A stretch of 63,995 nt of DNA, the filler included, from Perkinsus olseni (lineage: Eukaryota): assembly GCA_013115125.1 (NCBI GenBank). It is 12 parts of 12 records of this genome, joined end to end, with 100 filler letters (N's around TTAATTAATTAA, not from the genome) between each part and the next. Parts side by side here need not be neighbours in the genome. Positions count along the whole stretch, not along the records: positions 22,034 to 27,398 come from JABANN010001191.1; 11 more parts are not named here. One strand, 5' to 3'. The notes beneath the pieces are model-generated. The model saw only the letters and a program-made list of their open reading frames with translations, was not told the DNA's origin and ran no database searches. Each line of letters starts with the position of its first letter. The first letter of the stretch is position 1. Positions 1-63,995 of the stretch are shown piece after piece. The translations under genes and the position numbers were made by a program.

Positions 1-11849: not shown

Positions 11850-12215
11850 TCACTGCCCGACAATGTTCTTCCTCTGGCCTTCCACGACCTGCATGACCTC
11901 TGAAATTTCACCAGCGCCGACGCTGAGCTCCTTGAGGGTATCCTCGAAATTCTGCATAAAAGCATTGAAGTCGTCATCAGTGATATTGAGACCTTTGTGA
12001 GCCTGCTTCATGGAGCGCCCGGCGAACTCGCAACCTGGTTGACCGAAGGCGTAAGAGAAGAAGTCCTTCTGGTGGGCCCTCAGGGAGTCCATGTCAACAT
12101 TCTTGAAGTAATGTCCTATTTTCGAATCGACAATTTCTTTCTCGTTGAACTTATCAATCATGGCGTCGACCGCAGCTGCGCCGCCCACTCTGTCGAAGAG
12201 ACTCTTGCTAGACAT
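11850..12215 (-). CDS. Group I truncated (2/2) haemoglobin, 121 aa, intronless
   Basis: SLFDRVGG, LRAHQKDFF, GRSMKQAH (proximal His) and ITDDDF, all hallmarks of GlbN/protozoan globins. Confidence 0.93.
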   Translation of the reverse strand: MSSKSLFDRVGGAAAVDAMIDKFNEKEIVDSKIGHYFKNVDMDSLRAHQKDFFSYAFGQPGCEFAGRSMKQAHKGLNITDDDFNAFMQNFEDTLKELSVGAGEISEVMQVVEGQRKNIVGQ

Positions 12216-12227
12216 TGATACAGGTCA

Positions 12228-13022
12228 CTACGGCGGTGTTACCAACTTGAATGAGTAGTCTGGGTGCNNNNNNNNNNNNNNNNNNNNNNNNNNNNNNNNN
12301 NNNNNNNNNNNNNNNNNNNNNNNNNNNNNNNNNNNNNNNNNNNNNNNNNNNNNNNNNNNNNNNNNGGAACCCTCGAGGACAAGAGTGTATTCTGATCCAT
12401 CTAGCTCGACCTTGGTCAGTGCCGAGCGGCCGATTGGGGCAACAGTAACCTTCTTCTTTCCGCCGCGTCTCTTTCCTTCGGCCCTCACGCCGCAATACCC
12501 CTTCAAGAAGCCCGGCTGCCCGAAGTCTAGATCCATACCGAGTTCAGCCGTACCACCATAATACGTACCAATCGCCCACAAAAAATTTGTCTCCGACGAG
12601 TCCAACTGAGTGAAGCGTTGGAAAGCATTCAGCTTTTTCGTCAGGCCGTCAGTATTTTCACGGGAATCCCCTTCAGGTTCCAAAGTGCTGAAATGCATCG
12701 AATACTCGTAGATTCTTGATTCATATCTTTTACTCTTCCAAGTTTTATCATCAACGACGTAAACGGTAACGTCCATAGGTGACTCCACCGGACAGGCGGC
12801 GGTGTTGTGGACAGTGGCTACTTCACAGCTTCCAATGGTCTCAGTCTTGCTCACACTCTCCTGCACGGAGCACTTCTCAGTATTGGGAGTGACGTAGAAG
12901 AGATGGTTCCCAGAAACAGCATAGAGCCACGGAATGTCCTTCGGGGAGCCGCGCTTTCTGAGGACGGTAGCCCCGACGGTGCAGAAGGTGAGGAGGGAGG
13001 ATATCACAGTGCGAGTGAACAT
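12228..13022 (-). CDS. Hypothetical secreted protein (C-terminus uncertain across N gap 12268-12365)
   Basis: Signal peptide MFTRTVISSLLTFCTVGA and >215 open codons up to the gap. No recognised domain. Confidence 0.6.
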   Translation of the reverse strand: MFTRTVISSLLTFCTVGATVLRKRGSPKDIPWLYAVSGNHLFYVTPNTEKCSVQESVSKTETIGSCEVATVHNTAACPVESPMDVTVYVVDDKTWKSKRYESRIYEYSMHFSTLEPEGDSRENTDGLTKKLNAFQRFTQLDSSETNFLWAIGTYYGGTAELGMDLDFGQPGFLKGYCGVRAEGKRRGGKKKVTVAPIGRSALTKVELDGSEYTLVLEGSXXXXXXXXXXXXXXXXXXXXXXXXXXXXXXXXXHPDYSFKLVTPP

Positions 13023-14219
13023 AATGACGCGTAATACCTGACGAACATGACAAGAACAGCTTACACTCAGCCTTTCATTAGCACATACCTGATAAGGACG
13101 CAGGGGTCAAGTGGAAGTAGTCTTAGCGCCCGGAGGGTAGCCGGGTCTTGCACACTAACGGCATTCCTCAAGGAACACTAGCGCTCGCCAATTCAATCGT
13201 GCCCAAGCTCTGAGATCGGATAATACTCTGTCCCAAATTGGATCTAAAATGATGGCAGCGTGTAATGCTTGGAATCTATTGACGGAAGGAGGACTCTCAG
13301 CTTGGTCAACGAGCTATTGACAATCCTCGTTGTTGCGTGCAACACACTGCACGAAGACAGCTAATGATACGTACGCGTGCGTACATCTACTTGACAGTTC
13401 CAAAACATCAGGACGGTGGCGGGGTGTAACCCATACTCATTGCAGTGACAATTGATCCAATTGTATTGTAACCTGTAGTTCTTTTCACTTACCTCCAAGA
13501 CTTGGGATGCGTGCACTGGCTTTTTTGCAAGTCACAGTGGCACGGCCGGACTGGAGGCAGACTCAATACCATTTTTCGTCTGGCATGGTGAACGCGTATT
13601 GGCGTGTATTCTCGTTGAAACCAGGCTACAACATTTTCCTATCACATGAAGACTTCGTAGGAGCTAAAATTCGGTATTTTCCAGCATATTTTCTTAACCG
13701 TGGATAGGGCGCGACTGGCCATCAATAATTACGTGGAGCGATCGAGTTAAACTGCTTAGATCAGTCACACGAGGTGCAAGTGGCTTTGTGTTTGCTTTTC
13801 GTTAACCTACCGCCCATTCTGGCGATGTGATGTGGCAGCCACGCGATGAGTGCATGGCTGAGCCATCACAGGAAGGAAGCGGGGCAACGAGTCACGGGTT
13901 AACAACAGTGCCCCACAGCGCTGTGCGAGCTAGTCTGGTTAACATATATCTCACATGGAACCCTCCTTGGCAGCCATGCAGAAGATCACGATGTGAAAGT
14001 GCGCAGTGCGGTGGCCTATTTCCGAGCAGCGCGCTCGTAATGATACGCATGCCAGACAGAGGAGGTGGTCTGAGTGTCTATCAGAAGGACTCTATGACCG
14101 CCGATAAGGATCGGACTACACTCCCCTTTCCGTGATACGCTTTGGCGAGGGTAATCTTGCAACGAAACACGGTCTCATCAACACACCGGGCTTCGAGGAC
14201 AGTGGCATGGCTAGTCTTC

Positions 14220-16440
14220 AGGAATTATTTGAGCTTAAAATGAAGCCATCACAACAGGGCTGTCTGTGGTCGGGCAGAGGGCCGCCGTGATCTGCTACAC
14301 GCGATTGAGTCAAGCCTATCCAGGTTATCTTGAGTCCGCGTCGACCTCCTGAGCAGTGCGGTTCCTGGTCGACTCTCCGGCCGCTTGCCCCGTAAACTCG
14401 TAGCATCGGCTCTGAAACAGCTTCAAGATGTGATATTCACCCGGCAAGCGCAGAGCCATCCCGATTGAACCGTCACTTAGCCCGTTGAGTAAGGCACTAA
14501 ATGCCCGGAGGTACTCAAGGATCAGCACAGGTGAATAGTCGTCGAACAACTTTCCTCACTCGGCAGAGTCCCTCGTTAGCTCGAGCACTTCCTGGGAAAC
14601 ATCAGCACTTCTTGAAACCTTGTCGGATATCAGCCCCATGTACGCGACAGACTTTCGGTGAAAGTCGGGCCTCTCGATTAGCTAAGGACCAGTGAACATC
14701 TCCGATGGCTCATTCATATCCTGGAGAACACTGATCGCTTGGCTCCTACTTCGAAACTGCTNNNNNNNNNNNNNNNNNNNNNNNNNNNNNNNNNNNNNNN
14801 NNNNNNNNNNNNNNNNNNNNNNNNNNNNNNNNNNNNNNNNNNNNNNNNNNNNNNNNNNNTATGAAGATTGTCCTCAATGGCGTTAGTTACCACTTTACTG
14901 TGCATCAAGAACCAGTAGCGCAGACAGTTCAACTTCTCCTGCAGCATCGACAGGAAAGTCTCTCGAGGCATCCAGAGCACCTTGAGCGCGTGATAGAAGA
15001 CAGTTGAAATTGGCAGAACTTCGAGGCACCGGCTTGCACAGCGCCATAAACCATCGCATGATGCAATGTCCCGAATCGAGCCCACCTGAGTTTCGCCTTT
15101 CGCATGAGCCACGAAGTGACTGACTTGAATTATGCTTTCCGCAGCAGCTCCGATGCCGTCAGCCCACATACCCCGCCGACGGATCTCCCAAACAGGAACT
15201 TCCTTGTGGTCGATGAAAACCATAGCGCGGATACAGCCGGCGATCACCATGAAGAAGCATTCTGTTGGTAAGTTGAGGCGACAGCCCTTCCTCACGACCA
15301 GCCTCTCACAGCTTCCCGTGAACATCACGACCTACAGAAAGACGGCGTATCAAAACTTGGCAAAGCTCGAAGGCGGCGAGACAACAGTCGCGCAGTCAAG
15401 CGCGTATACTCACATCTTTCAAGGGCAGGCTCAGCTCACGGAAAGGCGGGGAGCGACGGACCGAGGAGAGGATCGCCTGCCACTGGAATGACCCATCCAT
15501 TTGCCTGCTTGGTTTGAGATACTTTCGAATGTGGATAGCAGCCACCAGCACCTGTGAGACGGGAACTACAAAATGCCGTTAGGGGAGCTTCGCTGCGAGA
15601 GGCCAGGCGAATGACTTTACCGTCGACGCTCACCTTAGCTTTCGTCGAGCCACCCGTAACGACTGCTGAGCTCATGTGTAACTTCCTCATCGGCTCGGCA
15701 CACGACGCCGGCTGTAGCACAGCGACTGTCCTGTGACCCGTCACAACTCGTAGTTGAGCCTCCTTGCTACGCGCTAGTACGAGGTAAGCGTGAGCAGCCT
15801 CCCGGTCTTCTCGCCAGATGTGGTCGCCAGAGGACGCTTCCACGAAGCGAATGCCTCGGAGCATCTCCCGCAGCATCAGCTCCGGGGTGTGGCAGAATAT
15901 TTTGAACTTGTATCCGAGTAACATCGTGAGGAGCTCAGCGTTGAAGGAACGCAGTTCGTCAAAGACTCGCTTCTCGGGCCGTGTTCCTCGACTCTGAGGC
16001 TACGTCGGTCGCGCGCGGCAGGGAGATAGCAGAGAGCAGCGCAATCCGAAAGCACACAAACTACACCACTCACTTTTAGGTCAGATATACACCTTCTGAT
16101 GTGCTGTCGCCGGAGGAGCATCTTCTCCCACACGTGGAGGGGGACAGCAGTAGCTGAGGGCTCTGCCTCTTGAATGCCCTCCGCTCTGACAGCAGCATCT
16201 GACGGCATTCACATCATTCCCTGTCGTCGCTTAAGTCACCATCTTGAGGTGCTCTCAGTAGTGCTCACCATCTCTTTCCTTCATGGCTTGGTCTCGCGGA
16301 TCCAAAGCAGTTGGAAGCTGCGGCAATTCGCATACACTGAGACGTTTCTGATGAATCACAAACGATGCGCAACTCTGAGTGGACCGTGCCGCTACCCGTC
16401 GTTCCTCGGAGAGTCTACCAGGCGGACGCGTTGCTGAACT
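14220..16440 (-). CDS. Multi-exon cyclic-nucleotide-binding-domain-like protein (partial)
   Basis: Exonic pieces RFVEASSGDHIWREDREAAHAYLVL, ECFFMVIAGCIRA and VLWMPRETFLSML resemble cNMP-binding beta-barrels. Short GT-AG introns and an internal N gap; boundaries approximate. Confidence 0.5.
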
Positions 16441-16544
16441 CGCANNNNNNNNNNNNNNNNNNNNNNNNNNNNNNNNNNNNNNNNNNNNTTAATTAATTAA
16501 NNNNNNNNNNNNNNNNNNNNNNNNNNNNNNNNNNNNNNNNNNNN

Positions 16545-19500
16545 TCAACCGTCTGACTTTTTCCACTAGCGTCCAGGCTGCCCGGGCTTCGTCAAGGAGG
16601 GGGACTCGAAGACCCTCATAATAGAGAGCAACGCCGCTGAGGAATTGCATCACCTTGGACGAGTCCCAACAGCACAAACCCAGGGACTGGTTCCACGAGT
16701 TGGCGACCCGTCCAGCGAATGGCTTCGATCGAAACCTCTCTCGAGGGACAAAGGCTTGTCCGAGCTCAGGCAGGCAAGATTCTTCCGGGGAGGATATATT
16801 GACGGTGGACTCTGGTGATAGGACTGTGCATATCTTGGGTTCGGTCGTGGACGCCACGGCCCAACCGCAGACCCTTCCTGCCGGACACAGGTCGTTCCCT
16901 GAGTGAACCTTGATGCCCTTCCTCGCGGCAACGTAGCCGCACTCAGCGGGCTTGGGCCGGTCCATGAGAGGCAGAGGGCATATCCCGCCCTCGTGGCATA
17001 GGGTGCAGTTGTGCTGACCATGGTACGGGTTGAAGGTCCCAGCGGGGCATTCAGTGGGTTCAAACTGGCCGGGCATCGGGCCGCACTTGAAGCGGGGTTT
17101 GCAGGCTATACCCGACGAACGAGGGACGGGACAGTACTTCCCAGGAGGGCATGCCCCAGCGCCATAAGGGTGGCTGCTTCCGGGAGGACAGAAGAACCCT
17201 TGAAAGCAGGGCTGTGGTGTGCTCAGGTTGCCGGGCGACGACCGCAGTGCTAACGTTCCTGGGTAACAATGCAGCCCTCTGGGACACAGTTTCGGTGCGT
17301 TCGAGCCAGCCGTGTGAAGACCAGGGCTGTTCGACTCGAGAAGGGTAGTCTGTAATGGAGCTGCCGAGGCTGTGGCGGTGCCCTCCAGGCAGATGAACCC
17401 TGCAGGGCAACGCTTGTACGGCGTCATAAGGCCCTCCTCATCGCACACCCACCCAGCAGGACAGACGACGGGTCGATTCATCCGCGTGAGAGGGCAGTAG
17501 TACCCCTTGGGGCAGTCGATGCACTGTCTGCTGCCAGCCATAGGCTGATAGGAACCGGGAGGGCACGGCAGGGGATGGCTCAGACCGCCCTCCTCGCACA
17601 TGTACCCGGGCGGGCAAGGACGGATCTGGGAAGTGAAGACCGACTGGTCGGTGTGGTGGGTGACGTATCCTGGCGGGCTCATGGCGAGGAACGTGAAAGT
17701 CACGTGAGACAGGCTCCAGTCTATGCCATTGAGGGTCACCCGCAGTGCAGCGCTCCGACTCAACGCGTTGGCCGATCGGGCTTCCCACATGTCGGGGACC
17801 GGGCAAAGGACTTGGGTGGCGGAGACAACGATGGGCCGGGCCACAGTGGGGTCCACGTAGATCCAGTCGAAAGAACACAGGAGATTTGGCGTCCTTAGGA
17901 AGGGGCCTCCGTGGACTGAGACCAGACCGCCGCCATGCATGTTTCCCTCGCGAGGCAACACGCTGCGGACGGTGACAGGCATGTGGAAGGTGTAGTAACT
18001 GCGCAAGGGGCCAACAAGGGAAGCGAGGAAGGGTCGGTGTTACTGCCCTACCTCAGAGATTTCGGTTCATCATGGCTGTCATCATCAGCATCCCAGGCGT
18101 CTATGCCCTCAGGGGAAAAATTCTGCCCGTTATTCGACACGTACAGAGGCACTCGCAGCTCCCCAGTCGGGGACAGCTCTGGACTGTCAACCTGGATCTG
18201 GGAGTCGCTCAACCAGATTGCCCTTCTAGACTCGAAAACAGTGCTCGGGCCATCAGCCGATACCCCGCCGAACATGACCGTGAGCATGTCAGTGTTAAAG
18301 AAGTTGCTGCCAGTCAGCGTGATGTACGTCACTTGGCCATGAGGGCCCATCGAGGGTTCAACGAGGGTGATGAAGGGAGGGGAGTAATAGAAATACTTCT
18401 GTGTCGCATCCGCAGTGTCTTGCCCGTTCAAAGACACCAGCAAAGGGACCTCACCAGGCTCAACGGTTTCGGGCGACACGCACAGCAGAGAAGCTGTTTC
18501 GACGTTCACTGTGGCCTTCACCTTCAGCGTCCCGAAGCTGCAGAAGCTGCTGCTGGAAGCAGCTCGCCAGATGTGAGCCGGGATGGACTCCTGGCCGGCG
18601 GTCCGGACGGTCACTCGAGTGTTGCCAGATATTGGCCCGAGGAAGGGTTCGATGAGGAACGCTGGTTTGGAGTTCATATACGTGTAAACCGTACCTGAGA
18701 CGCCCGCTCGGCCGAAGAATCGGTGGCTGCTGTCTACCCGTGCCGGTGGCAAAGTCCTGACCATTGTTCGCCACACTGACGACCACCGGTCCCTCCTGGT
18801 GGGCGGGGCTCTCGCACAGGATGGCGCTCGGCGATATAAACCTCGTCGCCGCGACCACTGTTGTTCCAAATCTGCATGAGAGCTCGGAGGAGTCAACGAA
18901 GTGAGAGCCTTGCAACAGAACTGTCGTGCCGCCCTCAGAGCTGCCGAAGGGTGGTGACACAGAAGCCACCGTCGCTTGAATATAGTAGGTGAATAGCAGA
19001 GGCACTCTCTTCTGTGTTTCCGCGTCTATCACGGTCAACTCGGTGAGGCTTTGATTGTCCGCAGAAAGGGAGAAGGGGACCGGGCCGGGAGCGCCCACAG
19101 ACGGGGTAGAACAATCGATCCGAAAGGGGGACACGCGTTGTGCTGCAACTAGCTGCCCTCCGAAACCACATCGAAGGAGGCCAGTGTTGAGGAAAGGTTC
19201 GTCTGAGTACGCTGAGACCAGGGTACCGCCCGTCCGAGGTCCGGAGAGGGGGTTGGCGTAGGTGATAGAGAAGCGAACGACCCGGTAGTAGAAGAGCTGC
19301 TGGTAGAGGGACATCATCGGCACGCTGGCGATGCGCAGACTTGGATGGGACGCGTCATAGTCGAGGGTCAAGTCCAGATTTACATAGTGGCCTGAGGTGA
19401 CAGGAAAATGATCGTTACTTAACTGACAGACGGCTGACCTGCTTTCATGCTAGATGAAGTTGTCCTCGGCGGAGCGTAGCAGAAGATCTCCGACGGTGAC

Positions 19501-21933
19501 ACGTAATGTGCCGCAACCACGCTTCGACCAAAGATACAAGATATGCTCATACCCTGACCCTCAGCGGAGTCAGGACTGTACAGGTGGAAACCTGAGCATT
19601 CGTAATGGCTGAGAAGCAGTAGCTCCCACCCCACCCACCTTCACCATACACAGCGACTCGAGTGCCTCCCTCAAAGGGGCCCTCAGCTGGGCTGATGTAT
19701 TTGATACTAGGTGACTTCAAATAGGTGAACTTAGTGACGTTTGTCCACAGCGTCTTGGAGACCTCCAAAGACACGTTGACATCTGCCGTACTCTGGCCGG
19801 GCAAGATGTGCCATCGCGGAGCGACGCACGTGATCTGATCGTCGACGGGTAAGCTGATCTAGGTCCAGCAATGACTTAGAGCCATCGCTCACTTCGCGGT
19901 CCGATATGGGTGTGGCCGGGACGTCCACCCAGGCGCCGAGCTCGAAGGGGGTGCCCTCGCTGTCCCCGGTTGGCTGGAAGCGGCAACTGGTAACCCTCCA
20001 TGCAACAGATCCAGTGACCTCGAGGCGTATAGGGTACCTGAATAGAGGAGGCACTCCTGTCCTGATGGGGACGCGAGACCTAGACGGACCAGGACGACAT
20101 GGGTGTTCGGCTGGTGGTAGAAGAGCGCCTTTCACTAGCATTTACCAGTAAATTAGTATAAGATTACCCTAATATAGACTGATTCCGTGGTAGGCTATCG
20201 AACGGCCAGCCGTCACCACACAATGACATTTTATGCTACTCTTTGATGCTCACTCTATTCTAAGAGTGAGAATTATGGTATGAATTACTATCGAGAAATT
20301 CACAATCCGAAAGGATCGCCTACCCGCCAGCATCCGGTCCTCGAGAAGGCACAACCCCGACGATCTGTGGCGCTAGGAAGACCGAGTAGAAGAGGACCCA
20401 CGCCTTGCCAGCGTCGAAAGTCGTAGCCGCAGCATAGTCCACACCGTTCAACGCCACCGAGATGCTCATAGACAGTGAAGAGAGGGCGATAAGGTACCTG
20501 GCACACAATTGATGGGACAGCCTCGCCGATGACCCTACCTGGGCTCGGAGGAAAGGGCAGCGGCTAGCAGGTCGCCGCCACAAGAAGCTATCGTCTGGTC
20601 GATAAAGTCGACGCCAAACTCAGGGCCACACATCAGACGATTCCAGTCTATCACTCTGGCAGGCACTTCGATATCGCAAGCCCTTTGGGACAGGAACGCC
20701 TACCACACCACNNNNNNNNNNNNNNNNNNNNNNNNNNNNNNNNNNNNNNNNNNNNNNNNNNNNNNNNNNNNNNNNNNNNNNNNNNNNNNNNNNNNNNNNN
20801 NNNNNNNNATCACGAACTCGGGAAGGGCCGTCAACCGCATCCTCACATTGAGGGCACGCATGGACGTGTCACCGTAGCGTGGCACCCCAGCCGAGGCATT
20901 GGAAGTGTTACTAACCGAGCCGCCCAGGGCCCCAGCGTCGGCCATCATTGATAAGGACAAGCGGCATCTGGAGGCGCTATGATCGCTATCGACCATAGAA
21001 GGTCTCCTCACAGTGCGGCATCATGCATGTAGAAGTTGCTGCCACTGATGAGCAGAGCTGCAGGGTCTCGGAGGTCTTGGAAGACCCCTTGGGCGGGTTC
21101 GACTCCGTCCACCCTCCACATGTCAACGTAAGTGAAGTTCCCCTCGCTCATGAAGCAGCGACCATCGTCTTGCATCGCCGATACCCCAACCGTCCAAACT
21201 TCGATATTATTAGTGCCTGAAGAGACCGCCACCAAGGCCCTACTCGACAGCTGATGACCCGTACCATTTCGCTGCAGTGGCGGCACTATGCCTTCGTACT
21301 GGGTGATGCCGATCCCACCATCGGAGGCCTTGCTGGTCACCGGTACGACTTGGTCACCAATGCACAGATTACGGACGGAATATTTTCTTGTGGCTACGGA
21401 CACCGTGAGCCTCGTCCCCCCGGTGACCGGTCCGAAAGTTGGCGTCACCGAGATTATCGAGCTGCGGGGAGCGTAGGTGAAGTTGACTGAACTGGAGAAC
21501 GAAGAATTTCGCAGACGATCTTCGGGCGCGGCAAGTTGCCGCCGGGAACCCACCTGTAGCTCCAGTCTCGGCCACCATTGAAGCTCACAGTCACCGGGAC
21601 CCCAATGCCCTCACTGATGTCATCAGCGTTGGGGCATCCGACGGTCACGTTGGTGGTGTTGCACGAAAACGCAACGGCTGGGGCCTCGCACAACACGGAG
21701 GAGTTGCCAAGGCGCGTTCCCTCGAAGGTGTAAATATCAAATTTGCAGAGGACTGGAGGGAGGTCAGGGAAGGTAGCGTTAGAAGGGAAGTTCTTTCCGG
21801 ACACAACAACCGCCGCCCCGCCCTCGAACAGACCGACTAAAGGCGCCACGCTGTCCACCCTAGGCACCTGCAAGGGATGCCTAAGATGCTGCATCAGCTA
21901 CCAAGGTCGTCACCTGGCGATAGTAGTTGTACT
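16545..21933 (-). CDS. Internal fragment of a large multi-exon protein with tandem IPT/TIG domains followed by GCC2/GCC3-type Cys-rich repeats
   Basis: Many IPT signatures (SVSPPFGSSEGGTTVLLQGSHF, CRFG, VSLNGQD), then CPPGYMC/CPKGYYCP/CPAGFIC repeats. The gene fills the whole contig and both ends are missing. Confidence 0.85.
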
Positions 21934-22451
21934 NNNNNNNNNNNNNNNNNNNNNNNNNNNNNNNNNNNNNNNNNNNNTTAATTAATTAANNNNNNNNNNN
22001 NNNNNNNNNNNNNNNNNNNNNNNNNNNNNNNNNGAGGCTAGATATCTTAGCGTAGCACAAGGGGGAGCGACTCCATAGGGACAGCAACGACACAACGATC
22101 TTCACAAGAGCTCACGGGAGCCGCGACCACTCGACCTGCCGTGTATCTACCCACTGCTCTATATGAGTGCTATGTATAGAGCATAACGCAGGCAGGCTCT
22201 GAACGGCTGCTGTGAATTTCTCTACTCCCATTCCCTCATATAACATTGCCCACCACGCACGAAACAAAAACGCCCTTACGGCAAGAAACTCCCGAACTCC
22301 CCATCGGGGAGTCCAACATAGACGGTGACCTACAACAGGGTGTCGACTTGTAGAGGGCACACATCTTCAACATTAAAACGTGATGCTCGCGATGGGCAGG
22401 TTCGGCGTAATACTCATGAGAAGTGCAATGGAGCCAACTACTCACAATGTG

Positions 22452-22465
22452 CATCTTGGCTCAAG
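22452..22465 (+). other. Spliced-leader (SL) relic CATCTTGGCTCAAG at the 5' end of the LINE
   Basis: Exact match to the last 14 nt of the Perkinsus 22-nt SL (ACCGTAGCCATCTTGGCTCAAG). It lies 51 nt before the ORF1 ATG and is not followed by the GT donor of an SL RNA gene. Confidence 0.8.
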
Positions 22466-22516
22466 ATCTTAGTTGATCTACCCGTTTTTATAAGAGCCCT
22501 CAAGCTCCCGTCTTCC

Positions 22517-23590
22517 ATGCCATACGTTTCTGGCTCCGTGTGCGGCTCCGACAGCGATGCGAGCGACACTGGGCAGTCCATGGCGAAGACGCTGGACCAA
22601 CTCGAGGAGTTGGTCAAATACGAACCAAACAAGAGAAGCACCAGAGAGAAAGGTGCTGTGGGTGTACAATTGGTGAGTGATATTCGCATGCGTCTTTTTG
22701 AACTTTTAGAAGAAAATAGATCCCTTAGAATTGATTTAGCTAGTAGTGTCCCACGCTCGTATAGGGATGTCACAGCCGGCGGAGGTGGTGGTATCCAGCC
22801 CCACCCCTCAACCACCACCCCGACTCCTACGCGCATTTTTACCCCAAATGTGAAAAACAAGTCCGTTATCTTAAAGCCCACGTCTGACGGCGTTATGGCC
22901 AACGTGGACAACGAGTTGAAGAAGCTGAAGGACGCCCTGAATGGACTAGAGATCATCAGGATCAAAGTCCGTCAGCGCGGCGTGGAAGTGATCACCCCAC
23001 CTTCGACCAGATTAAGCGAGATACAGAGTAAGATTAGCTCTTGTGGTCTGCCTTTCACTGCAGGTGATGCCCCCAAGCTACAGCCGGAAGTTTTGATCTT
23101 CACTGGCGATTACCAAGACGACCCCCAGAATCTCTCCCAAGATATAAAATCGCACAATTCCAGGCTGGACCCCGAGTCCTGGCATACTGTGCGTACCAAC
23201 AACAAGTTTACCATCTATAGGATGACTCCGGATCAGCGTAAGGAACTGATTCTGCGCGGGGGTTGTTTTGTCAGAGGCCAAAAGCTGAAGTGCAAGGACA
23301 TCGTCACTGTGCGTGTCTGTCTTACCTGTGGCAAGGCACACGCCAATCCGGCGAACTGCAGGACCAAGCCGGAAGATCGAGTCTGCGTGAAGTGCTGCGG
23401 GAATCACTCTCTCAAGCTAGGTGAATGCCCACTTGAGGAGTTTCCCGCAGTACTCAAGTGCTGTTTATGTGGCGGAGAGGGGCACACCCCTTTCAGGGGA
23501 GACAACTCTGCCTGTGCCAAGACCAATGAATTACGACAACGCAAGGTCAACATGACCGACTACGGCGACGGTCCTCTCCCCGGTTTCTGA
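22517..23590 (+). CDS. LINE ORF1, gag-like nucleic-acid-binding protein
   Basis: First ATG after the SL relic. Coiled-coil-like N-terminus and three Cys/His knuckles: CLTCGKAHANPANC, CVKCCGNH...C, CCLCGGEGH...C. Confidence 0.88.
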   Translation: MPYVSGSVCGSDSDASDTGQSMAKTLDQLEELVKYEPNKRSTREKGAVGVQLVSDIRMRLFELLEENRSLRIDLASSVPRSYRDVTAGGGGGIQPHPSTTTPTPTRIFTPNVKNKSVILKPTSDGVMANVDNELKKLKDALNGLEIIRIKVRQRGVEVITPPSTRLSEIQSKISSCGLPFTAGDAPKLQPEVLIFTGDYQDDPQNLSQDIKSHNSRLDPESWHTVRTNNKFTIYRMTPDQRKELILRGGCFVRGQKLKCKDIVTVRVCLTCGKAHANPANCRTKPEDRVCVKCCGNHSLKLGECPLEEFPAVLKCCLCGGEGHTPFRGDNSACAKTNELRQRKVNMTDYGDGPLPGF

Positions 23591-23629
23591 GTCACCCTTC
23601 AACGATTGCAACTATCTTTGTATTATTTT

Positions 23630-26600
23630 ATGGTTTTTCAGTGCTTACAGATTATTTGCAATAGATCCGTAGCGTGTCTGAACTCTCTAGCCCAACTCTT
23701 ATCTCCTCACTTTCTTTTAGTTCAGGAACCCCCAGCCAGGTACCATGTTAGCGGCTACCTGTGCTTCCGTTCCTCTCCGGCGGCGAAGGCTTCTGTCTAT
23801 GTCCGACAGGATCTATCCTCTGACTTCGCTCTCTCTACCAGCACGTCATCCGATGAGCTGGCTCTGGTAGTTTCCTCGTACCTATGCGTCGGCTCCTTCT
23901 ACATCCCCCCTGGCTCCCGCGAAGTTTCATCTCTATGGCAAGCCAGCAGCACTCTACCACAGTGTGACCATACAGTCCTCGGCGGCGATGGTAACGGCTA
24001 TCATGACCTCTGGGGTGTCCTCCATCCCGACAGGCGAAACGCGGATGCGGTGCGCACAGGTGGCCAGCTCGTGGACTTCGCCGACAGTTGTCTTCTTGAA
24101 TGCGCCAATGCCACCAACCCGTTGAAGGCTACTTACAAGCACGTCGGTTACGCCGATGGCACGAGAGAGTCGATTGTGGATGTCACCTTCCACGGCGAAG
24201 GCATTGAGGTGGCTCACTGGCGTGTGGAGGATATGGAAACACTCAGCGACCACTTTGCGGTACGCTTCGACATACTACTCAGGGGCGACGTGGCCACCGA
24301 CCCGAACAAGACTATCAACGATCTAAGCCATCTCGCCTACGCGAAGACGGACTGGAACGCTTACCTCGAGTACCTGCGTGTGAAGGCTCCCCACTGGGGA
24401 GTCCCCAGATCGACCGGACTCCCATCACCTCCGCTAACCAGCTGGAGCTCAGGATTAACGAGCTCACTCGTCTTCTGCAAGAAGCGGCGTCTTCTGCAAC
24501 ACCTTCGAAGAAGCCTCCACGTCGGCGCAAGGACAAACTATGGTGGGATGAGGCCTGCCGCACATCTCGTGCGGATCTGAGACGTTTTGAACGCACTCAC
24601 GGTCGGGGCAGTAGTGAATACCGACGTGCTCGGAATGCTTACAGGTCCCTTATAGAGCAGAAGAAGAGGCAGAGCTTCCAGGACTTTGCCGACAAAATCG
24701 AGAACGACAGAGGTTTCTTCAAGAGGATTAAATCTCCTGCTAGGGCGGGCGATGCTCTCCTACTTGGCGACACCACCCCTGCTGAGACGGTTGGTCGGCT
24801 CGCCGACGCCTACCTAGGTTCCACTACCCCAGAGCGCGCAGAAGTAGCGGCTTGGCCGACGCTCCCGACGAATGGCCACAACATCATTGTCACCAAGCTG
24901 CACGTCGAGAAGACCCTAGCCTCCAGGAAGAAGAACTGGGACAAAGCGAGCGGTCCGGATGGCCTTCGACTTCGTCATCTCTCCACGGTTCCAAGCGATA
25001 TCACTACTGAATTGAGTCTCATCATTACGGCTAGCATCGCGCTCGGTCATGTCCCAACCCCCTGGAAGACGGCCTCAGTCTGCTTTTTGCCTAAAGGCAG
25101 AAGCAAAGGTGAGCTCAAAGGTGTCAGGCCCATCTCTCTCCTACCGGTTATGTGCAAGCTCTGCGAGTCTTGCGTCCTCGATCTCCTACAACCGCTAGAG
25201 GACCTGATGCTCTCGTCTGACATCCCCTACGGTTACCTGCCGGGCAGGAGTACCACAGGCCTTGCCAACCACATCAAACGACAACTCCACCAAGGCAAGA
25301 AGAGCCCATGGGCCTTGGCAGCACTAGATTGTAGCAACGCCTTCGGCGAGATCAAACATGGTCGCATCTTCGAGTCACTAACCCGACACGGAGTCTCACC
25401 TCTCCTATGCAACTGGATTGGTGGCTGGCTCTCAGGCAGGATAAACCGAGCGCTTTACCTCGGCATCGAGGAATGTCGATTCGCTCGGTCGGATGTTGGC
25501 ACTCCCCAGGGCGCGATCCTCAGCCCCATGCTCTTCAACATCTGCTGTTTTGATGCTCTGTCACAGCTTCAGGTCAACCTCACCGAGTCAGCAGCTGAGA
25601 CCGTGACCAAGGTGTGCTCCTACGCCGACGACAGCTACCTGACCTTCCGCTTCGCAAAGGGCCTGTCGACCGCTCGTATGGACTCCCTGGTACATGAAGG
25701 CATCCAACGAGCTCAAGCTGCCCTTGACCCTCTGGGGCTGGTGATCTCCCTGGAAAAGACTGCAGTCCTTGTGAACTATCGGTCAGACCGCTATATCAAT
25801 AAGACCATCAAAGTGCTCGGTATCATCTTCTCGAAGTCCGGTTCTTGGCGTCCACATCTACAAGAGACTCTCTCTAAATGCCAAACGTCGCTCAACCTCA
25901 TTTTGAGGTATGTCCGACGCAACTACGGCCTTTCGACAGAGGCGATGATCAAAGTGTTTGACCTGACCGTGATACCCAAGCTCGTCTACGGGATGGGCTG
26001 TTTCGGCAGTATCCTCTTCGAGAAAGGCGCCCAGAAGACCCTCAACCAATTCCAAGCCAAGTTCATCAAGATCGCATTGCGGCTTTCACACTATGCCCCG
26101 ACCAAGGACACCTTGGCCTTAGTTGGGCGCCGGCCATTGTCGGAGACTCTGACCATTAGAATCGGTATCGACTGCCTACACAAACATGGCTTCCTGGGTA
26201 GCCTCACCTGTGGCGCGACCGGCGCGCTGAAGAAGAAGGTACTTGATGGCGTTGCGGAACTCTCACCGACATCAAGGAGCACCAAGGACTACGAGAAGAC
26301 CTCACGTCTACCCAGGGCGTTTACGGCATGCACCTCCCTACTCCATTTTTTTTTGTCCACGAGAGGGCTATTAAGCTTGCAACTGGCAAGGCTCCATCAC
26401 CCTATCGCATCTACACGGATGGTTCACTTCTTAAGCACGACCGATCAGCGGGTGCAGCTTTCATAGCCCTTGACAGGGCAGGCAAGCCGTTAGCCGAGAA
26501 GCTCTACAAGCTCCCTCGCCACGCCAGCATAGCCCAGTGTGAGACTTATGCCCTGTACCGTGCCCTACGCTTCTGCAAGGACTCTGGTTGGCAACAGAAG

Positions 26601-27233
26601 GCCACCATCTTCACCGACTCCTACTCCTGCATTCTCTCAATATGCTCCCGGACGACGAGATGGCTCACTGGTAAGATCAGAGATCTCATCGTAGCATGTC
26701 AATGTCAGATTGCCTGGGTTCCATCCCACACCGGGCGGATACCGGGGAACGAGCTCGCTGATAACCTGGCGAACCTCGCCAGGCGGATTGGCAAGCCAGT
26801 CTCTGTACCCTTCTCTCGCTCCCATACGGTCAAGACCATCACTGCTAAAGTCGAGGGTTGGCGAGAGGTGGATCTCGGCATCTGCAAGCACCCTGTACGT
26901 TCCCTACTGGGCTCTCGTCGCCAACGGACCCTAGTTCAGGATAATCTGAGGCTATTACCTCCTATTGCGAGGATTATTTTGAACCGGTCCAGATGTCTAC
27001 ACGCCTACCGTCACAGGATCGGCATTGACGAGTCGCCCCTATGCCCTGCATGCGGTCTCACTGACGACGGCCACCACAAACTAATTGTCTGCCGTAAGAC
27101 CACCTCTCGACCCTCATGGCATAACAGGCTGGGAACTGTGGGCAAGTATTCTATTTCTCTCAACAGACTGATTGTCTTATCTTCGGTCTGCCGGTCGATC
27201 GAGACCGCTGGACCTACCGAGGCAGGCGGCTGA
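23630..27233 (+). pseudogene. LINE ORF2: AP endonuclease - reverse transcriptase - RNase H - CCHC, with two apparent frameshifts (~24400 and ~26250-26355)
   Basis: APE motifs VQEP, GDGNGYH, SDHFAV; KLWWD; RT motifs RPISLL, LDCSNAF, GTPQGAILSP, YADD; RNase H motifs YTDGS, TDS, WVPSH, GNELAD. Confidence 0.92.
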
Positions 27234-27327
27234 TCCAGTCGCTCGCCACTCACAGCCTGATCCTACAGTCTCGTGATTATATAGCCTGGTATAGTCTGAT
27301 TAAGCCTACTGGCATCGGACTTTAAAC

Positions 27328-27328
27328 C

Positions 27329-27398
<70 letters not shown>
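27328..27398 (+). repeat. (CAA)n tail of the LINE, >=23 perfect units, runs into the contig end
   Basis: Read directly from the sequence. Confidence 0.97.
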
Positions 27399-29020
27399 NN
27401 NNNNNNNNNNNNNNNNNNNNNNNNNNNNNNNNNNNNNNNNNNTTAATTAATTAANNNNNNNNNNNNNNNNNNNNNNNNNNNNNNNNNNNNNNNNNNNNCG
27501 GCTCTCTCCTGTGAAAGTTCACCATCCCACTGACCTTCCTTGAACTTGAGCAGGGCGCAGTTGAGCTTTTGCCACTCCGAGCTTTACCTCGTTACACGCG
27601 TGTACCGACCAATTCAATGAAGAGTGCATCATCCGAAATTGGCACCTACCGAAGACGTATGTGATCGAACACATACACGGTGCTCCCACGTTTAGCAGAA
27701 TTGTACAACTCACGAATATATAGAATGACGAAGATCCATTTCTCGAATCACGGAGAGACCGAATTCTGAACTGCCCGAACCACCATGGGGACAAAAGACC
27801 GGATACGGAATACACCACTAACGGAACTATAGTGCTTACCCGAAACGACAATATACCGAATCCACTGCTTACTAAGATGATACCGAAAATTTCATGCAGT
27901 GGCTCAACAACAGCGATTGCAGTGATATTCATGGAGTGATTCGTATCCTAGGTTTGCCCATGACCACTATGGTGAGTAACAGTCACTCAGTAACTCATCA
28001 TGAGTTTCTCATCCGAAATAACAAGCAAGAAATGAGTAAATAATCCCCAATGAAGATAGTCGACCTGTCGGTCCCGAGATACTTCACTCACCGTCTCGGG
28101 TTATTCCGTGATGACCGTCACTAGACTAACACAACCAGCACTGAATTTGAGAAGCTATAAAAATTCAGCTACCGTTGAGCCGTAGTATCACTGGGTATAC
28201 TTAATGGCAATTAATGGATCAGAAACGACCAAATCACTCTCCTTCACGAATCGTGAATCACGAATTAAGGTTACAATGAGCGTAACGGGCGACTCTCCAA
28301 AATGGTAAGGGACAGAGCATACAATTTCCCAGTCCAATTACCCAGTATAGTAAGCATAATAGTGCTGCGCCCTCTCAGTATGTTACGCTCGTATGCTGTA
28401 CATGTCGCGACGATTGCCGCAGCATCCACACGCATCGTGTTGGCGCGACACAGCGAATATGACGGAAGCGTTGTTGAACAGCGGAAAACGGAGTCATTTA
28501 TACATGCTGGATTGAGCGACTGGATTGCGATTCGATGACACTTCATTAGATAGAACGACTTGATCAATTAGATCGGCAGGGTCCGAGATGTGTCATTAAG
28601 AATAATGCTATGCGGTGAGTGCACTGAGTGTAACACAACCACGCCTTAGGCAATGTAGCGACAACGGACGGATTAGCTAAGGCAGCAGATCCGTCATCAT
28701 AGCGTAACGTTCTCTATAATACGTTCCCGAAGAACCATCGCTTGTGCGTACCACCTACTACTGCGGTCGCAACACTTGATGGTTCTGCATCCAAGACAGA
28801 CCAAACTTGGATAAGAAGGACACTTGAGCTTAAGATGATTACACAGTCACAGTCGAAAAAATCAATGACACTAGACGACACCTCGTCTGCGCAGAAATGG
28901 GCAACAAACAGGGGTAGCGACTGGTCAACTTCCTGATCCATCGTCGCGAGCAAAATGACGAGACACCGTCATGAATGGAGTGATCCTGCAATCGGCGCGA
29001 TCAGGAAGTCCAAGTCAGTC

Positions 29021-29932
29021 CTACCAGCGTATCTTGCCGCCAAGCCCGTACTTCCCAAGCAAGGTCTGGTAAAGGGGCTCAAGCTTAGATACATCGGGCA
29101 GGTCATCACCCTTAGAGTACAAATCAAACTTATTAAACTCCTTCACCGTCTCGAGCTTCGCTGCATCTTCAGGAGCCATCAAGTGCTTGTAGGCACCTTT
29201 GTCGTGCCAGGGGTAGAAGCTGTGGTAACGGATACACCAGAGGCCTTCAATCGGGAGGGCACAGGTCGGATGATTGCTCAGGACTTGGTAAAGATACTCA
29301 TCATGACCGAACCCCATGAGGAGGTTGTCCAGCCCACAGTGGGGCTCATACATACCGTACTTGGTACCATAAACTGCATGCTTCGTGTCTGGATTGCCCT
29401 CGAACTGATGAGACAGCACTATGTCCTTGCTGAACTCACAGCCAACAGGGAAGGTGTCACCAACGACACACCACTGCTCTTCGCCCCAACATGACATCAC
29501 CTTACCGAGATCATGTACAAAGCCAGTGAGCCATAGCCAATCCTTGTCCGGGTGCAGCTTGCGGATGGCCTCGGCAGTCATGAAAGCATGCAAAGAGTTG
29601 GGGATGCTCACGTCTGGGTCGCTCTCGTCCACGAAGTTGTCCAACTTGTGTAACACCTCCATGACAGTGTGCTCACCGCGGGTGAACCCGAGCCACTTTT
29701 TGTGAAGACTGCGGACCTTCTCAACCGTCATGTTTTCATGTTGTTTTCTATAGTTGGATTCTACTATACTCTGCCTCGATGAATTCTCGTAGTTGCGGTA
29801 CGCTTCGCCCAGCAAGTTTGTGGGACGAAAGCTGTTGGCAACAGCTTCTGCCGAATAGTGCTTGCTCTCGACCGGCGGTTCAGATGCTACCACAGGACCA
29901 TCGCAGTTGGAATAGATGGGCGTCACTGGCAT
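29021..29932 (-). CDS. MIOX: myo-inositol oxygenase, intronless
   Basis: VDESDPD, HAFMTAE, HDLGKV, QWCVVGDTFPVGC, GHDEYLY, IRYHSFYPWH and FNKFDLYSK motifs. First in-frame ATG at 29932. Confidence 0.97.
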   Translation of the reverse strand: MPVTPIYSNCDGPVVASEPPVESKHYSAEAVANSFRPTNLLGEAYRNYENSSRQSIVESNYRKQHENMTVEKVRSLHKKWLGFTRGEHTVMEVLHKLDNFVDESDPDVSIPNSLHAFMTAEAIRKLHPDKDWLWLTGFVHDLGKVMSCWGEEQWCVVGDTFPVGCEFSKDIVLSHQFEGNPDTKHAVYGTKYGMYEPHCGLDNLLMGFGHDEYLYQVLSNHPTCALPIEGLWCIRYHSFYPWHDKGAYKHLMAPEDAAKLETVKEFNKFDLYSKGDDLPDVSKLEPLYQTLLGKYGLGGKIRW

Positions 29933-31539
29933 GCTACTCCGGCTACACAACTAACTGAGAAGATCATATGTGAGGTGATCAAGCCCGCTTGATGGAAGCA
30001 CAAGCGAAATGCAGAGTAAGAACGAGAACGTTCCACACGATCAACAACTTGGCCCCCGACCTCCACGGCGAAGATTTTTTGAAGGAGACGAAATTTTACA
30101 CGTCTGTCATGGTAAAGCATACGGAAGCCGTGGAAGACACTACGAGCTGAACGTTTCTCTGTGACGTAGACCCGAGCTGAGAAATCGCGGTAAGAATATT
30201 TTGAAGATACGCAAGGTGCGCATGCGTGCAATTAGCGAAGCGATCCGCGTACTAAATTTTTCTTTCACTCGTCTTGGGCGGGCAACTCGAGTTTGTGCTC
30301 AGAAAAGCCGACCCGACCTCGCCTGAGCGGTTGCTGATGTAATGGAAATGGCGGCCGCCCGAACCGTGTCTCCTCCGTAAAGGAATTGTGCATTGGCGGG
30401 ACTCGTATATTTTTCTAGGTTCGGACTTTGCGGGTGAATTACACCACCCGCCTTGCGCTGTTGAGGATATGTCGTTGCCAGACAAGAAACTGGCGGAGGA
30501 GGGAGACGCGTCGAGGGGCCTCCGGTGTCTTTGGGGGTCGTTTAATAAACCTGTTGTGGAACTTATAATCGATAGTGGTCTCGCATTTTTCGTGAAAAAA
30601 ATCAATTCTGGAATCGATTCTGAGTTTCAAAGTTGGTTTATTGAACAGGGGGAGGCTTTAGTTGCGCTGAGCGGAGCCACGCAAGAATGACCGTGCCTGA
30701 ACCCTGGGGTAGCACTTCCCACGCTGCGTTCTCAGGAGCTTGCCTCTGTGCATTTGCCAGCAATGCGTGATGTCATATATCGTTTCGAGCAGCTACTCCC
30801 CGTAACGGACCCCTTGTTTCCTGCTGTTGTTCTCTCGCCTGTTGAGTTGGATGAGTATCTCCTGGTGAGACCTGTTTCCTGTTCCCTCGCTCAGCTGTTA
30901 TATTCTGTAAATGCGGTATTGTACCCCCATCGTTAATTGGCTGGACTTTGCTAAGCGGTTGGCCTGGGTTGCTGGTAGTATCCGGACGGGTGGACTGGAG
31001 TATAGGCCCTTCGCCCTGCTCGCTCAGCGTCATTAAAATTGAGTAATCAACACTCAGTCGCGTTTATGAGGTTAAATTCCAACGCCTACAGTTCGGCTTA
31101 GTTAGACTAGCACCGACGTACCTTTCTGTGGGGGATCGGTCTAGCCTGTTGAATAGACCCTGCTCATCAAGCCAAGGAATGTTGCTCTTCAGAGAGAGCT
31201 CTTCCTCGGTCGGGATGCTTACTTTCCTCCCGGCAATGGTGTTTGCACGGCATGAAAATCGCGATCGGTTTTCAGTGGATATTGATCTTGTGGGCTCCCG
31301 TTGTTCCAGGCTGCCTGAACTGGCTGGAAGCTCGACGCTTCGAATCGGATTTAGCCGGCAGGTTGTTGGTGAAATCAGCATACATCGACTGAAAATGTAT
31401 TCGCGGCTTCTCGTTTGAAGAAGGTCATTTTGACCTAGTACAGTCTGGGAATTGTCTCTCGGCGTGGTCTGCTTGGGAAAGTTCCCAACTCGCCACGTAC
31501 GAAGAAACTGAGTTTGACGACCACCGCTGCTCTGTAGAT

Positions 31540-32195
31540 CTCACTGCGCCCAAGTCGCTATCCCTGTAAGTTTATAGTTCAACGTCGGTATCGCCCCAGA
31601 CCGCGTCTTGAAACGCACGCACCAAATTGACGTGCTTGGCATTCCGCCTCTCCTTAGGTGTATCGATCCTTTTGGTAGCCTGGATGGCCGCCGAAGCCCT
31701 AGGGTTCTCTCCCTGGCTCCAATACACGCTCCTCGCGTTGTTCATTGCTCTGGTGGGCACACATCGTCGCAAGTCCTCTATTTTTGAGATGTGTCGCTTC
31801 AGGTAGCCGTCCCCGTATTCTATGCTGCCTGGACGGTTGTAAAGCCATTCCATTTACCTGTGGTGATGACCGCTGCCGAGTGCGCCAGGGCCGCTGACGT
31901 CATCTACAAGCACTCTACTAGAGAGGTCCTGGCTCCGTCGCCCGATGACTGCGCAGTGTGTCTAGAACGGTGGGAGGAGGGAGACACCCTGACGAAACTC
32001 GCCTGTGGTCACATGTACCACCCACCTTGCGTTCGGGCCTGCATTGCCGGCTCGCTACCTCTACGGTCGAAGCATGCCAACAACCTCACTGATGTCATTG
32101 AAGCAGTGTGCTGCCCGCTCTGTCGACGCCCGATAGTCGCGGACCCTGAACGCGTAGTGAGACTGATGAGAAGGAACAAGGCTGTTCTGTATTAG
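31540..32195 (+). CDS. RING-H2 finger protein (probable membrane-anchored E3 ligase), 3' exons; 5' boundary uncertain
   Basis: CAVC...LACGHMYHPPC...CPLCR. Hydrophobic upstream segment GVSILLVAWMAAEALGFSPWLQYTLLALFIAL at ~31657-31755. Further exons may extend back to ~30350. Confidence 0.75.
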
Positions 32196-34450
32196 CGATC
32201 ATCGGCAAGTGGTAGACACTTCCCTGCAACGTTTAAACATTATTTCCTAGGGTACCGCTGCTGCTTCCTCTGTTGTTATTGCACCATTTTCGTGTTAAGT
32301 GCTCGTCCGTCCCGAACGACACTGCAAATTCACTGTCTCTGGTTCTTCCCGTGTTCTGCTGGTGGCTCCTTTGCGCGAGATGGACGGCGGCTTCTTCATC
32401 TCTGTACTCCATTCTGTTCCTTTACCATACATATCGTCGTGTCACTCAGTAATCTCTTACTGGCATAACTATCACAGCACAACAGCGGTAGTCTTACCTC
32501 ATCAGCGCGGCTTTGCGTTCGCTAGTACGGCGGGAGTTGCGCAAAATGTGGTATCAGGCCGCTGGCCTTCGTGAACCCATACAGGACTTCTCGAGGCAGT
32601 AACAAAAATGACCCCCTCTTTCAAAGTGTGCGGATCTCATCGCCGCCACAATAAAGAGACAACGGAGCGGAGATGGGGAGAATCTTTTGAATAACTTTTT
32701 AACTGTTGTTTCACCCTCAGTAAAACTTTTGGCCTTCCCTGCCCAGGAAAAATCAACTCGGATTGACGAACTGCACCTTTTGGTTGCAAATCCTGCTCCG
32801 ATGCACACGACCCACCCTAAACTCGTCGAACTCGACTCGTCCCGCCCTGCCGATGNNNNNNNNNNNNNNNNNNNNNNNNNNNNNNNNNNNNNNNNNNNNT
32901 TAATTAATTAANNNNNNNNNNNNNNNNNNNNNNNNNNNNNNNNNNNNNNNNNNNNGAAGTTACCAGAAGACTCACTGACTTTACTCACGAGACCCGCAAA
33001 GGGTTGTAAAAATGTGACACTATGAGGATCAGTTTATGAAGACTACTATGACAGTGCCCTTCTCCGAACTGGGGCGTAAGAGAGCACGTTGTTCCTTATG
33101 TTCCCTAGTCAGCCATAGCTGGCTGCTTGTACCTGGAGTTTACGGTTTTACCGACCCCTTTTCAATGGTTGTCAAGACTTCCTTTCCTTTTATCATATCA
33201 GTGGTTCATAAAGCTAATCGTTGTTTGAAGTGCTTTCAGTCGCTGTTGCGTGAGTCAGGCTTCCTTGGCTGGATACAGGGCTTGGAGGTCCGTCAAGGAG
33301 AGCCTTCTTCTTCGGTTGAGACTTCAGAGCGTTCGCATGCTCTTCAACAACCGCTCTTACGCTGCTCTCAACACGGGTCAGTTTTGCGCCAATCGACCGT
33401 TTCTCTCTGGCGAGAAGACGCCTGACTCTGTGAAGACCTAGATTTTTGTGTCGCGGTCTCGGGCCTCGTGGGAGAGTCCGGGTGCCGGGTGATGGCAGTG
33501 GAATAAGGGGAGGGATTCCTACTAGCCAGTGAGTTCCGAAGCTGCCAAAAGATATTCTACCAAGCCAGCAAGGCTATTCTTCAAGGTTGGATACGCGGGT
33601 GTTTCTGCTGGCCACTGGCACCGTACAGATGCAAACTACATCAAATTACCTGACAGTAACGCTTGTCGTCCTGTGGATGAATCCAAAATCGTAGAGGAGT
33701 ATGGGGGTGAGAATTGACTGTCACCTTGTAAATGCTCTGAGCATACTGGACAGTTTACCACCAAACGCTACGATACTAGTCGATCGAGTTGGTGATAACA
33801 ATTTGACGTGATCGCGAAGGCGTTATGATAGAGATGCAAGATGGTGCTCAGTCTACGGACATCGGAGCAGCAGGCGGGGGTCCACAGCTCAACTCTGAAG
33901 GGTCTTCTATATTGTTATCGGCCGTTATACGCATAAACAGTGTGGCCACGTTCAAGTCTTTGGCGCTCGCCGGTCACTGTCTATCTTGCAGACATGGTGC
34001 CGTTAAAATGTAGCGTAAGAGTACCGATCCGCGGGAAGTGGATCCACGTGCAGCAAGCCCTCTAGCTCTCACAGCTAGATGCGATTCAATAGCTAGTCGA
34101 ACCTTGAGATGAGAATCGCCTGGGGATGTCAACTGTGAGAATAGCTGGCATGTCCCCACGCTAGCTTTAAGTGTGATCCTGCCCTTGTTGGGGACAGGGA
34201 GGAGTATCGGCGTTTGGAGTGGTTGTAGATATGATTCACTGTTGTGTTATGCCTTCAGCACCCGGTCCTCGACCTCCTGCGTTTCAGTAGCATGTAAATA
34301 TGATGAGGGCGTCGGGCGGTTCTTCTCGGAAGGGCTCTCTGTCTATACGCCGTTGTCGTCTAGGCGCCACTCACGGCCTCCTGTACGCTGGTCTGCAGCA
34401 TGATGAGCGTTCGACGGCACGTGATCGTGGTGGCTGTCAGCTGTGTTTGT

Positions 34451-36685
34451 ATGGACTGTATAGACCTTATGACCTTCGGAGCCACCGACTCTACCGAGGG
34501 GCGTATCAATGTATCTGGCAGGTGTGAGCAGACTGTGAGCGAGCCCCTCACCAGCTACTTCCAAGCCTTCGTCGAGTCCCAGCCGGATCTGTTCGACCGA
34601 GGTAATCTGCTCCCTCTGAGCTCATCGTGCAGCCTTCAGCCTCAGATACCAATCCTAATGGTTATCTCACTATGTGTGTTGCGGAGAATAGATCTATGGA
34701 GGCCATGCTGGAGGCGAGAACGAGACAGGTGCCGGGCTGCTTCTTAGTCATTTGTGCAGTATAATCTTCCCATCTCGGTTCCTCCTAGCTCGCTGCGTGA
34801 CTGGACCTATCGACCTCTACCTTGGTTTGTGCATGCGTTCTCATCAGATCCTCGCTGATATGTCATCGGCCGAGCCATTCCCCAGCCGGGAGCTCTTCAC
34901 GTACGGAGAGTTCTCGGGTACGGGTACTCTGAAAGCCGCTGTTGCCGAAGTAAGTTGAGATTTCGTGGGGCGGACATAATCTCATATTTATCGTTCTCGC
35001 TCATGCTGGAGTCGCTTTCAACCCCCTAGTCAACTCAAGCTTGTTTTGGTGTACATGTCGTTGTGACTGAGGCAAATGCTCCTTAAAGTTGCTTGGCACT
35101 GCACGAGCGTCTTAGGTATTGCGAAGCAGTAGGGCTACTGTGGCACGCTGTGTTTCTGCCAGGCCGTCTCCACTTTCCTAGCTCCGTCACGAGCGGATGG
35201 TATGGAGACCGCTTCCGAGTTTACACCTGAGGATGTTATAGCTGTCACCAACGGGTGAGCATTGGAGACTTCCACTCCAACCCATTCACTGGTTTCCGTC
35301 GTGGTGTGGTAGATGCGGGCCCGCGATGAACCTCATATCGTTCTGTCTCGGCGATGGTGATGGAAAGGACTGTTTTCTCACTACCAAGCCTCTGTACCCG
35401 GTGTTCCTCCTGGACTGTGGCAAGGAAGCTGGGGTGAGCTACCCCTGCATGCTGCTCTTCGTACTCTCGATGTGGGGTCAGGTACGCGTCGTGCCGTCGG
35501 TGGAAACTTCAATGGAGACGAGCTTCGAGATATCGAGGTCGGTTGAATGCGATTTTCCGTTATGATTTTTGTCGTCTTCTGGCGCCTTCACCCTCCTCAG
35601 CTCCATCAGCAGCCTCGGAACTGCTGCTGCCGTGGCTACTATCGACTGTAGGTTGCCATCATCACTGTCAGGTCGGCCCTCGAGCAAGGTTACGAGGCTT
35701 GCATTGGCGAAGGGCTGAAACCCAAGGCGTTGCTGACTGTGAATCCTGGCAACCCGAGTGGTCGAGTGGCGGATGTCGAAGAGCTGCGGATGATTAGGAA
35801 TTGGTGTGGCGAGAAGGGCATATGGTGGATGTAGGTGAATGACGCTTTCGAGAGTTCTCCTTCTCTACGTATCTTTTCTGATCAGCTCCGACGAGATCTA
35901 CGGTTGCGCTGTGCATGACGACAGCGGCAAGCGTCACATCTCTGCGCTGAACCTAGTAAGTACCGTAGGGGCCTAGTACGGCTTCCACGCTATCTTCCTC
36001 GTCAGCCGCTTCTCCCGGGTGACATCGATCCCCCAACCCTGGTCCTCTGGGGCCTCAGCAAGGATCTAGGTCAGCGATGAGCGAAATATTGTCCGGCATG
36101 CAAATTCCTTCCTTCGTCAGGTTTGTCGGGCATGCGAGTTGGTTTCTGTCTGGGCCTACCCCGTCAACGTCACGACCCCTCCCTGGTGACTATGAAGCGG
36201 GCTGCTCGAACCTGTTACAACCTTTTCGCTATGGTTAGTCCATTAACACAGGTATTCAGGCTCTGGTTCAGCTCGCATACCACATTTTCCGTATTTCTCA
36301 GTGGTATACGGCGAAACTGCTTGGTGACAAGAAGTGGCTAGGCGACTACTTGTCGGGATACCGCAAGATTCTGACCAAGTGCAAACAGATCATTTGTAGC
36401 GGCCTCGAGGACCTGGGCGTCCCCTTCTACAAACCCGATGGCAGCATCTTCATCTGGGCCGATTTTACCAAATTTCTGCCATCTCACAACTCGACGGAGC
36501 TGTTCTCAAAGTTCTGCGACGAACCTTATAAGATTATCCCCTCCCCTGGTGACAGCTTCTTCGGTTCTCCTGGTGCTATGAGGTTTTGTTACATGTGGAT
36601 GCCTAATCCTCAGCAAGCCTGCCAAGAGCTCATCCGTCGCTTGTCAGTATTCGTACAGTCCAGTGGCTGTAAACAAGAAGAATAG
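34451..36685 (+). CDS. PLP-dependent class I/II aminotransferase, ACC-synthase-like, multi-exon
   Basis: Exonic motifs GYLTMCVAEN, FTYG, PLYPVF, VNPGNPSG, SDEIYG and WGLSKDLGLSGMRVG (PLP lysine), separated by short GT-AG introns. Confidence 0.85.
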
Positions 36686-38013
36686 TTTTGTCCCTCCTCT
36701 TTTTTTTGTTGTTGTCTGCAGCGACCTGTCCGCTGGGACGCTGCCGCAAGGTGGCAAGCTCAGTACTGCTGCTGTTGAGTGTACTGGCCTTTGTATCGAG
36801 GATGCCTAGTGAACGTGTTATCTTATCGAATCTTTTTCATATCAGATGTGTTTATTCTCGAGTTCTCAGTATACCACCTCCGAGCTCGGCTGTTTGGCTC
36901 GTCGCAGGGGAGATCTGTCCGGCGGCAGCTGCTGTCAACCCTGTTCCTCCTGTCCTGTTTCACTATGACCGCTATGCCCTCCATAATTCTCTGTCTTTCC
37001 GACCAGGCGATGGGTAGTAGGTCGGGTGGCTGTGCTAGCACGTGAGGCTACGCAGTTGCCTGACCTGTGCAACAAGAGCCTGGGCTCGGGGGCACCGCCA
37101 GGGCGGGCGGGTGGAGAAAAGGTTGTGGATCGCGCTACTAGCGCCTATATTTATCCCTCGCGCCTTGGGCGTAGCACTGCCGCTGGCCAAGACCAGTTTT
37201 TAGGGTGTATCCCGCACTTCAGGAGGGGCTTCAATGTTTGTTCTGCACGCGCGCGCAATTGTGTCACTGTCTCCCTAGCACGCCTGCGTCGCTATGATAC
37301 AAATCAACCTGCCCAATGAATTGACCTCCATTCTATCAGAGCGCTACTTCGCTGCTCTCTTCGCCTTCTCTGTCTTGTTAACAGCGATTCTCGCTGGTCT
37401 GGACTTCGCAGTGACCGAGGCCATTCTTGGCTGGTGGCGGTCCAGCGGATGTTCGTACAGTCGGCGACGGGCGAGAACTCCGTTGATGCCCGACCTCCGC
37501 CGGCTGAACTTCCCGCTGTGTGTCAAAGACCGCGGGTATTACGGCCAAAGGAGCGAGAGAACTGTTGGTTTGGAAGCTGTCGAAGTGACATGTGCGGGGA
37601 TCGAACCCGCAACCACATCCGTTGCCTGTCCGCCTGAGCGAGTAGTCCGCTCTGTGGGGACTGAGGACTTGAAAGTATCCTTTCTTGCTCTGTACTTGGG
37701 AACTCTATACCCAAGGATAGTAAGTATCACATATAAGTAGATATAAGTGTAATGGGATGTAGTAGGCTACAATGGATGATTGAGCTAAGCTAAGGTACTC
37801 TTATCATCACAGCTGACACAATCACAAGGCGCGGTATTACAGTAACTTGCACTTGCACTAACGCTACCGTTACCGTTACCAATCATTCATTCTTGTTAAT
37901 ATCGACCGTTCCCGTCTACAAGTCTTTGCTTCGTCACGAAGCACGTTACGTCACTAAGCCTTCGTACTGTCCGCCACCGTAGTTGCCGCCGTATACTACC
38001 TCCGTTTTGGATT

Positions 38014-38293
38014 ATGGTCGAGCAAACCCTGAGGGAAGTGGATGCCAGACCGCAGTTCAGAGTATCGCGGCGCGGCAAGAAGGCTGCTGCCACCGATTTT
38101 GCCGTCTATGCTCCCGCTTTCGCCGAGTCCCAGAAGGATCTGTATGATAAGGGTAGGTTTTCGCTTGTCGCGCCATCAGCAAGCTCACGGGTGTGACTGC
38201 TAGATACGAACCCCAAGGGTTTCATTCCCATGTGTATGGCGGAGAATAGGACCGTAGGAGCGGAGATCGAGGCAGAATTTAGGAAGGTAAGGC
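38014..38293 (+). CDS. Second ACC-synthase-like aminotransferase paralog, 5' part (cut by contig end)
   Basis: PAFAESQKDLYDK / intron / NPKGFIPMCMAENR parallels FQAFVESQPDLFDR / intron / GYLTMCVAENR of the upstream gene, with the intron at the same place. Confidence 0.8.
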
Positions 38294-38405
38294 NNNNNNN
38301 NNNNNNNNNNNNNNNNNNNNNNNNNNNNNNNNNNNNNTTAATTAATTAANNNNNNNNNNNNNNNNNNNNNNNNNNNNNNNNNNNNNNNNNNNNTCGGTAG
38401 CATGT

Positions 38406-38477
38406 GCCTCGGTAGCTCAGTCGGCAGAGCGCGTGCCTTTTAAGCCCGTGGCCGCGGGTTCGAGCCTCGCCGAGGTG
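38406..38477 (+). tRNA. tRNA-Lys(TTT) copy 1 (1-nt deletion near the 3' end)
   Basis: GCCTCGGTAGCTCAGTCGGCAGAGCGCGTGCCTTTTAAGCCCGTGGCCGCGGGTTCGAGCCTCGCCGAGGTG. Confidence 0.75.
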
Positions 38478-38557
38478 CGCACCTTACCCGACCTTGTTCT
38501 AGCGTAGTTGGCTACCTGCCTGGGGGCCTCTCGGCCCATGTGTCGACGGTAGCACGT

Positions 38558-38630
38558 GCCTCGGTAGCTCAGTCGGCAGAGCGCGAGTCTTTTAAGCACT
38601 TGGCCGCGGGTTCGAGCTCCGCCCGAGGTG
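38558..38630 (+). tRNA. tRNA-Lys(TTT) copy 2 (disrupted anticodon stem, probable pseudogene)
   Basis: Anticodon stem CGAGT/GCACT has several mismatches; A/B boxes intact. Confidence 0.65.
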
Positions 38631-38706
38631 CGTACCTTATCCGACCTTGTTCTAGCGTAGTTGGCTACCTGGGAGCCTCTCGGCCCATGTGTCATCGGTA
38701 GCATGT

Positions 38707-38779
38707 GCCTCGGTAGCTCAGGCGGCAGAGCGCGTGCCTTTTAAGCCCGTGGCCGCGGGTTCGAGCCCCGCCCGAGGTT
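38707..38779 (+). tRNA. tRNA-Lys(TTT) copy 3
   Basis: Cloverleaf as in copy 5, with D-loop and discriminator substitutions. Confidence 0.8.
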
Positions 38780-38859
38780 CGTACCTTACTCGACCTTATT
38801 CTAGCGTAGTGGGTTAGCTACCTGGGAGCCCCTTGCCCCATGTGTCATCAGTAGCATGT

Positions 38860-38932
38860 GCCTCGGTAGCTCAGTCGGCAGAGCGCGTGCCTTTTAAGCC
38901 CGTGGCCGCGGGTTCGAGCCTCGCCCGAGGTG
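38860..38932 (+). tRNA. tRNA-Lys(TTT) copy 4
   Basis: Cloverleaf as in copy 5, with one G-U pair in the T stem. Confidence 0.85.
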
Positions 38933-39012
38933 CGTACCTTACTCGACCTTATTCTAGCGTAGTGGGTTAGCTACCTGGGAGCCCCTTGTCCCATGTGTCA
39001 TCGGTAGCATGT

Positions 39013-39085
39013 GCCTCGGTAGCTCAGTCGGCAGAGCGCGTGCCTTTTAAGCCCGTGGCCGCGGGTTCGAGCCCCGCCCGAGGTG
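39013..39085 (+). tRNA. tRNA-Lys(TTT) copy 5
   Basis: GCCTCGG/CCGAGGT acceptor stem, GCTC/GAGC D stem, CT-TTT-AA loop, GCGGG-TTCGAGC-CCCGC T arm. Confidence 0.88.
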
Positions 39086-41113
39086 TGACCCATCTGGAGT
39101 TACTCCATTGGTGATGTCAGTTCTACGTGGGAGAGGGTTTTGCTGATTTGTGGCTTCGCTCGTGGCTAGAGACCGTTCAGGTCTCAAGAGGATTCCATGT
39201 CGTCAATAATCGTTCCGAACGTGGCGAGGATCAGCAGAGGCAGGAGGAGATTATGGACGGGTATCTCGAAGAGCTCGTCGCCGAAAACCGCAGGATAAGG
39301 TGCATTGAACTCGGACTGGTCTTCGGCTCTATTGGGATGCGCTGAACCGTATTCAGGGAGGCCGAGAGGAGATGCAGGAAGAGAAGACGGAATCAGTCTA
39401 GCACGGAGCTGAGGGAGCCATCAGCGGCGAGCCGAATGTACTACCGTTCCGCAAGTTGTAGAGTAGGATTATTTAGTAGCGGCGAACGACAGCATACTCC
39501 ACCCCATGGAACTAGCAGAAATTGCAAGATCTCCGGTACGGTCAATACTATCGATAGTGATGCCGATGATGATGAAGATTCGGGAGAGGAGGCCGAAGGG
39601 ACAAGCGACATCGATGACCGTACGCCTCCTAGGAAGGCCGCCCGGGGACAGGTGCCGCGGAGAAGCCGCAAGCTGAGGGCCGCCGCTCCAAGTAGGTGAT
39701 CCGCCGGTTGTGATCGTTTCTACGGTCGAATACTCACAGACGAGACCTTTCCGCATTCTTGAGCTAGTCGCTGCTACTGCAGATCCTACCTCTATCAGGT
39801 ACGCCAAGTCGCAGTCGAGGGACCGCGATGGATCAGGTAAGGAGCGATTCTTCGCATACATACGCAATTCGGTCACTGTAGCCTGAGTACGGTGGAGAGG
39901 AGTCTCCCGAGGAAGCGATAGGACCTGCTCGTGTTCGGCATAGAAATCCCGCATGGATCATGAGCCCCTACCGCAAATGGGAGGTGTGTCTCGCACGAGG
40001 TGTGATGCCGAGGATGCTTATTACTTAGCAATGGGAGTTGGACTACCTAGACTGGGGGATCATAAGATACGGAAAAGAACGAAATAAGTGGAAGAAGATG
40101 ATTGAAGACCCCGAGTTGAGGTCGGTCAACGGAAGGGGCAGAAGATGAGCATTCCGCGGATGCCTGTCGGTGTATCGGTCCCGCGTCTCAAAAAGGATCG
40201 TCGTTCTGAAGCGTCTCTCACAGGTTCGCTCCTCACCGGACAGCAGAACACCTGCGCAACAAGGTACGGTCTCTGATTAATGAGGGTTATTATGATCGGC
40301 AAAACTGAGTTGTCCTTTTCACGGAATCTACTTTTCAATCTCAACACGTTGGTTGATTGAGCTGTATCTTCTTGCACCGACCGTTCAGCGGCACCGTAAT
40401 TCTCCGGGTGTCCCGAATGCCCCTTATGTGACATAAGTTATGTCCGTTCAACGATGTGAATGTCACGTCCTGCAGGGCCCTGTAAACGCAGGCACCTCTT
40501 CGATTCACTTCGCATAGTAATCCTGCCGGAAGGTGGGCCTATCCCCTTCACTCTAATAGACCACGAGGAGATCACGAGCAGGGCGCATGTACAACCGAGG
40601 ATCTGGCCACCTGCTCAGGGTAGCAAGAAATCTGAGGAGTGCTCTCAGTGAGTTGGATTACGAACGATAGTGAAGGCAGGTCCCCCGACGAACAGCGATG
40701 CACGAGCGTCAGCTTGTTGCATCACGCAGGGGCTTCGAGATTCTCTCGCCTGGCAGTCCATTCTAAGTGAAGAATCTCGGGAAACTTACGAGGAGGTTTC
40801 GTAGCTACCTGATGTATACCACACTAAACGCAACTCTCGTATGTGGCATGAACGACAACAACAATTTTAATAACATGAACGATCGGGGTACATGATGAAT
40901 CTATGGAATAGGAGTGGCAACATCATGAAGAATTTGGCGAACCTATGTAGATATCAGAGGCGAGACACGAGGGTGCCTCGTCGCTTCTTAGGGGAAGCGG
41001 AGGCTCTATCGAACATCACAATAGTATCTACTACAAAGCTTTGACAATTTCTTCCCATGCACACGTCAGAGGGGACAGGAGTTTCGCCCCTGGTGAAGAG
41101 GCATTTTTCATCT

Positions 41114-42184
41114 CTACTGTCCTGTAGTGTCCAAATGAAGGTCCATGCATAGAGGTTTGCCTCTCTCCCCGCCCTTCTCCGCCATTTTCAGCGTATAAGT
41201 CCCGTCAGCCTCAGCGCAGATACGGGTTGACAACATATCGAGTATCAACTCTCGGCCGAAGATTGCTGTTCTGAACTCGGACAGCTCCTTCGCTTCGCCT
41301 TTGACACCGAACGAGTCCGGGCTGAGACATGTCCTATCTTCAGGGTGCCATAGATCCGCAGCTACAGTGATAGAACGATTGCCCACGGGCTTGAAGGTGA
41401 AGTCGCAGACTCTGCGTCCTCGCTTAGCGTCAGTACGGAGATTCAACCAAATAGCATCAGGAGAGTAAACGGGTGTCTTGTAGATGCCATCAGGTAGAGG
41501 TATTCTTTTGGCTCTTACCGAGCCATGCAACGACAGAGGCCTATCAGTAGGGAGATGTTCCTCGAAAGACTGGCTAACGGTCAATCTCCGCTTCTTATTG
41601 GCTGGTTCTTCGTACATGTCGATGTTACTCTGTTCCAGTCCAACCGGGGGATCCTTTCTATACAGTGGGATTCTGTGCTTCCAGCCCATGAGAACACCAT
41701 TGCGATTTCGCTCCGCACCCAACCCAATAAATGTCTCACCTCCTGCTTTCATGCACACATACATCTCGCGATGCGGCCTTGCGCTCACAACCCATCCAGG
41801 GTCGATTAAACCGACCAAAGATTCAACGAATTCAGCAGCCTGGGTTTCGTGACCTTTGCCGACTCCGGTGAAGTAGAAGCAGCGGTCGGTGCCCGTTATA
41901 TGTCTGCTGAACATTGCTAGGGCAGCTGCTTTCGGCATGCTCATTTCACATGTATGATTACCAGTCCCTCTAGCGGTGAACCTGGCGCCTTGGGCTCCGT
42001 CGACTTCCTCAACAATCATCGTCACTCTGGGCATACTGCCATCAGTGCTTTCCCAGCTCTCGTAAATCCCCGAGGGGATTTGCCCTTCCTTGGCCCTTTT
42101 CACCACATGTTTATCTGATCCCTCCGCTAGTCTGAGAATATGTGGTAACGAGGCGATGACGCTCGCTACAACAACGTAGAACAT
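41114..42184 (-). CDS. Hypothetical secreted protein, 356 aa, two related halves and a central basic motif
   Basis: Likely start MFYVVVASVIASLPHILRLAEG (signal-like). Repeated domain starts IPSGIYES and IPLPDGIYKT; PANKKRRL in the linker. Intronless. Confidence 0.7.
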   Translation of the reverse strand: MFYVVVASVIASLPHILRLAEGSDKHVVKRAKEGQIPSGIYESWESTDGSMPRVTMIVEEVDGAQGARFTARGTGNHTCEMSMPKAAALAMFSRHITGTDRCFYFTGVGKGHETQAAEFVESLVGLIDPGWVVSARPHREMYVCMKAGGETFIGLGAERNRNGVLMGWKHRIPLYRKDPPVGLEQSNIDMYEEPANKKRRLTVSQSFEEHLPTDRPLSLHGSVRAKRIPLPDGIYKTPVYSPDAIWLNLRTDAKRGRRVCDFTFKPVGNRSITVAADLWHPEDRTCLSPDSFGVKGEAKELSEFRTAIFGRELILDMLSTRICAEADGTYTLKMAEKGGERGKPLCMDLHLDTTGQ

Positions 42185-42392
42185 GCCGAGAGTGGAAGAA
42201 TCGGCTGAAGGGGAAGTAGGAGCGGCACGGCGTTCGAGCCTGGAAAGAGCAGATCTCAGGAACACAAGTTCGGGCAAGTTTCGCGAGATCCCACTTGACC
42301 TTGGAAACCGAGCGGCATCATCAGCGATGTATGTAGCGAGATGATGATGATGATGATGATACAGCCTGTGCATTATGACGAAGCTCCCCGTT

Positions 42393-43524
42393 ATGGCCAC
42401 TCTTCCACCAGCAGCGTCTCAAGCTGTTTCAAAGGCGCTCGAAGATGTCTACGAACCCCTTGCGAAGTACCTAATAACCAGGGCAGCGCAACTCACTGCT
42501 CGCCCGTTGATTGTCGCGGTATCCGGGGGACAGGGAAGTGGCAAGACCACCACCACTAAAGTAGGCCTTGGCCCGCCACCATTCTTGGTAGTTCGGGTAC
42601 ACTCTCTTAGGTCCTCCAAAGCTTGATTACCGCTAATACATCGCGAAGATGTATCGGTATATCACTGGACGACTTCTACTTGTCGGCAGAGGGTCGAGCT
42701 GCTAAGGCGAAAGCTACTGGAATCGAAGCCTTGAAGACCCGAGGGCCTCCAGGGACGCATCAGACCGAGCGACTCCTCAGGGTAAGGCCACCTCAACAAA
42801 GGCATCCCTTCTAGCATCTTGTAGGTGCTCAGTGGTCTCCATGACCCCGGCGCGCTCCATGAGAGCCTCGTCCTTCCTCGGTTTGACAAGGCCTCGGATA
42901 CGACTGTGGAAGACGAGACGTTTCCTGGTCTCGGTCCTGGTGACATATTTCTCCTAGAAGGCTGGTAAGGCAACGAGCGTGGCTTCTACAGGGCTGAGCG
43001 TGTGGCCATCAGGTGTGTTGGCGCCCCTCCACCACCGCCGGAAGAGTCAACGACGGCCTTGAACAGCCTCGATGCGGACTTGAAGTTCCGTAACTTCGTT
43101 GATGATGAGCTTCGCGGGGAGTACTTTAAGGTTTGGACACAATTCGATGTCCATGTACACCTGCAGGTAACGGAGCTCACAGGCATCTGTTCCCCTGACC
43201 ACCTTTGGGTTGTCGTCACTCTGGTCAGGTCCCGAGCTGGGACTGTGTTTTGCGGTGGCGGCAAGATCAAGAGGATGAGCTTCGTCTTCGAGTCGGAGGT
43301 CAGGGAATCGACGTGGAGGAGTTCTGTCGAGGATACGAGAGAATAACGAGAAGGATGCTGAAATCATGCCCGAGAGAAGCTGACGTTGTACGATGCGTCA
43401 TGTCCGTGCGATGCCACTAATCGATATCGGCAATTATTATCAGGTCATTTATCTGGGTGAAGACCATCGTATCGCGGGATGCAGACTTGGCAAGGAGAGC
43501 TCGATTAAGTGGCAGGAGCGATGA
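42393..43524 (+). CDS. GLYK: D-glycerate 3-kinase (plant GLYK / yeast Tda10 type P-loop kinase), multi-exon
   Basis: VAVSGGQGSGKTT, ISLDDFYL, TRGPPGTH, PRFDKASD, FLLEGW and WRRQDQE across GT-AG-bounded exons. Stop TGA at 43522. Confidence 0.85.
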
Positions 43525-43839
43525 GCCGACGCTCCCCTCACTGTTGAGATGTTGTTTTTCTTTGCATCGCTGTGATGCTCTGAGCTGTTGAGTCCTAGTT
43601 GGTTCCAAAGCACAGCATTTCCACATTACCGAATGGGGAAGATATTCTGCCTTGATTCTGATCTTCAGTTTTCCTTTGAAGGTTGAAGTATCGAAATGCC
43701 TTACGATGGTAGCTGGGACCAGTCCTATNNNNNNNNNNNNNNNNNNNNNNNNNNNNNNNNNNNNNNNNNNNNTTAATTAATTAANNNNNNNNNNNNNNNN
43801 NNNNNNNNNNNNNNNNNNNNNNNNNNNNACGCATTGCCC

Positions 43840-44136
43840 AGCTGTACGAAAATTCCGAAAAGTACGAAAATTCGATGTACAAAGTAATACTGTACGAGTT
43901 TTAACTATACGAGTCGGACCTGTACGACTATTAACTGTACGTACCGGAAGTGTACCACTCGATACTGTATCAATTGTCCGTGTGCGAGTTATCAGTGTAT
44001 GGGCTGAAACTGTACTGCTGGATACTGTACGAGTTGCCAGTGTATAGCCCAAGACTGTACGTGTGGAAACTGTACGGATCAAGCTTGTACGAATGCAATT
44101 TCTACGAGTTGTCGCTGTACTGAACGATCCTAGCCG
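43840..44136 (+). repeat. 15-bp-period CTGTAC array; right arm of a foldback/MULE-like element ending in CCG
   Basis: About 18 degenerate units; the last unit is CTGTACTGAACGATCCTAGCCG. Confidence 0.75.
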
Positions 44137-44717
44137 GGGAAAATTCTCCTGCATCACCGCCAGTGATTCACCGGGGAATTTCTGTCAGAACCTTTCACCT
44201 CTCCCGCCACCTTTCCGGGTCCCGTCCCCATCCGTTCCCATACATTCTGCCATTCCAGGTCCGCACTTGCCACCCGTGGACGGCACTACTCGCTTTAATC
44301 TCACTTCTATCATCGACAGCTACTCGAAATTCTTCCAAGTGCGGCCTACTCAACACCCACCAAATTCTAAAGATGTCTGCTCGCTGCTCATATCACTTGT
44401 ACATTAGGGCACTTCGTAAGGCTCATAAAAGCATTTTCAAAAGTTTTCTGGAGGTATGAAAATGTAACCGGGCCCCAAATTTTATCGACGTTTCTCTGTT
44501 TTGTACGATTATTTGTATGAGTATTTTTTCTGACAAAATACTCTTACACAAGAGATTCGCACATATTAAAGTACATATCATCTACTGCATTAGAAAAAGT
44601 CTCAAGCCACCGATTCCCGCAGGTTTCTAACTCCTGCGAGGGGGGACCTGTGGTGGAACCGTTGAGAAGGAGACAGCGTGACGTCGTGCGCGGTAGATGA
44701 CGTAGACAGATTAGCTA

Positions 44718-44920
44718 TACACCCCTCCACAAATTCTTAGCATATCCGGTTTTCGACTCGTGCACTGTCACCTGGACGAGTACGGAGCTGCAACTCAATG
44801 AGGTTTATTCTTATGCTTCCCAGGATATAACCTCCAAGTTTCAGGGCCTAACTCCTCATAGTTAGTGAGGACTCGAAAACTCGTGAAAAATTTTCTCCAC
44901 AAATTCTCAGCATACACGGC
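44718..44920 (+). mobile_element. Possible Tc1/mariner-type terminal repeat with inner/outer direct repeats
   Basis: TA|CACCCCTCCACAAATTC start. CTCCACAAATTCT-AGCATA repeated at 44725 and 44895. No partner end or transposase seen. Confidence 0.35.
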
Positions 44921-46059
44921 CTAAAACTGCGCCTCAAAATACCAACTTTTACTCGGGAACTATATCTACAACTTTGCATCTGATCTAATGCGGTACACCA
45001 ATGGAGAGAGCGTCTTCCAAAAAGCTATCCCTCCATGTTTCATCTCGTAACGGTGAGCAATGGTGAGAGTAAACGGCCGCGGATACGTTCACCGACACTC
45101 ATCCCCCCTAAGGGCGGGGTAAACCGATCATGCGATCGATAGGAAGACAACAGCTATCATCAGATCTTGCGCATCATTTTTCCATAACACTCACCATCGA
45201 TCTCGTCCTGCGCAGCTCCCATGACACGATTGTGGTCTAGTACAAAGCTTTCGCCATCACCATCCCAGCTCAATTGATGGAACTTTTCCTTGAAGAGTCT
45301 GAACCGGATACGCAGTTCATCGGTATAGTTCTGTGATACGTTATTAAAGGCCAACCAGTTCACCTCATCTGCTTCGAAACGACTTCCCAAATACTGATGA
45401 AGTCGTGCCGACAGGATTCAACTTCGACCGGCAGCCCCTGCATGAGAGAGACCTCCCGCTGAGTAGCATTGAGAAGCTTCACTGCATCACAGAAACTAAG
45501 ATTTTTAGCCTGAAACGCTCAAGTGAGCCTCCTCAAGGGCATAAGAAGCTACTTAAGCGTTCTCACGATGATCTCCAGAAGGTTGAGCACATTGAACTCG
45601 TCTGCCGTCAGAGCATCAGGATCCTTATCCCTAAGCATTCATAGTGCTAGGATTCGTCAGGGCTTCAACAGCCTGGAATTTCGAGATCCATCTGATCTGG
45701 GTCATGCTCGATGGTAATTGAATCTCACCATAGATACTGTAGGGTTCGTGCCCTTCGCGGTCGCCCTTGTTATGAGTATCTTCTGACCACTGCTAGTGCG
45801 CCGCATTATTATCTAGTTCGCCCTTCGATTTGCGCCCTGCAGTCGATCGTCGATCGCGCTACGCTTAAGTGTAATTGCATAGCGGTGAATTACTCGAAAA
45901 GAGCTAGATTCTTTTTGATTCTTCCCACTTGGCTGCCCTTCTGCGAAGGTCAGCCCTTGTTCCACTACGCTATCCACCGAAGCCCTGCTACTAGTTGCGT
46001 TGCCCAGTGACCGGCTCAACATTCTGGTAGCAGCTCCTTGTTGATCGACGACGAGTCCA

Positions 46060-47070
46060 ATGGCAAATAATGATAATAATCACCCCCAGGCTGATGAAGC
46101 CACGCCCTTGAGGATTAGCCTCTCAATGCCTCCTGCCTTCGATGGTATCTCTGGCAGCTTTAAGGACTGGTTGCGACGCTACGAACAATGTGCCAATGCC
46201 GCCGGATGGTCCTCACAACAGCAAGCTGAACGGCTTGATCTGTACTTGAAAGAGCCCTTTCTTTCTGGATGGGACGCCTACGCCAAGAGGACCAACTTCG
46301 AGGAAGATAAGAAGACCCTCTTAACGATGTTTGATCATGTCCGTCCCCACCAGGCCCTTAAGCAATTTCAAGAGTTACGCTGGTCCAAGAGCCAGCAACC
46401 TGCCCTTTATGCTGCAGCTCTGCAACGACATCTCAACCGTACTAGCGAGGACTTTCCCGACCTCACGGAAGAGCCGAAGGCTAAGAACATCGAGAGGATG
46501 ATCATCGACCGGTTAAAGGCGGACCTCCCTCCTATGGTTCGCTTCCAGCTTGTCTTGTCGGAGCCTTGTGTTGACCCTCAAGGACGCCTGTATCATGTGT
46601 GATGTCTGTATGACAGTGTTCTTGCCCTTGATGACGCTAATGACAACACCACTCCCGAGGCTCCGGCTACTAAGGTTGCCGCGGTGGCAAGTGTTTCCGG
46701 TAGTCGCCCCGCCGAGTCCTCCACGGATTGGGTGACGAAGGCTGATGCTAAACGTATTGAGCAGAAGCTCGACAAGATTTTGGGCGACAAGGAGGGTAAG
46801 AGTACTGGTTCAAAGCAGCAGCCTAATGCTAATGCCGGCTCTACGGTCGCCGCCGCTCGCCCTAGACATTGCGGTATCTGCAAGGCCCAGGACCACCCGA
46901 CCTACTCCTGCCCTAATAAGAAGTTCTCGGAAGGTTGCTACTGGTGCGGCAAGACTGGTCACGTGGCTAGAGATTGTTACCAGAACCCGAATAGGGTGAT
47001 TCGTGATAAGGTCCCTAAGGCTCCTGGAGGTCCCCCGCAATCGCAGGGAAACCCCCAAGGCGGTCGATAA
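46060..47070 (+). pseudogene. gag of LTR retrotransposon (in-frame stop/local frameshifts at ~46570-46610)
   Basis: PPAFDG...FKDWLRRYEQCANAAGWS, then CGICKAQDHPTYSC and CYWCGKTGHVARDC. ORFs 46060..46602 and 46684..47070 are in the same frame. Confidence 0.85.
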
Positions 47071-47087
47071 GCGGCCCTCGACCGCCT
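47046..47087 (+). promoter_or_regulatory. -1 programmed ribosomal frameshift signal (G_GGA_AAC + 10-bp hairpin)
   Basis: Heptamer in the gag frame at 47046-47052, 5-nt spacer, perfect stem AGGCGGTCGA/TCGACCGCCT. The -1 frame reads open into LVDTGS. Confidence 0.85.
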
Positions 47088-48058
47088 GTACCGTTTGCCC
47101 TTGAGACTTTCGGCGGGTCCTATGGCAATTTTCTTTGCGCCGACGTTTCGTCTGACAAGGCCGTCCGCGGCCCTTGTCACGCTCTTGTTGATACCGGTAG
47201 TTGTTATATGTTATTAGACGAACGCTGTGCCCCGAGTGGTTCTAAGATTCAACCCGTTCGCGGTCTTGAACTCATTTCTGCGCAAGGTCATAGCTAAGAT
47301 TTGATGGGGGCAGTGGCCCCTACTCTTTCTCTGTACGATTCGACTAACTTAGATAGCCCTTGTTTACCGGAGGCAGACCCACCGCCGCCGGTTGCTGACC
47401 TCCCTCCTGATGTTGTGGTGCCGATGGTATTCTTGGTGGTTAAGGCTTGTGTTCATCCTATCCTTCTAGGTAGCGACTTCTTGGCGCACTATCGTATGGC
47501 TGTGGTTTACCGAGAACTAGGCCCACCCTTGCTCCAAGGTGTCCTGAAGGATCGACCGAATCCGGCTGTTACGGATGCTGGTCGCGGGTATTCTGTGTCG
47601 GCTACCCGATGGAAGAACGAGCCCTTGAAGGTACCTACCCGTATAATTGAATCATTTTCCGAGCTACAAAAGAAAAGGATCTCAGCGAGAATTTGGCTAT
47701 GCCGCCTGAGCTTCCTCCTCAAGGCCTTTGTAGCCCTCGTGCGAAGCCGCCGCCTCCTGGTAGTTCTGTCGAAGGATCCCCCTCGGAAGACCCTTCTGAC
47801 GGAACCCAGGCTTCCCGCCATAACGGCCGAAAAAGCGGAATGCCAAGCGCAGACGCCGAAGGGACCTAAGGAAAAGGGTTCACAAGAAGGTCCAAAGAGT
47901 CGTCCCCTCCGCCTTACCGTGGCCCTGGTTAATCGCCATGTTATCTGTCCAACAGCCCTTGACTAACGATGAACTGGCTGCTGACGCTTTGCCAACGAAG
48001 ATGCCTATTCCCGATTCATGGCTCCCCCCAGTTTCACGTTCTGGCGACCCCGGTAAGT

Positions 48059-48593
48059 TGGGATGTTCACGTTTCGTACACCAAATAGTCGTACATTTTC
48101 GACTCATGTCTCCAATACTCATACATCTTCGAATCGTACACGAAATGCTCGTACACCGAAAAGTCTACTTCCTCCCTGGTAAGGGAGCCCCTGCACATAG
48201 GATCGAACTTGCGACCTTCTAATCGAGAGCCTGCTACCTTAACCACTAGTGGCGCGAACAGTTCGCTCACTATAGACAATATAACTTCCTCCGCTCCGTC
48301 AGTGCACCCAGCGCGCGGCCCAAAAATGCGACTCAGCAAGCAAAGTGTACGAGTCGTGCTCGTGTACGAGTTGCCAGTGTATGAGATTCACGTGTACGAA
48401 CTTCAAGTGTACGACTCACTACCTGAACGAATATTATATGTACGAGTGCCATGAGTACGAGTATAACGTGTACGAGTCTCAAGTGTACGAAATGACGATG
48501 TATGAATCCGATGAGTGAACGAGTATTCAGTGTACGAGCCGTGTACGAAGCGATAGTGTACGAGTTTTCGGTGTACGAATCGTAATACACCCG
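48059..48593. mobile_element. Non-autonomous foldback/MULE-like element with inverted TCGTACAC/GTGTACGA arrays, inserted in LTR pol
   Basis: Left arm has TCGTACA units, right arm has GTGTACGA units at ~15-bp period. Imperfect terminal inverted repeat; ends ...TAATACACCCG. No TSD discerned. Confidence 0.75.
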
Positions 48594-49263
48594 GAGCGAC
48601 ATACCTGCCACCGCCTGACCCAACTGTTTTTGTACTCTACCGAGGCGACTGGTTGCAAATAACGGTTAACGAGAAGGCCAACAAGCAGAAGTATTTCTGT
48701 GCTGATATTTCTTGTGAATTGGCGGATTGGATGTCCCAGGTTAAAATGAAGCCTGCAGCTAAATTACATTGGAAGTGATTGAAGGCCTCAGAAGAAGCCA
48801 ATCGGGACTGTTGTAAACAATTGGCTGCCTTTGTCAACAATGGAAAGCTTGTAAAAGTTGACCATCCTAGTTTCAATGTATTTCGGTCAAATTTTTATGC
48901 GGTTAAAGGGAGAAAGTGATATAGAGTCGACACTCCATTCATACAGTTTAATACAGTGATGAGGTTCATTCTAAGGTTTTATCCGGTTCATAATCCCCAA
49001 CATCGCATGAGTACAGTTGTTCACAGGCTACGCACCGCTGTAGCAGTTTCCTTATTAGATATGAACGATGCTTATATGAACATTGTTATTGGTCCATGCC
49101 TTTGTCGCGAGATAGAAATATGGTGGTACGGTTTTGTCACAAACACAACACACAAGAGTTTTANNNNNNNNNNNNNNNNNNNNNNNNNNNNNNNNNNNNN
49201 NNNNNNNTTAATTAATTAANNNNNNNNNNNNNNNNNNNNNNNNNNNNNNNNNNNNNNNNNNNN

Positions 49264-49336
49264 GAGTATTCAGTGTACGAGCCGTGTACGAAGCGATAGT
49301 GTACGAGTTTTCGGTGTACGAATCGTAATACACCCG
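49264..49336 (+). repeat. Right terminus of a second copy of the 48059-48593 element
   Basis: 73 nt identical to 48521-48593; the flanks diverge immediately after CACCCG. Confidence 0.9.
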
Positions 49337-49796
49337 ACCATCCAAGTTGAAGCTAATAGGTGGGAATTCATCAAACAGGCGTATGATGGTGTTGTTCTGA
49401 AGCATCGGGTCCCAGATAAGCGAAACCCAGTATTAAGTTAACACAGACCCAGGTTGAGTCAGATTAACGTAGTTAATGAGTTCTAAATTATACGATAAAA
49501 CTCTACGATCATATTAGCGTCGCAGCTTAAGGAGTGCAAGCTGCGCGCCACAGACACAACCGGGGACAGACGGTACGGCACACCATTACAGATGCATCAA
49601 CATCGAAGTCTGGGGGGGGGGCAACCTCCAGGAACATGCCCAGGCTGGATGACCCAGCCAAGGTTCCGAGCCCTACTCAGAAACTCGACATCACAGAAGT
49701 TGTCCGTAAACGTCGGAGAAGTGACGAAAATAAATGAAAATGAAAAAAAATACAATGCTACCCTGAAATTTCGAAGGGATGGAAATGATTTTTCCT

Positions 49797-50654
49797 CGGT
49801 GAGGATCATATCGTACAGTTTCACCTCATGCAGTTTCCAGTCGTACAGTTTCGCTTCGTACATTGTCTTTTCGTCTTGTTGCACTCAGTGCAATATCATT
49901 CCGTACAGTGCCGAATCTTACAGTGTGACACTGTCAGTGTCCACCAGTACAGTGCCATATCGTACAGTGTCCGCTCGTGCAGTTTCACATAGTACAGTGT
50001 CATATAGTACAGTTTCACCTCGTACAGTGTTAAACCGTACACCCTACTCCCGCGCGCGCCACCGCCCCTACCGCGTCCACCGTCGCCATCGGACAACCAA
50101 TTTTGGAGCATCCGTGAATCGAACCTGAGAGTACCGCTTGCCAGCAGGCCCCCCGTCCGCGCGAACACTTTGCCTCACCGAAACTCGTTTTCGCCAGCGA
50201 AATCCACAGCTCAGTAAATGGCAGCAACGCTCCGCCTGATGGGAATCATTTTTCATTAGGCATTTCAAGAAAATGTTTACGCATCGTGTCTAGTCATTTC
50301 CCCTGAGTTACTTTGCATTGTACATGTAGAATTTACTAATCAACACTCTATCGGTTGCAACTGTACTGAACGAGACTGTACGTGCAGCAACTGTACTGAA
50401 CGGCACTGTACCTGCAGCAACGGTACGGTTCGACACTGTACGAGATGACACTGTACTGACTGCAACAAGATGAACTGACACTGCACCACAAGACACAAAA
50501 TGAGTTGCAACTGAACCAGCTGACACTGTACGAGTTACAACTGTACCATATGTCACAAGATGAAAGTCGGTTGTACGGATTATTCTTGTACCACTTTAGC
50601 TGCGCACCAGCTGAGACCTGTACCAACTGACACTGTACGATATGATACTCACCC
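49797..50654. mobile_element. Non-autonomous foldback/MULE-like element, ~860 bp, with TIRs and inverted 15-bp arrays
   Basis: Left end CGGTGAGGATCATATCGTACAGT vs reverse complement of right end GGGTGAGTATCATATCGTACAGT (21/23). GTACAGT units on the left, ACTGTAC units on the right, unique core containing CGCGCGCG. Confidence 0.82.
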
Positions 50655-52108
50655 TGATATCATGCCCAAGGACGGTGACCCCAAGATCTTCGCACGGTAC
50701 TATATCGCCACCATCCCGGTCGTTAATTTGTTGAGAAGCTCTACTAAAGTGCGTTTATGCCTCGATGCGAGGCAACTTAATTGCTATGCCACTACCACTG
50801 GTGACAACTCCACTGATGCCGATCTGTACCTATTCTCGACGCTTATTAAATGGCGATCCAACCGAGCCGCGTCGACTGATGATCTCTCTAAAACGTTCTG
50901 GAGCGTAGGTGTGATGGGCTTACAGGACAGGGTTTACCAGGTAAACCCTGTCCTATAAGGTAAACTTTACCTTGGCATGATAATCAACTAAATGGTGGTG
51001 CGGTCACCGCACTGCGGTGGCGACGGGTGCCGTTCGGGACAAATTGGTCCCCATGGGCCCTGACTTCTAGCATAAGGAGAGCCCTGAATACCTTATGCCC
51101 ATTGAGAAGTGCCAGTATTGGTTGTTATGTGGACGACATGGTGATCGTCGCCCAGGACCTTGAGGAGGTAGAGGCTACACGTGATGCCGCTATCCAGGCG
51201 CTTGAGCAGCATGGGTTCCGGATCAACCAGGCAAAAAGAGCCCATAATCTGGATACATATGACTATGCGATTGGGTCCCTAGGCAGCCCAATTTCGACGA
51301 CGAGAACCTCCGTAAGGCTTCCTGGCTGGGATATAGATGGTTTATCTGATAAACTGAGAGGATAAACTTTATCAGCCCAGATGTTGACGTGTTTGACGTC
51401 AAACTTCCCGAAATGGTAATGGTGCGTCCGGTTACGCTATCGCAGCTGAAGATCGGTGACGTGGTGTGGAAGAAGAACTACAATGCTGACAAGTTTAGCA
51501 ACCTCTTCACCGACCCATTTACGGTGACAGCAATTGAGGGTGTGACGATCTCGATATGTGACAAAGAAGGGCAGACGTCGGCGTGCGGTATCCATCAACT
51601 CAAACGAGGCGGACCCAAGATCAAGATCGCTCGAGAAGGAGTGGACATTATCAAGAAGGCCGCTAGCATACAAACAGAGACTGAGCTTACCAAACCGGCA
51701 TTCGATGAGTCCGATCTTCGTCAGTGGAGAGATGCAGTGATGAATGAAGGAGTTATGACTCGTAGCAAGAAGAGAGCCCTGGAGAAGATGGACGGTGTCA
51801 TTGGCACCAATGACAACAAGGAGCCCAAGGTCCGAAGACGTTAACCTCACGATGATTCTCGGCGACTAAGAGGCTACGGCTATAGCAGTAGCCTGGGGGA
51901 GTGTGCCGAGAACCCAACTTTTTTACTAAGCAGCTCACGAGAGCGCGTGTACTAGAAAAGAATCGAGAGAATCGTGTACTAGCTGAGTATCCTTAGCGTG
52001 GTGCTAGCAGTAGTACTGTTGCAGTACCACACCATCACTTACAAATTTAAGTAGACCTTTGATTATTGACTCACAACTGCCCTTGTTGTGTTGCGCAATT
52101 TCGGCACA
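50655..52108 (+). mobile_element. Internally deleted Ty3/Gypsy-like remnant: RT, integrase C-terminus, PPT and 3' LTR (51902-52108)
   Basis: RLCLDARQLN, DLSKTFWSV, PFG, YVDD; KIGDVVW...FTDPFTV (GPF/Y module); GGGGGAG tract followed by an LTR bounded by TGTGCCGA...TCGGCACA. Confidence 0.82.
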
Positions 52109-54693
52109 ATTCTTGCTCTTCGAATTCAGCACGAGAACCAGCGCGTTCTGCGAGATATCCGGGAGAATATTGCTTACCGTCGGCAGCACAACTGCGAGTT
52201 GAATATACTGCAGGATTCTGCCGAAGACAGTGATACGTTCCCGAAGTGGCAAGAGGAGTGGTGAGGTGCTACATCTGTGCTGGTCCATCTCTTCGAGATC
52301 GGCGAGTTGTCGCCCACGCACTCCTACAGGATGAGAATGTTCAATCGATCCTTCCACAGTACCGCTGCGACGGACGTGGTAGGCTACCACGATAGGGGTA
52401 AACACTAAGGTATCTCGTAACGTCGGTCGCGTAGCAGCTACCCGCGGTCGAGGTAGCTGACTCAACAAAGTTGAGGGTTTTGTTAGGGGAATATAGACCG
52501 AGGCTTGAGGTCGAGCTACCCTTACAGTTACCCAACTTGGCAAGGGGTACTACTACTAGTGGCAATGCCAAGGTGTGAATCTCGTTTGGGTGACCTCCTT
52601 GTGGTGTTTACTGAATCATTTGTTAATACTTACTTAACATAACTCACTACCGTTACTTGTAGATGTTGAGGTATTGTGTTACTGGAGTTGATGTTAATAA
52701 GAGTACTTTAGGAGCAAATAATTAGCAATGTTCGTGCCGTCTACATATGCACTGAAGCCTGTGTAGTACAATTTGTACTACATATTTGTATTTGTACTGT
52801 ACAAATAAGAAGAAGACGAAATAAGAAAGCACGAAACAAATAGCAAAGCATAAGCAATAAGAAATAACAAATCGCAATAAGAAATAGCAAAGCATAGCGT
52901 CTGAGCAACGAACCTCTTCCAATTTGAAAGTTTCAAACAATCTCTCCCTCATGCTGGCTCAGAGCTTCTCCGCCGTGCAAGCAACAAGTTATAACCGCGC
53001 GAGAAATCGATTGGTGGAGCGTATGGGGAATAGATACTCAACCCAACACTCTAAGATAGGCTTAGAGAGCAGCTTATCCAAAGCTTAGTCTAATTACTTA
53101 GCATCCGCATGGTTGCTAGATGAAACCGTTCATCCAAAGATATGCATGAAGATACGCATGGTATTATCCAGGGTGCGCATACAGGAGGCGGTATCCTCCA
53201 TTGGCAAGGGCAATCTATAGTATCAATTTGAGGTTGAAAGAGTTACGATGAGTTGGAAATGAACGAAACGAACGTCCAGTCACTGGACTCCAGTGGACGT
53301 CGTCCTGGACGACTCGTCCACCGTAGGCCGTCTACAGGGAGCTAAAGTTTGGCAGCCCTACTGTCCGAGCCTCATTGAAGCTGCTTCGACGGGCCAAATT
53401 TGAAGTATCAAAGACTACTTCTTCCAAGAAATCGACACTTTCGGACAGAATCTGGCCAGAAGTTATCTGATAACTTTCGACAAGCAAGTAGTTTGAAGTT
53501 CAAACTTTGAACAAGGGATTTTGGACAACTCGGCAGGTAGCTGTCGAAGATCTCCGAAGTACGCCTTTGGACAACTTGTCCAGGACAAGGTTGTTGCAAT
53601 AGTGGCCCACTATTAGTGGGTCTCGATGCTTGTCCATTGGACAATGTCAAATGTCACCGGACATCTTTTCTCAGTTTACCCTCCAATTGACGTAGAGGAG
53701 GCCCTTTGGACAAGTCGACACCCGAGAAGTGTCCAAAAAACCTGTCCAATACTCTCCCCGAACGAAACTTCAGCCAATAGTTGTCCAAGGAAGACATTGA
53801 GCCCCCAGGAAAGAATCGCCAGTATTAATAGATGACGTCACGCACGGCCCAGGGAGGGGAAGGCGTAAGAGTTTAAATCCCTACGAAAGATCGAAAATGA
53901 GCATTTGATGATTTGTATATGGTATCTCTAATAGAGATTCTCTATATAGCAGCTATATCATAGCTGTTGCTATTAGCCATGTAACAACTGTTGTTTATGC
54001 CTCAATTCGCAGTGTAATAGAGATTTTAGGTGGGTCGCGGGTTCGAATCCCAGGCGGGAGTCCCGCCGCGGGACATGTGTGAAAAAGCCGTTCCACAAAT
54101 TTTGCGAAAAACGGTTGCGGACTCATCGCATGCAATACAACTATATAAGGAGGAGATATAGCTAAAATTTCATGCCCAAACTCGACATAGGGGAGCAGTT
54201 ACCTCTGCACACGTAATTCCCCTCTTTAGATGTCCGGTACTGTACCTCAATTGGGCCACTCTGAGCATCAATGGAGATGCACCCGTTAAACGCCACATCG
54301 CATTAATCACGATGTGATAAACGCGAAAACGCGAAGACTTCGCGGCGAAGTGATAATCGACTTTATCACATCGCGAAAAAACGCTACCGAAAAGTTTTCG
54401 GCGAAAACCGCCTTTTCGCGAAAATCACGAATCGTATTTTTTCGCGATTTATCTTTTTCTCGCGATTTTTCGCGAAGTGAAATTCGTGATGTGTTTTTCG
54501 CTAGCGTTTTTCACTACACGGTGTGAGAGTTTGACCGGGCTCCGCCTCATGAACGCGACTCGCAGGAGATGCCATTAAGTCTCAAGGTCAATANNNNNNN
54601 NNNNNNNNNNNNNNNNNNNNNNNNNNNNNNNNNNNNNTTAATTAATTAANNNNNNNNNNNNNNNNNNNNNNNNNNNNNNNNNNNNNNNNNNNN

Positions 54694-56522
<1,829 letters not shown>

Positions 56523-57048
56523 CCTCCCCTTGAGTTCCTAGTCTGAGGTGGCCTCGCCTCCCTCTTTACGATAGCCTCATCAATCTATATGCTTTGTGTT
56601 CACCAATTGTCATGTGGGCCGCTTGGAGTTCTCCTTTCGAAAGGTCTCAATCGTTACCTTCCAGGAGCTGCGAAGCGCGAGCGCGCCGAGACTGCCAGTC
56701 GATTGGTGGAACTTGAACGGCCCACCGAAACTAATCATTGATTAATAATCAATGAAACGATCAACTGCCTACCTCACACATTTTGTACTGAGACTATTCT
56801 TCCTGCCCCGACTTTCTCTTCAATGGTGCAGTCACTGCCGTGGGAATCGAAGGCGGCCATCGGGGCTTCGAGTCGGCGACCTCAATCAAACGAGGGCGTT
56901 CATGTGAAGCGGTATCGTTCTTGCTCGTGCAATGCTGCTGCCGATCACCCATGCTGCTTTTTAAGTGAATATCTCGAGCCTTGTTGTGCTGAGTTTGCAG
57001 GCGGAACGTGCAGAGGGTCGCTTTGTGGTCAGTTGCCTGTTCGCGTCA

Positions 57049-58560
57049 ATGCCGAATTTCTATGAGGAGCCCGTCGCCGGCGGTATGAGTGAGAAGTTGT
57101 GGAAGGACAACCAAGACCTTGCCCGTATGAGTTTACATCATCCCTTCGTACAAGGCCTCGGTGATGGTACCCTCGACCCGGAGGCCTTCAAACGCTATGT
57201 GGCTCAGGACTCCTTCTTCCTCAACGGCTACATACGAGCCCTGTGCTACTGCATCGCCAAGAGTGACGTAACGGCCACGGAGAAGGACCTACTCGTCTTG
57301 CTAGACGGCGTGAGAAGGGAGGCAGAGGCCCTTCATCACAACTACATCGACAGCCCGGAGGTCGACAGTCCAGCGCCCGCCTGCCGCAAGTTCGTGGACT
57401 TCTTGCTGAGCATTGGCCGGGCTGACTGCGGTCCCTCGGTGATGATAGCTGCCCTTATACCCTGTGCAAGACTCTACGCATGGATCGGGAAGGAGCTAAC
57501 GGTCAATAGAGATATTCTTGAGGGGCACCCCTACAGGGACTGGCTCCTTCTTTTTGCCGGCGAGGCTGTGAACATCGAGGCCAAGACGCTGGAGGCCCTT
57601 CTGGACAAACAGGTTGAAGCATGCGAATATGAGGAAGTCGCTCTAATTTACCGCCGCTCTATGCAGCTCGAGTACGACTTCTTCGACGCGTTCGGTGGCG
57701 AATTGGGTCGACCTGCCGGTAGCCCGCAGGAAATCCCCACCGTGTTGGTGGTGAGCGGCAGCGAGTCCGGTGGAGGGTCGGGCCATCAGGCAGACTTGAA
57801 GACCCTAGAGGCTCTCGGGGTGTACTCGACCTCAGCGTTGACATCGATAGCTGCCCAGAACAGTCAGGGGGTACAGGGAGTCCAGGTGGTGACTGACGAC
57901 CTCCTCGCCGCCCAGATTGATTCTGTTATCTCGGATTTCGACGTGTCGGTCGTGAAGGTTGGTTCGGTACCGAGTCCCCGACAGCTACGGGTGGTGGCTG
58001 AGAAGCTCCACGGTTTACCCATGGTCGTGGACCCCGTCTTACCGTTGACGTCTCCAGATGGCCCGGCCGCACAGGGGGATGCTGACGCTGTCTTGGCTAC
58101 CTACAAGGACCATATTTTCCCGCTCGCTACAATAGTCACGTCCACTCTGTCGGAAGCCCGGCGTCTGGTCGGTAGGAGAGAGTCGGTCGGAGTCGACGAG
58201 GCCAGGAGTGTTGCTCGAGCCTTGGCTCAGTATGGCCCAAAGTATGTTTTCATGAGGATTGACGGGGATTGCCTTGATACTGAGGCCCGCGGGGGTGTCC
58301 TCTACGGCCGAGAGAATGAGGAGTTCTACGAGTACACAGATAAGAAGATTTCGACAACCAATACTCGTGGCGCTGGTTGTACACTGGCCAGCGCTATTGC
58401 TGGGTTTATGGCTCGCGGTTATCCCGTACCAGACGCTGTGGAGAGGGCCATTGGGTACCTCCATGAGGTCATAGCCCGTTCGGAGGGAACTCCCCTCGGC
58501 CAGGGTCCCAACAGACCGTTGGTCCACTCGGCCGACAGTATTTGGGTTAACTACTTCTAA
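57049..58560 (+). CDS. TenA (thiaminase II) - ThiD (HMP/HMP-P kinase-like) fusion, 503 aa, intronless
   Basis: TenA motifs HPFV, YVAQD, PCARLY, HPYRDW, EYDFF; then ThiD motifs SGSESGGGSGHQADLKT, AQNSQGV, VVDPV, GAGCTLASAI. First ATG at 57049. Confidence 0.93.
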   Translation: MPNFYEEPVAGGMSEKLWKDNQDLARMSLHHPFVQGLGDGTLDPEAFKRYVAQDSFFLNGYIRALCYCIAKSDVTATEKDLLVLLDGVRREAEALHHNYIDSPEVDSPAPACRKFVDFLLSIGRADCGPSVMIAALIPCARLYAWIGKELTVNRDILEGHPYRDWLLLFAGEAVNIEAKTLEALLDKQVEACEYEEVALIYRRSMQLEYDFFDAFGGELGRPAGSPQEIPTVLVVSGSESGGGSGHQADLKTLEALGVYSTSALTSIAAQNSQGVQGVQVVTDDLLAAQIDSVISDFDVSVVKVGSVPSPRQLRVVAEKLHGLPMVVDPVLPLTSPDGPAAQGDADAVLATYKDHIFPLATIVTSTLSEARRLVGRRESVGVDEARSVARALAQYGPKYVFMRIDGDCLDTEARGGVLYGRENEEFYEYTDKKISTTNTRGAGCTLASAIAGFMARGYPVPDAVERAIGYLHEVIARSEGTPLGQGPNRPLVHSADSIWVNYF

Positions 58561-60117
58561 CACTATCAACCATTGATTTTTCTTATCCCTTATCAGAACT
58601 CTCGAACATTCTCAGAGCCGTCAGGGCTCAGAGCTCCCTGTGAGTGCGTAAATGTGCCGCTCGATCTCTGCAAGTAGACGGTTCTTGCAGTTTCTTTCTT
58701 TCAAGTATCAGAGTTCATCGGCCAGTCTGGGTTGTCAGTAGCGATGAAACCCTGAGTGTGGGGAGTCCCCAGTGGGGAGAGAGAGTGGGGCGTACTGAGG
58801 CTGATGCGAGCGCAGTTCCGCGAGAAGGCACCCCGAAACCGGAACAGGGCCGAAACCCTAGCGGCGCCGGATTTGCATACCCATGAACCGTTACCCCTTG
58901 AGCCGAGTATTCGACTCAAACACCTAGCTATGGTAACGACTAGACACGTCCAGCCCGCCCACTCCTTGGAGGATGACGAGCTTACTATCACCCTCGGTTT
59001 TGCAGGGTTTATGAAGGGTGGATAACTGTGGAAAAGGGTACCTGACGACACGACCCACGCGTCTCCGCAGGGACACAGCCGTCTTGCCCCGAATGTGAAT
59101 GAGTCAACCCGCCTCAAGTACTCGAGGACAGAAGCAGTGTCCTATACTAGTGCTGGCTGTGCAGTTCATATCCTACTGCTGCCCCTCTGTGCCGAATGTC
59201 CCCACACGGCCGACTTCACCGACTGTGTGCGACTTCGTCCATACCTCCAGAAGGGTTCCTCACGTTCATTTCCTTCCTCACAAAAAAAGTTCGTTGTACG
59301 GAGCTGCTGGCTGTTATCAGATTCATCGAAGCGGCTTCTATTAGCTGATGTGCATGGTGGTATGTGTGTGTGGGTCTGTTGCCAGGCATTTCAAGCCTAT
59401 GGGCCTATCGCCCTTAAACATACAATAGCCGACTCTGAGCGATTGCGAGTAGGCCCGACAGCAGCAATCCCCTGCGACCAAGAGAGAAAGAGTGAGAGAA
59501 CAAACAACGATCGGCGAGGTGGGGAGAGATGCCGAAGCGATTACATCCGCAAGCAGCGTGATACGTAGAGAACCTCCTCCGCAGGCCCATAGCTAAACCC
59601 AGCGAGGAGTGCTATGGCCGATGAGTCTCATCATAAGGCGCAATGCCAGACGTTGTGCGACTCGAGCACAGCAGTTATCTTGTATACTATAATAAGTATA
59701 AGAAACAATAAGGTAAACGTGTAAGTGACACTAGGTACGCCAACAAGGTGAGGACGATAAGAGGGGACGCTCGCCGCCGTCGAGCCATCCTCGGTCACAC
59801 TCGTGGAGTGGATGTATGAGCGATGGCAAGCCCGGCACCAGTTTCGACCTGGCCATTGCTGGCCAGTGACCCCCATGCCACGATCAGGCACTGGGACCAA
59901 TGAGGGGCGTGGTGGTATCTTATAGATATTCGCTCGCAACCATCAGTGTTCTTGCAATATGTGTGAAGTGTGATTGTGCGAAGCGGCTGTCCCTTGTTCA
60001 TAGTCGGCAGGACAGGGNNNNNNNNNNNNNNNNNNNNNNNNNNNNNNNNNNNNNNNNNNNNTTAATTAATTAANNNNNNNNNNNNNNNNNNNNNNNNNNN
60101 NNNNNNNNNNNNNNNNN

Positions 60118-60665
60118 GCACGAATTTTGCACGACAGCGCGGGGACCCCTCCCCCGCGCTTTGACGGTTTTGTCCCTGAGGGGGCCCACCGAGAGGATTG
60201 TCTGCCATCGGTGCAATCACCCGGGGCATCTGGCTTATGTATGCGGCGCTAAACTACCAACTACTGCGAGGGGCACTAATGACCCACCTCGTAGGTTGCC
60301 AACACCAACTACGAGAGCGGCACAGTCTCGCACACCGGCGAGGACTAGAGCTAATACTAACGTCCATGCTACTTTCCTTGACGATGCCGCACCTTCGGAG
60401 GACTATCATTGCCATACACTACGTCGCACGCGAGACCGGCCTTCTACCCCGGATCCTCGTGTACGACATCGTGAAGGCATGCTGACTGGGTATGTCACTA
60501 TTGAGGACACTGAGGTCATTGCCATCTATGACACCGGGGCGGACGTCTCACTAATCACTGCCGACTGCCTCAACTACGTAGCCCCAGATGCTGTCCTCGA
60601 GACTAATATACCCAACTCACTAAGCGCCGCTAACGGTGGTCATTTGAGTACTATCGGGACGGTTC
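60118..60665 (+). mobile_element. Fragment of an LTR retrotransposon gag-protease (single frame), target of a nested insertion
   Basis: CHRCNHPGHLAYVC knuckle and IYDTGADVSLI protease motif in one ORF, cut at 60666 by an LTR. Confidence 0.85.
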
Positions 60666-60821
60666 TGTAAGGATTGTGCTACGACACATTCTCTGTCTCC
60701 CGCTAAGCTGTGCTAGATTCCATTGCATACTATAGCATAGTTGATATAACAAGTATAACTCATCCCTCAAGTTGAGTGGATTGCGTTAACGGGTTACATA
60801 TTGGTGGAGAACCCGTGAGCT

Positions 60822-61619
60822 ATGTCCGTAGTGTCTCAGCTGCTCTCTAATTTCAAGCCTTTCTCTGGTGATGGTGATCTGGACACCTTCCTCAAGAAGT
60901 ATGATACTATCTGTGTTATGCAGCAGTGGGATGATCCCACGAAGGCTCGTAATTTGGGTCTTTTTCTTGAAGGAAGGGCTTGGCAAGTATATGACGACTT
61001 AAGCGAGGAGGAGAAGAAGAATTATTTGGTAGTCCAGAAGACTCTGCAAAAGACGTTCTCTAAATCGGCTTTTGGTTCGTATACTGCTTTTGTCAAGCGC
61101 TCTCTGATTCAGGGTGAGTCACTCGAGTCCTATGCTGCGGCATTGAAGAGAGATATCAAGAAAGTGTTGCCTTCCAATGTGGACCCCAAGGTGATGGACA
61201 CTTTGCTAATGTGTCAATTCCTTAATGGTCTGAAAGAAGAATATAGTCGACAACTTCGTGTTCTAAGCGATGTTAATTCTTTCGACACTGCGTTGGCTAA
61301 AGCTAAGCAACTCATCAATGTCGATCGTGACATGAGAGATGTGCCTAGTTTTTCTCAGACACCATCATCATCTACGCCATTGGTTAAGGAGGAGATAGCT
61401 GCGGTTGGTCATCGTAATTCTAAGAAGCAAGGCCGTCAGTCTTCTTCGAGTCGTCAGAATGGTGACCCTTCTTCTCGATATGCTAACTATGTTTGTCATG
61501 AATGCAAGCAGCGAGGCCATATCAGAAGGTTCTGTCCTTTACGCAAGAACAAGCAGCAACCTAAGTCGGGAAACGCGGACAAGGGGCAAGGGAAGTCGGC
61601 CTTACCTCGGGAGCTATAG
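60822..61619 (+). CDS. gag
   Basis: FKPFSGDGD...FLEGRAW and CCHC knuckle CHECKQRGHIRRFC. Confidence 0.92.
   Translation: MSVVSQLLSNFKPFSGDGDLDTFLKKYDTICVMQQWDDPTKARNLGLFLEGRAWQVYDDLSEEEKKNYLVVQKTLQKTFSKSAFGSYTAFVKRSLIQGESLESYAAALKRDIKKVLPSNVDPKVMDTLLMCQFLNGLKEEYSRQLRVLSDVNSFDTALAKAKQLINVDRDMRDVPSFSQTPSSSTPLVKEEIAAVGHRNSKKQGRQSSSSRQNGDPSSRYANYVCHECKQRGHIRRFCPLRKNKQQPKSGNADKGQGKSALPREL
61568..61608 (+). promoter_or_regulatory. -1 programmed ribosomal frameshift signal (G_GGA_AAC + hairpin)
   Basis: Heptamer at 61568-61574 in the gag frame and imperfect stem GGGGCAAGG/CCTTACCTC. The -1 frame is open directly into pol, which has no ATG before the protease motif. Confidence 0.8.
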
Positions 61620-63961
61620 CGGCGGTTGTGACGCCGTTGTCCCGCACCCCTCATGTTGATGCTAAGTTATCGATTGATGGGGGAAAGTCTATTTTATCTC
61701 CTACTACCTCAGTACTGGTTGATTCCGGAAGTACTCTTACTGCTGTAAGTGCTGATTTTATCCGGCGTCATGGTTTTTCCAAGTATGTGAATTCTGCTGA
61801 TGGTGCTTCTAGTATTAAGGTAGTTGGTGGTCATGATATTTCTGTTCAAGGAGAACTGTCATGCTCTATTTTATTTGATAATGGTTATCATGTTTCTACT
61901 GTTAAATTATGCGTTATCCCTGGTCTGGCACTCTCCGACGTTATTTTGGGTAGCGACTTCCTCGAGACTCACGCAGCTGACGTGTCTTATTCACGTCGTA
62001 GCCTGGTATTTCCGGACATTGCGATCCCCTTCAATGAGTCCGATACTGATCAAGATTCTCCAACTAATGTACATATTAGTGTTGTCTCTGATGGTTCGGT
62101 GAAGCGGCCCGATCACCCGCTACATATTGAATCTTCTGATGTGATATTGGATTTTATTGATGGTCGCTGGGTTCTGAAATGGAAATGGCTACATGGTGAA
62201 CCTACTACCGAGGAGTCAAGAAGGTTGTGTCAACCTCCTTTTTTGTATCGCCGCAAGATGACAGCTACTCAACAACGACAGTTTGAGGAGGAGGTGCAGG
62301 CTTGGATTGACCAAAAATGGTTGATTCCTTTTGATGGCACTCCAAAGTGTATATTGCCACTACAAGCTGTGTTACAGGGTCACAAAAGTACCAAGGTGCG
62401 ACCCGTATTGGATTTTCGAGGTTTGAACTCCTTTATCGTATCACAGCCTGGTTGCGATTCAGCTGTATGTTCTGAGTATCTACGACGATGGCGATGTCAT
62501 AGTAAAGCTAGCTTACTAGATGTTCGTCGTGCTTATATGAATGTGGCAATATCGCCTGAGCTGTGGCCATGGTTATGTGTGGTGTGGCGTAATAGATGTT
62601 ACTGTCTACGTGTGATGGGCTTCGGGCTTAACATAGCCCCAAAGACTCTTCAGCTGATAATGCAAGCCGCCTTGAAGGACGAGGAGGCTGATGCTTATCT
62701 TGATGATATATACGTACCCTTTTCTTCAGAGGATCCTTCTCGGTTGGACCGTATACAGCAGAACCTTCTGCGGCATAACCTTCCAACTAAGTCTCCTGAA
62801 GATTTGGCTAAGGCTCGTGTTCTGGGGCTTCAATTGTTCGTTGGGCCTGATGACGTTTTATATTGGAAACGTCGTAGTGGGCAGCATATGGATTTGCTGC
62901 TGAAGGACACCTTTACTCTGCGTCAACTGTTATCATGGAGTGGGAAGCTAGTGAGTCACTATCCTGTGTTATCTTGGTTGAGACCCTGCCTTGCGTGGTT
63001 GCGTCGATCCGTCCCTGGCAATGACATGAATGAGTTGATTCCCAGTAGTGTGATGTCATGGGCGCGTGAGATCGCTTCCCGTATTAGGTGTGAAGGAGAT
63101 CCGGCAACTGGTCGATGGTTTGTTGATCGTGGTAGGAATTTTATCCTTTATACCGATGGGTCTTCTATATGTACTGGCTACGTTCTGCTCAACGACAACT
63201 ATATTATTGAAGATGGATGCAAACTGCGATGCAAATCGGACAGTAAGCATATAAATTTATGCGAACTTAATGCCGTCATCCTAGGAATCAATGCGGCGTT
63301 GAGGTGGAACGTTCATCATCTCACACTTCGCATTGATTCACGTATAGTATACAATTGGCTCAGTACTGTTCGTAGACCCCAAGTTCATGGTATCTATGAG
63401 ATGTTGGTGAAGAGTCGGCTTAGCTTGTTGAGAGATGTTCTACGAAGTAATGCTGTTTCTCTCCAGGTGGAGTGGGTCGACACATCATCAAACTTGGCTG
63501 ATACCTTGTGCCGTGTACCGCAAAGGTGGATTGTTGAGGAACATCAACTCCAAACTCCTCAGCTGGCTGCTATGGGTGTATCTTATTGTCTTGAGCCTAT
63601 TGTATCCTTCGGCAAGTTGCATCATCATCAACAACGAGACGATGAATTATCTAAGGTATTCTCATTCGTTGAGCGTGGTCTTCCTTATCAGCGGTTCTTA
63701 CCTACTGGATATCGTAAGATATGGGATCAGCTGTGTATCAAGGATGGTCTACTCTGTCGGTCGTATCCACTGCCTGGCTACCACAAGGTCACTGTGCCGT
63801 TACTTCCGTACGATCTACGTACCAGAGTCCTTCGTCATGAGCATACTCATCCAACAGGTGGGCATGTGTCGTGGGATAGACTTGTTGGTCGCATTCGTAC
63901 TAAGGTTTATTGGTTGACAATGAATCTAGCAACACTCGCAGCTGAGCTGCTAGAAGTGTAA
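61574..63961 (+). CDS. pol (protease, RT, RNase H, integrase Zn-binding start; integrase core missing)
   Basis: LVDSGS; RPVLDFRGLN, LLDVRRAY, MGFGL, YLDD; YTDGS, HINLCEL, NLADTLCR; HTHPTGGH...YW. Similarity seems to break at ~63925. Confidence 0.92.
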   Translation, partial: RGQGAREVGLTSGAIAAVVTPLSRTPHVDAKLSIDGGKSILSPTTSVLVDSGSTLTAVSADFIRRHGFSKYVNSADGASSIKVVGGHDISVQGELSCSILFDNGYHVSTVKLCVIPGLALSDVILGSDFLETHAADVSYSRRSLVFPDIAIPFNESDTDQDSPTNVHISVVSDGSVKRPDHPLHIESSDVILDFIDGRWVLKWKWLHGEPTTEESRRLCQPPFLYRRKMTATQQRQFEEEVQAWIDQKWLIPFDGTPKCILPLQAVLQGHKSTKVRPVLDFRGLNSFIVSQPGCDSAVCSEYLRRWRCHSKASLLDVRRAYMNVAISPELWPWLCVVWRNRCYCLRVMGFGLNIAPKTLQLIMQAALKDEEADAYLDDIYVPFSSEDPSRLDRIQQNLLRHNLPTKSPEDLAKARVLGLQLFVGPDDVLYWKRRSGQHMDLLLKDTFTLRQLLSWSGKLVSHYPVLSWLRPCLAWLRRSVPGNDMNELIPSSVMSWAREIASRIRCEGDPATGRWFVDRGRNFILYTDGSSICTGYVLLNDNYIIEDGCKLRCKSDSKHINLCELNAVILGINAALRWNVHHLTLRIDSRIVYNWLSTVRRPQVHGIYEMLVKSRLSLLRDVLRSNAVSLQVEWVDTSSNLADTLCRVPQRWIVEEHQLQTPQLAAMGVSYCLEPIVSFGKLHHHQQRDDELSKVFSFVERGLPYQRFLPTGYRKIWDQLCIKDGLLCRSYPLPGYHKVTVPLLPYDLRTRVLRHEHTHPTGGHVSWDRLVGRIRTKVYWLTMNLATLAAELLEV

Positions 63962-63995
63962 CACAAGATCCGGAGATATTGGGCTGCGATGGAGA

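What the first reader, a model, noticed from the sequence alone, without database searches (positions are those of the whole stretch)
22440..22520. LINE retrotransposon that begins with a spliced-leader relic: possible SL-trans-splicing-driven, promoter-less retrotransposition cycle
Seen: CATCTTGGCTCAAG (22452-22465) lies 51 nt before the ORF1 ATG of a nearly intact LINE, on the sense strand. It is followed by ATCTT, not the GT donor of an SL RNA gene. Known: this is the 3' 14 nt of the Perkinsus SL (ACCGTAGCCATCTTGGCTCAAG), and SL relics mark retroposed mRNAs in dinoflagellates. A given 14-mer is expected ~5e-4 times by chance in 128 kb of both strands, before counting its position. Inference: the element RNA was SL-trans-spliced, then reverse transcribed to within ~8 nt of the cap. 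The SL ends in AG and this copy has lost the upstream AG of CGTAG, so the relic could itself act as the trans-splice acceptor. That would restore a capped, full-length 5' end from any read-through transcript, doing the job of an internal promoter or 5' ribozyme. This differs from SL-gene-targeting elements (SLACS/CRE, NeSL), which use a restriction-like endonuclease rather than APE.
Basis: partly seen in the sequence, partly recalled or inferred. Interest (0 to 1): 0.88.

Follow-up and report, generated by a model that had tools for sequence, protein, structure and literature searches.

The report
LINE retrotransposon starting with a spliced-leader relic
A nearly intact jumping gene (LINE) of the shellfish parasite Perkinsus olseni begins with the last 14 letters of the parasite's mRNA spliced leader, which suggests its RNA was capped by trans-splicing before it was copied back into the genome.

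Summary
CATCTTGGCTCAAG lies at 22452-22465 (+). It equals the 3' 14 nt of the 22-nt Perkinsus SL (PmaSL1) and sits 51 nt before the ORF1 ATG, which is at 22517, not 22518.

The element is a real APE/RT/RNase H LINE with a (CAA)n tail and two ORF2 frameshifts.

New context: the window is a string of small contigs joined by N44-TTAATTAATTAA-N44 spacers. The LINE sits on its own 5365-bp contig (22034-27398), which source names on its gene model assign to Perkinsus olseni. The contig ends inside the tail, so no 3' flank or TSD can be read.

Main new evidence: in another run of the same organism label (X8), a contig matches the upstream flank 22290-22451 at 94% and then runs on unlike. Homology stops exactly one base before the SL motif, so the inserted DNA seems to begin with the relic. 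The match also ends at the SL exon's last base, and no SL intron follows.

Best reading (about 0.7): an SL-trans-spliced LINE RNA was reverse transcribed to within 8 nt of its 5' end.

The proposed self-renewing, promoter-less cycle is untested. No other 5' junction and no RNA evidence could be obtained.

The parts
22034..22451 (.). Upstream flank, from the contig start to the insertion point. It contains high-copy repeat fragments at 22034-22107 and 22185-22237.
   Evidence: Contig limits. In run X1 the repeat fragments have depth 740-1064, against about 75-90 for other contigs, and contigs branch at 22106/22107. X8 record 23 matches 22290-22451 with 9 other letters, and its next 41 letters do not fit.
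22452..22465 (+). Spliced-leader relic, equal to positions 9-22 of the 22-nt Perkinsus SL (PmaSL1)
   Evidence: SL sequence from PMC3101222 and PMC9399869.
22466..22516 (+). 51-nt 5' UTR of the LINE, beginning ATCTTAGTTGATC. It holds a second CTCAAG at 22498-22503, which is not significant.
   Evidence: 1085 of 5000 shuffles reach the score. No Rfam family at E<=1 other than a chance miRNA hit in the flank. Fold z-score -0.33.
22517..23590 (+). ORF1, 357 aa plus a TGA stop. It has three Cys/His knuckle-like motifs, seen by eye, and no Pfam hit. The frame is open upstream to 22322.
   Evidence: Relatives exist only in Perkinsus: P0082 (P. chesapeaki, 64% identity) and others near 30%.
23591..24580 (+). 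First ORF2 frame, holding the apurinic/apyrimidinic-type endonuclease. It is in the same frame as ORF1, directly after the TGA.
   Evidence: Pfam Exo_endo_phos_2, E=3.5e-13. Frame relation.
24208..26466 (+). Second ORF2 frame, holding the reverse transcriptase. The frameshift relative to the endonuclease frame lies between 24371 and 24453.
   Evidence: Pfam RVT_1, E=1.6e-26. Gene-model mapping. Best non-self relative is P0001 (P. olseni), 43% identity.
26247..27233 (+). Third ORF2 frame, holding RNase H. The second frameshift lies between 26239 and 26315.
   Evidence: Pfam RNase_H E=4.3e-12 and RVT_3 E=1.5e-6. Mapping.
27234..27327 (+). 3' UTR. Its last ~80 nt are shared at about 89% with another single-copy-depth contig in run X1.
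   Evidence: X1 record 8 fits 27240-27318 with 9 other letters.
27328..27398 (+). (CAA)n tail of 23.7 units, cut off by the contig end

Best explanation
This is a young, nearly intact APE-type LINE of Perkinsus olseni. It has ORF1, an endonuclease, RT, RNase H and a (CAA)n tail. Its inserted DNA starts with a 14-nt relic of the host spliced leader.

Most likely sequence of events:
1. A transcript that started upstream of a progenitor copy was SL-trans-spliced at an AG immediately before ATCTTAGTTGATC. This gave a capped SL-LINE mRNA with a 51-nt 5' UTR.
2. That RNA was translated and then copied by target-primed reverse transcription from its (CAA)n tail.
3. Copying ended 8 nt short of the 5' end, probably at modified SL nucleotides or during 5' end joining.

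Shown:
- the LINE domains;
- the exact SL 3' 14-mer on the sense strand;
- the match ending at the SL exon's last base, with no intron after it;
- loss of flank homology at 22451/22452 in one contig of another sample.

Inferred:
- trans-splicing of the template RNA;
- the cause of the 8-nt shortfall;
- that the progenitor relied on transcription coming from outside the element. Anything upstream of a trans-splice acceptor is discarded, so it cannot be inherited by the copies.
For: LINE identity: Pfam Exo_endo_phos_2 3.5e-13, RVT_1 1.6e-26, RNase_H 4.3e-12, and a (CAA)23.7 tail.

Motif: exact 14-mer at 22452-22465, the only one in the window. Expectation is 0.004 for any SL 14-mer. The SL sequence is confirmed in two papers.

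Boundary: X8 record 23 is a 212-nt contig. Its letters 42-203 fit 22290-22451 with 9 other letters, the last 36 nt perfectly. Its remaining 41 letters on the far side do not fit. A related LINE 3' end in the same run stays 95.5% identical (record 24, 25 differences over 558 nt). A LINE following that flank in X8 would therefore have aligned.

Junction: the match stops at the SL exon end. The P. marinus SL gene continues 'Gguag' (PMC3101222 passage), whereas here ATCTT follows.

Contig integrity: runs X1-X6, from two studies, hold 0.99-1.00 of the sampled 31-mers of the stretch. The contig is therefore unlikely to be a chimera. At least one of those runs may be the source of the assembly.

Literature:
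- The longest SL in P. marinus ESTs was 13 nt, attributed to 5' modifications that block RT (PMC2868825).
- A truncated 13-nt DinoSL occurs on Amoebophrya transcripts (PMC7789003).
- About 30% of Hydra TE Iso-Seq reads carry an SL (PMC12220107).
Against: - Only one copy with a 5' end is visible.
- The boundary rests on one low-depth contig (depth 3.28). Its 41 non-fitting letters were not printed, so an empty site was not actually read.
- There is no 3' flank, hence no TSD.
- No RNA evidence exists. The one possible RNA run (X7, type guessed) has no contig over 22384-23045. It covers the upstream flank 22156-22383 at the same low depth as the LINE body, so it may simply be DNA.
- The SL sequence is published for P. 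marinus, not P. olseni. None of the 10 papers listed by my P. olseni + 'spliced leader' search gave one in title or abstract, and the one I opened had the term only in its reference list.
- The ORF1 frame stays open 195 nt upstream of the ATG, through the motif and into the flank. By my arithmetic this has about a 4% chance, and it is unexplained.
- A chance 14-mer is expected about 0.3-0.4 times per genome of this size.
Confidence: 0.7

Rival explanations
1. Chance or native motif. The 14-mer is ordinary element or flank sequence that happens to equal the SL 3' end, and no SL-bearing RNA was involved.
For: About 0.3-0.4 chance copies of a given 14-mer are expected in a 42-59 Mb genome (sizes, my arithmetic). 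The ORF1 frame is open through the motif to 22322. Only one copy is available.
Against: The motif is on the sense strand and 3'-anchored to the SL exon end. It begins exactly where homology with the X8 flank contig stops. For a fixed boundary, the chance of a 14-nt match is 4^-14. No other SL substring longer than 10 nt occurs in the window.
Confidence: 0.08
2. Target-derived relic. The LINE inserted right next to a pre-existing SL relic, SL-like pseudogene or retrogene 5' end. The 14-mer would then belong to the flank, not the element. This is analogous to SL-associated insertion.
For: SL exons are scattered in P. marinus genes (PMC3101222). SL-targeting LINEs are known elsewhere (SLACS/CRE/NeSL, recalled).
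Against: The X8 homologue of the flank stops at 22451 and does not carry the 14-mer. The upstream 8 nt match the SL at 3 of 8. The flank has no SL similarity above chance (1228 of 2000 shuffles reach its best score). The endonuclease is APE-type, and the only domains detected in ORF2 are APE, RT and RNase H.
Confidence: 0.08
3. Template-switch chimera. The LINE reverse transcriptase reached the 5' end of an unspliced LINE RNA and jumped onto an SL RNA or another SL-capped mRNA. This is the route that produces U6/L1 chimeras in mammals (recalled).
For: SL RNA is abundant. LINE RTs are known to switch templates (recalled). The product would also carry SL sequence 5' of the LINE.
Against: A jump onto the 80-83-nt SL RNA (PMC3101222 abstract) would normally bring in intron sequence. 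A jump onto an mRNA would bring in mRNA body. Here the SL's last exon base abuts the LINE directly, which is the signature of a splice junction.
Confidence: 0.07

Closest known systems
Relic spliced leaders of retroposed mRNAs (retrogenes) in dinoflagellates and Perkinsus
   Same: A 5'-truncated SL fragment is encoded in the genome at the 5' end of a retroposed unit, on the sense strand, and the unit ends in a 3' tail. This is described in PMC7245778, PMC12014239 and PMC3942190 (passages) and, for P. marinus genes, in PMC3101222. Symbiodinium retrogenes with DinoSL relics are enriched for the GO term 'RNA-dependent DNA replication' (PMC5585692). RT-encoding units with relics were therefore probably seen there, without comment.
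   Different: Here the retroposed RNA is the autonomous LINE itself, so the relic marks the element's own replication intermediate rather than a bystander mRNA. The relic is 14 nt, not the usual 15-nt CCAT...CAAG relic left by re-splicing at the internal AG.
SL-gene-targeting non-LTR elements (SLACS, CZAR, CRE1/2, NeSL-1); features recalled, not checked in a paper here
   Same: A LINE physically joined to SL sequence.
   Different: Those elements carry a restriction-like endonuclease and sit inside SL RNA genes, using the gene's context. This one has an APE endonuclease. Its flank is not an SL gene, and the SL fragment is part of the insert.
Trans-spliced transposon transcripts in Hydra
   Same: TE RNAs receive the host SL. 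30.9% and 29.7% of TE Iso-Seq reads carry an SL (PMC12220107 passage).
   Different: That is RNA-level evidence only. The passage does not report an SL relic retained at the genomic 5' ends of the elements. The supplements (Fig. S5) could not be opened.
5' end formation from co-transcripts by HDV-like ribozymes (L1Tc, and R2/RTE recalled) and the Pr77 internal promoter of trypanosomatid LINEs
   Same: Both solve the same problem: how a LINE without an upstream promoter gets a defined full-length 5' end. See PMC3185411 and PMC1874656 (abstracts in search listings).
   Different: No ribozyme family matches 22034-22800. L1Tc transcripts are explicitly unspliced. Here the 5' end would be made, and capped, by the host trans-spliceosome.

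Membership tests
APE-type non-LTR retrotransposon (LINE) | Reverse transcriptase domain | tested here: met
   Pfam RVT_1, E=1.6e-26, residues 302-540 of frame 24208-26463
APE-type non-LTR retrotransposon (LINE) | Apurinic/apyrimidinic-like endonuclease N-terminal to the RT | tested here: met
   Pfam Exo_endo_phos_2, E=3.5e-13, in 23591-24577
APE-type non-LTR retrotransposon (LINE) | 3' end in a simple-repeat or A-rich tail | tested here: met
   (CAA)23.7 at 27328-27398, running into the contig end
APE-type non-LTR retrotransposon (LINE) | Target-site duplication flanking the insert | not testable with these tools
   The contig ends inside the tail, no genome is held, and the loose end of X8 was not printed
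APE-type non-LTR retrotransposon (LINE) | RNase H after the RT (I/Ingi/Tad-like architecture; clade names recalled) | tested here: met
   Pfam RNase_H, E=4.3e-12. Clade placement by phylogeny was not done.
SL-relic retrocopy | 3' part of the species' SL on the sense strand, ending at the SL exon's last base and not followed by the SL intron | tested here: met
   22452-22465 equals SL positions 9-22. The next bases are ATCTT, against 'guag' in the SL gene. The SL is published for P. marinus only.
SL-relic retrocopy | The relic is the first sequence of the inserted DNA | tested here: met
   X8 record 23 fits 22290-22451 and its next 41 letters do not fit. This rests on one contig at depth 3.28.
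SL-relic retrocopy | Transcripts carrying a fresh SL at or before the relic | not testable with these tools
   No RNA holder is listed. X7 has no contig over 22384-23045.
SL-gene-targeting LINE (SLACS/CRE/NeSL type) | Restriction-like endonuclease instead of APE | tested here: not met
   Only the APE, RVT_1 and RNase H families are found in the ORF2 frames at E<=0.01
SL-gene-targeting LINE (SLACS/CRE/NeSL type) | Insert interrupts an SL RNA gene, with SL gene sequence on both sides | tested here: not met
   The upstream 8 nt match the SL at 3 of 8. The flank's best SL similarity is reached by 1228 of 2000 shuffles. There is no SL intron after the motif. The 3' side is not testable.
Ribozyme-processed LINE (HDV-like 5' ribozyme) | Self-cleaving ribozyme at the element's 5' end | tested here: not met
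   No ribozyme family at E<=1 in 22034-22800. Fold z-score -0.33 for 22452-22600. Undescribed ribozymes cannot be excluded.

The most novel reading that the evidence does not exclude
SL trans-splicing is the regular 5'-end-forming step of this Perkinsus LINE lineage. Each new copy carries an SL relic whose terminal AG serves as the trans-splice acceptor. Any sense read-through transcript from host DNA is then trimmed at that AG and capped with a fresh SL. This regenerates a full-length, translatable element RNA without any element-borne promoter or ribozyme. It would be a third solution to the LINE 5'-end problem, and one in which the host's own mRNA tag becomes a heritable cis-element of a parasite of the genome.
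Probability: 0.25. Interest if true: 0.85.

Novelty: new variant of a known kind. Interest (0 to 1): 0.6.

Why it matters
LINEs lose everything upstream of their transcription start at each cycle. Known ways round this are internal promoters and 5' self-cleaving ribozymes. A LINE whose genomic 5' end is an SL relic is direct sequence evidence that the replication template was a trans-spliced mRNA.

If this is general, it would show a retrotransposon using the host trans-splicing machinery to cap and define its RNA. The only requirement would be to land in any transcribed region. That would also help explain how the reverse-transcriptase source behind the widespread mRNA recycling in dinoflagellates and perkinsids is itself expressed.

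It would give a simple genomic marker as well: SL suffix plus element 5' end identifies full-length, RNA-derived copies. In nine full-text searches I found no paper that describes a LINE with an SL relic at its genomic 5' end. Supplements were closed.

Tried and rejected
- **Whole genome:** none is held, so the proposed BLASTN census of copies could not be run.
- **Second copy in the window:** blastn and tblastn of the element against the window found only self-hits.
- **Earlier findings:** three look-ups returned nothing.
- **Metagenome contigs:** the ORF1 protein scan gave 53 pattern matches, none confirmed. The exact 24-nt 5' UTR pattern gave 0 hits.
- **The search for homologous proteins:** nothing for ORF1 or for the first 100 codons including the relic-encoded residues. 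The hope was to catch peptides called from SL-joined transcripts.
- **Sequencing runs:** no RNA holder is listed.
- **X7** (type 'RNA?' is a guess): 8 listed pieces, identical to the window apart from one other letter in record 15, at depth 3-5, with none over 22384-23045. It gives no information on the SL junction.
- **X9:** only the 22034-22107 repeat was laid.
- **X1:** holds all sampled words but shows no laid contig over the LINE body. The tool says a filter drops records, so this hole means nothing.
- **Second, older relic in the 5' UTR:** CTCAAG at 22498-22503, and ATCTTAGTTGATC against ATCTTGGCTCAAG at 8 of 13. Not significant; 1085 of 5000 shuffles reach the score.
- **5' ribozyme or structure:** none found.
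- **Recalled claim about Symbiodinium:** I recalled that heat-activated Symbiodinium retrotransposon transcripts were reported with DinoSL. PMC5776459 contains no SL term, so the recollection was wrong or lies elsewhere.
- **Recalled claim about rotifers:** the search 'Terminons' + trans-splic gave 0 papers. My recollection that rotifer telomeric retroelements are trans-spliced stays unverified.
- (coordinates one base off, redone; term format, redone).
Full report
**What the window is.** The 63,995-base window is not one locus. It consists of contigs of falling size (5431, 5420... 5324 bp) joined by N44-TTAATTAATTAA-N44 spacers. The finding lies on one such contig, window 22034-27398 (5365 bp). 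No whole genome is held.

A gene model in the public protein collection (P0081, 1373 aa) maps letter for letter onto this contig in six pieces. Its source names it a partial hypothetical protein of Perkinsus olseni, on a contig of 5365 bp. A second P. olseni assembly encodes the same protein on a 5770-bp contig, with the same skipped stretches (P0102). The organism is therefore P. olseni, and the element's two frame breaks are probably real and not assembly noise.

**The observation.** CATCTTGGCTCAAG is at 22452-22465 on the + strand. It equals positions 9-22 of the 22-nt Perkinsus marinus SL, PmaSL1, as printed in PMC3101222 and PMC9399869 (passages). It is the TCTT (Perkinsus) variant, not the TTTT dinoflagellate one.

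The eight bases before it (ACAATGTG) match SL positions 1-8 at 3 of 8. The bases after it are ATCTTAG, whereas the P. marinus SL gene continues 'guag'. The ORF1 ATG is at 22517, 51 nt downstream.

One given 14-mer is expected about 5e-4 times in this window, and any 14-nt SL substring 0.004 times. All other SL substrings present are 9-10 nt, as chance predicts. Across a genome of 42-59 million letters (contig totals of runs X1-X6), chance would still give about 0.3-0.4 such 14-mers by my arithmetic. The argument must therefore rest on position.

**The element.**
- ORF1 is 22517-23590 (357 aa). It has three Cys/His knuckle-like motifs by eye and no Pfam hit.
- A TGA stop follows, and then ORF2 in the same frame.
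- ORF2 holds an APE-type endonuclease (Exo_endo_phos_2, 3.5e-13), a reverse transcriptase (RVT_1, 1.6e-26) and RNase H (4.3e-12). These lie in three successive frames.
- The frame changes fall between 24371-24453 and 26239-26315.
- A 94-nt 3' UTR and (CAA)23.7 follow, and the tail runs into the contig end.
- ORF1 relatives are found only in Perkinsus: 64% identity in P. chesapeaki, others near 30%.
- The best non-self RT relative is another P. olseni protein at 43% identity.

The element is therefore a genuine Perkinsus-lineage LINE of the APE+RT+RNase H architecture.

**Where the insert begins.** One call of read laying was available (runs X7, X9, X1, X8, likeness at least 85).

In X8, a run with the same organism label that holds next to none of the stretch's words, a 212-nt contig (record 23, depth 3.28) fits 22290-22451 with 9 other letters. 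The last 36 nt fit perfectly. Its 41 further letters on the far side do not fit. Similarity to the flank therefore stops exactly one base before the SL motif.

In the same run, a related LINE 3' end stays alignable at 95.5% (record 24: 26741-27298, 25 differences, with a loose end before 26741, i.e. a 5'-truncated or diverged copy). A LINE behind that flank in X8 would therefore have aligned. This is the one independent piece of evidence that the 14-mer is the first sequence of the inserted DNA and not part of the target.

Its limits are: a single low-depth contig, the non-fitting letters were not printed, and the flank copy could be a paralogue. The flank itself holds high-copy repeat pieces at 22034-22107 and 22185-22237 (depth 740-1064 in X1, against about 75-90 elsewhere).

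**What could not be seen.**
- No other 5' junction of this family is available.
- No TSD can be read, because the contig ends in the tail.
- No run on record as RNA holds the stretch.
- X7, whose RNA label is a guess, gave eight listed pieces, identical to the window apart from one other letter in record 15, of 158-228 nt at depth 3-5. They lie in the flank (22156-22383) and at scattered places in the LINE body. None covers 22384-23045, so it says nothing about an SL junction.
- Metagenome scans, further protein searches and the scan's earlier notes gave nothing.

**Mechanism.** An SL fragment that ends at the exon's last base, abuts element sequence directly and forms the 5' terminus of a tailed retro-insert has the structure of a reverse-transcribed trans-spliced RNA. 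The same logic identifies retrogenes in dinoflagellates (PMC7245778, PMC12014239) and the SL exons reported in some P. marinus genes (PMC3101222).

The missing 8 nt fit what reverse transcriptases do on these mRNAs. In more than 31,000 P. marinus ESTs the longest SL was 13 nt, seen in 40 sequences and attributed to 5' modifications (PMC2868825). Amoebophrya transcripts show a truncated 13-nt DinoSL (PMC7789003).

One consequence follows by logic. Sequence upstream of a trans-splice acceptor is discarded, so the progenitor's transcription must have started outside the heritable part of the element. This copy's terminal CAAG would itself offer an AG at the right place. Re-use of relic SLs as acceptors, at internal positions, is documented for dinoflagellate retrogenes (PMC12014239). 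Whether this LINE uses that routinely is not shown.

The contig runs uninterrupted through the junction, which suggests the full-length 5' end is single- or low-copy in this genome. That neither supports nor excludes a cycle.

**Rivals.**
1. *Chance or native motif.* Disfavoured by strand, by the 3' anchoring to the exon end and by the coincidence with the homology break.
2. *Relic pre-existing in the target.* Disfavoured because the X8 flank homologue stops before the motif, and because the flank has no SL similarity above chance (1228 of 2000 shuffles).
3. *Template-switch chimera with SL RNA or an SL-mRNA.* Disfavoured because no intron or foreign mRNA body lies between the SL and the LINE.
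4. *SL-gene-targeting element.* Fails two defining features: it has an APE rather than a restriction-like endonuclease, and its flank is not an SL gene.
5. *5' ribozyme.* None was detected.

**Comparison and novelty.** Three things are already known:
- SL relics on retroposed mRNAs.
- SL on Hydra transposon transcripts (about 30% of TE Iso-Seq reads, PMC12220107).
- Enrichment of 'RNA-dependent DNA replication' among Symbiodinium retrogenes bearing DinoSL relics (PMC5585692), which hints that RT-encoding units with relics were already in those lists.

Nine full-text searches found no description of a LINE whose genomic 5' end is an SL relic, nor any proposal that trans-splicing replaces a LINE promoter or ribozyme. 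Supplements were closed and most subscription-journal papers are not in the library, so this absence is provisional. I rate the finding a new variant of a known kind.

**Verdict.**
- Confidence is about 0.7 that the 14-mer is a true relic of a trans-spliced LINE template.
- Confidence is about 0.25 that SL trans-splicing is this lineage's regular, promoter-less way of making its RNA.
- Interest is 0.6.

Noticed in passing
window 5432-5531, 10952-11051, 16445-16544, 21934-22033, 27399-27498 and every ~5.4 kb onward: The window is a concatenation of separate small contigs, sorted by falling length and joined by N44-TTAATTAATTAA-N44 spacers. Neighbouring segments are not physically linked, so any cross-segment reading of synteny would be wrong.
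   Followed up: yes
window 22322-22516: The ORF1 reading frame stays free of stops for 195 nt upstream of the ATG, through the SL relic and 130 nt into the flank, with no in-frame ATG. By my arithmetic this has roughly a 4% chance. It is unexplained.
   Followed up: partly
window 23588-23593: ORF1 ends in TGA and the endonuclease frame of ORF2 continues in the same frame directly after it. ORF2 could be reached by stop-codon read-through or by reinitiation. The public gene model instead splices across this region.
   Followed up: no
window 22034-22107 and 22185-22237: Two short stretches of the upstream flank are high-copy repeats in the source organism (depth 740-1064 against about 75-90 in run X1). 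Contigs branch at 22106/22107 into several different continuations. Their nature is unknown.
   Followed up: partly
window 27240-27318: The last ~80 nt of the LINE 3' UTR recur at about 89% identity in a different contig of single-copy depth in run X1, preceded by unrelated sequence. This could be another family or a non-autonomous element sharing the 3' recognition end.
   Followed up: no
window 38404-39086 and 5528-5602: A tandem array of five tRNA genes lies at ~150-bp spacing. ARAGORN calls one of them (38558-38631) a tRNA with anticodon TTA. The alignment shows the same CTTTTAA anticodon loop as the four tRNA-Lys(TTT) neighbours, with stem changes. It is a diverged Lys copy that was mis-registered, not a suppressor tRNA.
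   Followed up: yes
window 22498-22503: A second CTCAAG (the SL's last 6 nt) lies 13 nt before the ORF1 ATG. The 13 nt after the relic resemble the relic at 8 of 13. This could be the trace of an older relic, but it is not significant (1085 of 5000 shuffles).
   Followed up: yes
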